A DNA stretch of 64,000 bases. Origin: Lama guanicoe (Eukaryota). Below, in pieces: positions 1 to 64,000 of this stretch. The notes beneath the pieces are model-generated. The model ran no database searches. It saw nothing but the letters and a program-made list of their open reading frames with translations, and was not told where the DNA came from. The first letter of the stretch is position 1. Every line of letters begins with the position of its first letter. The position numbers and the translations under genes are program-made. The DNA is taken from NCBI GenBank assembly GCA_013239625.1, contig MU057352.1, positions 30,511,277 through 30,575,276 on the forward strand. Direction: 5' to 3'.

Positions 1-215
1 CAGGACTCTCTCTCTCCGCCCCCAGGAAAAGCATATGTCCTCTTTTAAGGTCTTCCAACTGATTAAGTCAGGCCCACTCAAGACAATGCCCCCAACTTAA
101 AGTCAGCTAACTATGGACTAGAACCACATTTGCAAAATTCACTTACAGCAGCATCTAAATTAATGTTTTATTGAGTAACTGGTGACTTGCTCAGCCGAGC
201 CAAGCTGACAAGTCA
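1..215 (-). mobile_element. MLT2-family (ERVL) LTR fragment
   Basis: Resembles the reverse complement of the MLT2 5' part (ccaactgattaagtcaggcccac...cagcagcatctaaattaatgttt...gccaagctgaca). Confidence 0.7.
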
Positions 216-489
216 GGAAGCTCTCCTCAACATCATGGATGTTAGTGACCAAACTCCCAGGGCAGTGGGGAGGAAGAGTCCGGGACAGAAGAAATAGGCA
301 CGGGTGAGACAGCGCTTGAAGCCCATGGCGAAGTTTTCCAATTTTATTTTTAATGAAAGAATAGATTCAAGAGATGCCAAGGTTCCAAATGGATTCTGGG
401 CTATAAGTACCTATATTGCTGGATCAGTTTGCTGCCATTTGTTAAGGATTTGGTACCTATTTTCATGAGAGGCAGTGGCCTCTAGTATT

Positions 490-1047
490 GTTTTGTTACT
501 GGACACTTGAAGAAGAAATGATGTGTTAACGAAGGTGAGGTCCTCTTCGGTTATCTTCCAAACAATTCTCCTCAGGAATTGGTGATAATTAGTATTCTGG
601 CTGTTTTTCTAAGGTTGAATTCCTTAGAGGTGAAACAGTTCAACCCTGCAGTTCCAGGAGCAGAAATAATGTACGTCGTGAACACAAGGAATAGCCAGAC
701 CTCTGCCTGAGGGTCTCCCGTCAGAAACCTGAGACAGGCCGGTCAAGAGAACAGAGCAAATCCTGATCGCTCTGCCTCCAGAGGGAAACGAAACACCGGG
801 AAACCGGAAACACAGGAGCTTCAGGGTCAGGCAAGGGCAGCTAACCATCCTGTTCCCGGAGGGGAGGAGCCTCCAAGATCAGGACAGAGCGGAGCGGCTC
901 TTACCTGCGACCGAGTCCCGGGGAGCAGTGGGGAGGCACGGCCGGTGCCCCGAGTCTGTGCCCTGTTTCATCTTCCCACTCTGGGGGGGTCTTGTTCCTT
1001 ATTTCCTTTTCCTTGTTCCTTATTATGTTCCTACCCTTATTATAACA
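490..1047 (-). mobile_element. ERV1-like LTR start plus 5' leader fragment
   Basis: Minus strand starts TGTTATAATAAGG (LTR-like terminus at 1047). A CpG-rich leader-like segment carries a consensus donor GCAG|GTAAGA (plus gctcttacctgc, ~897-908). Confidence 0.45.
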
Positions 1048-1049
1048 TG

Positions 1050-1435
1050 TTACTCCAAATGGAGTGGCTTAAAGTAAGACGTGGCTTAAAGTAATGCAAA
1101 GTTATTCTCTCACAGTTCTGGAGTCAGAAGTCCTCAATGCACCTTCTTACTGGGGGCGCTGGGGGAGGATCTGGTTCCTTAACTTTCCCCGCTTCTAGAC
1201 GCTGCCTGCGTTCCTTGGCTCAGGGCCGCATCTCTGACTTCTCTGACTCTGCTTCTCTGACTCTGACCCACCTTCAGAAACTTAAGGAGAAAATGCATAA
1301 GCCCATATCCTTGTCTTCTTCAGCTCCCAGAGGACTTCTGCATCCTTGGCTTGTAGCTCCTTCCTCCACCTGCAAAGCCAGGAGCCGCATAGCATCTTCC
1401 CATCTCTCCCTGTCCTTCTCCTCCCCGCCACCCCA
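1050..1435 (-). mobile_element. MLT1 (ERVL-MaLR) LTR
   Basis: gtggcttaaa...ttattctctcacagttctggagtcagaagtcc and cccgcttctagacgctgcctgcgttccttggctc are typical MLT1 reverse-strand motifs. Confidence 0.75.
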
Positions 1436-1563
1436 NNNNNNNNNNNNNNNNNNNNNNNNNNNNNNNNNNNNNNNNNNNNNNNNNNNNNNNNNNNNNNNNN
1501 NNNNNNNNNNNNNNNNNNNNNNNNNNNNNNNNNNNNNNNNNNNNNNNNNNNNNNNNNNNNNNN
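1436..1563. other. Assembly gap (128 N)
   Basis: Run of N in the sequence. Confidence 1.
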
Positions 1564-1824
1564 AGGCACTAGTTGCAGGGATCGGAACAGGGACCCCTTG
1601 GTGGGTGGGGGGCTCATTATTCTGTCTGTCATGCCCCCCAAAGACCCTCTGTCCTGACAGAAGAGGACTTGTTTACTCCTTGGTTTCTTAATACACCTGA
1701 GACCGGCTGGGATATTTCAGAAGACTTGACGTGAACCAAGTGAAGAGAAAGGGAAGCATCATGGTGCAGTCAGAGAGGAACGAAGCAGCTCAATGTGTGT
1801 GCTCTGCCCCGAGCCCCTGAGCTC

Positions 1825-2020
1825 TTGTTTGTTTGTTTTTATTGAAGTAGAGTCAGTTACAGTGTGGTGTCCGTTTCTGGTGTGCAGCGTCGTGTCTCAG
1901 TCACACAGGTACACACAAGCATTCCCTTCCATGTTCTTTTCCATTATAGGTCTCTGCAAGATCCTGAACATAGTTCCCTGTGCTGCGCAGTAGAAATTCG
2001 CTTTCTGTCTCTTTTATCCA
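1825..2020 (-). mobile_element. L1 3' end fragment (camelid/artiodactyl type)
   Basis: tttttattgaagtagagtcagttacagtgtg...ttccattatagg...atagttccctgtgctg matches an antisense L1 3' UTR with its poly(A) remnant. Confidence 0.75.
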
Positions 2021-2945
2021 CCTGAGGTTTGTGGTTTGTGGGCGAAGCTTCATGGGACACCTGGTCTAGGATTCCACGTGGACAGTCTTCTCTTTTTTTT
2101 TTTCACATTTAGGTAGCCCCTTTCTTCTTCCCTTGTATCCTCTCTCCCCCAAGTCACCCTGTTACTGTCACCCCACCCGCACTGCCCCCTAAGCGGGTGG
2201 TCTCGGCTGTGGATCTGGCCATCAGTTTGTGGAAGTGCGAGGTGTGTGCGTGCGTGTGCGCGTGGGTGCGAGTGGGGGGAACCGTCCTTGTGTGCACAGT
2301 GGAGTGGCACAGACCTCCGCAAGTGTCTCCACCTCATCAAAGACTTTTTCCCTCCGTCAGGGCAAAGGAGTCTTCACCTGCCCTCCCGCGCAACAACCAG
2401 CTCTCCCTCAGCTTCCTTTCATCTATTCTTACCTTCTTGATTCTTAGTGAGAGCGCTCCGGGGAGCAGGCTCTGGACGCTTTTATGCACACTCCCTTCAA
2501 GACTCCACCCATAGGTGTTCTTGACCCATAAAGTGGTATTCAGGACTATCTGCACACTAAAGTGCTCACGCTTCTCCTGAGTTTCAGAGTGGTGTGCCCC
2601 CGACTCCTCCGCACATCTAACTGCATGGTTGAAAGGCACTTGAAAGTTACCAAGTCAAAAACCCAAGTCTGGATCTTTCCCTCAAGAAATCTGTCCCTTT
2701 CCTAGTCTTATCCATCCCAACAAACAGCAGAACCCCTGGAGCCATCCTCAGCTTCGTTCTCACACCTCTTCCAGCTCACCAGCAAACCCAGGTGACTGCA
2801 CCTGCAGACTCATCCAAAACCAACACCTCCCCAGCCACCGCCCTGTCCAGACCACCAGGTTTTTGTGGTCAGATGCTAACATCTCGCTGCTTCTACACTT
2901 GCTTCAAGAGTCTGTGCTCAACATGGCAGATAAAGTGACCCTCTG

Positions 2946-3345
2946 CCTTAGCTCAGGTCCCCTCTAAGCAGATCCTGCAGTGGGGCTTTGGATGCACACA
3001 ATTTCGTGAGGGAGTTCTCGCAGGGGAGGGAGGAATCTAAGGGAATGAGGGAAGCAGAATTAAAAAGAAGAAAGAGCAGAACCAGGATGGGGTCTCAGCA
3101 GAGTCTGGCCTTGGCTTGATCCACAGGGTGAAGGAATTAGAAGGATAAACCTTGAGGCAAGAGGCTCGGCTTCCGTGACCACCACCCCCTACCCCATCAC
3201 TTGCTGTGGACTGAGGGTTATTCTGGTCAACAGTGAGCAACTTCCAGAGAAAGTGCAGCTGAAAGCCAGCGGCCAGCAGCACTCACAGAGCCAGGGGTGG
3301 GCACCCTGGCCTGGTGAAGGGCACCTGCATGGGTCATCGCCAGCT
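2946..3345 (-). mobile_element. LTR16-like ERVL LTR
   Basis: gctcaggtcccctctaagcagatcctg...ggatgcacacaattt matches the reverse LTR16/LTR33-type 3' end. Confidence 0.55.
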
Positions 3346-3396
3346 TCTGAAACAGTGGTTCTCAGACTTAAGTGACTCGTCTGGACGGAGGGGAAA

Positions 3397-3566
3397 CAGG
3401 TTTAGCAGATAAAAATACAGTTCACCTAGTTAAATTTGATTTTCCAATAAACAGGTATTTTTTTTTTCATATGAGTATGCAACATTGCATGGGACACGAC
3501 TAGCCTGAAAAAAGCACTCCTTGCCTATCAGACTTACTCAAATTTAACTGGGTGTTCTGTATTTGC
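3397..3566. mobile_element. MER53 palindromic hAT MITE nested in MER5A (~3351-3725)
   Basis: Inverted arms aaatacag...agttaaatttga (3413-3439) and tcaaatttaactgggtgttctgtattt (3538-3564). The flanks read as MER5A (cagtggttctcag...ctgattc...ggtctgg...). Confidence 0.75.
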
Positions 3567-5109
3567 TCTCCTCCCTGGAGGCTTGGTGAAACACAGTTGG
3601 CTGTTTTTCCTGATTCATTAGGTCTGGAGTGGTGTCTGTGAAATTGAAACTCTGAAGTTTATCCCAGTAAACTCCCGAGCTCAGCTGATTCTGCTGATCC
3701 AGGCACTCATGTTGAAAACGACTTTAAGAATATAAGTGAGATTGTTGCTCAAAACCTTCTAGGGTTTTCCAAGTCCCCTAAAGGAAAAGCCAAAGTCCTG
3801 ACAGAGGCTTTCAAGGGCCCCAGTGCCCTTCCTTGCCCTGTTCCCGGATCCCCTGCCCATTGTTGAAAAAGGCTACAAGGCTCTTTCTGGAACAAACCAG
3901 GCACAGTCCAACCCGAAGGCCTTTGGACGAATAGTTCCTTGGATCCGACGTGTCCGCTAAATCAGGACAGGACTCAGTCCTCTATCAACTTCAGCCTTCG
4001 CTTCGTTCTGCCTTTCCAACTGACTTTGAATTGCACCCGCTCTCCACCCACCACCGACCTACTGGGCGTGTTGATTTCTGAGCACGGTCTCCCCTGACAA
4101 GCAAGAAGTGGGTTATTGTATATTATCTGCCCACTCCCGCTAAGACTCGAGGCCCAGGAACACAAGTTTGTGTTTACCGTATTCACTGCAATTCACAGCA
4201 GCGATGTTGTTCCCTGGGAGGTAAGAGGAGCTCGACAGATGTGTGGAAGAGGTGTTGAAAGAATGGAGCCGCCCTAACCTGGCTCTGCCAGGCCGCTGCT
4301 TGTCTCTGCTGTGGGCGCAGGTGTTCAGTCACCCGTTAAGAACCATTTGCAGAAAACGTCTCCTTTGCAAGTGGGTAAAACCAAGTCACCCAGTGTGTGT
4401 GTGCTGGGGGAGGGGGAGGGCTTTAGAAATGCTATTGCAAAATGACTGAGAGCAGCGTGACCATCCAGCACTGCCCGTTCTTTGTGGTCACTGGGATCAA
4501 TAATCGGGCAGTAGAGGCACGGGGAAGGCATGTCCCTTGTCCCACAACCCTACAGCCAGAGAGTGTCTCAACAGAGGTGCGGCTTAGGGCCCATTCTGAT
4601 AAACACGCAAGCATTAATTAGCTATCAAGCACCGAGCAGTCATATACTGTATTTTATAAGTTCAGAGTTCCCTATACTCTGTCCCCAAGCATCCCAAAAG
4701 CAGGGTGAAATTTTCATTCTGGGGAAAATGCAGTGACATCCACAAGACAGAATCCTCCAACCTTTCACCTCTCCGGGGATCTGAGACATCCGTGGAGGCA
4801 AAGGCGCTGAGGAGGAGGAACCCAGCCCCACAAGCTGCTCTGGATACAGGGTTCAAGGGAAGGTTTTGGGCTGGGGGCCGCTTGCTGCCTAGACCCTGTT
4901 CACCCAAGGGTGGTGGCAGCCATGCAGTCTTCAAGGCAGCCACCCGGCTTGGCCCTTGTTCACTGTACCAAAGAGAAATTCCTTCTAAGTTCCCTTAGAA
5001 GCAGAGGAAGGGTTTTAAAGTGCTTGAGAGTCTCCTTTAGATACACAGAATCTCATTTAAGTTACTTCAAAATGAACTGAAGTTCCCTGGGATATAGACA
5101 AAAGGAATT

Positions 5110-5150
5110 CAAGCACTTTTTACTGTTTATACCAAAATATTTTTATTTAA
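5110..5150 (-). terminator. Candidate cleavage/polyadenylation site of a minus-strand transcript
   Basis: AATAAA on the minus strand (plus tttatt 5142-5147) with U/UGUA-rich upstream sequence and a U/GU-rich downstream element (gtgcttgaattccttttgtct). Confidence 0.55.
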
Positions 5151-5584
5151 ACTACACACAGACAATATAATAAGCATCTTTATATATATGTGCATATAAA
5201 GCTTAAAATGTGTTAACTAAAATCATCCACACGTGTTTCTATTAAAGTAAAACTTCACAAATGAAACAGTTTCAAGATACTTTGCTTTAACATCAAAGCT
5301 GGCAATGCAACAAAAAGAGTTTAATTCGTTGAGCTTACTGGGCCTGAGGACAAATAAAATGAAACACACAAACCTACAACCGCTGCAGAGTTAAAATTTC
5401 AAATTCCTAACTCTGACCGTTTACTTTCTTCTAGGATTTTCACCTTTGGAACGCCCTACCATCTTTCATGTGGACCAAAACCTAATGCTAAATCCCTGAC
5501 ATTGAACTCTTTAAATAGGTGATAATAAACCGCTAAAAAAAAAAAAGCTCCCTGGACACAACTGGTGAGTTTGTTCATAACCAA

Positions 5585-5767
5585 TAAACAAGATGATACT
5601 GTACAGCACAGGGAAATATATACCGGATCTTACGGTAGCTCACAGAGAAAAAAATGTGACAATGAATATATATATGTTCATGTATAACTGAAAAATTGTG
5701 CTCTACACTGGAATTTGACACAACATTGTAAAATGATTATAAATCAATAAAAAATGTTTAAAAAAAT
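5585..5767 (+). mobile_element. Young 5'-truncated camelid-type L1 3' end
   Basis: tactgtacagcacagggaaatatatac...gacacaacattgtaaaatgattataaatcaataaaaaatgtttaaaaaaa, with poly(A) signal and A-tail. Confidence 0.8.
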
Positions 5768-5949
5768 GAAATACACATATAACAAATCTCATGAAAGTCT
5801 TAGCCTTTCTACCAAAAATTTAAACAATTTGAATTGAGAGCAATACACAGTGCTTCCCGACTTTGAAAAGGCAGAGATGAGAGATGTCTAAGGTGGTCTG
5901 TAAATCTCAGTGGTTTAGAAAAACACAAAGGCATTGCTTGTTCCCTGAC

Positions 5950-6850
5950 AGCCTCCAGTCCAACCCCTGCCAACTGTGGGGGGCCAGTCCGGGCGCCCCA
6001 GTACTGCAGAGTTTTGCTGCGAACCCCGGGGGAAGCCGCCGCACTTACTCTGCTTGGTGACCCGCCTCTGACTCGCCCAGGACGGAGGCGTCTCCTGGGA
6101 CACGGAACTCGCAGCGCTAAAGCTGAGCCGGTCTCAGGCAGACAGGGACAAACTGTTCACCCCGCCTCTATCCTTGGCTCCTCTCCAGGAAGGACCCCTC
6201 CCGCACGGCTGCCCCCACGGCCGGGAGGATCTCCCAAGGGTGGTTTTCTTGCTCAGAGTAAGCTGCTAAGCCTCGGATGACTGTTTCCAAGCCTCGCCCC
6301 TCCACCTGCTTGGAGTCTTCACGCCCCGAAAGGCCCAGCTGCCCCTCCTCAGCCCAGCAAACCCAGCAGAATGCTGACGGGGGCGGGCAGGTGAGGGGCT
6401 GCAGGGGCAGGTGCCCGGAGCTCCAGTTACCCGGGGGGCGGGGAGAAAGAAGGAATATAAGGCGGCGGCAGGCGGGGCCCTGGCTGGTGGGAGCTGCCTG
6501 GGGCTCGAGCTGCTGCCTGCTGGGTGGGCTGGGGGGTTGCTGCGCGTTTGTTTTCAAGCTTACAAGTTCGCTTCTTTTTCTCCTGAAGATGCTCCTGCCT
6601 CCCTCTCTTTCTCTCTTCCTCTTTCTTTCTCCGGCTAAAGCTTTAAAATAGGCTGCAGCCAACAAAAGCCCGTCTTGCCGCGTCTGTGCCGGCGCCCTCT
6701 GAAGCCTCCTCTTTGCACAAAGAGCCTCCTTTGTTTCTATGCCTCTCTTTCTTTCTCCGAAGAAAATTAGGGAAAGCACGTCCTTGGTTCAGGGCGCTAA
6801 GGAGAAGCTTGGTTAGTTTATCCAGAAGAACCGGACAAAAAGGGGCTGGT
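5950..6850. promoter_or_regulatory. CpG-enriched promoter/enhancer-like region
   Basis: GC box GGGGCGGGG (6435-6443), TATAAG (6456-6461), CTCF-like gcgccctctgaagc (6692-6705) and inverted SOX/TCF half-sites ACAAAG (6717-6722) / CTTTGT (6729-6734). No recognisable TE. Confidence 0.45.
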
Positions 6851-9800
6851 TGGGCCCCTAATGATCCAGCCTCAGGGGGAAATCATAGGGGAGGGTTTCC
6901 AAAGCCCCTCCCCGTCCTGATATCACCCTGAAAGCCAGTGTTGGGGACGAGCCCCAGGCAGGGCCTCTGCAAAGCTTGGGCGTTGGAAGCTGGGAAGGTT
7001 CTTGCGGGGCTGGGGTTTGCAGAACAGCTACTCTGCTATCGTGTCTGTCTTCCACGAGAATCAGGCCAGTCCAGTCCTACCAGAACCATCAGGTCAGAGA
7101 GAAGGGAACACGGGGGCATTAAGTAGATGAACCTGTGGTCCTGAACTGAGTGGCAGGACTTCCTCCGTCTAGGCTGCTTGCCCCCCACCACTCCCTGAGC
7201 TGTGCCGCCTCTTTCACTGGAGCTCTGGGTGCCAGGCTGTTAGCAAGTTGTGAGCTGCAGGACTTAAAGGGATATTTAAACCTACATGAATACCTAAGAC
7301 TCGGCATGTCAGTGAACTAAACTTAATTGAACCCAAATAATCTTTTTCTTAGCCTGTCAAGGGTTCAACACCCCTTGTCAACTTCAACACTCCTCTGGTC
7401 AGCACTGTCCCCATGAGGAAGGGACGCTGATCCCATTTCCAGCGCTCGGTGGTAATAGGTTTCCACACTTGCCTTATTCTCCCCTAAGGACACATTACCC
7501 CTCTCCTAGGGAGGGAATGTCTGTTAGTTGGGTCTCAAGGCAACGTAACGAGATACAGGTGGAGAAGACTTAGGGCCAGCTCTACTCAGTTAACTGGCTC
7601 TCAATCCTTGATGCTGGGAACCATGTGAACTTAGCTGCAGCCTGACTCCCATCCCTGTAAACCTAGGCTTTCTTGGCTGCTTTGAGACTGGTGTCCTAGT
7701 AAGACAAGGGAGTAGGTGATTCTGAGGCTTCTACAGACCCTGCTTCCACGTGAGGGGCGCTTAAAGTTAGGGAACACCAGCTAAATCACCTCTGGGGTTC
7801 AGGAGTGGATATTCAGCTGGAAGTGAGATTCCAACTGGATTGCTTGGGGCAGCCTCCGAACGCTGCCACAAATGGCCGACAGGTGCAACTTAAATGCAGG
7901 TGGTGTCAGTGCTCCTCGCGGGGAACTTGGAAATGCACAGGACTTGGCCTCTAAGCACGCACCCTGGAGAGCAAGCTAACAATGTAGGCTCTCACCTACC
8001 TTTTGCTGTCCTGCTATAACACTGGTACATGTTTAAGTCCCCTTATGGTGCAGAAAACACCACAGTCCAACTCATGTTTAATGAGAAGCCACTAAAAATC
8101 CTCCTGTACTGACCACAAGCTTGGCTTGTGTCTAGCTTCTCCTCTCACTGCTGAGATAAGTCACCTTGAGGGCTTTGCTGGTCAAATGGTCGTTCCCAAA
8201 CAGTAGTACAGGGTCTGTGCTGGTGGGTGACAGGTTCTCATTTTCAGTGAAGTAGCAGTGTGAAGACTGCCACAGAGCTGAGCCTTGAATTGCCACAGTC
8301 AATGTATGTGACACGTAAAATGTTCAGAGGCTGCTCACTGGACAGTGTGCAGCTGGGAGGGTGATGTCCCTGTGACCTGACGCTGTCCCATGATTGTTCT
8401 CAGGCCACTCAGACGTTGTCCTACAGGGCACTGGTGAGCCCTGGTGGCCCCTGTGGTGGACATCGGGAGCTCCAGGGGCCCGGAGTGCAGGCTCATTACT
8501 CTCCCGGAGACGTGGCAGCCCACACCCAGGCTAGAGGTCTGAGTGCACAGGCTCAGACGGAGACCCTTCCTCTCTGTTCCCCCACGAGCTTCTCATTTCT
8601 CCACCTCTATTGAGAGGTGGTAAGAGAAAGGTTAAAAAGATTAAGAAGCATCTTTTCAAACATAACAGCTGATGGGCGTTAGGTCTAAATGTCAGGCTGG
8701 TAACACTCAGAGCATCCCCTGAGGGCATCCTGGAGTCCTGGATGAAGCCCAGAGCGCACAGGTGACGTGGCTTTGGAGGTGGCTTGCACCAGCCTCTGCC
8801 CTGAACTGCGCTCACAGGTCTAAAGAACAGAGGTTGATTCTAAGACCAGAACCCATTCTGACGTCAGGCCCCAAGGAAGCGAAGGAGAGCTAGAGTGCGG
8901 TCCTGCAGTGAGGGCCCGACGGCCCCGAACTGGGGTCCAAGCGGGAGCTGAGCAGACCAGCCCGAACCGCTTGGTGCTGAAGCAGGGCCCTTGGACTTAG
9001 CACCATGCTTCCGAGTTTTCCTGGGCTTTGCTCACACTCAGCGGTTTCCGCCCTGCTCTTCCCTTACCCGTGTCTGGTCTTTTTTTTTTTTTTTGTGGAC
9101 TAAGATATTCATGGACTGCTTAGAGCTGTTTCTTCATAGTTTTCAGCTGGGGTCTAACCTGGTACTTAAAGGCTGCATTTATAAAAGGAGGAAAGCTTTG
9201 TATTGAATGCAAGTGGTTAAAAATTACCAAAGGTTACCCCCAGTATCAAGCGTGGCCCGTGCGCCAGGAGCAAGAAGCGTGAGGTACAAGGTGAACGGTG
9301 GGTCCGCAGGAAGGCCAGCTACTGCCGGCCTGGGGGGCTAGCCCTGCAAGCGGGGGGCCCGGGGAGGAGCCTCTGGATATGACCACCTTTGTTCTGATGC
9401 TTGTGCGGTCAGAGGTTGGCAACCGAGTTGGAAGTGTGGCGGAGGACACTGAATGTGGAGCTTTACAGGGTTTGTCCTTGCCAAACCTGCCCTCTGCCTA
9501 GCCATGTGGGTGGGGACGGTGTCGGTCTTGGTCCTTGTCTGGAGGTTGACTAGAGTCAGGGACACGTGTTACTGATAAGGAGCCAGGCTCTGCGTTCCAC
9601 ACGGAGACCCCCTTGGGAGGGGCTAAAGGGGGGGGCGTGCCTGTATTCCCGAAGTGAGCATTAGTGTTCCCCTAGCGTGGACTGGACAGGGCACTGGCTT
9701 GACGCTACAGCGATGCCCCAGACTGAATTTGGGGGTGAGTTGGCGGCTTGGTCAGCACACATCCCAGGTAGGCCACTGCCTGCTTTAAAGTAAACCAAAA

Positions 9801-10310
9801 ATAATGAAAACCCTGAATCCTGGGGTTTTTGGTTTTTTTTTTCCTGAGAGTGGATGTCAGCTTTTTCTTGGATGCAGGGTCACTAGACCTGAACGAGTAA
9901 CCTGTCTTCCAGCTGCAGCACAAAACTTGATGTGTCAAAGTGAAGGGAAAGTCTGGCAAAATCCAGCCACATGAAGCACTTGTACCAGCTGTGCTTCTGA
10001 AAGATGCATTCAGTCAAGACATACTCGGGGGGCAGAAGGTCCCCATGGGCACTTACTCTGGGTCACAGATGACATGGCATCCAGCAGAGTATCCTTGTGG
10101 CTGGTTTGGGGCAACGTGACTTCATGTCCCTCTGAAGCTCACTTTCAAGAGCAAAAACGAACACCTGCCCAGTAGATCCCCTGGCGCCATCACAGGACCG
10201 CTATGAAGATGGCTTTCCTGAGTGGCTTCCTACACAGAACTGCGACAGGCTGTGGGGAAGGGGGTGCTCTCAAAGAACAAAACCCTGCTGGACCTTCCAT
10301 CCTCAGATAC

Positions 10311-10374
10311 CTGACTTCCAGAGCTGTCATCTCTGTATGAGAGCCATGGAGATTAAAGTGCCCGGTTCTTAAGA
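10311..10374 (-). other. Candidate 64-nt internal exon
   Basis: Acceptor gtttggttttgcttgttatag with a CTGAC branch point (plus gtcag 10412-10416); donor CAG|gtatct. Confidence 0.4.
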
Positions 10375-10680
10375 CTATAACAAGCAAAACCAAACTCCCA
10401 ACGGCCAAACGGTCAGGAGGAACAAACAATCTCACGAGATGAGCAGGTTCTGACTCCTGAGCATTGTGGTGAAGGGGAGTCGGTCCCAATGTGAGGGACT
10501 TCCAGGGGAGGGCAACATACTAACATGGCCAAAAGTATAGTCAAGTTCCTGTATCACTGACAGTGATAAGTCCTAAAAGCAGGGGTCAGGGGTTGGGGGA
10601 AATGATTGCAAAAAGAACCCTTTTTCCTTTTGAAAAAGCAGACCTGCCCATTTTGACTGGCTCCATCTCCAGCACGGTGG

Positions 10681-10738
10681 GCGTGGGCAGAGCACGTGCA
10701 CGAGGTCCTTGGTCAGTCCCCAGTACCTCCATGTAAAG
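10681..10738 (+). mobile_element. Degraded Vic-1-type SINE fragment
   Basis: agcacgtgcacgaggtccttggtcagtccccagtacctccat matches the B-box region of the SINE at 55461. Confidence 0.6.
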
Positions 10739-13700
10739 ACGGCTCTTGGCCTCTGTCAGGAACCACAGATGCCTTCAGACTTGCTGTCTCATTTCCTAGA
10801 AGGGATTATTACTCCTATGATGTGTGTTGGATGCAGCCAGTATAAACACTGGTTGAAGGAGCCAGAGGCAGAATCTGTGTGTATCAGTTAAGAATTTTTA
10901 AAATTCAATGGCAGTGAATGAGGAGCCAGAAATCCCCAGGTATTCCTCGTATGGCCCAGCAGTGGTCTTCCCCATTGAACCTGTGATGCTAATACAGATC
11001 AAGTCTTCTCCCTCTTCCATAATCGAGGACTGGGTCCTAATCTGAAATAACCAGAAGTACTGGATGGGGGCCTGGAGAAGCCGTCCTCACCACAGGCAGC
11101 CTGCCTGTAGTGGGGGTTGGGGTAAAACTGGCAGAATAGGGCTGTTGCCTTGTGCCCGAAGCCCTACATTCTGTGTCCTTCCCCAGGGAACACTGGACAC
11201 TCTCGCCCACAGGACCTTCACCACCTTACCTTCTCTAAAGGTGAGACCTGGATGAACCTCTGTGCGCTGTCAGGGCCTAGAGGCCGCGTCCTCGGGGCCC
11301 AGGGCTCCTGAGCTGGCTCCTGGGAGAGGCAGCTTCTGCCTGCCAGAGACGACAAGAAAAAGAGGGGCCCGGAGGGCCTGAAACCCCAGGGAGCCAGACA
11401 GAGCTTGGCTCTTCCTTGCTCTTGTGCCTCTTTCTTCACTAGCACTTGCCTGAGTTCTCCCTCTGCAGCTTCAGAAGACTGGGGGCCGTCTTTGTCTTCC
11501 TGGCCTCTGTGCACCAGCGTGCCGAGGAGGCTCTGTCCACGTTGATGGGGCACCTGGCTGCATGGGTCACGGCGCGCCTGGAACCCCTCCGTGGCCGGCC
11601 CTGTGAAAGGTGGCTTTCCGGGCTGGGGAAACACAGTAGCCCTTGGATTCCTCTCTAGGGCTTGCAGGGCTCCTTCAGACCACACTGTCATCCTGCCTGC
11701 ACCTCAGCTGCTTCTAGGTCCCCTCAAAGACGACTTCTCAGTGGTAGAAGGCTTGTTGAGGCCTGTCTCATGGACTGGGGTGACCTCTGCCCTGGAGAGA
11801 AGTATCTTCCATCCATTCTGCAGGATTCCCTTCATCTCACCTGTTCCTGGGACTCCTTCCCCGCCTCCCAAGCCCGGGGTCTCCGCCCTGGGAGCTCATT
11901 TCTGCACCGGTGCTTGTGACACGGCGTGTCTGTAAGACTGCCCCAGACTTCGGGACCTGATGCTCATGTGGTCAGTCCACTCCAAACAGACTCCAACCTC
12001 CCTCATGCCAGGCCTGCTTGATTTGGGCCGAGAGGGCTCTGAGATGCTGCCTGACCCAAGGGCTGACATCTCTGGCTCTTCTGTTCCTGTCTCCACAGGG
12101 AAGCTGTTCTTTGGTCCCCATTGCTCGTGCGCTGGGTTCTGTCCCACAGCTTCATGGCCTCAACTAAGCGCCATGTGTGTGCTCTTCCTTCCCCCTTCCC
12201 GTCTTCGCCTCTGCTGGGGCTCTCCTGGGCCCCCACCCAGCATATTCAAACACCTGCCACCTGTCCCTGCGTGGGTCTCACAGGTGCTTCAGCTGTAGGC
12301 TGCTCTCAGTGGGGTTCATCCCAAACTGGCTACATTTCTGCAACTCCCCATCTCAGCTCAGATGCTGCTGGAGAGTAAAACAATCCTTTTTATTTCAGTT
12401 TCGAAATGTCATTGTACTGATGGTTTTGTTGGTGTCTCAGATTTAAGCAGCTTCCTGAAGTTAATGGGAGGCGCTGAGGGAGAGATGGGGTTCCCTTCAC
12501 ACCGGTTCTTCAGTGGGGCAATGCTGCCCCTACCATGAGCTCCTTTTAGGTGCAGGGGCAGCTCCTGATGGGCAGTTAGCCGACCCCCACCCCACTTATC
12601 GAAAGACCTGAAGTCCACGTCTGAGGGCCTGAGGGCCTGAGAGTGGGTTCAGCATTCCAAGGGGTTAGATGAAGCCTCACGTTTTATTAAAAACAGTGAA
12701 GGAGCAACTAAAGAGTGGGGTCCAAGGTGTATCAGCCTTTCTTAAGCTTCTCCCCCAAACCAGAGGGGAGCTAAGGGAAGCGGGGCCCAGTGTTTGAACT
12801 CAGCCCGTGGTGAGTTTATCTGATGAGCAAGCTGGGCACGTGGTCCTGTAACTTGTGGTGCTGATATAGTGGGAGGGCCACCTTTTTAAAGACCTGCCAG
12901 CTTTTGGGTGACAGCATTTACTCTGAAAAGCTGGGTACACCCATAGGAAGCACTTAAAATTCTGTCCGCCATAGATCTTTCCACAGTCACATCCTCCTGA
13001 GATGTGCCTGTGCTGCGTGGAAGCTCCTGCCAGCCTCGTCTGGCTCTGCGTCCCACTTGATAGTGGCCGCTGTGGGAATGAACTGTTCCGTGGAACTGAA
13101 CAGCATCCCCAGATGTGTTCTGTTCTGACTCTGCTCTGCCTTCATCTTAATGAGGTTATCTGGCAAGTTCCAGGTCGCTGAACACAGCAGTTCAGGCCCG
13201 CTTCTCCCTGGGGAGTCCTCGTTGCACGTGCTTAAGACACAGCCAGGTTCCTAGCCTTTCTCACCCTAGAGGGAGGGGTCTCCTGGCTGCTCAGCATGGA
13301 CAAAGCGGAGCTCTGACCAGAGCAGGCAACCTGCCCTCACAAAGGTCTGCCCCGCTCACCAGGGTCTGAGCGGCCACTGGGCAGAGGCACCAGCCCCGGG
13401 AGCAGGAGCTGCTTGGAAGGCACCTGACCGAGTGGTCGGGGCTGGCTCCGGGCCTCCGGGCCTCCAGGCCTCAGGGCCGCGAAGGATGTGGCTGTTCTGC
13501 TTGGTACTCCACCATCTCCCTTCCAGTAGAAGAGGGACAGGGACTGTGCGAGGAAGGGTCCACCCTCCTGTCTTCAGGGCTCTGCCAAAGGCACGTGGGA
13601 TGCCGGAGCTGAGAGCAGGCATTCTGCCCAGGGAGATCCCACCCCCTGCGCTTCACTGGACTTGAGCTGACATCTGTGTCTCCAGGTCTGCCTCCTGTGT

Positions 13701-14714
13701 TTTTCTCATTCCAGCTGAGATTTCTGGATCTCGGCCTGCGTGTGTGACTTGGGGCTGAACCCTTAGGCTTTTGAATACCAGACTGATTCTTACTGATGTT
13801 TCACTTGAGCAGGTCGTCAGCCTGTCTGGCCAGAAGGCACATCATGTACATGGGCTGCAGATCAGGTGTCAGTGCAGTTAATAAAGCTCCTGCCATGCTA
13901 TTCTGGTTGTTCCCACCTGTTGCCCAGATGACAAGCCTCTCCCCAGGGTCTCCTAGGTGCGAGCCGGGAGGGGAGCAGGGCTGCCTCCCACAGGAGGGAG
14001 GGTGGTGGAAGAAGCAGGGCCACGGGCTCTGGGGGAGGGGCAGCTCCTCGTCGCTGTAGGCGTGGAGGAGCTTCCTCACGTGACCTCGGCTGCAGCCATG
14101 CCCACTGAGGCGGGAGGGGCTTGACTTCTCACCTCAAGAACAGGCGGGCACCTGGCTAGATAGAACAGCCTCCCCCGGAGCTGCCGCTTGTCTGTGCCTG
14201 TTTGGTGTCTCCCCGCCTCAGTGAGGGAAGTACCTAGTGCCAGGCGAGGGTGCACAGGAGGTCAGACAAAAACCCAGGAGACTCGCTGCTGGACTGTCCT
14301 CATGCTCCAGGGTCCCTGGCCATGTGCCTCCTTCTCCCTCCCTTCCAGAATCTTCCAGCAGATGACTTACAGGGGGATCAGGTAGCTTCCAGCCCAGACT
14401 GTCCAGTCGAGCTGCTGACTGCAGGGAGTGGCCATCTTCTCTCAAGATGGTGACATAATACTGGGGGAATCAGAAAACTCGTCTTCCCCCTGACACCTTC
14501 CCTCCTACTGCGTGGACACTACCCAGCAGCCACCTAGTCTTTTCTCTGCATGCTTCATCTTATTTCTGACCCCATCAGTTCCTCTTCTCACCCTTGAGCA
14601 AAAATAAAGCAATCATGCATGGCCTTTTCCTCAGACTAAGGGTCCTGCTGTGAGTTCAACAGCATGTTTTAATGGCCCCTCCTCACCCTGTCGGTAAGAG
14701 AGCATCACTCTCCA

Positions 14715-15125
14715 GTGATGTAGCTGGACAGGTGAGAGCAACGGGAGCTGACTTGTCATGGCCACTCAGAGCCTAGGAGAGGGCACTGCCACACGGGGCC
14801 CCACCGCAGAGCAGAGCACGACTAGGAGCTGTGGGAGGCGGGGTCTTAGTGACACGGTGGGGTGGCCCCAGTGCCATGGTGGGTAGTCATTGGCTGTTGG
14901 AATAATTCCATGGGCTGGAAAGGAACTGAAAGCCATTGCTCAGGGATCAGCAGGAGCTGGGCCTGGCCCCTTTGATGAGGAGGGTCGTCTTGCTGGGGGA
15001 TCTGACCCTCTGGAGCAGAGCTGGGAGGGGAGCTTACGGGTTAGGCCATTCAAAGCCCCCCCACTTCCCCAACTATCAAGGCAGCATTTGACGCTGGGCC
15101 TGTTTTAGGCCTTACACCGCCCTAG
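14715..15125 (-). mobile_element. ERVL LTR, MER54/MER74 group
   Basis: Minus strand begins ...gtgtaaggcctaaaacaggcccagcgtcaaatgctgccttgatag...gaatggcctaacc and contains cccatggaattattcc, as in this LTR group. Confidence 0.65.
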
Positions 15126-18100
15126 AGGAACCACAGACTCGTTCTTCAAATTCCTTCTGGCACTTAAACGTCCCTCGCATCGTCCATCCTAATCTCCAGC
15201 TCCTCCTGGGATTCCTGCTGAGCTCATTCCAGCCTACCAGCAGAACCCAGCTCACCACAAACATACCCGTAGTGGCCCTGTGTTTGCAACAGTCAGCATG
15301 CTCTCTTCAGAGACTCCTGCTTGCTTTGCAAGAATAGCCTAACCCACTGAAAAACCTGTTTACCTGGAAGATAAAGTGCAGGCTCACTCTGTGATAAACA
15401 AGACTTACACCCCCAGGTCAGGGGGTCCAACTCAGGTCCTAATGTGCAGACAGCAGGTGTATGCCTGCCTGCCCTCCCCCACCCCCACCCCACCTCCTGT
15501 GCTGACTCACCTGGTGTTTCGGGAGTAACTGTTAGACTTTCAGATTTAAAACTCCCATCCGGTGTGGTGGCCCATCCTTCCTTAAGGACAACCAGAACCC
15601 TCCCAAACTAGCAACTGCGGGCTACTCGAGAACTTCCGAGAGCAGTAACTACTGCTCGTGTTTATTGTGCAAGCTCTGCTTCCCATGGTAGCATTAACAC
15701 AAGTGGAAAGGGGTCAGTCACGTCTCTCACCCTAGAAAGACACTGGGGACAAGCTCTTCTCCACAGGCCCAGCGATTCCGTTCAAATTCTCAGCCTTGGC
15801 TGTGAGGAGCAGTCACGCCATGCTCGGTTCTCCCCTCTCCGAGCAGGGCGAGGAGGAACCTGGGCTAGCCCAAGCGCTTCTTGCTGGAACTACGTCAATA
15901 CACCCGGCCAGGTACAATGGTCTATAACTAGGCTGAAAGGAAAGCCCCCAGCTTTCCACAACAGACCCTGCTGGAGTTTTGGACATGTTCTTTGTCTTCC
16001 TAACTAGAAAAGTCACGTAGTCCTGTGGCTTTTAGACCTGTTTGTAAGCACTGTCTTCCTATTAGTTGGCTGCTGACTCCTATCCAGAGTCCTCAGAGCT
16101 ATAGCACGTCTGTAAAGTCAGATGTTTCTATAACTTATCACGCGATGAAAGGAGTACGATGAGTAACAAAAATCTAACTGCAGACTACGTTCCCAGGATA
16201 AGCTTCTGATTGGAATTATTGCACTGGTTAGGGTCCGGGAAGCCTGACCTCTGCCCTTGGCCAAGGTGGGGAGCATTCTGATGACTTTGAAAACGTAGCA
16301 GGACTAAAATTTAATTTCATAGAATACCAAGGTTAATGTCCCTCTGTGATGGATGGAATAAGGCGTTAACGAGAGCCCTCTGCAGCTGAATCTGAACGCA
16401 GAGAAACACAGCTGCAAAACGCCAAAACGACCGAGGGTTCTCTTCCCTAACAAGTGTGGGTTTTCTCTGAACCTTGTATTTATCCCTCACGGGTTGTGTT
16501 CTCCACAGCAGACGCTGAGACAGCCCCACAGAAAGGCTGTTTACTAGGCATAGAACCTGGATGAAGACGGAAGGTGCAGGATCAGGCAGAGGGAGTTCTG
16601 AACTTGAATCTGGATCCATCCAAAGCCTTGGGTCAAAATAGCCAGGCCCTACACTGGGTGTTGATCACCTGACAAGGGCACAGCCGTGGGGGAAGGGGCT
16701 CACATCTGGAAGTGGCTTGTTAGCCTCGCTCCCCAGAGCTGAGCAGCAAGACCTCATTTAAAGGGAGGTGTAGATTTATAACGTTTGGGCCCATGGAGAT
16801 TACTGGTCTGTGCACTGTCTAGGGAACAGCTTCTTGGAGTCTGTTAGGGAGCTGATACTCCTAACCACGCTAGAGCTCTCAGTTTCCTTCTCAGAGCCAG
16901 ATCAATCCAGATGCCCAGTGTCATGAAGTTACCATTTCACACTGGTCTCAGTTTTTATTTTCAAAATGAAATTCAAACAGGAAGACGACTTGGCTGAATT
17001 AGCCACACAGCAGGGCATGGTGAAGCCATATGACTTGCCCAGACCAGAGGAGCTCCGGGGTGCAGGTCCTCTGACAGCCCAGATTCCCTCGGGGGTGCCC
17101 AAGCCTTGGAATAAGTCTGCTTAGAGTGTGAGGTTGAGGGACTGGGGTGGTATTGGTGAATGACGCTGGGCCTTAACTAGGAAGTAAGAAGGAAAGTGAA
17201 ATTCAGGGAGTGAAATGACTGAAGGTCAAAAGCAGAACTCACTTTTTCTCAGCTTTCCCGGGGCCATCTGTCCTGATCTCCATGGGAGCAGACTTGAAGA
17301 CTTCCATCTAGTACGGGGATTGTGACTCATGGAATCACGGAGGCAAGAAGCAGGAGGCACTGTGGGCTTGGCAGATTTCAGGAGGATATTGAAGAGTTGG
17401 GGCTGGGCCGTCCGTGTTAAGGTATATTTGCGATGGTTGGTTGAAGACAAAGCCGAGCTGAAAGACACATCCAGAATCTCTAGCTTACTCCCTCCCCCCT
17501 CAGACTTGCTCGGGCACATAAAGCACATGAGAACTGGGGCATCACATCCCTGTGATCGGCAGACCAACGTGGCACTACACAGCGGCGGCTTTTACGCTTT
17601 CTTTGAAACCAGCTGCAAGTTTTTCGGTTTTTACAATTCTGGCTCCTAGCAGCCTTCCAGCTAAGCAATTGGCTAAAGGGCAAGGATATTCATGGAAGAC
17701 TTACATTAACCCGAAGAAACCAAGACTGACAATCTGGGAATCAGGTGACCCAGCAAGGTCATTAAATTTGAAGCCCCTCCACTAGAGCTACAAGCATAAG
17801 CCAAGTAACAGCAGGGCTTCGGAGCTGGGGCCACGCTCGGTCCAGAAGGAAGGAAACCTGGACCCACCCTCTTGGCACATCCTCAGAGGGGAGGGTCACG
17901 TCCACGCCGACAGCTTGGATAAGTGGATTCTAATTGTGCTGTGGGAATCCGAGGTTTGAGATATAGGACTAACACTTCCAGCTGTTATCCTCATGGGAAT
18001 GTCGTGTCCCCTGAAAGCTGTGACCTTCTGTGACTGACAACTGTCACTAAGTGCCAAACCTGCACACTCAGATGCAACTCCCTGTTCATAGTGACATGGA

Positions 18101-19603
18101 AAGAGGGCTCTGTTAGAGAGGTGTGCCTCTTCTGCTGTCGTCTGCAGAGCTAGATTAAGTGTCTTTTTTTTTTAATATAAAATATCCAATAGAAAACTTA
18201 AGTGGGCGCTACCTGGATATTTGTGAATAAACAAACTTTAACTTTTGCCAAATCATTACTTTGGAGATTCTTTACTAGGAATTGTGGGTATGAACATGGG
18301 TTGAATTTGGGGGGGGGGTTCCCCAGCTCTTTCCTGACTGCAGCTCTACGTTCGTAGAGAGCCCCTCTACAAAACTGTGGTTGACATAAATATAAGGGGA
18401 TTGTCCGGACTAGGCAAACTGCTATTTCGTGGCTTGTGATTCTAAAGGAGTTTGAATTATGGAGTTAGGTCACAGGCTAAATTGCAGTACTGATTTTAGC
18501 AACTACATTCCAGAAGGATACAAAGAATTTAAATGTCTACACAATCTGTTTGCTGCAAGAATAACAGTGACTCAATATGTTTTCTATGAAGGAGGTTTGG
18601 GTAGTTTGGTCTTACATCTTGAAGCCACTCTTTCCCTCCGCTTTCACACTAAGAATATGCTTTTCCCTAATCCTTGCAATGCAATTTTTAAAAGGCTGGG
18701 GGGAAATGAACTCCTGGAGATGCAAGAGGGTACACATTGAGGCAACTGCCAGAGAGGCCGGGAGCTGAAGTTGGGGAAATTACCCAAGAAAGGAGAGGCC
18801 TTCCTCTTGAAGAGCTCCCCTCCTGTCTGCTCAAAGTTTTCCCAAATGCGTCTTCCCATTTGAGATGGGAAACTTCCATTCGTCAGCATGCAGAACTGTA
18901 TCCACTGCCTGCCCGGTGGAAGATATGCATTAAAACTTCAGCATCCAGCTGGACCTCTTTGACGTGGCAGCCGCATCCCTTGGATACATGGTGAATGTCA
19001 GAGCAAGTGAATCAGGCCATCTCGGGCTCCTCACTACCTGTAGTAGCTAAGTTGATAAGCTCTAGTCAGTGGCTTCCAATGATCTCAGATACGTGGTCTT
19101 GAGTTTAGTATCATCACTGCATTCACTGATTCTTCTGACACTATGGGCTTAATCACCCCTGAGATGAATGTTCCTTGAAAAGACCCTCTGTTCATGTTCC
19201 CAAAGTGTCAGTCATGGACCTCACCTGCCATCTGTAGAAAGCTGTCAAATTTCATGACATCAATATGACAAAGCAAGAGCTGAAGGGACTGTGAAGGGCA
19301 GGTACCTGCTGAGTGAGTACCTTGGTACCAGAAAAGGGCTCTTTGCCAGGGTGCAGAAATGTATACTTGTGACTGGAAAAATAGGTATCTCTTGTTCAGA
19401 GTTCATAAATCACCAACCTAATTGTCTCCATGTAGGTAGCTAGTTTGTCTTGAGCCTGGCCAGCTCTCCTACCTCCTGAGCTTTCGTGGAGGCAGACACT
19501 AGAGCGGAGAACCAGATCCTACAACCTGCTAGGCAGTGGGTGGCGCCACCCTACCTAGGCCCCCCACCCCCGCTCATCCCCGTGCACACCTGAGCTGGCT
19601 CAC

Positions 19604-19772
19604 CTGTTCCTGTGACCAGAAAAACGGCATGAAGCGTGCATCATCGGGTTTCTATCTCCCTTCCTTCAGTGCAGAGATGACAAACTCGAGTACTTCCGAA
19701 GCCAAGCAGAGGGTTTGGGTCAGGGAGGAGCACCGGGTACCCTGCAGTGGCCGCCCTGCAGGAGTTCATGCG
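19604..19772 (-). other. Candidate 169-nt non-coding exon
   Basis: Acceptor ccatttcccactttcaacag and donor CAG|gtgagc; all three frames contain stops. Confidence 0.5.
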
Positions 19773-20199
19773 CTGTTGAAAGTGGGAAATGGCTTCCCAA
19801 CCCAAACCTCCTTCACTGTGCGTGAATTCAGACACAAGGTTGCCAGATCAATCCCCTTTTCAATAAAAGCTGGAAATTTAGATTTTTACACGGTATCTAT
19901 GGATTTACAAAGCTGAGAAGCTTAACTCTTGCAGAAGGCCTTTGCAGATTGTATGATGTGGCTGGTCAGATGCCACGCAGGGCGTTTGCAGATTGCATGG
20001 CTGGTTACGTGGATTCTAGGATTTAAACTTCAGAGGCGAAAAATCAGCAGCATTGTCTCTGAGGGACCGGAACGAGGGCTGACAGGAAAGGGGCCTTGTG
20101 GGGGGTGATTTCTGCCTTGTGCCGGGGATTTGGGCCACTGGTGCAGGAGCTCCCCAAAACTGATTGAGTGGCACACTTAAGATCAGTGCCATTTCATCG

Positions 20200-23100
20200 G
20201 TTAACAAAACTTCATGGAGTACATCTCAGCGATCCAGAGGCTTTATTCCATGATTCGTGCCTTGGGCAGTGTTCTATCTAGTGACTAGAAGGAAGCTCCA
20301 GAGAGCTGTACGAAATGCAAGCCTTTCACAGGCAGAAAAGGGCAAGGCAAGGTCCCCTTCCTTTTGGTGGGACCAACGGGGTCTATTTATCTCACTAGTG
20401 CTGACCATGTAACTCCAGATCCGCTGGTTAAAGGTCACACACGTGAGAAAGGCTGAGACCGTAACCAGCTCAGGTATTAAGTCTTGGTTTGCTGACACAG
20501 AGCACTTGGACCAAGACAAATGCCCAGAGAAGTTGCACTGGGCTCTCCTGGTGCCACAGACCTCTCGCCCACCTGCGCTATGAAGGCAAGACCGCCTCAG
20601 CCTCACAACACTGAGAAGCACCTCTCTTCTGATGGAGGGAGCGATCAGATCCCCACTGTCTGAGTCCAGGAGAAGATGGACGGGAACCAGAGCTGGTCTC
20701 TGCAAAAATTAGCCAGTGTGTGCCCGCAGGAACGAGCGTGGTACACGTGGGACCAGATTGCAAAGATGCTTGAGCAAAGGGGCTTGAGTTAAAATGGGAT
20801 AAGGGGGAGCTTGTTGACTCAGGCACTTTCTTGGAATTACACCCTAAGAACCTTAGGCAACAGTAAAAACTCATGTCAGTGGTCCCTTGCTCAGCAAGGG
20901 CTTTCCCAGGCTTTTAAGTGAAATGTCTGAGTTGTCCTGGCAGACAGAAAGGGGTGAAGGGGCCCAGGGGAGTGAGCACACTGGGGAGCATGTGCGCTCA
21001 GAAGATGAGTAGAAGATTATGCCCATGCGAAGGCCTGGATGGCAGAGCTCCACGAAGGCCACCAGGGGTGCACTGGTGAAAGGCACAGCGTTGCTAAGTG
21101 CAGCGGTGGCTCCCCTGCAGAACAGGGCTGATGACACAGGCGTTCATGGGACTCAGATCCCTGATCAGCAGTGGGCATTATTCCACACCCCCCTCCCCAA
21201 CCCAAGCAGTAGAGGTCAGAGGGCAGCACCTAACAGTTGGAAAGGCACCTGTTGTGACCAAGAGGCCATGACCTTCAAAGAACAGTGGAGAAGGTTAGTG
21301 GGACATGTCACATGCTAAGCAGTTACTCAGCCCATGCATATGAGCAAAAGTGAGAATGAAAAGCAAAAGAGGGCAGTCACCACGTGAAGATATCCTGCCC
21401 AATTCCTGAACCTAAGACGGTTTTTAGACCCAGAACCCATTGACTGAAGAGGTGGTCAGATACCTAAATAAAGGCTCCAAGATACAAGTACACACCCTTG
21501 TGTGTATTCTGGTGATCGCGCCTTTCCCCAGAAGCCCTATGGGTCATTTACTTGAGACGATACTCTGGGGAAAAAGAAAACCAGCTACTTCCAGGGCTGT
21601 TTAGATGCAACACAAGATGACATTGATACTCAAGTCTCCACCTTCATCGTGGCTCCTGATTAAGTGGGGGTATCCAGGGCCAGGTTTTATCCGGGCACTT
21701 GGACAAGCTCCAGACCTCTCCGGGTCTGCTCCACCTGCAGACACCCCTGGCTGTCGTTTCTGCAGCCCCTGGATACAGACTTGGGAATGACAAGCTTAAT
21801 GTGGAATGACCTTCACGTTGACCTTGGCCTGTGGAACAGGCTATCGCTGTAGGCAAGACAAGTGGAAGCTTCTTAAGCTGCCCATTCCCCCAGCAAAGGT
21901 AACAAACCCTGGACAATGTTATCCCAGTGATGGCGAAGCTTCATGCTGCTCCTAAGAATGCAGGAGTGAATGTCCTATTATATCCCCAGTTTGTTCACTT
22001 ATTTTGCCTCTACGGAAATGGGAAAGTCTTAGAATGACTAGACCACCATGAGCTCAGAGTGGAAGCCCCGACCCTAGCCGCCGTGGCAGACACAGCGTCC
22101 TTAGTGGAGCAGCATCCTGGCGCCCGGGTGCGTCAGCTGCACACTACAGGCCCATCGACTTGGCAGGTGTGCTAATTTACATCCCAGCAGAGCAAGAGGA
22201 TCTGAAACACTGTGCCATTCGCAGCAGTCAATACGCATTCAGCTTTCTCCCAGGACTATGTGAATTTGCCTGCTCCGCTATATTCTAGTTCACAAAGGCT
22301 GAAATGGCGGAGCATCCTGCCGAGCGAGAAATCCATTACATCGGTGTCATACTGGCCGTGCGGTGAGTAAGAGGGGCCAGCACGTAGGAGGACTTGGTAA
22401 GACCCGTGCACCTCAGAAGGTGGGAGATAAATGCCACAAGGATTTTCACAACTTGCTGTTTCAGTAATGGATTTAGAATCTCTAAGAAGTCAAGACATGC
22501 TGGGGCATCACTGCAAAGGGAAAGACAAATTGTCTCGCATCTGGAATGGCAGAGATTCACAAGCCTGCTAGGCCTGCTGGGATTCTGGAGGCTTCTCTCC
22601 ACACCCAGGTGTACCCCAACATGTATGCCAGAGGCCACCAGCTTCGTGTGAGGCTGAGAGCAGGTCTGGGCTGGGGGGCAGACAGCCCTGGTGTTCGGGT
22701 CGCACGGTCAGGCAGCCCCCAGGGCGCTGGGGATGTGAGTGGTGGGAAAGAGGCATTGTGGAGCTCATGGTAAACCATGAGAAGATCACACTGCAGGTTC
22801 CCAAGGCATGCCGTCTTGCTTACGGCACCACAGAGAACTGTCCTGATAAAGCAAAGTAATAGCCTGCTGTATGCACAGCTGACACAGTGGCCCAGGCGAT
22901 ACTCCACGAGGGTGGGCGCTGTCCTTCAGGGCTCAGAGTCCACAGCAAGTAGAGGAACTCCACGTGATGTTCTTTCCTGACAGAAAGAACCCCTGAGTCC
23001 AGGAACTAAGGGGCAGGAGTAGGTGTGACTTCACTCACCATCATTTGTGGAGTCTTACAGGGGAATCTGTGCTTTCCGTCTCAAGTTCAGCTCTGCAGCA

Positions 23101-23690
23101 TTGGAAGTCCTAGTCCCAAGGGGATGGAGGCTTTGGAGAAGGTGGAAGCAGGGTTCATTTTTGCCAGGGACACAGCACAGGGCCCCTGAAGTGTATGTGA
23201 CTGGGCTCTGGGCATTTTGGACTCCTCGTATCCAGGAGCATCCTGCAGGGATGGCTGATCCTGGTGATCAGGTGAGGGAGAGTTGCTGTTACACAAGGAG
23301 GGCAGAAGGGACGAGGTGTCAGGTGGCCACTGACCACTGATGCTCCCTTGCCCAGTCGTTACTGTGAATGGACAAGTGTAGCAACCAGTCCTGAGGTGGA
23401 TGCCTGCTGGAGGCTCAGGCCCTCAGGAGTGAGGGGTTCTCACCCAAGCCAGCGACTGCAGTGTAGGCTGTAGCTAAGGGTCAGGGAGGTCTGGGGGCAG
23501 GGCAGACGAGGAAGACGACGGGTACCAGCTGTGGCTCTGGGACCAACTGCACTGACGTGGACTGTGGATCATCCTGTTAGCCTCCTTGCCTCCAGCCCTC
23601 TTCCTCACTGCAGGAAGGAGAGGTCCACCAGGGCCCAGAAGAGCTGATCCCCATGAACGGTTGAGACCACAGAGGTGCAGCTCTACCCTC
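20200..23690 (+). mobile_element. Ancient ERVL (class III ERV) internal region: gag-pro-pol(RT)-dUTPase remnant
   Basis: Degenerate ERVL motifs in canonical order: gag (~20650-21450), RT with HYIGVIL (~HYIDDIM) at ~22335 and RRWEINATRI (~RGWEINPTKI) at ~22415, then dUTPase LEVLVPRG...GHFGLL at ~23100-23230. Many stops and frameshifts. Confidence 0.85.
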
Positions 23691-24657
23691 TGCTTGATAG
23701 CTTCAGGCTGTGGACAAAATATTCAGAGATTTCCTGGAAGAATTTCTGCCTGACAGGTCACAAGGTCTGTGGGAAATAATGCCCCTGCCTTTCCCTGGGA
23801 AGGGTGCCGGTCCACTTTAAGACACCTGAGGGCTCCTGACTCAGTAGCAAAGTGTCTACGCTACCTGAGCCGGAGGAAGAATGCCAGTTTGTCCCATAAA
23901 CTGGGCCCTACGTAGCATTCTGCAGAGTATGTATTGATGTTTCTTAAAAGGGATCAGGAGGGGTGCTTCCTTTGAGAGTTAATTCAGTGACTCTGCAAAT
24001 GAAGTGAACTGATGGGATTCTGGAGGGTGAGGTGCTTGGAGCAAAAGCCAAACAGGTCACCTTCCGGGACTTACTAAGAGTTGCTGTCCTCCAGCTCCCC
24101 AGAGCTAGAAGTGATGCTCTCCTGTGGCATCGCCAACAAACACGGAAGCTGCCAATGAGGTAGATTAGTTTATTCTCAAGGTGGCACTGATCCAAGGAAG
24201 TGGCTCCCTGTGTGATGTTATTTTTCCTGTATCTCACTGGTACTAAAAGTGGCAGAGCCCGTGGAGAAGGGCATGTGCCCAGAACACACTCATGGCTCTC
24301 ACAGTGGAGGGGAAGGTCCTCAGTGATCGCTGGAACAGAAACCCTTAGGGGGAGCAGGTGTTCAGCGAGCCCCCTGCTGCCAGCGGAGGTCAGGGCTTCC
24401 TGACACTTGTCCCAGAACATTGTCTCCGTGTCCCGGAACAATCTACACACCAGACCCCCTGAACTTTACACAAGAGCCCGAAGGGTGCTACAAAGGAGTC
24501 TCAGGGCCGAAGCCTTCCGGGCAGAGACCAGTGGAGGTGGGAACTGAGACGCTGGCAAGAGCACGCTTGGAGCACGTGAGAAGGGAGACCCGGAGGAGCA
24601 CAGGAGTTTTAGGGCAATGAAAACAAAGTGTGTGATAATGAGAGGTTCGTGTCTTTG

Positions 24658-25092
24658 TGTTCCTGAGTCCACACTCGGTCTGCTCGGCGCACGGCAGGCC
24701 AGCAAGTCGGGAGACGAGGTGCTGGGGCAAGGAATAGCGACTTTATTCGGAGAGCCGGCAGACCGAGGGGATGGCAGACTGCTGTCCTGGAGAACCATCC
24801 TCCCCCAGTCAGAATACAAGCTCCTTTTATATTTAAAAAACAAACACCACAGGAGGGGGTGTGGTTGATCAAAGCTTCTTGGGGCAGGAATTCTTTGCTC
24901 CTGCAGCCGCCCCCGTGGGCCGGCTCGCGGTGCTCCTGCAAAACCTCCACAAACGAATGTTACTCTCTATTCTGCAACTTGTTACCTTTAGTGAGCGCAG
25001 CGCCGGCAAGACTGAGCCTGGAACACGGGGCGCAGGGTTCAAGGCAAAGGAGCAGACCTAGCGTGGAGCCGGGTCTGCTGTTTCCTGTTCCG
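24658..25092 (-). mobile_element. Solo ERV1-type LTR (artiodactyl, MER41-like group)
   Basis: Plus-strand terminus TGTTCCTGAGTCC at 24658; minus-strand AATAAA (24742-24747) and TATAAAAG (24824-24831) in U3-R-U5 order; CpGs retained. Confidence 0.8.
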
Positions 25093-25620
25093 TTTGTTCG
25101 TCTGTCCACACGCACAGAACGCGCAGCATGAGGAGCGGACCCAGAGGCGGCCCGCAGACTCCGACAGCGACGGGGGCGTGTCAGCGCGGGTTTGCCAAGC
25201 GCTACAGACTCCGCAGCGCCTGCGCTGGTGCGCGACGTCGTCGGTGACGGGAGGCTGTGCGGGCCGGGGAGGCAGGGGTGGGGGGCACACGAGCAATCTC
25301 TCTGCCTGCCTTTCGGTTTTGCTGCGCACCTAGAGACTTCGCTTTACAGGAGTTTTGATGCCCCATCGGCCCCAAGACGGAGCCTTGGCCTGAATATTCC
25401 TAATCTAAGCGGGGAATGGCGCTTTCCCTTCCTCCCCCGTGGCTTCCAACGCCGGCCCCAGCCCCTGTGCTGCGAGCACGGCGGTCGGCTACCGCGGCAA
25501 GCGGGATTCGCCTTCCCCGTCGGAAGGAAAGAACTGATCCCCCACGTGGACCCGCTCCGCTTAGGAGACTTCACAGAGTGTCCCGCTTCCCGGATGTAGA
25601 ACATGGTGGTGGCCCTGTAC
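25093..25620. promoter_or_regulatory. CpG-island promoter, possibly bidirectional
   Basis: Visibly the densest CpG stretch in the window; NRF1 motif GCGCCTGCGC (25216-25225), Sp/KLF boxes (ggggcgtg, ggggtgggg), CRE-like cgacgtcg; no TATA box and no CDS. Confidence 0.65.
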
Positions 25621-26499
25621 GTATCCCAGGACGTTTTAAACATCTCCTTAATTGCTTTGCCTGTGCCAGGTTGACCTGTTTTCAGACCTGGTTGAGACAC
25701 CATGGCGTGGGGTATGGTATTTGGGTTCCTAAGAAGACACCACAGGTGCCTGAAGTTTGGGGTTCAGCTCCATGTGGGGGAACCTTGACCTCTAGGAAGA
25801 AAGATGAGGAGGGAGGGCAGGCTGATGAGTCCTCCTCTGTCGTCCGCGGACCACTCAGAAGTGCAGTCTCTCCACGACCCTCCCATGCCTAGTGAGTGAA
25901 CCTGCTAAGCCAGAACCTACGCCAGCCTTCAGCTCTTCGTGATGGGGTATCCAGAGCGGGGTGCACTGGTCCCACGACCTCACACCTTTCCTTTCATCAC
26001 TTATTTCTTCTTCACGCTCACCCTCACCCTAGCTAAGGCCAGCCACAGTGCTGGTCTGACCTTTTCAATCAACCAGGTGGGGAACTTCAGGGCATGAATT
26101 GTCGCACAGAGACCGGTGTGGGACAGAGATGCCCAATCATTGGCGGGGGCTGCCCAGGAGGAACAGGCCTTCGACGTAAATGCCGAGATGAGTCCTGAAC
26201 ACACTGAGCGCTGGAGGCTGTCACACAACTCCTCTCCTTGAAGGCGAACACATTTCCTCAAGACCCGGGGCACACACTTCCCCGCGTGTGTAAGGGAGCA
26301 GCTTCCCCAGCCTCTGGGGGGCAAACAGTGAGGGAGGCTGGAGGGATGAACTCCAGCCCTGTCACTCCAGTCGGTCTTGAGCTAGAACAGGTGGGCACAC
26401 TCCTGCCCCCAGCGCCCGTCCTCAGCCCTCTCCCCAGGATGTTTGACATCAGCCCGAGTGCTTTCCTTGACAGTGTGAGTCGGACTCGCTCCTGAGGGT

Positions 26500-26840
26500 G
26501 CCTGAGCCCCTGACAACCGTCCCTGGATAATGACCATTCCAGGCTGGTTTGCTGTGAACATCCGCTCACCTCGGGACAGGGCAGGACCTCCACAGACACA
26601 GGCCGGGCTCTACACTGGGACCAGCTGGCCCCTGGCCCTTGGTGACAAGAGAGCAGTGTACTGCTGGGGCGCATAGCACGTCTCCCACAGAGGGCCACCT
26701 CTCCAAGGTCGAGAAACATAACTAACCTACCTAAAAGTACAGAGAAAGGCAGACGGAATGAGGCGGCAGAGGAATATCTTCCAGGACAAGGCACAGGATA
26801 AAATCCCAGAAGAAATAAGTGATGAGGAGATAGTGCAGGA
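26500..26840 (+). mobile_element. L1 5' UTR/ORF1 N-terminal fragment
   Basis: ATG at 26758 encodes MRRQRNIFQDKAQDKIPEEISDEEI, typical of the laurasiatherian L1 ORF1p N-terminus; similarity stops after ~25 codons. Confidence 0.75.
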
Positions 26841-29800
26841 CCAAGATCCATCCGAGGGGCCCACTCGGCGCCACCCCTCCTCCCCGCGGCCTCTAGTGCT
26901 GTCAGTCGTGCTGTCCGGCTGTCGTGCTGTCCGGCTGTCCTCTGCCTCCCTCCCGTCCTGTTCTTATCTGGAGACTCCTTGGACACATCACCATGCTGTC
27001 ACCAGAGCTCATTGCATCTGGCCTCTGATGTCAAACAAGAAACTGAAGTTTTGCTGCAGATGCCACCCAGCTGCCACGCAGGCTACGTCTGTATCTGATG
27101 GTGGCTTTTGCACAATTGGTGCTTTTTTCCTCAAGTCATAACAAGCACAGAAGGCCCCCAGAGCTGGCTTCCTTCTCAGCTGGAAACTTCTCCCAAAATA
27201 GATCAGAGTCCGTGACCTCAGCCTACTTTAGGTGTCCTCCAAGGACAAAATGTCATCAGGACAGAACCTTGACTTGTTACTCAAGCAAAATGTGGTGCTG
27301 GTTCTCCCAATGCCAACTGATGTCCAGAGATGAAAAGGCTTTTGGAGTTTCCAATTAAAGGCCTCTGTACTGCAGGCCGCAGGAGGCTGCTGCAGGTCAC
27401 AAGCTGCACGAAGCATCCCCAGGAAGGCCCAGTGAGTTTGTGTGGTGTCCTCAGCATATCCTGACTCAGGGTCCAGATCCTGCTGTTGGGCGTCTGGTTT
27501 GGGCATGTGGGACAGAGGCCTGGCGTCGCCAGCTATGGAAATCATTTGTCTTGCAGTCAACCACAAGGTGCTTGTGTGAGGCTGGGAGTAGCGCCCCCAG
27601 TCCCAAGCAAGCCTGGGCTAGGGGTTCCTTGCTGAGGTACAGCAGTCACTGACCTGGATGGCGGCACGGAGACCACAAGGAAAACCCTGCCAGGCCAAGG
27701 TGGTGACCAAGGCTGATGTGTCTGTGGACAAGTTCATGTGCACTAAGGACAAAAGGCCAAGAATACTGGCTCCGGGAGTGGGAATCCATCCCTAGGGATG
27801 GTCCTGCTGGCTCCCAAAACAGAGGGGTTTCTCTGCAAATGGGCCCTGGCCACGGCCTCCACTGCTGCTGGAATAGCTAGATGATACTCGCGTCCAGATC
27901 AGAGGGAGCAAAAGCTCCGCCTGCGAGTGGAGGGGCTTATCAGGGGGCAGCGGCTCAGAGAAGGGGAGCCGGGCCCTTGAGGAGCAGGGCACACTGGTGT
28001 CGATGAAACGTGCTATGGCTCATGGAGAGCCGCCTCCACAGGGGTCATGTTCTTGCCTGATCCTCCGGAGCGCGCAGCTCTGGGGCTGCCTACCTGACCC
28101 CTGACCCCTGACCCCTGGCCTGAGGGCAGAGCAGAGGGGGCAGTCTGGTCTGGAGGGAAGCGTCACTCTTAGAACTGGGCGCTGAGGAGGTTCCAGACTC
28201 TGAGATCAGGCTGACCTGACTGTGCTTTGAGGTCCCCGCTCCTGCCTCTGCCTCCACACGTCCATCGATGCTACGCGGGGAGGGGACCACAGGCTGCTTC
28301 TGAGCTTCGTGAGGCTGGCTGCCTCTTCTGATAGGGTCCTGAATTTGGTGGCACTAACCATCTTCCTTGATGGAAGTTGAAGAGAGAAAAACGCCAGTCA
28401 CAGAGACCGAGTAGGAGACGAATTCGGGGTTTGTCTCCTCAGTCACAGCCCACCCGCTCTCAGTTTCTGATGGATTCCTTTGTGCTGATGTGGGTGTAGG
28501 AGAAAAGTGTATCTTTTGTAATACAGAAGACCAAATGATATCCCATTTACTTAAAATTAGTGTTTTCTTTAAATGTATGTGAAGTTATAATTCCTGACAC
28601 AACTATTACATCATAGGCTATAAGAACTCCTATGTACTTCAAATACACAATAACTCTTCTCATAAAAATGGAATATGAAACCATAAAAATGTTCCCAGTG
28701 TGCTCACTAATATCTTCTGGGCTGCCAGTGGGACGTGGCCCACAGTCTGGAAGCACAAAGCCGTCAGCCGTGGAGGACACCCTGCTCCCTCCTTCGTCGC
28801 TGCTGCTTCACCGCTCCTCTCGTGGCCGCAGCCCCAGGAAAGCCAGAGGGGCAGGTCGGGGGACTGCAGGGGACTCCTGCCTCAAAGCTGCCTCAGCTCA
28901 AGTCACCTTCCTCCAAGGAGGAGAAGACCAGGTGGGGCATTGGGAAAGAGTTTCTCAGATTTTACTGGACCCTGGAGATACAGAACAGCATGTTTGAGGT
29001 CCTTAAGGTGCTGGGGCGGGGCTCTTTTTTCTGGAGTGCCACTGGTTATTTCCCAATCTTTAAAAGAAGGCACTGGACTCGAGGGTTTTGGAGCACAAAG
29101 ACTGAGGTGCTAAGGAGAGCCAACCCCCAGCATCCCACCGCGTAACTGACCGGAACCACGGTAGCAGCTCAGCTGACTGCGGAGTTCTGCTTTGGGGCCA
29201 GTCTGTCTGGGGCTTAGTCCAGGGGTGCTTCTGAAAGCTGGAGAACCTAGAAGGACTCCAGACCTGTTCTCTGGAGGCTCTGCTGGGGAGTGCTCCAGGC
29301 AAAAATTGGTTTCTTCATTGCTTGCTGAAGAATCGAGGTCAGGACCAGGGGAAGCCCTGGAGTTGTTACTGGGAACGCAGGTGGAGTGCTGTCGTGGTTC
29401 GAGGCTGGGCACTGCAGACAAAGCCCACGCCAGGTCCCTTGGCTGGCGCTGGTCAGGTGCGTGGACTGAATTCACGGGTGGGTACATAGTAAGTACCCAG
29501 ATGTTAGTGGTGTTAACGCTGCTCCTAATTCTGATGCTAGTGGGGATAAACTTTTATAGGAAGGCCATCAACTTCTTGAATTCTGTTAGCTTGATATGTT
29601 GCTGCTTTAGAAATGTCCAAAATACATTACTAGGTCTTAATCTGTCTCCAAGAAAGTACAGAAGTTCTGCTCCCTGCCCCAAGCTCTTCCCCAGGAAACA
29701 CGACACATGCAAATTACTATAATGGCAACCACCCAGTCCTGATTGGGTGTCATATTTCATGCCATTTCAATACATATCATATTTAAAACTCTCATTTGTC

Positions 29801-29874
29801 AGTATTTATATTTTTGTCAGTTTTCATTCCTTCCTTCATGCTTCATCTGCACCAATTAACTTCTTCCTGAACAA

Positions 29875-30935
29875 TATTTTTTAGCTTTGAGATAAAATTG
29901 ACAAATAACATTGTAAGTTTAAAGTGTACAATATGACTCGATACTTACTGCAAAATGATTGCCACTGTAGTGCAAGGTAATACCGCCATCATTTCACATA
30001 ATTAGCATTTCCTTTTTGTAGTCAGAAATTAAGATATACTATTAAGAACTTTCAAGCATACAACATACTAACTATTATCACCATGCTGTGAACGAGATCC
30101 CCAGAACTGATCTTCCAGCTGGAAATTCGTACCCTTTTGATCAGCGTCTTCCCACGTCCCCCACCCTCCAGCCCTTGGCAACTACCATTCCACAGTTTCC
30201 ACAAGTTGGGCTTTTTAGGATTCCACATGTAGGTGAAATCATACAGTGTCTACTTTCCTCTGACTTATTTCACTTAGGATGATGCCCTCAAGGTCCGTCC
30301 ATGTTGTCACAGATGACAAGGATTCCTTCCTTCTGGTGGCTGAATAACAATCCATTGTGTCTAAACACCACATTTTCACATTCACCCGTAACAGACGCAA
30401 GTAGTTTCCGCGTCTTGGCGATTTGAATTATGCCACAGTAAAGATGAGGGTGAGGATATTACACTGAGAGAGTGTTTATTTCTTTTGGCTGTACACCGGA
30501 AGTGGGATAGCTGGATCGTATGGCAGTTCCTTTTGTTTGTTTTTATTTACAAACCTCCATACTGTTCCCCATAATGACTGCACCGATTTACATTCCCACC
30601 AACAGTGCATAAGGGCTCCCTTTCTCCACACCCTCACCAACGCTTACGTCTCTCCCTTTTGCAAGCCGTTCTGTGTGCGGTAGTATCTCACTATAGTTCT
30701 GACTTGCATCTCTCCGAACAGTGATGGTGAGCATCTTCATGGACCTGCTGGCCATTTGCACATCTGCTTTGGGAAAACGTCTTTTCAGTTCTTCTGCCCG
30801 TATCTTAGACTGTTTTTGCTATCGAGTTGTGTAAGTTCTCTATCTATTCTGGATATTAATCCCTTATCAGGCATGATTTGCAATTATTTCCTCCCACTCC
30901 ATATGTTGCCTTTTCATCTTGGAGGTGGTTTTTGT
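29875..30935 (-). mobile_element. L1MA9-like LINE 3' end
   Basis: ttgagataaaattgacaaataacattgtaagtttaaagtgtacaatatga...gagatccccagaactg...cattcccaccaacagtgcataaggg...ggatattaatcccttatcag. Confidence 0.85.
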
Positions 30936-31760
30936 GCCTTAAGAACAGTCTTACTTCCCATAGTGCAAGTCTGCTGGTGACAATTTTATTTTCACTAAAA
31001 ATATCTTTACCTTTATTTTAAACATAAACTTTCAGTACAACATACATTCAGAAAAGTGCACACACATCAAAAGTGAACTTTGAAAAATTAATTGCAGCTC
31101 TAAACATACCTATGCACTCAGTACTTTTAATTCCAGTTTCTAGTGCTTTTTCTGTGTATAGAAGCACAATTGCCTTTCTAAAAAATATTAACCTCATATC
31201 CAGCAACCTGTTAAAAATAGTGTTTATTTTTAGATCATAGCTGCTTTTGGATCCTATACATACAAAAATCAGGTCATCCGTGCATAAGTTTTACTTCTTT
31301 CTTTAGAATCCTCAGGCGTTCTGCGTCTTTCTGTTGCATTTTACCTCCAGGATGTCGTTCAGGGGGAGCAGTAACACTGACGATCTTTCCACACTCAGAA
31401 GAAAGGTTTCCAATATTTCACCATTAAGGTGCAACGTTCACCTTCGGGATTTTTATTCCTTATTTGCTGGTGCCATTTTATTTAACAATGACAAGGGGCT
31501 GTGACTTTTATCACTGTTTCTACATATATCCCAGTGATCACACGACTTTTATTTGTTAATGTGGGGAATTTCACTGAGTTGGAGGAGGGGGTTCTGTATA
31601 AAATAGCTCTTGCATTCCTGGGGGGGTACCTATTTGCTCATGCTGAGCTCTATTTCTGTACCACTAGGTCAGATTTGTTAGTTATTTTGGATTTTTGAAA
31701 CTACATGAAAGGAATTGCTGCCCAGCTTCCCTTTTCTAGCTGACTCCGTGTCACGTGCTT
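30936..31760 (-). mobile_element. Older L1M fragments
   Basis: T-rich antisense L1 ORF2/3' motifs (aatatttcaccattaag, cttgcattcctggg). Confidence 0.55.
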
Positions 31761-32866
31761 ATGCTTATAAACTGTGAGGAACTGATCCCTTACAAACAGC
31801 ATGAGGAGTTCTGAGGGCCAGAGGAAGCGCTGACATTCTTCTTGGAGCTAAAATCTGGATGTCCAGCAGGTCTGCTTGGTTTTTTTTTCCCTGCTTGATT
31901 CTTGGCTACATTCCCTTTGCACGTCTCAACAATTTGAACAACAGGCATTGTGCGTGAGAAGAACCCAGTGTCTCCCACCAGAGAGGACCATTCTCCCTGC
32001 TGGGCACGTGGGCTGGGGAGACCTCCCCTCGCCCTGTATCAGAGACTGAGCTGGTCACCACCAGTTTTAGTGAGACTCTGGGGTGCCCTTATATGGGGGG
32101 ATTTGGTGGAGAGCCCGGAAGTTCAGTTTAGTTTCACCATGAAGGCTGTTGGAGACCTTGCTCTGCGTATCAGCATCCCACCGCCTCCGCAGCTGCAGCA
32201 CCTGGAGAACAGCGTGCCTGGGGTGGGCCCTTCCCCAGCACATCTGCGCCCTATGCACGGCAAGACTGCTACCAGTTTCACTCTGCCGCTCATAAGCTCT
32301 CAGCCCCAGGCCCAGCCCTCTGTGCAGCCCTGAGACCGAGAAGCTGCCCCCTGGGACAGCTGGTCATGCTCTCAAAGCCTTCACACCTCCAGTCTGTCAT
32401 AGCAGCCTGCACAGCAGCAAAAGCTCTGCTGCCTTTGTCCCAGCAGAGGCCCCGGGCCTGCCGGGTCCTCAGCCCATGCCCAGAACCGACAACTGCCACC
32501 AGCAGACTGCGGGCTGGCTGTAAGCAGCTCACCCCCAACTCACCCCCACCATTCCCCCAGCTCAAATTTAGTTTATCTAGTCATCTGTGCGGCTGTGGTT
32601 CTGATGCCTGTAACGCTGGGGTTTTTGCTTGGGTTTCTTTGGGGGTTTTTTGGGTAATTTAGCTTTTCCTAGTTCAGCAAGAGTCGTGACCTGCCTTGTA
32701 TCTAGAAGCAGAGATAGCTCAGGGTAATTTCTAAAACTCAGTAGCTAATCTAGGAAAAAATCAAGATGCTTTAATGTAGAAAATGACCTTACAGTGACAT
32801 GTCTGTAGTCCACGGATACTGTTCAGGCCCAGGTCAAGTGTCAGCCCCACACAAGTCTCTCTTAAG

Positions 32867-33038
32867 CAGGTCCAGCTTCATGGGCACGTGGCCCGGGGAG
32901 TCACACAGACCCCGTGCTCGGAAAGGCCCTGCACTTGGTTTAATGCTTTGCTATCATCTTCTCAAAGCTCTTGGCTATTTAACGAGAGGGCCTGCGTTTT
33001 CGTTTGGCCCCAGGCCCCACAAGCTGAGTGGCTGCTCC
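32867..33038 (+). mobile_element. MER91A (hAT-Tip100) non-autonomous DNA transposon
   Basis: caggtccagcttcatgggcacgtg...gtcacacagaccccgtgctcggaaaggccctgcacttggtttaatgct...ggccccac follows the MER91A consensus. Confidence 0.8.
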
Positions 33039-33137
33039 TACACTTGATCTTTGTTCCTCTTATGGTTCCTTCCTCTGAACCCCTACTCTGCTCCTAGCAA
33101 GGTCCCACAGGGTGATACTTCTTGTTTACTTGCATCC

Positions 33138-33155
33138 CACGTGTGCCATGGAAAC
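33138..33155. promoter_or_regulatory. E-box overlapping an RFX X-box-like site
   Basis: CACGTG (33138-33143) followed by GTGCCATGGAAAC (33143-33155). Confidence 0.35.
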
Positions 33156-35844
33156 GGCTATTAAGTAGTTCTCTCCTTTGAAGTGAGACATAGGGAACTT
33201 CCAGGGTGACTCCCTTCCCCTGACTAAGAGGTGATGACTGTACCCACCCTCCAGAAATCCTCAAAGGCCCAGGACCCGGGACTCCTCATCCCAGGAAACC
33301 CGTGTACTTACAACTGGCAGGAGAAGGGCTTCAGATGCTCATCATGCCAGCGAACTGGAGGAGAATGGAAAAGACAGGAAGCAGGCAAAGGGTGAGGACC
33401 AGCGGTTCAGTCAGAGAGCAGGCCACGAGCCCCGGACAGTCCGGAGGGGAGGGCTGAGACTGCAGTGGGCAGGGCTGAGGGACCCCCTGCCTCTCTCTGG
33501 GAGACCTGAATCCCAGGACTCCCTGGCTGCCTCCCTCCCTGCCCCCCACCAGCTCTCCTGTCCTCACTCTTGCTCATCCTAAAAGGACAGCGGGCAGGTC
33601 TCCCGGCAGGCAAGTCCCTAAGGGGACAGAGGACGTGACAGCCTTTGTCCAATGAAACCCGTAAGGAGATGACAAGGGGGTCCTGCCAGAACCAGACCCC
33701 TTCAAAGAGCCGTTCTTCCCTTCGAAACCTCTGTCCTTCAGAAAGGGATCTTGGAAACTGACTCCCTCCAGCTCAGGAAGCCAGGGTGAGGCTTGGATTG
33801 TTGACTCAGAAGTACTGGGCAGGGAAGACATGGCTGAACTTGCACTGGTCCAGCAGCAGCCGAGGGGTTCCACATCACCATGGAAACCAGCGTCAGGTGG
33901 GCGCGGAGAGAGGGGGCAGCAGAGGGTTGCTGAACGCTGGAGGGCTGGAGCCTCGTGCACCCGTGGGAGAGCCCTGCCCTGAAGCTCCTCTGTGCTTTAT
34001 CGGACCTACTCACTAAATTCCATAAAACCTGGCGGTTACTGGAGGCAGCCAAGTCTTGTGTGGCCCTCTGCTCAGTAGAAGCAGTCATATCGATCCAAAC
34101 GGGGTGATACGAATGGTCATTAATTAAAGACTCCATAATGAGGGGAAAAGCTGTCACTGCGGTGACCAGAGAGAGCCAAGCCCTGTCCTAGGCATGTTAT
34201 CACTTAATTCACTAGCTCTTGTGGCACCCGAGGAGTAAATGGGGGTGGGTGTAGACGCTGCTTTACTGACCAGTAGAAAGCTGTGTAAATCTTCAGTGTG
34301 TCTTGATCTTGCTTGAGCCAAATAAACCTATATTGTGGCAGATGTCCTATGGGGCTGAAAGGCAGGATGCTGACAGTAAACTTGGTTGAAATTCTTGATG
34401 CCAACTCTTCTTCCCAGCAGTAAATGAATAAAAGTGAAGCCATTCTCTCTCGGTCCCTCCTTAGTAATAAAGCTGCATTAACTGTGCCTGGGCTGTAAGA
34501 CGTAGACGGGGTCTCGGCAGAAACGCAGGATGTTCACCGTCTTTGACCCAGAAACCTTGCGACTAAACGTCACGAGTGTATCCATGAACTACGGACTACA
34601 TCATAATAAAAATATTAAGAGTCAAAATGCTAAACAGCAGCTTCAGAATCAGTGTTTGCTCATGTAACTAAGTGAGTGTCATTGGTCTATTAAGACGCGA
34701 TTTGGCAAGCTGAGTTGTCAGGTCAGGACCAGGACCTGTGGATACTTACAGCGAGGCAGGTTTTGACTCAAAACAATGAAGTCGTCAGCCAGCTGTCAAC
34801 AGGTGGAATGAGTGGACTAGGGTCGCTAAGCAGACGCTAGTTGTCTCCTGGTGGCTGCCTCGAGTAGGTGACAGGCGTGATAAACCAGACAAACATGGTG
34901 CTGGAAGTCCCAGGCCCCTCCTGCCCCTGGGTGCCCTCGCCCGGGGTCTCCAACGTCAACTTTCCTAGGCACCGGGGAAGCCAGGTGGCGGTTCCAAAGG
35001 CTGCATCACTGGTCACCTACTTGTTTCACGCTGTGCTCTTCTCCAGAAGACGGGGGAGCCTTTGAAAGCAGTGTGTCTGCCCTGAGCTGGTGAGAGACAC
35101 CGCTGGCCGAAGTGGAGAGTTCTGTTCATGTGCTGGTTTCCTCCCCGAAAAGAGCTCATTCCATTTCTCCGGAGGTGGGAATGCAGAATTCTATATCCCT
35201 CCTCACCTTGACACTGATTCTGGCCTCGCCCTTCACCCGGGGCTTTCCGTCTTCATCTCACAATTGTCTACACAATTGACCCCTAGTCTCGATGCTTCTC
35301 TTCATTGACCAGAGGTGGATGCCCGCTATTTAGGCACCAGGCGCTGTTCTGGGCATGAGGCATGCATCAGTGAACAAGCTGGACAAGGCTCCTGCCCTCC
35401 TGGAGCGTCTAGTGGGAAGAGACTGATTAGAGCTCTTCCCCCCCACCCCCCCCAAAGAACATCAGAGCAACAGGAGTTAATGAAGTCAAGTAGGGTGGGC
35501 TTCGGTTAGCCTCAACCCCCTTCACAAACTTCACATTCTCTTTGCCTCCTCTATTCAAATAGGGCAAACTTGATACTCAGATCCCAGCTGAGCTGGCCTC
35601 TTCCTTACTCCTCCAAGCTTGCTTCCTCCACAGCTAATGACAAACACAGTTCTAATTTACTTGGAACCAAATCTGAGCTTTGACGCTTCTTAGCAATTTT
35701 CCCATAGCTTTCCCTGCCTCATCTCTTCATAACATGTGATATTTGGGGGGAAAAAGTGGTATCTAATCTAAGACAGAAGACATCAGTGGCCAGGACCGAA
35801 TATTTAGCTCTGCTTCAATGGAGTTGTGTTCCTCCCATAGCCAT

Positions 35845-36325
35845 TGCTGGGTTCCCCTCAAATCAGGCCGTAAGAAAACCAGATCCTTAGACAAGGGTTT
35901 ACTTGCAGAGCGTGGAGTTGCTGACGAGGAAGTGAGCAGGCGAGACACGGGGGAAAGGCAGGCAGAGGTGCCTTAATAAGGCAGCTGCCAGTGTGTGGCT
36001 GGAGCTTAACCCTTCAGGAGGGCTCTAGGACTTCGTATAAAACACACACTACAGAATGGCCCCAGACGGAGAAAGCTGGGCTGTGCGTGTTCCTGACACT
36101 TTTAGCCACCAATTAAAGCGAATCCCAGTGGTATCTGGGGAGGATGTTAATCCCGAGGCATTCCCAGCCTTTTATGTTGCAAAGTGGGTCCCACAGGTAC
36201 AAGTGGCCTCCGAAGAAGATGCAGGTGTGCTGATGCAGCTGTGGGAGGTCAGCCTGGGGTGCACACCACTGGGAGGGGGCTTCAAGGGGCGTTGGGGAGG
36301 GCTGACAGCATGGAGCAGCAGGTAC
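35845..36325 (-). mobile_element. LTR16/MLT-type ERVL LTR
   Basis: gggttcccctc...cttagacaagggtttacttgcagag... and terminal gggagggctgacagcatggagcagca. Confidence 0.5.
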
Positions 36326-36439
36326 TAAGATGACCTATTTTCCCGTCACTGGTAGAGCTGCCCTGTAAGAAATGCTGGAGTCCTTCAGACTTCAGTGAAA
36401 GGCCACTAGGCAGCAACTCAAATCCGTATTAAGAAACGA

Positions 36440-36604
36440 TGGCTGGGGGATTTCCTTCGGGATGATGGAAATATTCTAGAACAAGTTGGTCGTGATGGCT
36501 GTACAATGTCGTGAATATACTAAATGAAACTGAATAGTACTAAATGGTATACTTGGAAATGGTTAAAATGGTGAATTTTATGGGAATTTTACATCAACTT
36601 AAAA
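36440..36604 (+). mobile_element. L1MB/MC 3' end
   Basis: ggatgatggaaatattctagaac...gatggctgtacaatgtcgtgaatatactaaat...aaatggttaaaatggtgaattttatg. Confidence 0.8.
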
Positions 36605-36689
36605 GTCTTCTCAGAGATGGAATAAACTAAGTAACTACCTAGGACCCATCTGATTGAACTGTTGCCCTCCCAAAGGATCTCACATCATC

Positions 36690-36895
36690 AAATCCAAGAT
36701 CTTTGTCAGAGCCACAATCTTAGCTGTGGAATGGCTGAGAATATTGGAAGACCATGTACACCGACCAGGCTGTCTTGGTGGAACTGGCTTCAACTCTCAG
36801 CCTTAATGAGCCAATAGTAAGGTCTTGGTTTAATAACCACGTCAAATGGATGCAGGCACAACCCAGGCGGAGACGTCCTCTGAAAATCCCTAGTA
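36690..36895 (+). pseudogene. LEUTX: Processed pseudogene of LEUTX (PRD-class/ETCHbox homeobox), decayed
   Basis: Conceptual translation RATILAVEWLRIL/(frameshift)KTMYTDQAVLVELASTLSLNEPIVRSWFNNH-VKW aligns to my recollection of human LEUTX RPRTRFLSKQLTAL...KTMHPSLATMGKLASKLQLDLSVVKIWFKNQRAKW. The PRD-class intron between homeodomain codons 46/47 is absent; a helix-1 deletion causes a frameshift and R53 is lost. Confidence 0.75.
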
Positions 36896-37699
36896 ACTGG
36901 AAGGCACATGACGGATGCTGTCCTGTTCATCTTTTCCTCGGATCTGATTACTCTCAGGACTGAGGAACGATGCGGGAACCTACTTTCAGAATGTTAGTTA
37001 GCTCCCTTCCTGTCAGAGCACGACAAGCCCCTCTCGAAGGCCGTCCATTCCTCAGCAGTTAGTCTCATGACCTTCCACTCCTGAGTCTCTGACGATGCTG
37101 TCCCTTTGTCCTCTCCTGCCAGGTCCTCCAGGACTAATTCTCTGCGGCTTCTGTCATGGCTCCTTTCTGAAGAGAAACAGCTGCCCTTTAAGGCAGTGTC
37201 TCTGGGATGGCACGGATTTTCAGTCAGTCTGGAATTACAGTAGTCATAGCCGAGCTCAGGAGGCTGAGTCTGGCCGCAGTCCTTAAAGGCAGAAGCTGTG
37301 CGTGGAGAGCTATTCAGGAAGCAGTGGAGGACCAAGACAGATGTGCAAGGAGCACATTACGGAGTGCTGTTGGGACCGGTAACTGCGCGAAAGCTGGCCT
37401 ATGACACATTCACTGATGGAGAACACTGACCCTACCGAGAATTCTGACGTTGGGATAGTGGTTCAGAGCTATCTCACGGAGGGGGCGGGGGTGAGAGGGC
37501 CGACACCCTGGGACAGTGCATGACCTTGGGCAAAGAAGTTCTCAGCTGAAGCAACCTCAGAGTAGCAACAGCCCAGGGCTTTTCCTTCAGGTGGTGCGTC
37601 CCTCGGGAAAAGCAGCAGAAGGGGAGCCGCCCTCTGTCCCCGGAGAGGCATGTGGGCGGTGTCTGCCAGTGTCCGCGGCCCCCGACCCGCTCAGATCTA

Positions 37700-38145
37700 C
37701 CTGGTATAATTCCTAGGAGAAGCTCCCATAGGATCCCAGTGGGGTCTTTTCCTGGAAAGAGATAAGGAAGAAGAGAAGAAGGTTGGAGCTTCTCAGGCCA
37801 AAGAGTGAAAATTCTCTGTGGACGGGGCTTTGGAAGAGCTCCAAGCTGTCCCGACCCTTCCAGCGGCTTCCGGGCGGCGGGCCCTCACAGCTACCGCAGC
37901 TGGAAGGCTGTTGTGGTTTTCAGGGCTACCGTGAGGCTGGGGAGGCAGCACGGGCGTGGGGCAAGTTAAAATGCCCTGAAACCGTGTGACAACTGTTTTC
38001 TTCAATAAATGCTTCTCCGACTGTTGCAAGCATTTAGCTAATTTCAAGAATTCTATAAAAGTTTATTGCTGACACATCTCACCGGTGTTCTCGCTGCTTT
38101 TATGGAGTGAATTTTCAGAGGCTGGTCCTCGGCCATTGCAGTTCT
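37700..38145 (-). mobile_element. Probable ancient L1 5' end fragment
   Basis: ttcttcaataaatgcttctc...gttgcaagc...aatttcaagaattctataaaagttt...gtgttctcgctgcttttatggag resembles antisense L1M 5' ends. Confidence 0.4.
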
Positions 38146-38379
38146 TCTCTCTTTAGGCTGGTTTGATCTCAAAACTTCTCATTTTTTAAAATGATACTGG
38201 TATCTGAAGTGCCTGGGCCAGTCATCCATAGATGATCCCACATTATGGACAAAATTTGTACATTATTACTTCAAATGTTATTTTTCACATGAAGTACTGA
38301 TGTTAAATTGCAATTTCTCAGTGTTCTCCAGAGGAGGGAAGATGGGGAGCTGGAGAAATTGAAATTATCAAGAAATTTA

Positions 38380-39600
38380 AAGCAGTGTTAAAAGTTTTTA
38401 GGGAGGAAAATGGCAAATCCTGCCATTTAAAAAATTACCCACAGTTCACATGGGCTCAGCTCACACACAACTTATAATAGGATCACAAAAAAAAATTATA
38501 ATCCATGGCGTTTGCAGTATTATACAGTATATAAAAGGCATATTAACATTGATTTGGGTACTAATAACAAACCAAGTAATGATGTATATAAAGTGGGGTT
38601 TCTATAGAAAGAAATTCACAATTTCTGAAACATACATCAGAGAAAGTTAGTTTGCTGTTAGTGCAAATTTCTAAATTTCACCTTAAAGTGCATATATTTG
38701 AATTTTTGCATGGTTTCTATCAGAATATACCTACAACTCAATCTTGCGTTTTTAGAAATGTCATAGGTATTATGGGAGTGAACCACGAACCGCCATTAAC
38801 TTGTTTAGCACTTTACTATAAAAAGAAATATTTTCCCCAACACTGTTGGCAACATCTGTCAAATGTGACAATTGTTAAAGTGAAATCTCATTTTGCACGT
38901 GTATTACACTGTATATTTTCACTTTCTAATTGTTTAACTTTGTGTTATTTAGTAACTACTTTTATGGAACTCCTAAAAGGCAAGGAGAACTGAACTAGCT
39001 AACCAACCTCCTTCTCTGTCCATTGGGAGGTTTGCCTCTAAAGGCTTACAAACACTTTCCCTTGTTTCTCCTTGTTTCATACTGAGCCCAAAGTTCTATC
39101 TCTTGGCGATTTCTAAGCTTATTGTCATTCTAGCCTGACTGTCTTCTTAAAAAAAAAAATCCCTTTTCCTAAAAGGGAATTTAAAATTTAATTATAAGTT
39201 AAATCATACTTGATATTGAATACCTAATGCTCAATAAGTCAGGGTTTGTTTTGCTCCAGGATACTTGAAAGCCATAAATCAGTGATTTTTCTGAGTAAAC
39301 AGTTAAACTGTAAGATTTATCAAACATTCAACTGGGCCAAGACATAAACATAGGAGACTCCAAAAGAAGCATCTGACAAATTTAGCAAAATGGAAATTTC
39401 TCATCTTCAATTAAGTACCATAATTGATTGTTGAGAAGGCCTCTTTCCAAACAATTACTTTCAAAACTTTGCAAATGCTGAGTGCTAATTTCAACCCAAT
39501 TATCTCTACATATATTTGAGCAAATCAATGTCCAAAATCATTTCTTTAGTAAAAAACTGTTCTTTCCCTATCCCATTTCCGTGCCAAAATTGGGACTCCC
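38380..39600 (-). mobile_element. AT-rich remnant of a putative hAT-superfamily DNA transposon
   Basis: Abrupt AT-rich block; minus-strand frameshifted reading DEKFP/FAKFVRCFFWSLLCLCLGPVE (~39320-39410) resembles the hAT C-terminal dimerisation motif. Confidence 0.35.
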
Positions 39601-39739
39601 CCCACCACCACCACTTTAGAACCTCTGCATTTTTAAAGCCAACAATTTTAGGAACGTATTTGTTTTTGCATGTGCGTGATGGCTATTAAGTTCGTTTCGG
39701 AAAGAATAAAACTCTGGAATCAACCAGAGTTCATTCTGT

Positions 39740-41040
39740 TCCCCCTGTGCCATGGGGTTGGAAGTCTAGGCGGTATGTTCGCCAGACCCTCACCTCTGGG
39801 CTGCTGGCTGTTATTCCCATTCTGCTAATGAGAAGTCCTCATGTAAGCCTGGAAAAGTGAGACAAACAGAACCCATTTCCTCACCCCTAATGCTTGTGTT
39901 TGCCAAATTCAAACTTAGAGCCCCCACAATGCCCTGTTGTCCTGTCTCTGCCTTTGTTCTCTATCAGGCTGTGAGAAGTCCAAGCTCCAGAAGAGGCCAT
40001 GTGCCTCTTCCAGTGGACAGCTGAGCATCTACTGAGCCACTGCCAGCTGCCAACCGTGTGCGTAAGCCACCTTAGCACCCAGCTCAGTGGAGCCTTCAGG
40101 TGACCCCGAACTCTGTGTGATGGTAAATCTTGTGTGTCACCTTGGCTAAGCTGTGGTGCTCAGTTAGTTGTCTGGTCACACACCAGCCTAGATGCTGCCA
40201 TAAAAGCATTTTTTTAGACATAATTTACATTTAAATCAGAAGACTTTGAATAAAGCAGATTATCTTCCTAGTGGGGGTGGGCCTCATTCAATCAGTTGAA
40301 GGCCTTAAGAGCAAAGTTGAGGTCTCCCACAAAGGAAGAGATTCTGCTTCCAGTCTGAGATAACGAAGTTCTGCCTGAGTGGCCAGCCTTTGGACTCAAG
40401 ACTGCAACATCATTACTTGCCTGAATTTCCAGGACGGTGGCCTGCCCTGGAGGGTTTTTTTTTTTTTTTTTAACATGACAACTTGGCTGAGCCACAGCAC
40501 CCAGATATTTGGCCAAGCATTATTCCATAAGTTTGGATATCTTTGTAAGAGTGTTTTTGGATGAGATTAATGTTTACTGCAGTGGACTCTGAGTAAATCA
40601 GATTGCCCTCCATCACGGGGGTGGGTGTCATCTAGTCAGTTGAAGGCCTGAATAGAACAAAAGTCTGAGCTCCTCTGAACAAGAGGGAATTCAGCCAGAA
40701 GACAGGCTTTGGACTTGAACTGCAATGTCAGCTCTTCCCTGGGTCTCCAGCCTGCCAGTCCACCCTGCAGACTTGGGATTTCCCAGCCTTCACAATTTAC
40801 ATAAGCAAATTCCTTGAAATAAATCTCTCACACTTTTTCCTCCCAGTTCTATTTCCCTGGAGAACCATGAGCAGCACACACCCACTAGAACTCAAATACA
40901 AGTACAATCACACAAGCACTCCCAAGAAAGGTCGCCCAGGGGAGTCCAGTCGGCCACGGGGCCGCGAGAGATGGTAGTGAATTGTTCTGAGCCACCAAGA
41001 GTTTGAATGTGTTTGTTGCACAGTAATGGATAACTGGGGT
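39740..41040 (+). mobile_element. MLT1 LTR split by two tandem MLT2 LTRs (~40117-40440 and ~40470-40878)
   Basis: MLT1 text stops at ~40110 and resumes at ~40880. Between them, two MLT2 starts: tgtgatggtaaatcttgtgtgtcaccttggctaag and acaacttggctgagccacagcacccagatatttgg. Confidence 0.75.
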
Positions 41041-43034
41041 GCTAAGCTAAAGGGGGTCTTTTTTTCCACTCAAAACCAAAGGAATCTTCACAAATACATT
41101 GTCTTTCCTCTCTTTTAATTTATAGCTTTTCCTGGGAGGTCCTGACATTTGAGGCTTGTTTCTTATTCTCCAATGTGCTCTAGTAACTCCACTTGATTTG
41201 GGAAATATTTGCTTTTTTTCAGACTAATTATCTCCTTTGACCTTAAGTCTTTCAAATATCTATAAAGAATCCCAGTCCGTGTGGATGAGCAGACAGACAA
41301 AACGCAAGCCCTCAACACTTGGTTCTGCAGTGTTTCCTGCAATAACCATTGGACTCTTCCCAAGGATACACTCTGATTGAAGAATTTTTCACTGTTCTAT
41401 TAGACTGGTCATTTCAGCAGGATCTGGGGAGGAGTCGCAGATACGGGCATAATTAGGTACTCATAGAACTGTGAATATATTGCGGAGCATAGGTACTGAG
41501 CAGATGAATTGGATCATTTATCAATGTCAAGTAGCCCATCATTCCATTTCACACTGGGTCTGAAACCAGTACCTCCACGCCATCTTTCTGTTTGTTTCCA
41601 TTGCCCTAAAACAAACACAGAAGGTTAAAGGCAGGATAGACAATTTGACATGAGTTTCACATTAAGCAGCACGTAGCTGAGATTTTCTGTAGCCCAATTG
41701 GAGAGCTGGGCATTTTTGTTTTTAACAAATGAGTTTAAATTACTTAATCTCTTCCCCAGTATGGGGCTCCTTTGCAATGTCGTGTGGCGCTTTCAGTTCT
41801 GGCTGTTCATATGTGAAGGCAAGATGGGCTCAGTTATGAACAGCCTTAGACGCTTACATCCCAGAGAGTTTTCTCCGAAAAAAAGGCAGGGTAGGAAGTA
41901 GTGGTATAAAAACCGGACAGTATTCAAGCCAGTTAAGTGCTGTAGTTTGGTTCATCGTAGCATCTGGATCGTACTGCCGCGGCAAGGATGCAGTGTGGTC
42001 ATGTGTGTGTGGAAGCCTAAACCCCACATTTACACAAGCTAGCCTGGTAGTTTTGGTACTTGACTTGAGTAACTCTATCCATTGTTCAGAGACTACATGG
42101 TTAGGTGTACTCGTTTAGTAACAGTAACTTGGAATCTAAAAAGTGACGTGGATCACATTGTCCCAAAAGCTTGAAGTCTGAGTCTCATTGTGAAGAGTAG
42201 GAAGAGCGAAATAAATCTTCAGAGGATGCACCTGATAAACGCCCCCACCCTCCCGTTCGCACTGGTTTCAGGACGTACTTGGACAAGCTGTGTAGGAACT
42301 CCATCTGCTGCTCCAACGTATCAGCTTCATTGCCGACAAAGGCGAAGTTGGAGGTGTAACCTCCTGGAAGAGCCAAAGGCCTTGCTAAGCGAGCACCAAG
42401 ATACGCAGTCACACCCACCCCATCCCGGCTGTGCAGGACCCAGCCCTGGCCCTGAGCAGCTAAGGGAGTGGTGTTCCCTCTGGCACAGGAGGAGAGGAAG
42501 GGGCTAGGCGCTCTCAGGTGCTCAAGTTACTCTCTCCCTCTGATACGTAAAACTAATTAACTAATTAATTAATTTTTTAAGAAGGTGGGACAGAGCCGGA
42601 AGTTAACATTAATCAAACTCTGTCCAGTTAGAAAGAAACAACTGGAGTGGAGGAGAAAGAGTCTCCCATAATACTCCTCTTACGGGGAGCAATCAAATGA
42701 CAGCCACTGCAGAACATCGGGAACTCAGCACACTCTGATTTCCTCCCACCTCACCTGCCTCTTCGCAGGCTCCGTCACTGCGCCCTCTTCCTTGACGTGG
42801 CCCTGACAGGTCAGAGTCCCAGGGTCTACTCCTTGGTCCTCTTCTCTGTTCACACCCAGCCGCCTGGTGAGCTCATTTAGGACTTGAAATACAGAAATAG
42901 AAGGAAATCTCTTCATTGAATTTTCTATAACTAATGAAACCTTAATAGCAAAATCTAATTAAAATAGAACCAAAAATAGATTGTATTGTCAATATAAAAT
43001 ACAAATCATGGAACCTACCAGCATTATCAGTCTA

Positions 43035-43396
43035 TCAGTTGCAGGAGATGATACAGGGCAACACAGATCTCGTGCCACCCCTTTTGTCGACTGAATTGCT
43101 CCCAGCAGATGGGCATGCTGGTGGCTGACGATGCTCAGCCGAGCCCCTCCCCGAGCAGTGACCTTGACTGGACAGAGCCTCTCCCCACAAGGTTATGCCC
43201 CCTTCCTGGTGGACGCAGGGATAGAAAGGTCCAGTCACCTGGCCCCAGTTCAAAACTCTGATCCATCATTTCCAGCATCCTTGCGGGGTTAGCAGTTCAA
43301 CTTCCGCTTCTGTCCAATCCTGCTTCCTTCTCTGAGTTGCTGTTGCACATAACTTTCCATCTGAGAACCTGTTTCCATGGAACCCAACCTGCAACA
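43035..43396 (+). mobile_element. LTR16A-like ERVL LTR
   Basis: gctcagccgagcccctcccc...aaggttatgcccccttcctgg...ctgtccaatcctgcttcc...ggaacccaacctgcaaca. Confidence 0.7.
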
Positions 43397-46224
43397 TCAA
43401 TAGACAGTGACCAAGTCAGTTTTAGTCCAAAAATACAAAGAGAATTCAACCTCAGGAAGTCCAGCCTGTGAAGGCAATGAATTATGTGATAAAGGAGGCT
43501 GCAAAATTGTATCAACAGCTACCAAATTGGCATTTGGTGTAATTCAGAGTCAATTCCTTATAAAAACTGTGTGAAATAGGATTAAAGAGAAACTGTGACT
43601 TGTTCTGGATTTTAATGAAAATGCCCTTAGTATTTCCCCATGTGGTGTGTTTGCTATTAGACGTTATAAAGATCACCCACCAAAAACTATTACTTAATAT
43701 TTTCAGATATTAATAAGCATAAGATATACAAAGTAAATGCACAGAACTAGTATTTGCAAGAGACATCTTTACTTACAGATGCTGTGATTGCATAACTAAA
43801 TCTTCTCTCATTTATCGGTGTTAAGTGTAACACAGACATACATTTTTATTCTACTTGTTCTTCCAAGCAGGCTCAGGTTTCCTGATCAAAGGAGCTAATA
43901 TTACTCCTACATGGTGAATATTATGAAAAACGTAGATTTGCATTTAACTAAATCGTGTATGATGAACTTGCATCTCAACATGGTTTTTGTAGTTTTTCAG
44001 CTTGAAGATAATTTCCAAAATATTTAGATAACTCAATTTAGCATCTCCAAGGCTTTAAGCTAATGATACTCACTAGATGCCTAGATAAGTTCTAAGTGAA
44101 ACAGAACTGTTAAACACAGATCAGGAAGCGTGAGTTTAGGCTTGTATGACTTTGCTCCTTATTCTCATGTGCTACGTAGAGACTGTACCTTTGTGTCTGT
44201 TGAGAAGAGGCTCACTTTGCCGCTCGCTGTGTGAGGAACGTGTGTGGCTGTAGAGAGCTGTGTGTTTGCATGAGCTCGGATAGTCAGCTCAGATGCTGGT
44301 GTGTGACCCACAGCTCTCAGCTACGCCCTAGTTGTCTCTGTGAAACAGAACTGACTACTCTGTTTTAAAATAATGTAACTAATGAAACGGTTATAAGCGG
44401 TCAGGCTGTACTTAGGGAGCCACAGCTGCAGAGAAATAATGACTAGGCGCGCACTTCTGTTTTGCAAGGAAAAGAGTCATTTTGCCCTAAAGCAGCGTGT
44501 TGAGGGTTTTTTGCCCTCCAGACCCCTCTATGTTCCTCAGCGTTCCTGCAGACCCCCTACTTAACAGTCCAATCTGAGTTTCCTTTTGAAAACTTCTCGC
44601 AAAGCAAACTTAGGGCCTATATGGTAAGTAAACACTCTTGGTGCTCCCAGGTACGTAATCAGGCCAAACTCGATGAGACCGGCCTTACCTGATGACTGAG
44701 AGCAATTTTAACTTTGAACAGTGAGGGGACAGGGAAAAAATTCATGCTTCAGTGGAAAACTATGGAAGGGCGTATCTGTAGACCTCCATTCTGAGTTTGA
44801 TTCTGAGTGTATGGAAGCTCTTTGAAAACTCTGTAAGTTGTAGATAACTGGTAATAGTACAAAATAATTATTTCAAATGTAAATGAGCCCTCCACTTCCC
44901 CACCAAACAGATGAAAATGTTCAGCTCCATTTGCACATCCATTTATAGATCAGAAGTACTGAAAGTGCTCTTTGGGTTCTCCTTTGAACTGGTTGCACCA
45001 CCTCAGTTTTCTCATTATGCAACCAAATAGTTAATGTTTCATCTTTATGTGTATGAAAGTCATGACTTTGCCTTTTTTTTTTTTTGAAAATTCTTTCAAC
45101 ACTATTCTGCTGTACTGACTTGTGCACCTTGGAGAGATCGTCCTGCGATAAAGGCTGCATTTCAAATCAGTGGGAAAATAACTGTCCAGTTTGTGAATGT
45201 TGCTGGTATAGCTGGCTCCCCACCTGGACGAAAGCAAAGCCAGACCCCCTAAATTATACCATATACAAAAATGCACGCCAGGCGGGTTAAAAATTGCAAT
45301 GTACGTGTTGGGGGTGGGGGAGGACTGTGAAAAGGTAACAATTTAAGTGTAATAACAAAAGTGCTTAATACAACTCCTAAAACAACACTTAGGAAGAATG
45401 TAATAAGCGTGGTGCGCTGGAGACCTTCCTGAGCGGGACAGAAGAGTGTGCTGCCTGAATATTAAAAACGCCAACTTTCATCTTTCGCTTGAGTCACATA
45501 AGACTCCTACCTATTAAATCTGTGTAATAAGGACAAACGTTTCCTCAGGCTGCTGTTTCTTTTGACTTCAAAGTTTAAAATTTTGAGTGACGACAAGCAC
45601 TAGATAGTCAAACTTCTAATTGTCCAGCTTCTGGGTTTCCTGTGTTCCTTAGGAAGTTTTTATGTTATTTTATATTTTTATACAGTTATAGTGCTTTACC
45701 AAAGTTACTATTTTTCTGTCAGTATGTGGACAGAGCTCTTCATAGGTTTATGAATAGAAAACACAGCTGGGCCATTGTACACCAGCGCATACCGGGCGAC
45801 TTTTTCTAGGGTAGGATTGTGGGTGATTTTATTCTCTTGGGTTCTGTCTACTTATCCTCATTAAACAAGCAATCTATGTTCACTGTTAGAAAATTAAACT
45901 TTTGTAGTTTTCTTTTTTAAGAAAATCTAAAATACCTTAACCCTAGAAGCCTATGTAAGAAACTGGCTACATTGGTTGTCTGTGCAGCTGGGGGTGGGGT
46001 ACATGGGGGGTCAGGATGGGAGAGAGATGTTTTACTGAATCTTCCTTTGTACCTTTCAGATTTTGAATCACGTGAATGAACTGTCCATTCAGAAATTAAA
46101 ACTGATCCCCCGCCTCTGGGCACCGAGCTGCCGGCTGTTGCATTCCCCCAGAAGCTCCTTCCCAGCAGACTGTCAGCACAGCCCACCCCACAGCTTTGCA
46201 CACAGGCCGAGTGGCCTGCGTCCA

Positions 46225-46450
46225 GGGTGTGGACAGCAAAGTCCTGGGCTTTGGAGTTAAACCAACCTCAATTTGAATCCAGGCCCCAAGCCCTTAGGGA
46301 CAGGGCCCCAGGAGGAACTTGCTTCCCTCCCTGCTCATTTCCGCATCTCCAGAGTGAAGGTATTAATTTCAACAAGCCCTCTGAGTCTGGAAGTAAGACA
46401 CTGAATGTGAAGTGCCTCACACATACTAGCTGCTCAATAAACAGCAACTA
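46225..46450 (+). mobile_element. MIR SINE
   Basis: gggctttggagttaaaccaacctcaatttgaatcc...tgtgaagtgcctcacacatactagctgctcaataaa. Confidence 0.7.
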
Positions 46451-46482
46451 GGATTAGCTTTGCTGATCAGGGATCTTCCAGA

Positions 46483-46705
46483 GCAGGGTTCACGCTTGCA
46501 TTACTGGCATTTAGACGAGAATTCCTTTCTGGGTGGGGAGGAGGGCTCCGTCCTGCACACTGTGGGATGCTCCGCAGCACCCCTTGCCTCCACTCACTAG
46601 AAGCCAGGAGCATCTCCCCCCCCCCCCCCCCAGGATCTGTGGCAACCAAGCTTGGCCAAATATCCCTTGAAGGCTAAATTAGACCCAATTGAGAAACACT
46701 GATCT
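46483..46705. mobile_element. MER20 hAT DNA transposon
   Basis: tcctgcacactgtgggatgctccgcagcaccccttgcctccactcactagaagccagg...ttgagaaacactgatcta. Confidence 0.8.
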
Positions 46706-47147
46706 AGAGTGTCCAGGAAAGTCCTTAATTAAGTTGACCGGTACTAAATTCTCATGCACAGGCTGGCTCCTTCTCAGCTTTGAGAAGCCTGGCCTTGCAT
46801 TCCAGGGATGGGGGAACAAATGCCTCTGGCTGGAGACAAGGATGATTGTTCACTGTGGTCCAGGCACAGGGCTGGGCCCTTCCTCTACACCTGCCTCATG
46901 AGGTTACTGTGAGAGTAATTCCCCCCATTTTCCTGTGACTGGGCCAGGCTCCTGGACCATGAAGGGGGCCTGGGGATGGAGTCCAGGCCTGCCTTCCCAG
47001 CCCACACTCCTGCATCATCACTTGTACTGGCTCAGATCCGCGTGTCATCTGCCTCGGCTTTCCAGGGTTTCTGAGAACATGTTGAGAGGAGAGCAAATGC
47101 TTATGTTTAGAGCTTAAAAGAATAATAATAACCCCTCGTTTTCACCC

Positions 47148-47174
47148 TTGCCATCTAGTGGCCAGATAGTACAG
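47148..47174 (-). promoter_or_regulatory. CTCF binding site (core plus upstream motif)
   Basis: Minus strand CTGTACTAtcTGGCCACTAGATGGCAA: near-perfect core CCASYAGRKGGCA plus an upstream (ZF9-11-type) module. Confidence 0.7.
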
Positions 47175-48799
47175 CCCTGACTTCCCCGGGGAACTGAGGA
47201 ATGGGTGAACGTCCCTGGGACAGATTTAGGTTGTAATGGGCCCTGGATGTGCCGGATGGAGGCTGCCTCACCTCATGGGTCACAGGGGCTTCCCATGCCT
47301 ACTGGCTGCCTCTGCCGTTTTCACCATCCTCCAGGCCTGAGGCGTGCCTGGGCGTCCAGGAATTGGGGCTACACTTGGCCTACTCAGGGAAGCTGACTCC
47401 TCCCTCCGTGCAAGTTTATGCCTTCACGTGGCTGAGCAGCCTTCTCTGGCTTCAGGAAAAGCAGAGGGTCAACTTACCTGAGGCTGATGGGGACAAGGCT
47501 TGGAGCTGTCCAGCACTGCTGTGCTGAAAGAATGTGTCCCTTGGGATCACCAGTGTGGCTGCGGACGTCACCTAGTCCAAGCCCCACTGTCGTCTACGGA
47601 GCACTTAAGATGGGGTCTTGCTGGCTCTCCGGGCCCTTCCCCCTCCTGCCTCGTCCTCTCTCCAGCTACCCTCAGCCTGCTGGTGGCTGCTCCAGACACC
47701 CTCCATGTGTTTGCTCACACTCTTCCCTCTGCCCAGACAGCCCCACCCAGCCCCTTCTCTCTACATGCCTCTCGTTCATCCTGCAAGTAGCAGCTCATCT
47801 ATCTGACCCTTAGTTTCCTTGTCAGTAAAGTGGTGGGAGTCAGTGATTGGAGTGGGTGTCGTTTTTATTGTGAGAACTGTGGAGATGATACACGTGTAAA
47901 ATGGAGATGACAGATGGAAATATACACTATGGACTTAAGGTACCTGGCACACAGTACATTTGGCCATTGGAAATTATTACCATGACGACTGATTCCTTGA
48001 GGCCCTTCCCATCCCGGGCTGTGCCTCACTTCCTTGGCAGGACTCCAAGAAAGTCTCTTCTTGGCTATTATTTCCAGGGCCTCCATGAAAGTTGTCTTGA
48101 ACTTGGGTGTTGATCAGCCTGTGGGGAAAGACTAGCACTATGACGCAGCATCACCAGACAAGAATACCCACCTCACCTTCATTGAAAGGCTTTTAAGCCT
48201 TTGCACTGTGCTGTCCCAGCCTTGAAAGTGTGAACATGCGGGGCTTTAGGGACCCTCCCCCTCCCCCTCAGATGGGCAATGAGGGAAGAAAGGATCAGGA
48301 AGCTAGCTCCTAGTGCCTCCTCTCTCCCCCATCCCTGTGAGCCATGGAGACGCAGCCCCAGCTCTCCCTTCAAGAAAGAACTAGCCATTCAGCTATAAAC
48401 AGAGCTGATCCCTGGAAGCTTCCAGCTTGGTGTTTCAGAACCCATCTCAGCGTTCGATCTGTGGCTACCCTCTGCCCGGGCAGCCACTGGGACTGAACAA
48501 CGTGGGAGGTACTAGGGCTCGGCATGTCTGTCCAACACGGACTCCTCCGAGACTGGAAATTCATTCACCGGAGTGAGTAAAGCAGAATCTCTGATCTGGG
48601 GGGCGCGTTAACACCGAGGGGAAGAAGTGCTGGTGGAGAACTAGGGCAACGCATGGGCACATGCACACTGAACAGCGAGGCGTTCAGCTCCTCTCCGAGC
48701 CGCCGGCGGCCCCACGTCAGCCCCTCCGAGGAGCTGGGAAGGGTACTCTCTGGGAACTTTGACCGACCTCAGGGATTCCTCCCCGAGAAGGCCCTGCTA

Positions 48800-49800
48800 G
48801 ATCATCCTACATTGAAGTTCACGGTCAGCGAGTTCCACCCTGTGCTCAGAGACCCCGTAAAAACATTGTCCCCCAGTCTTAAACATAAGCCCACACCAAA
48901 GATTACCAGAAACCTGAGGAAAATTTTTTTCTCCTGCTTATTTTGGTCTCTGCTTTTTTGTCAGACAAAGTTGAAACAATTGTGACAAAGCAAGAAAGAA
49001 TGTGTGTGTGGGGAACATTACTGTCCTCAGAGACACTGTTGACATGAAACAGAATGTAATTTTTTAAGGGAGAATGTGTTACAGAACAAAAGAACTTTGG
49101 GAATTTGAAAATAAAGGTAGACATGAAAACCTCAATAGGATGCTGCAGAACAATTTTTGAGGAAATCTCCAGGAAATAAGCAAAAAACAAAGAGATGACT
49201 AATAGAAGGCAAAACGAGAATATTAAAAGACCATCCTGGGAGATACCAGATGTGAACTTCCAGAAAGGAAAACCAGAGAAGAAATCATTAATGAAAGCTT
49301 TTAAAAATGTTTTCTCAGAAATGAAGGACATGACTTTCGAGACTGAAAGAGCTGTCCAAGTTCCCTGCATACCAATTGCTACACATTACCATGAGATTAA
49401 AGAGCCATAGAGCTGGAAAAGGAGATTATACTTCCAGAAGAAAGGAACAGATATACAAATGGCTTTAGACTTCCCAACAGCAACACTAGGAGGCAGCCCT
49501 CTAGAGCTACACTTCTAAGAATTTGAAGATAAATAACTTCTCAACCAAAATTCTATTCCTAGTCAAACAATTACAATGGTAAAATAAAGACAAATTTTGT
49601 TTTACAGAGCAATTTTTCCAGGACTTTTCCCTCCATGTAGCCATTTTTCAGAAAGCTCCTGGAGGGTATGCTCCAACAAAGCAATGGAGTACATAGAGAA
49701 AGTGGGACACAGAGACAAACACACACAAGAAAGGAAAGACCCAGCATGACTGCCATGTACCAAACACTCTGGACCGGAGAAGAATAAAGAGTTACCAAGA
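48800..49800 (+). mobile_element. HAL1 / L1M ORF1-like LINE remnant
   Basis: KNVFSEMKDMTFETERAVQVP (~ENFPELKDMSFQIERAHQVP); gacttcccaacagcaacact...aaaattctattcctagtcaaac...ctggagggtatgctcc. Confidence 0.75.
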
Positions 49801-50159
49801 GATCTGCTGCCATCATTAGTAAGACCCAGGATGCAGTGTGAAAGTGTTTCTACACCACATCATCACATACGACGGTTTTGCTTGGCATAGAATTCTAGAC
49901 TGTAAGTCATTTTCCTTCAGAATTTTACAACGACAACTTCAGAGCAAGTACAGCTTACATTTAAATGTTACAGGCACTACTGTGCAAATACTTGCTGACT
50001 CTTTTCTTTCTTTCTAAATTAAAACTAACGGCTGGCTAATCCAGTGCTTTGCTTTTTCAAAGCATGTGTGTGAACACCTTCAATACACAAGTTATCTTCC
50101 AAAGGTATCCTCATTAACTGACAGGTGAATTTTGTGGTCTGTGGGTTCAACCAAATGTT

Positions 50160-50278
50160 TTGGGGTGGGGGGAGGTAATGAGGTTCATTTTATTCTTCGA
50201 GGAGGTACTGGAGCTTGACCCCAGGACCTCATGTGTGCTAAGAGTGCTCTGTATCACTTGAGTTAATGTGCCCTCCCG
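50160..50278 (-). mobile_element. Vic-1-type camelid SINE
   Basis: Reverse complement of the element at 55461 (gaggtaatgaggtt...ggaggtactgg...cccaggacctcatgtgtgctaag). Confidence 0.75.
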
Positions 50279-50599
50279 CCCCGGGTTCACCCAAGTTTTA
50301 ATTAAGATGAAATCAAAGAAACTTAGGGTTTATGATGATGTATTTCTACCAAAAGCAAGCATGAGATTTGCGTTCCAATGATTGCTCCTCTCTCCTCCCA
50401 AAAAAGTAGGTCAGCATCTAGAATAAGGCATCTGAATCCCTGAAGAAGTCAGAGAACCCGAAGTTTGGCGTTTTGAATCTGTCTGCAGACTGGACGAGCC
50501 TACCTCTTTGCTCCATTTTTATGATCATCGAATTGAAGATCTGGAGAAACCATCTACCGTTGTATCCCACTGGGGCTGTCTCCGCAGCCTTGCTAGTTT

Positions 50600-50750
50600 A
50601 GGATTATTTACTCTTTCTGTGCCCCAGTTTCCTCCTGTGTCGGGATGATAATAGTGTTCACCTTGCAGAGTGGTGACGATTAAACGAGATGATGGATGTA
50701 AGGCACTCAGAGTGCCTGGTGCACAGTGAGTGCCCTAGACATGTTGTTCT
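50600..50750 (+). mobile_element. MIR SINE
   Basis: ctgtgccccagtttcctcctgtg...gataatagt...gattaaacgagatgatggatgtaaggcactcagagtgcctgg. Confidence 0.75.
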
Positions 50751-53074
50751 GTTTGAGGTTCAGGAGTGAATGACACAAGAGAGGAAAACCCGCTTTCTAT
50801 AGAGGATGACTCTCCAAATGTCTACATTTCTCTTCCACTGTCTTTGTTTTCATATTCATTTGAATCAGCGACACCGAGTGCCTGCTGTAGTCATGGGCAC
50901 CCTGATGCCAGGCCCTGAAGACACAGCAGTGACCACGCCGTAGAGTCTGCTGTCACAGCTGGGAGCCATATCTGGTTACTGTCTTCTTGCACGTTTTCGC
51001 AAGTGCTATGAGAGGGAAGTCCAGGGCATTACAAGAGAACACAAGAGGAAAACAGAGGGGATGTTGAGCAGGTACGGCCAAGGCAGCCATCTCTGAGACT
51101 TGAAGGATGAGTAGGAACTGACCAGGCCCCAGGAGAGGGCTGTCCATGCAGACCAAAGAGCAGGGCCCAGGCACTGAGTCAGGAGGACACTTGGGGCCCT
51201 GAAGACGCCAAGAGAAGACCATGGTAGCTGGAGAATAGGGAGTGTGTAGGAGGCCGAGCAAGATTTGCAGTGTCCTGCTGTCTGTGGCCAATAATTCAGA
51301 CAATGGCCTTCCTCCATCCAAAACCTATTCATGGCTTCTCATTGGCTTAGAACAGCAGTAGCCTGGTGGTGGGGAGTTGTCATCGACCAGAGAAGGTGGA
51401 CTCTAGTATCTGAGAGGCTCCGATCTGATTCAGAGCAGACAGTGATCAGCGGCTCCCTTCTGAGACTTGACATGTCAGTGGTGGGTGGAATCAGAGTGTG
51501 ACAAATGCCTCAAAGTCACCTCCAGGCCTCAGGGCGTTTCTCCACATGACATTGTTCTGGTCCTAGAGACAATGTGCAGAGTGGGGTGGTGACAGGCACA
51601 GGGCAAACCCTGGAACCACCAGTCGGCTCTGCTGGTCTGTTCCAGTGCTGTCTGCCCAGCTCCTGAGGATGCCTGGCAGGGAGTGAGCTCTCAGTGGGTG
51701 GTTTGCTGAGCCAGTGAGGGTAGGTACCAGGCTTATCAGTGAGGCGAAGGATGCCCAGGCAAAGGGAAAAGCATGTGCAAGTGGGGGTCACCCCCTGCCT
51801 GGCATCACTGATCAAACACACACCGGTTCAGCCCTCCCTGTCAGGACTTAAAGAGGAGGTGGCTTGTAAGTCGACAACGTCATTACAGCGATTAAGCATG
51901 CCCAGGGGAGTACAGATCCTACAGTGAGAGGCACAGAGGAGGAGTGCCTTATCTCATTGTCTTTTAATTATTATTAAATACTCAGTAATTGTGCTGGGCC
52001 CTGGGGCTACAATCTGCCAAGCAATTAGACCCAACCAGTTCTCAGAGACAATCGCTGAAGAAAGTGGCACGTCCAGGCAAAAAGGTCCCGGCGAGGCTGG
52101 ACGGGAGCAGAGGGCCAGTCTGGCTGCCCACTTCCCTCTGGGCCTCCGTCTCCACTGGCTGAGTTGACCTCACCTCCTCCGTGAAGCCCAGAGCAGGGAT
52201 CCTGGGGATGCGTTTGTGAACCCCCAGAGTGGCAAGGCCGGTGAGCATCCCTCACAGCAGAAGCAGGGTGACTTCGCTCCAGGGGAGACCACCTGCCCCG
52301 TCTGCCTGGGACAGGGAAGCCTGCAAAGGAGGGACATCCAATGTTAAAGCTAGGAGTGTCCTGGGAAGACTGGAATGACTTTGGTACCCCACTTTGTCTG
52401 TCACACACCCGGGGGATCAGATCCAGCTGATCATTTCACGGGCTTATAAAGTGTGTTGTCCTTCGGCAGAGGTTGGAGTGGCCTGATCTCCCCCTGCCTC
52501 AACTCCTGTAGACACCTTTCATCACCCAGGGTGGGCGGCTATCTAGCAGTCCCCAGGCCTACGAGTCTCCAGCAGGAGACAGACGGAATGCCCAAAAGGT
52601 TTCCTTGGAGACAGAGCAATTAAGGGACCATTAATAGAGATAAAGGCAGAGTTAGGGGAACCAGAGAGGGGTGGTGAGGCACCAAGGGTCCAGGAACTGT
52701 GGGAAGCCTTTTTCACTCTGGAGCCTTGAAGGGTCGGGGGAAAAGGGTGGGTGGTGTTGACAGAGCCCATGGAGATGGGCGACTACTGTTCCACGGCAAG
52801 GCAGGGACGGGGTCACGCTTAGCATGTACCCTAATTATCTCTCTTCTCACCCTCTCATCTCCTACCAGTGTCTCCCATTGACCAACTCCAGCTAGAAGCC
52901 AGAGGGAACCTGGATGATGAAGTTCACAGGGTCAGCATTCCAGGACACAGAGCAGGGGAGGGGTGGGCAGAGAATACATCTGGAGAACAGCCAGCACACA
53001 CACTCATAAGGAAGTTATCCCAGAATGGAGCCTTGAAGCCTGAGTGCAAGAGCCCGGGGCCAAACCAGGCCCTT

Positions 53075-53485
53075 CCTCCAAAGATGCCAACCTGGCTGCG
53101 GTCCCCCAATTACTCAGCCAAACACTAATCTAGGTGTTGCTGGGAAGGTATTTTGTAGATGTGAGTAAAGGCCATCACCAGCTGACTTCAGGTAAAAAGG
53201 ATCACCCTACAGAATCTGGGTGGGGCTGATCCAGTCCTTTGAAAGGCCTTAAAAGCCGAGCTGGGGCCCCCTTGATAGAGAAAAAGCTTCTGCATGTGGA
53301 CAGCAGCTCCAGCCCGGGCTGGAGAATCCCAGCCTGCCCTTCCGGATGGTCTGCCCTGCGTTCTCCAGACGTCGCGGGCCGGACCCCACAATCATGGAAA
53401 CCAGCTGCTGGCAATAGGCCTCTTAACGCGGCTCTTCTCCTGGCTCTGCGTCCCTGGCTGGCCCCTGGCTGAGAACAGCACTGAA
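53075..53485 (+). mobile_element. MLT2-family LTR
   Basis: aattactcagccaaacactaatctaggtgttgctgggaaggtattttgtagatgtg...gaaaggccttaaaagc. Confidence 0.75.
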
Positions 53486-53952
53486 CCTTTGGGAGGCTGA
53501 GGGACGTGCCTGGGCTTACTCAGCAAGAGGTGAAGACCCAGGATTAGGACCCAGGCCCTTCTGACCCCAAGCCCCTTGCTTTGTTTCACCTTTAATTATG
53601 CAAGGCTGTGTGGCCCAGAGGGAGCCCTGGCCTCCAGGACCCAGGGGTGAATGGGTCTCAATTGCCCACCCTATGTGCCCCTGTGCTCGCACCTCCCTCC
53701 CCATGATGCCCAGCACTGCCGCCCGCAAGCAGCAGACATCTGTCTCAAGAAGGAGGAGCTGCTTGCTGGCTCGACAGGGTGGAAGGGGCGGCTCTGCACT
53801 GGCGGGGGAGGGGGGACATCCCAGGCTCCTGTGCCCACTCAGAGAATCCCTCAGGGAAGGTCCCTTCCCCCTCAGCCCACTAATACATCTTATAAGACAC
53901 CACCCACCCCTCCCTCCTTAAAAACCATCTATTCCTGGTGCTGCTCCGGGGC

Positions 53953-53974
53953 GTTTCCATGGCAACAGGGCAAC
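53953..53974. promoter_or_regulatory. Consensus RFX X-box with an adjacent half-site
   Basis: GTTTCCATGGCAAC (53953-53966) followed by GGGCAAC (53968-53974). Confidence 0.6.
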
Positions 53975-54999
53975 GCAGGAGGCCCAGCAAGCTGACTTGC
54001 TTCTCTGACGGTTCTTTGGGGACCCCACGGCTCGCAGGGCGACTGTGCAAGCCAGCACCATCTGCTCTGAGCGGTGAATACACACCCTCCCTTCCTACCC
54101 CCCTCACTGGGCTGGCCTCACCCCAAACCAGGCCCCAGGGGCCAGGGACCCTGGCAGAGGGGCCACAGAAGAGGCGCTGGCTGGGAAGTGCAGAAAATCG
54201 GAGTTCTGATTTTAGTACTGATGGTGGGAGGGAGTGGGCTGGACGGGCCAAGGCGAGGGAGGTGTGTTCCCCCAGGGAAGCATCGGCCCCGTTACCACCT
54301 GAAGGGGAACACGGGGTGGGTGGAGCCTCCTAGGGGAGCAACAGGAGGAAAGAGCTCACAGAGCTGTTCCTGGCACTGCAGCCCAGAGCCACGTTGGAGC
54401 TGGCCATTCGGAGCACTAGGAAATCAGGGGCAGCTTGGCTGCTAGGGGTGGGGTCTCTCAGCCCTGCAAGATCACACCCATCAGTGGTGATCTCCTTCCT
54501 CAGGACCCTCCTCCAGGCCATCACTGCCAGTCAGTGGGAACTGGCACCCATGCCAGGCATGTGACGGCAGATCTCAGATGTCTGTCAGGGGCAGGGGGGA
54601 GCAGAGGGGACTGTGGGCCTGACATTTGCTGTCCCCAGCACACCTGACTGAGCAGGAACACCAGGTCCACCCCAAAGTCTCCAGCAAGAAGTTGTCCCTG
54701 CATTATCAGCCATAACCCTGCAAGGGACGAATCCAATGATGTCGCCTTATGGGCGCATGTTGTATCCCCCACTGTCACAAACCCCGGTCTGTGAAGAGAG
54801 GGGAGAACCGGCAGGTGGGGTGCTCTCAACGAGCAGTTCTATGGATGTCTACACCGGAGATGCCATCTGCTGAAGTCCTCATCTGAACCCAGGAGAAAGA
54901 CGGTGGAGGACGAGGCATGCCTGAGGCTGCTCGGCCGACGGAGACTTGGGAGTGAGGTCGGCAGAGGTTGTGTATCTAAAGAATACTGATGCATGCAGC

Positions 55000-55420
55000 C
55001 CTGCCAGCCTCCCTGGGGCCTGGAACACACTGGCCACGCCCTCTGCTCTAGACGGTCCCTCTGCTGGAATGCTCTCCACCCGTCTGCTTGGCTGATTCCT
55101 TCCCTCCTGAAGCCTTTGCTCACGTTTGTTCAAAATTCACCTTTGCAATGAGATCAGCCCTGGCCACCCTTTGTACCTGCCACCTGCCTCCCACTGAGGC
55201 GCCAAGTCCCTCTTTCTCATTCCTTTCCTCCTCTGATCATGACCACACCTTCAGATGAACTGTTTCATTTATCTATTTCTGTTTAATTTTTTCTCACCCC
55301 ACACGAGATAATCTTAAGCCCGCAAAGCGTCTGTGTCCAGTATTCTTGGGTGTCCCCAAGACCTGAGTGCAATGCCTATCATAGAATGGGCTCTCAATAA
55401 CTATCTCTTGAATGAATTAA
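55000..55420 (+). mobile_element. L2 LINE 3' end
   Basis: ccctctgctggaatgctctcc...ctttgcaatgag...ctctcaataactatctcttgaatgaatt. Confidence 0.7.
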
Positions 55421-55460
55421 ATTTTTAAAAATGGGGCTCAAAACTGAGCTTACCTTCTGA

Positions 55461-55619
55461 GGAGGGTGTAGCTCAGTGGTGTAATGTGTGCTTAGCATGC
55501 ACAAGGTCCTGGGTTCAATCCTCAGTTCCTTCATTAAAAAAATAGATAGATAAACCTAATTACCTCCTCCCGCTTAAAAAAAAAAAGGAAAAAAAGAGAA
55601 AAGTGAAAAGATTTAAAAA
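55461..55619 (+). mobile_element. Vic-1-type tRNA-derived camelid SINE with target-site duplication
   Basis: A box (tagctcagtgg), B box (ggttcaatcc), aaacctaattacctcc tail and poly(A). 17-bp TSD aaaactgagct(t/c)acctt at 55440-55456 and 55620-55636. Confidence 0.9.
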
Positions 55620-56959
55620 AAAACTGAGCTCACCTTGCTTAGATACTCAATAAATACATGATTTTGTGTATGAAGGACCAGGCATGTGCTAAGTACATTC
55701 ATGGAGTGTGACCTTCCTCCCTCTCGTTAGTATTCTGGCCTCTTTGGTCAGCACAGGGGTGTCTGATTTGGCCCTTCGTTGCACGCCCCTTGTCCTGGCA
55801 CATAAAACTCTGGGAGCTGCTGCATGTAGCTGTGCCTGTTGCGTGCTGCCCAGGGGAGGTGGACCACAGGCGAGGAGCTGTGCTGCTTAGAGATGGAAAT
55901 GGGGCTTATCCTTACCAAGCTATGGTTCTGCAAAGCATGCACGGGAAGGGGAGACTGTCTTCCATGAAGGTACCACCTGCTCACCACATCTTATGCCCAC
56001 TGGGCTGCATCTCATTGTAACACACATGCCGCCTGGGCTGGGGAAGCAGTCTTCCCATTTTGCAGGTGAGCACCAAAGTGGCTGTTGGGAAACCCCAGGT
56101 CCTCCCCATAGCCCCCTCCATGTGCTCCGCCGCCCATTCCTCCACTCTCAATCTCAGCCTCTTCGCCTTTCTCTTAGCAGATAATAGGTGCTAATTTTGA
56201 AAGCAACTTGGCCACGTGATCTGCACAGATGGTCAGTCGTATTATGAGAGAGCAGGTCGTGGCTGAGGGAGTCTGATGGGGGCAGGAAGAAGATAAGACA
56301 CAACAAAACTGATCATTGGTGGGAAGAAGTAGGGCCCTTGAAATGATGAGTTTACCACACTCATTCCTGCCTCCTCTAACCTCTGCAAACCTGTAATATT
56401 TTTCTCTATGCAGAAATGTCCTCTGCCATCGGCCATCATGGCTACCTTTAATTGGGCACCAAAATGCTAGCTAGCCACAGATGTGTGAGCCCAAGCCAAG
56501 GCCAGCCCGTTGGTCTCTCTCCTGGAAGCTGGAACTGGGATCCAGATGTTACTAATTAATTACAGAAAGCCAAAGTGAAAAATGAGGTAGATGTAGGAGC
56601 TGAGCCGCCACTTGGGTGTAGCTCTAATTTAACATGAGAAGCCCTAGGGCTGTGAGCTCAGTTCGAGTTGTAACTCAGCCACCACAGGACGAGCCTCTGG
56701 GCACCTGCATCATCAGTGTCTCCTAATCTGCTCAGATCAAAGCAGCAGTACCTGGTTCCCATCCCTGCGATTCTGCTCTGGGAACCACTCCCCGTTCCAG
56801 CAGCTGTGTCCATCGGGCTTCAGGGAGGTGGCGATGGCACGAATGCTGTAGAAATCAGAGGCTTAGGGTAAGAATCAGGCAGTACACAAATGTGGGCGGG
56901 GCTCTGGAAAAGCGCAAGGGATGCGTAAATTCATCCTTAGAGTCTTCCAGTGGTGCAGC

Positions 56960-57430
56960 AACGCGGCTGCTTTTGTAATCCAAGAGACACGTTCCAATAT
57001 GTTCATATCTGTATAATTAATAATAGCCAAAAGCTAGGAAAAATGTCCATCTACAGTAGACCGACACGTCCATAGAATGGCCACAGACCACAAAGGCATG
57101 TAACAGGGACGAAGTTTACAAATAAGCAAAAGAAGCCAGACACTAGTGGGTGTATCCTCTGTGGTCCCACTTACTGAAGCTGTAAAGCACAGACCTGTGT
57201 GCTGCACACGTGAGTCAGAAGCCAGGAGAGCCATGTCCTTGGTGAGGGGTCTGCACCCAGAAGGGATGAGGGCAGCTTCCAGGGTGCCCGTCACATTCTA
57301 CTGCTGGATTTGGGGCTCTGGCCACACGGGGGGCTCAGTCTGTGAAAGTTCATCAAGCCATGTAATTAAGATGGGTGCACTTGTCTATAGCGCCTGCCAA
57401 ATTTGATTAAATTGAAATTGAAAAAAGGGA
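56960..57430 (+). mobile_element. L1ME-type 3' end
   Basis: aataatagccaaaagctaggaaaaatgtccatctacagtaga...aaaagaagccagacac...tgtgaaagttcatcaagc. Confidence 0.7.
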
Positions 57431-57487
57431 AGGAATCATGCATCGCGACGTGCTTCCAGCAGAGGATGAGCTGCTGCTGGATGGACC

Positions 57488-57740
57488 ATGTTTGTCCCTT
57501 CAGGCTATCATGGAATACCACAGACTGGGGGCTTACAAACAATGGAAGTTTATTCCCACAGCTCTGGCAGCTGGGAGTTCAGGATCAAGCCAGGTAGGTT
57601 TGGTGTCTGGTGAGAACCCAACCCCTGGTTCATAGGTGGCTGTCTTGTCACTGTCATCATATGACAGAAAAGCAGAGGGAGCTCTCTGGAGCCCCTTGAG
57701 TAAGGGCACTGATCCCAGTGAGAAGGGCTCCCCCCACTAA
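57488..57740 (-). mobile_element. MLT1A-type MaLR LTR
   Basis: aataccacagactgggggcttacaaacaatggaagtttattcccacagctctggcagctggga...gtgtctggtgagaaccc. Confidence 0.8.
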
Positions 57741-58859
57741 CTGATCAGTCACAGGCTACTGAGCGGTTGCTCCCTTTTCCTCAGTTCACTTCCCCGAGAT
57801 CGTTGCCTGGGCGGAGGCGTGCCCCCAGCTCTCGGGTTGAGATCATCTCGTGATGACATTTTGTCCACTTAGACCGAGGGGTCTGGGTGAAGCAATCATG
57901 TCGTGTATGTAGCTGGCAGGGCCCACCAGGAGGGAGAATGCATCCTCACGCTGGGTGATTTGAGAATAGTTTAATGAAGCAACAGTATTCAAAAACTTAG
58001 AGTATAAAGAAGCCATAAAGGATCGTGCAGTACCAGGAGCTGATAACGTCAGGGCAGCGTTACCCCTGGGCCAAGGGAAGAGGAGCCGCTGAGAACCTGG
58101 GGACCAGAGGTTGCGGGGAGAGGGCCGCCCGGCAGAGGCTGGAACGCCTGCTACAGAAAACACTCCGACCCCAGGTCTCCAAAGGGCAATGGAGGGAATA
58201 CATGTTCTTCCCTCCACCCTTCGTGCCAGCACTCCCCAGTGGCCAAATCTAAACGGAAGCCACACAGGTTTGTTTCCATGGACACAGAGCAGAGTGGATC
58301 GAGGTGGAGAGAGATTTCAAGGGGAAAACGGAGGAGTCCCAGCCCAGCATTTGACTCAGGACCCTAGAGTCAAGCTCAAGTTCTCACTGGCTTGTTGGAG
58401 TTCATTAGCTTATATCATCGGCCAGTAGAAAGGGCAAGGGTAGGCCTGGCCACGGGGAAAACTTGATGCAGGGCTTCTGTGAGACGTCTGGATGCCGGCT
58501 TCATCCTCTCAGCCCACCTGCGTTGAGACCCCAGCCACAGCGGCTGGCAGGCACAGGTCGTCCCCTCAGCCCCGCCAGCTCCTGCTGGGGAAGAAGAGGG
58601 AAGGCTCCCACTGGCTGATCTGGGTCACATGTTCAAGCCTGGAGCAATCACCATGGTGGCCCAGGGGACATGGTGCTGTAACTAGCCCAGCCTGGAGGAC
58701 AGACCACCCCTGTGGCTGGGGACAAGGTCTATTAACAATGTGAGGACCTTGCCATTGTTGGGTGTGTCTATCCAATGATGCATTCCAGAACCTGAAGCGA
58801 CACACACATGCATGCATGTGTGTTGACTTGGATGGACCCACTGTGAGACAGACTGGACC

Positions 58860-59155
58860 TCACTGATCACTGACCTGGATAAGCTCTTGCTCTGACGGGT
58901 GGGCCAAGGGGATGTTTTGGGTCTCTTGGAATTAATGTCAGCTCAGAACCAGCGTGCAGGAATCCCCTCAAAGTCTGTCTCCCTTTCCCCACTGCAGAGA
59001 CACCCTGGTAAACAGCCACAGGTCCCTTCAGGGAAGGCTGGAAGGGAGATTTAATAGCATACATTTTTAGCCATGTACCAGGGTCCTTCCTCAAAGGCAC
59101 TTGGCCTCTCATTCATTCAAGGGGTTCTGGGTCAGATTATGGCTCAAGTCTGGAC
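58860..59155 (-). mobile_element. ERVL gag-end/protease remnant
   Basis: GQVPLRKDP...GFLHAGSELTLIPRDPKHPLGPPVRARAYPGQ resembles ERVL GLLDTGSELTLIPGDPK..GPPV..GAYGGQ; the catalytic DTG is decayed to HAG. Confidence 0.8.
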
Positions 59156-61019
59156 TATTATCAGAAGAAGGAGCAAAAGGGGGCAGGCGCCAGAGGAATA
59201 AACACACAGGAAGTCACTATTCATACGAGACGTACAGCACATGGTAGACACACAGCCAAAGGGAACGTGTGTGGAATGCACACAGCAGAACCGAGAATAA
59301 CCACCACACAATCAGGGTCTCAGAACGGCGCTGGCACACAGCTGGCATTTGTTATGAGCACTGCATATATTATCCCAGTAGGTACCCTGACTCATGGGGT
59401 GATGTTAACAATAATCCCTCCGAAGTCCCTGTTTGCACACAGGGCACCCGTGGTGCAGTGAGGTCAAGCAGCATTGCCACCTAGGACTGGGGTGCTGATC
59501 TGGGGGCAGCCACCCACCTGCCACTGTGCCCAGCCCTGCAGGGGGGCCAGGTGAGGGAGCCCTGCGCCCCTGGGCTGTTTGAGTTTGTTTTTCAATGCAA
59601 CTCTTGGTCTGCCTGGGGCTGAGTTGACCAGAGCTGCTAAGACAGTAGACTTGAGCTTCAGGCAATTCAATAGCTGAGTCCACAGACCTCCTAACACCAC
59701 GGCAGGGACATGGAGGCTGCACCACTGACCCCAAGCCTGGTGCTCCCTCCAAACATCTTATGTTTTCCGATTCATCTCTGGGCCATGAGCTTGTCCCTCG
59801 GGGCCTGGCCCATGACTGGAAACCAATGACGGGGTGGGAGGCAATAGGAAGAATGGGAGGGCGCCAGGAGCCTTGCCCGGCTCTGCAGGACGTGCGTGCA
59901 GGGAGTCGCTCTGGCCTTTCTAGGAGACTTGTACCTCGCAGTCGCATTCTACTTAAAACTACATCCTGCATGGGTCCACTAGCCCACCCCATGCCGGAGA
60001 GCTCACTGATGCTGGCCTGGGGTTCACGCTCAGGCTCTGCCCTCTGGGGTACTGCAGTAAGTCTAAAATGGTCCTATCTGGCTCTTGACAGAGAAAGTTG
60101 GCCAATCCCTGGCTGAGAAGACCCAGCTCCTGAAAGAAGGTGTGCTAGTGGGGGGACAAACAGCAGTGACGTGATGTAAATCATTAGGAGTCAAGGCTCT
60201 CACCAGGCTCAGGTCTGTTCCCTGTCTGAACCTCTGTTCTGGGGAAGTGGAACAGAGCCGAGCAGGCAGCAGGTGCTCGCTGAAAGTGCATGTCCTACGA
60301 GATGGGCAGAGAGGGGCCTGGCTTGCGGGGCTCCACCTGCGGCCAGATGCGCTTTTGCGCGGGATCGCCCCCTAATCCGAGCTGGGACAGCACAGGGAAG
60401 ACCTGGCCCTGACCTCAGCAGCGTACGCACGCCTGAGGCTTGGTGAGACACGCACACTCTTGGCCCATCCAGGACCCACACCGAGGGTGGAGCCCTGCAG
60501 TCTGTGTTCTCGGAAGCCCCTGGGGTGGACGCCCAAATCAGAGAACCTCTGCCCTCCAGGAAGCTCTGACCCTGGACCCCGCAGACAGTTCCGTGACGCC
60601 CAGGCCTCCGGAACACAGGTGTCGTCAGTAGCCCCTAACGCCCCAGCAGCCACGGCACGTAGGCAGGAGCAGGTCTGGCCTCTGGCGCAGAGGTAAGGTC
60701 GCCTGTCGTCCTTCTTTTCTCCACGTGCACAGACACACAGACAGCTGGAGAAGGGCAAAAGGGGGCGTCTCATGTTTTGAACTCTTGATTCCTCCACAAG
60801 AAAAACAAAAATCAGCAAATCGGGTCTCCGCATACTTGAGGTCCTGGCCAAGATTTTCAGGGGCAAGTCTTCCTAGCAGGCCTGCCCGAGGTGCGGGGGA
60901 CCAGTGAGCAAACTGGTGCCCAGTTTTGACTGTCCACCTTGCTTTAGGAAATGTGGCTTAAAGGCAGGAAGGGCCCGGACCACAGTGACCCTTTTTTCAG
61001 CTTTCTTAGTGAAGGAAGA

Positions 61020-61060
61020 CCAAGACACATTTGCAAACGTGCCATAGAGATTTTAATGAA
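61020..61060 (-). terminator. Poly(A) site of a minus-strand gene
   Basis: ATTAAA (plus tttaat 61052-61057), CA ~20 nt downstream, then GU-rich tgtgtcttggtcttcc. Confidence 0.7.
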
Positions 61061-64000
61061 AAAATTAGAAAAGTGCATTAGTTTACAACACTACAGTAAA
61101 TGGTTCTTTCTTTTTCTGTAAAGACTTTGTAAAATATATACAGGGTTGCTTAGTGCATTCGTTACAAAAGAAAGATGCAATCCCTTGCATTAGTTACATT
61201 TTTACACGGGCTGGATGTCTACTTGGACTTGTAAACATTGGTGATACAGTTCTGTTTTTGTTTTTTTGTTTTTTCACTCTTCAGGTTAAGCTGCAGTAAT
61301 AAATACTTCTGATATTCACTTGATGGTTGTCTCATTCTGTCAAACTTCAGAACGGCATTCTAAGGCCATTTGTGAAGGCGCCCTCTCCGCAGGCGGAGAA
61401 GGCAGAGGAGAGACGAAAGGAAAACAAACAGGAACAGCAGGCTTCTTTGAATTTGGTTCGCTGCGGTCCAGCCGGAGCCACTGGTTTTGCCACATCTGGT
61501 GTGGCTGCCCACCAAAGGTCTGATGCCTTGACCGCGGCTGGGCCTGTCATCCAAAGCCCAAACGCCCACCGACGTGGGAAGGGAGGTCCCGGCTAGGGGT
61601 TCGGGACAAGCCATTCCATCCTCCTGGCAAGTGGCCAGGCTGACCCAGCTTCTGGTGGAGGCTGCCTGACTCCCATCTCGCCCTGGGGAATGTTCTGGAA
61701 GCCCTCCAGCAGCACCACCAACAGAACTAACCCAGGTCCTCTTACCACAGTCATGAAAACTCCAGCAATGCCAACAAAGATACCCAGTCGGTGCACACAT
61801 GCGCCCCCGATGAAGCCACACAGACCCGCCCCCGCGCCCCCGCCCCGCCCCCAGGATGAGCCCCGTGCCTGTGCGCCGGTCACCTTCATGGGTGTGAGTC
61901 TGCAGTTCACTCACGCTTCACTCCTACGCCTGGGGCCACAAAAGACTCTCTAAATTGTCACGGTTCTGAGGCACAAGGATACACAGTTGGCTGAAGTTAC
62001 AAAGGGTCCGTCTTAGAGGGAGCATCAGCCATTTCCTGGCCTGCTGGGAATAGACTAGAAATCCTTCCTCCGTGATGAGTTCAGTAGTTTAAAACCTACT
62101 CCTCCTCTTTGCCGTCTTTGCCTGGGTCTCCTGTGTTTAACTGCAAGCTTTCTGATCGACACCCTTACGGACATGAGAGCCTCAGGTCCTCTAGCTGGGT
62201 TAGTCTTGTTTCCCATCTAAATTTTGCTCAATAACATCATTTCCCCTAATTCAATGCCTTACCTATGCCGTGGAGATTTCTGATAAAGCAGAGGGTGGAC
62301 TGAGATGGCCTCTGGAGGTCCCTTCCAGCCCCAAATGGCTGTCAAAATGCTATTTGTGGGCTGAATAAGCAGATATATAATTAGTCTGTTTCAAGGTTGT
62401 GTTCTTCTCCGAGAAGCCATCAAATTACAGAGAAGTTGTGGTAATTGTGGGTTCTGCTTCGTTGGGTTCCCGCTAATCGTGTTCTTCCCTTCATTGGATT
62501 TTTCTTTTTCGACCCAACTTTTAAAATTCAGCGCAAGAAAATGCCAGGATGGCCGGGCCATGATTTGGTTCCAATACCTGCTCGTCTGACTCTGTCTCTA
62601 GACCCTCTGCATCTTGGAAGTGTGTGGCCCTAGGAATTTTAGCCTTACAAGGCCAGGAAGCGTGGGCGTCTGGTTGACCACAATGGCCTCTTGCTGAGGT
62701 TGGCTGGTGGCAAATGCTCAGACACTCCGTAAACCATCACGGGATAATGAATCAGCTGGGCAGGATTACAGCACCTCACAGCTGCTGCCTCGCGCCTCAG
62801 GGGCTTTTTCCTCTCAGGGTGAGAAAAGGCAGGGCTTCCCGCAAGGCTGGTGGGGGCAAGGTGGGCTCCGGCTCGCTAGAAAACGTCCCGCCCACAGCAC
62901 AGCCAAGCATCTGGGGGCCGAGAGCAGGGCCACAAGCAAGAGGCTGTTAACGGAAGGGCCAGAGGAGCTGGGGGAAGACCTAGTCCTTCCAGTGCAAGGA
63001 GGAGACTCCCCAGGAGCAAGGAGCTGGCCCAGCTTAGGAACCCTATGCGGGGGCCCTTGGCCACCCCGCCCCCCACGGAACTGCCCGTCAAGGACCTGGT
63101 GCATGACCTTATCCCCTTTTGTCTTTGCCGGCACCTGTCTGGGAGACATCTGCTTCTCCCCTGACCATTTCATCCTTCGTAGAAAAGGCTAGGAAGTGAC
63201 TTGCCAGAGGCCACGTGGCCCGATAACAAAGAGGAAGAAAGGGAAGCCGCTGTTCGGTGCTTACAAAGGGCCCTGAGTTCTCCACCTCCCAACGCCCAGG
63301 AGCTGGGAGAGGCAAAGCTGAGGTTTTGTTTCTAGTGTCCGAGGTTTATGGCTAAACGTCACAAGACTTCCCTTTTCAAGACTGAGAGCTGCTCTCTGGA
63401 TGGCAGAGGTCTCCGAGAAACCGGACTGGTTTCCAACCCCAGTCCTTCTGGGAAAATCCACCCTTCCAGACCCTCGTTCACAAAAGAGGAAACAGGCTCA
63501 GAGAGATGGGACAGGATCTACTTGCAGACTTTCATTATCAAAGGAGGACCCAAAGGGACATTAGGATGGCTAGCTCCTCCAAGGAGCCCAAGACTCAGGC
63601 TATGGCTATTAGACTGAAGGACCTTGAAATAACTTTGTGCGAGGGCACTGGGGAGCCATGAAGCTTCCTGAGCATAAGAATGGCCTGGATGACTTAGCAT
63701 GTGACCAGCTTGTGAAGGGCCTTGACACTTCACTGCCTCATCCACCAGGCGTGGCTCTGTGGCAAGAGTCCACTGATCAGTGGATGAAATCTGTGCTCCC
63801 TGAACTTTCATACGTCCGTGCCTCGCCTAAAACAGTGCCCACTTGCTCCTCCAAGGTTCTCCTCAAAGATTATCAAAAGCCAGTTCCTCCGTGAAGCCCT
63901 GCCTGAGTTCCTCCATCAGGCTGATTAGTTCCTTCCATATTTTGACTGCAAGTCAAATGCCCCAGAGTAACCTTGCAGGAGACTCGGACTGGGCTTTGCG
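61030..64000 (-). other. Terminal 3' UTR of an unidentified gene (CDS not seen in window; right extent uncertain)
   Basis: AU-rich terminal ~300 nt with multiple UGUA, a Pumilio element UGUAUAUA (61135-61142) and miRNA seed matches; no recognisable coding exon up to 64000. Confidence 0.55.

Follow-up and report, generated by a model that had tools for sequence, protein, structure and literature searches.

Published ETCHbox retrocopies and the guanaco locus

Retrocopies of ETCHbox homeobox genes are common, and the supplementary tables of two surveys list at least one of them for every species sampled (PMC8208926 Table S3a/b; PMC4904359 Table S1). The processed pseudogenes described in these sources are intronless, dispersed and disabled. 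For LEUTX, Lewin 2021 records one human retrocopy, on chromosome 4, and its Table S3a gives none for Camelus ferus (PMC8208926). Two further LEUTX pseudogenes, laEcab_LEUTXp of the horse and laEprz_LEUTXp of Przewalski's horse, are marked as reverse-transcribed in supplement Table S1 of PMC6258689.

In this work we studied a copy of LEUTX in a 64,000-nt stretch of the Lama guanicoe genome (contig MU057352.1, positions 30,511,277 to 30,575,276), hereafter called the window. Like the ETCHbox processed pseudogenes described in the two surveys, it is intronless, dispersed and disabled; unlike them, it is without its 3' portion and seems to predate its host order (PMC8208926; PMC4904359). ETCHbox retrocopies as such are already known and routine. 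The present camelid genome contains two LEUTX retrocopies, which are new for a lineage with none in the published table. In a literature search, with subscription papers outside its coverage, neither this locus nor the dating of LEUTX retrocopies turned up as the subject of a paper.

Position and structure of the LEUTX copy

The whole copy lies on the plus strand at 36645-36877 of the window (nhmmer E 4e-16 with a profile made from the live LEUTX gene and a second copy on contig C8970). It is composed of three consecutive pieces, all on the plus strand. The first corresponds to exon 1, including 5' UTR and the first codons (36645..36688); its best match in the parent locus adjoins an ATG and a GT donor, the alignment consists of ungapped blocks, and the nhmmer match also starts at 36645. 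It is followed by the exon-2 piece, which covers the homeodomain to codon 46 (36689..36822) as aligned to the LEUTX gene of the same genome, and by the start of exon 3 encoding helix 3 (36823..36877), where DNA similarity fades by 36860-36915. The alignment is gap-free across both junctions, so that intron 1 (3,173 nt) is gone at 36688..36689 and intron 2 (756 nt) is gone at 36822..36823, between homeodomain codons 46 and 47.

The initial annotation had reported a homeodomain reading with a helix-3 WF.N motif and no break at codon 46/47, and had taken it for a processed LEUTX pseudogene. Both statements were borne out. The plus-strand frame from 36748 translates as KTMYTDQAVLVELASTLSLNEPIVRSWFNNH-VKW, with W48 at 36826; the six frames of the window contain three WF.N motifs, helix 3 of the copy among them. 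The Pfam Homeodomain match (E 4.9e-4, 20.3 bits) falls short of the curated cut-off, 22.9, and the 58 PDB matches are mostly homeodomains. Spliced exon 2 plus exon 3 of the own-genome LEUTX aligned to the copy with a DNA score of 3574, a value reached by none of 200 shuffles (maximum 1923), against 1884 for the unspliced gene; 69 of 108 columns are identical and the junction at 36822|36823 is ungapped. The copy is found near KCNK9 on C55226 and the parent gene on C1236, which means that it was dispersed from the parental locus. With introns removed at two exact parental junctions, dispersal and disabling changes, it is a processed pseudogene. As to its extent, previously given as 36690..36895, the place was right; the copy begins some 45 nt earlier on its 5' side, where it also contains exon-1 sequence with a further junction, and the end is near 36860-36915.

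Beyond this end, the window contains no match to the Leutx domain, the 3' UTR or the rest of the mRNA; an nhmmer search that omitted a short stretch beside the copy gave E 2.7 at best. Since the Leutx domain is missing from the window, the locus is a LEUTX-derived fragment and not a LEUTX gene. No A-run of six or more was found within 1.5 kb of the copy, the 3' end of the mRNA being missing, and no target-site duplication was seen; without a 3' boundary such a duplication cannot be defined. We also considered a twin-priming inversion, by which the lost 3' portion would lie to the left of the copy in minus orientation. It gave one weak match (score 1705, equalled by one of 60 shuffles, in one of eight tests), which was not repeated with the second copy or with nhmmer, and it was rejected.

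Several other elements were noted in the window. Immediately 5' of the copy lies an old interspersed repeat (36443-36539), which we take to resemble an L1M 3' end; it is 69% identical to L039, the TPRX locus at C6946:2134013 (E 6e-7). Another old repeat at 37794-38137 is 62% identical to L056 (E 1e-18), and the only Rfam match is a tRNA-like one at 55462-55533 (35.8 bits), possibly a SINE head. An ARGFX-like motif near 37398 was dropped, as ARGFX and its retrocopies scored no more than 2150 over 36501-37700.

Parent gene and family assignment

The helix-3 pattern has one exact match genome-wide, at C1236:1877447, within the parent LEUTX gene. This live camelid gene occupies C1236:1873300-1877850, and its exon order and junction positions match those of the copy. 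Its exon 3 is 96% identical to LEUTX of Camelus bactrianus, and in its residues it agrees with alpaca LEUTX as given in the Katayama supplement (PMC6258689), so that the host is a camelid. The contig sequence gave exon 2 (152 nt) and intron 2. For exon 1, the best match to the upstream piece of the copy within 26 kb upstream of exon 2 was at C1236:1873252-1873353, 3,173 nt before exon 2; we infer that the ATG-bearing stretch with its GT donor is exon 1, and this model yields MAEKP, the camelid start given in PMC6258689. The live gene and the copy are 64% identical in DNA over the homeobox, and the derived states R24, N27, I38, I45 and Q52 of the live gene are all absent from the copy.

Most direct searches did not retrieve this relationship. 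When 36600-37520 was searched as DNA against the own genome, the locus itself was the only match, a 54-aa protein search of the same genome returned HOX/PDX-type genes only (E>0.2), and the homology of the copy to LEUTX escaped blastn, which may be a reason why surveys overlooked the copy. A homologue search with the protein fragment gave nothing. The representative-sequence search retrieved repeat-rich unrelated proteins and the Atlas search generic homeodomain clusters.

The comparison with LEUTX, DPRX, ARGFX, TPRX and CRX that the initial annotation had proposed gave LEUTX as the best family, in line with its assignment. In DNA scores against spliced homeoboxes of the same genome, the second LEUTX copy reached 4347, LEUTX 3574, TPRX 2337, ARGFX 2166, CRX 1654, DUX-like 1430 and DPRX 1135, with shuffle maxima of about 1450-1590. 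The names of the five non-LEUTX genes follow from characteristic motifs, from the human sequences in the Maeso supplement (PMC4904359) and from contig arrangement. Placement of the copy on ARGFX, TPRX, DPRX or CRX was rejected whenever these genes were included in a run (p-AU <=0.03). A profile built from the two LEUTX copies only had the live exon 2 as its sole match in 440 kb around LEUTX (E 0.021). As judged from these alignments, the family is LEUTX among LEUTX, ARGFX, TPRX, CRX, DPRX and DUX-like, PARGFX being outside the panel.

Decay of the copy

The reading frame is disrupted at several points. The start codon is replaced by ACA (36682-36684). The exon-2 part has lost a net 4 nt in the N-terminal arm and 14 nt after 36747, at the end of helix 1 (18 nt in sum); both losses are frameshifts and two stops lie between them. 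P26 is changed to T at 36760-36762. The exon-3 part carries T47S, K50N (36832-36834), H52, V54 and W56, and codon 53 (R53) has been deleted, 3 nt being lost between 36840 and 36841. Codons 17-18, read as E17/D18, are ambiguous, as their bases could equally be codons 21-23 owing to a repeat at the deletion; these residues were dropped as ancestral states and the placement described below was rerun without both codons.

Position 50 is N in the copy and K in all 34 live LEUTX proteins compared and in the second copy. By itself N50 is not a killing change, because elephant LEUTX2 carries it in the supplement of PMC6258689. A residual ATG frame of 69 codons starts from homeodomain M24 (36754..36963, plus strand); it is without the N-terminal arm and helix 1, could not yield a whole homeodomain and shows no sign of use. 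With the ATG lost, two frameshifts, stops, codon 53 deleted and the Leutx domain missing, the copy is dead as a protein, and the helix-1 deletion, K50N and loss of R53 pointed out earlier are all as described.

Second LEUTX copy and other homeobox copies in the genome

A search with LEUTX exon 3 revealed a second retrocopy on the minus strand of C8970 (~1512140-1513010). This old copy is near full length and intronless; it extends over the coding region, Leutx domain included, into the 3' UTR, of which a part is present, with 477 of 733 columns identical to LEUTX. The window copy scores higher against it than against live LEUTX. It is located about 88 kb from an intronless transketolase gene, and a POU-homeobox gene lies on the same contig; we take these to be TKTL2 and POU4F2, respectively, which would correspond to human 4q31-32. 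The human position of POU4F2 is given in PMC2211742. The chromosome match with the human chromosome 4 copy is suggestive only; the second copy may be the same insertion as that copy and the horse pseudogene.

Other ETCHbox sequences were encountered in the same genome. Three ARGFX copies (C2563:7278272, C5752:10887254 and C4002:61598) have K2P distances of 0.013, 0.12 and 0.165, respectively, from the gene on C8262, and the C2563 copy has no intron at codon 46/47 and its homeodomain frame is open. Two TPRX genes that flank CRX (C6946:2134013 and 2168733) have identical homeodomains, as published gene conversion predicts. A further TPRX homeobox at C6341:2121761-2121925 is intronless, has an open frame and is near-identical to both of them; Lewin Table S3a has no TPRX retrocopy for Camelus ferus (PMC8208926). 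DPRX of this genome (C6946:5787660-5788600) has R52, and human DPRX has H52 in the Maeso supplement (PMC4904359). A lone helix-3 motif WFKNQRAKC on the minus strand at C12516:12125632, with no exon 2 in 10 kb, is perhaps another decayed homeobox fragment.

Genomic surroundings

The nearest gene identified is KCNK9, although the flanks were sampled for long frames only and a nearer gene with short exons is possible. A KCNK9 coding exon lies on the minus strand about 7 kb past the end of the window (L054:6777-7811). The copy is on the opposite strand, 3' of KCNK9 and about 34 kb from its coding end. In the human genome KCNK9 lies at 8q24.3.

Age of the copy

The initial annotation regarded the copy as a record of an ancestral LEUTX of the camelid lineage. 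This source is disfavoured by both the residue states and the placement, which point to an older one. For the residue tally we used 34 named live LEUTX proteins out of 78 matches (20 laurasiatherian, 13 euarchontogliran and one sloth), with near-duplicate, partial, unnamed, retro-like and non-LEUTX rows left out. L38 of the copy occurs in none of the 20 laurasiatherian proteins, in 10 of the 13 euarchontogliran ones and in the sloth; the corresponding counts for V45 are 0/20, 7/13 and 1/1, and H52 is absent from all 33 boreoeutherian proteins and present in the sloth. H52 is also found in both elephant LEUTX genes in the supplement of PMC6258689, and walrus LEUTX has V45 in the published alignment (PMC6258689). 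The second copy likewise has L38 and H52, and codon 2 is TCA (Ser) in both camelid copies versus GCA in live LEUTX. I44 and W56 of the copy are common to camel LEUTX, and the sloth has both too.

The copy was then placed on a fixed tree of 28 LEUTX rows, none of them afrotherian, with about 47 usable codons. The boreoeutherian stem was the best attachment in all seven single-copy runs (p-AU 0.93-0.96), a result to be read with the caveat that, when a protein model is applied to a pseudogene, its long branch can drift rootward. The p-AU of the camel branch was 0.028 and 0.036 (JTT) and 0.070 (LG) with E17/D18 counted and 0.058-0.11 in the fairer set without these ambiguous codons; at 0.05 this branch was rejected in two of the seven runs, and the artiodactyl stem in none of them for the window copy alone (p-AU 0.056-0.097). 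When both camelid copies were placed together, with E17/D18 counted, the camel (0.004) and artiodactyl (0.029) attachments were both rejected. In a free tree of 58 columns only, the copy fell in an unresolved LEUTX polytomy outside the laurasiatherian (non-mole) clade with 93/97 support.

At the DNA level, the K2P distance of the copy over 134 anchored sites is 0.42 to live LEUTX and 0.44 to the second copy, versus 0.013-0.165 for the three ARGFX retrocopies. DNA distances over these sites were 0.42-0.54 with wide limits, and the own branch of the copy was 0.16, with a 95% range of 0.06-0.28 that is too wide for dating.

Taken together, the locus is best read, with a probability of about 0.6, as a dead, 3'-incomplete, intron-free copy of LEUTX mRNA, likely made by LINE-1 in germ-line or early embryonic cells before the laurasiatherian orders split. 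L1 is the usual copier of retrocopies. A spliced LEUTX mRNA would have been reverse-transcribed in such cells and inserted, and its 3' part would have been lost by a later deletion, the 3' two-thirds of the mRNA being absent from the window. The L1 machinery, the 3' deletion, the age and the lack of a present function are the inferred parts of this explanation. Expression of the parent in heritable cells (germline or cleavage-stage), also suggested previously, is supported by the usual reasoning for a retrocopy.

Alternative origins and possible function

An older source is preferred over the camelid lineage because of the states at L38, V45 and H52 and the placement; an age greater than that of the camelids is thus favoured by these comparisons, not proven. 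If the copy were of camelid or artiodactyl age, its old-looking residues would be chance reversals during decay. Such an origin agrees with the single-copy runs, five of seven of which leave the camel branch and all seven the artiodactyl stem unrejected at 0.05, with W56, common to camel alone among the 20 laurasiatherians, and with V54 and S47 (one base from T47), which fit the laurasiatherian T47/V54 pair of the published alignment (PMC6258689). However, T47 and V54 are also found outside Laurasiatheria, independent returns to the outgroup state would be required at codons 2, 38, 45 and 52, and those at 2, 38 and 52 would be needed again in the second copy. Identity to camel LEUTX (18/47) is below that to marmot (21/47), and the joint two-copy placement speaks against both attachments. 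We therefore regard this age as rather improbable. Descent from another ETCHbox gene, chiefly PARGFX, which was outside the panel and whose retrocopies are reported in PMC8208926 for pig, whales, horse and primates, appears very unlikely, since the copy aligns to the LEUTX exon-1 UTR, has its best alignment with a second copy bearing a full Leutx domain and shows the LEUTX states V54 and KW at 55-56, and since ARGFX, a derivative of PARGFX, was rejected in placement.

More room is left for a lost paralogue. In the alignment of PMC6258689, the horse pseudogenes share with the copy Ser at codon 2, I7, L38, P43, V45, H52 and W56, at which the live horse gene differs; unlike the copy, they are near full length and keep P26 and K50, with 20 of 47 homeodomain positions matching by eye. 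Helix 3 of elephant LEUTX2 (S47-W-F-N50-N-H52..V54-K-W) is that of the copy, although both African elephant genes, LEUTX and LEUTX2, are intact and intron-bearing in that source. The lead of the elephant proteins of PMC6258689 is small: 23 (LEUTX2) and 22 (LEUTX) of 47 positions by eye, against 21 for marmot, the best fetched protein, and 18 for camel, and the N50 match is probably convergent because the second camelid copy has K50. Both camelid copies and the horse pseudogene thus have states in common with elephant LEUTX that are absent from the live horse and camel genes. The simplest reading is that the copies sample the LEUTX stem and that the elephant kept old states; P43, T26 and S39, which current data do not show as ancestral, still allow for a paralogue. 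One could imagine that an 'elephant-type' LEUTX, expressed in totipotent or germ cells, existed in early boreoeutherians beside the ordinary gene and survives in that group solely as retrocopies, its fossils being the horse pseudogene and both camelid copies. P43 occurs in the window copy and the horse pseudogene and in 0/34 live proteins (the second copy has CTG, one step from a Pro codon), and both camelid copies have T26 (0/34) and S39 (1/34). The second copy opens with (V)SAKPR and contains DPPEPPGAEQP and PWAT, near elephant LEUTX of PMC6258689 by eye, and in the segment TYLGVSGLPWATVP it is similar to the horse pseudogene; lost ETCHbox loci are inferred in Maeso 2016 (PMC4904359). Against this, the horse pseudogene has P26 and not T26, a profile from the two copies found no remnant in 440 kb around LEUTX, and the genome-wide Leutx-domain pattern matches LEUTX and the second copy only. 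Three-way site patterns gave no excess sharing between the two copies (48 vs 41 and 60), the exon-1 UTR and 3' UTR are similar to those of the live LEUTX locus, and such matches can arise by parallel decay, a few parallel changes being expected by chance over ~100 sites. A lost paralogue is therefore possible but doubtful, and a LEUTX stem source is retained here.

It had also been supposed that antisense read-through could yield small RNAs against the parent gene. A KCNK9 read-through transcript would indeed be antisense to the copy, and pseudogene siRNAs are made in mouse oocytes (PMC13399003). However, the longest exact match between the copy and parent LEUTX is 10 nt, the best 21-, 22- and 26-mers have 4, 4 and 5 mismatches, and the read-through would have to span the distance from the KCNK9 coding end. 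The likeness to the mouse-oocyte endo-siRNA loci of PMC13399003 is limited to a possible antisense geometry; the copy has no long complementarity and its host is not a rodent. Regulation of LEUTX by such RNAs is unsupported and its likelihood close to nil, and the copy likely has no present function.

Significance for the LEUTX family

The value of the copy is that of a fossil of an early LEUTX form, which matters only as a dated sample. If a lost paralogue did exist, elephant LEUTX and the LEUTX of human and cattle would be hidden paralogues, and the ETCHbox family would gain an extinct member. Presence or absence of the copy across orders could serve as an insertion marker. If the copy is as old as its residues suggest, it would be direct evidence that, close to the boreoeutherian base, LEUTX was expressed in heritable cells, and would provide an in-genome outgroup for ordering the recognition-helix changes (H52 to Q, T47/V54) of this fast-evolving embryo-activation factor.
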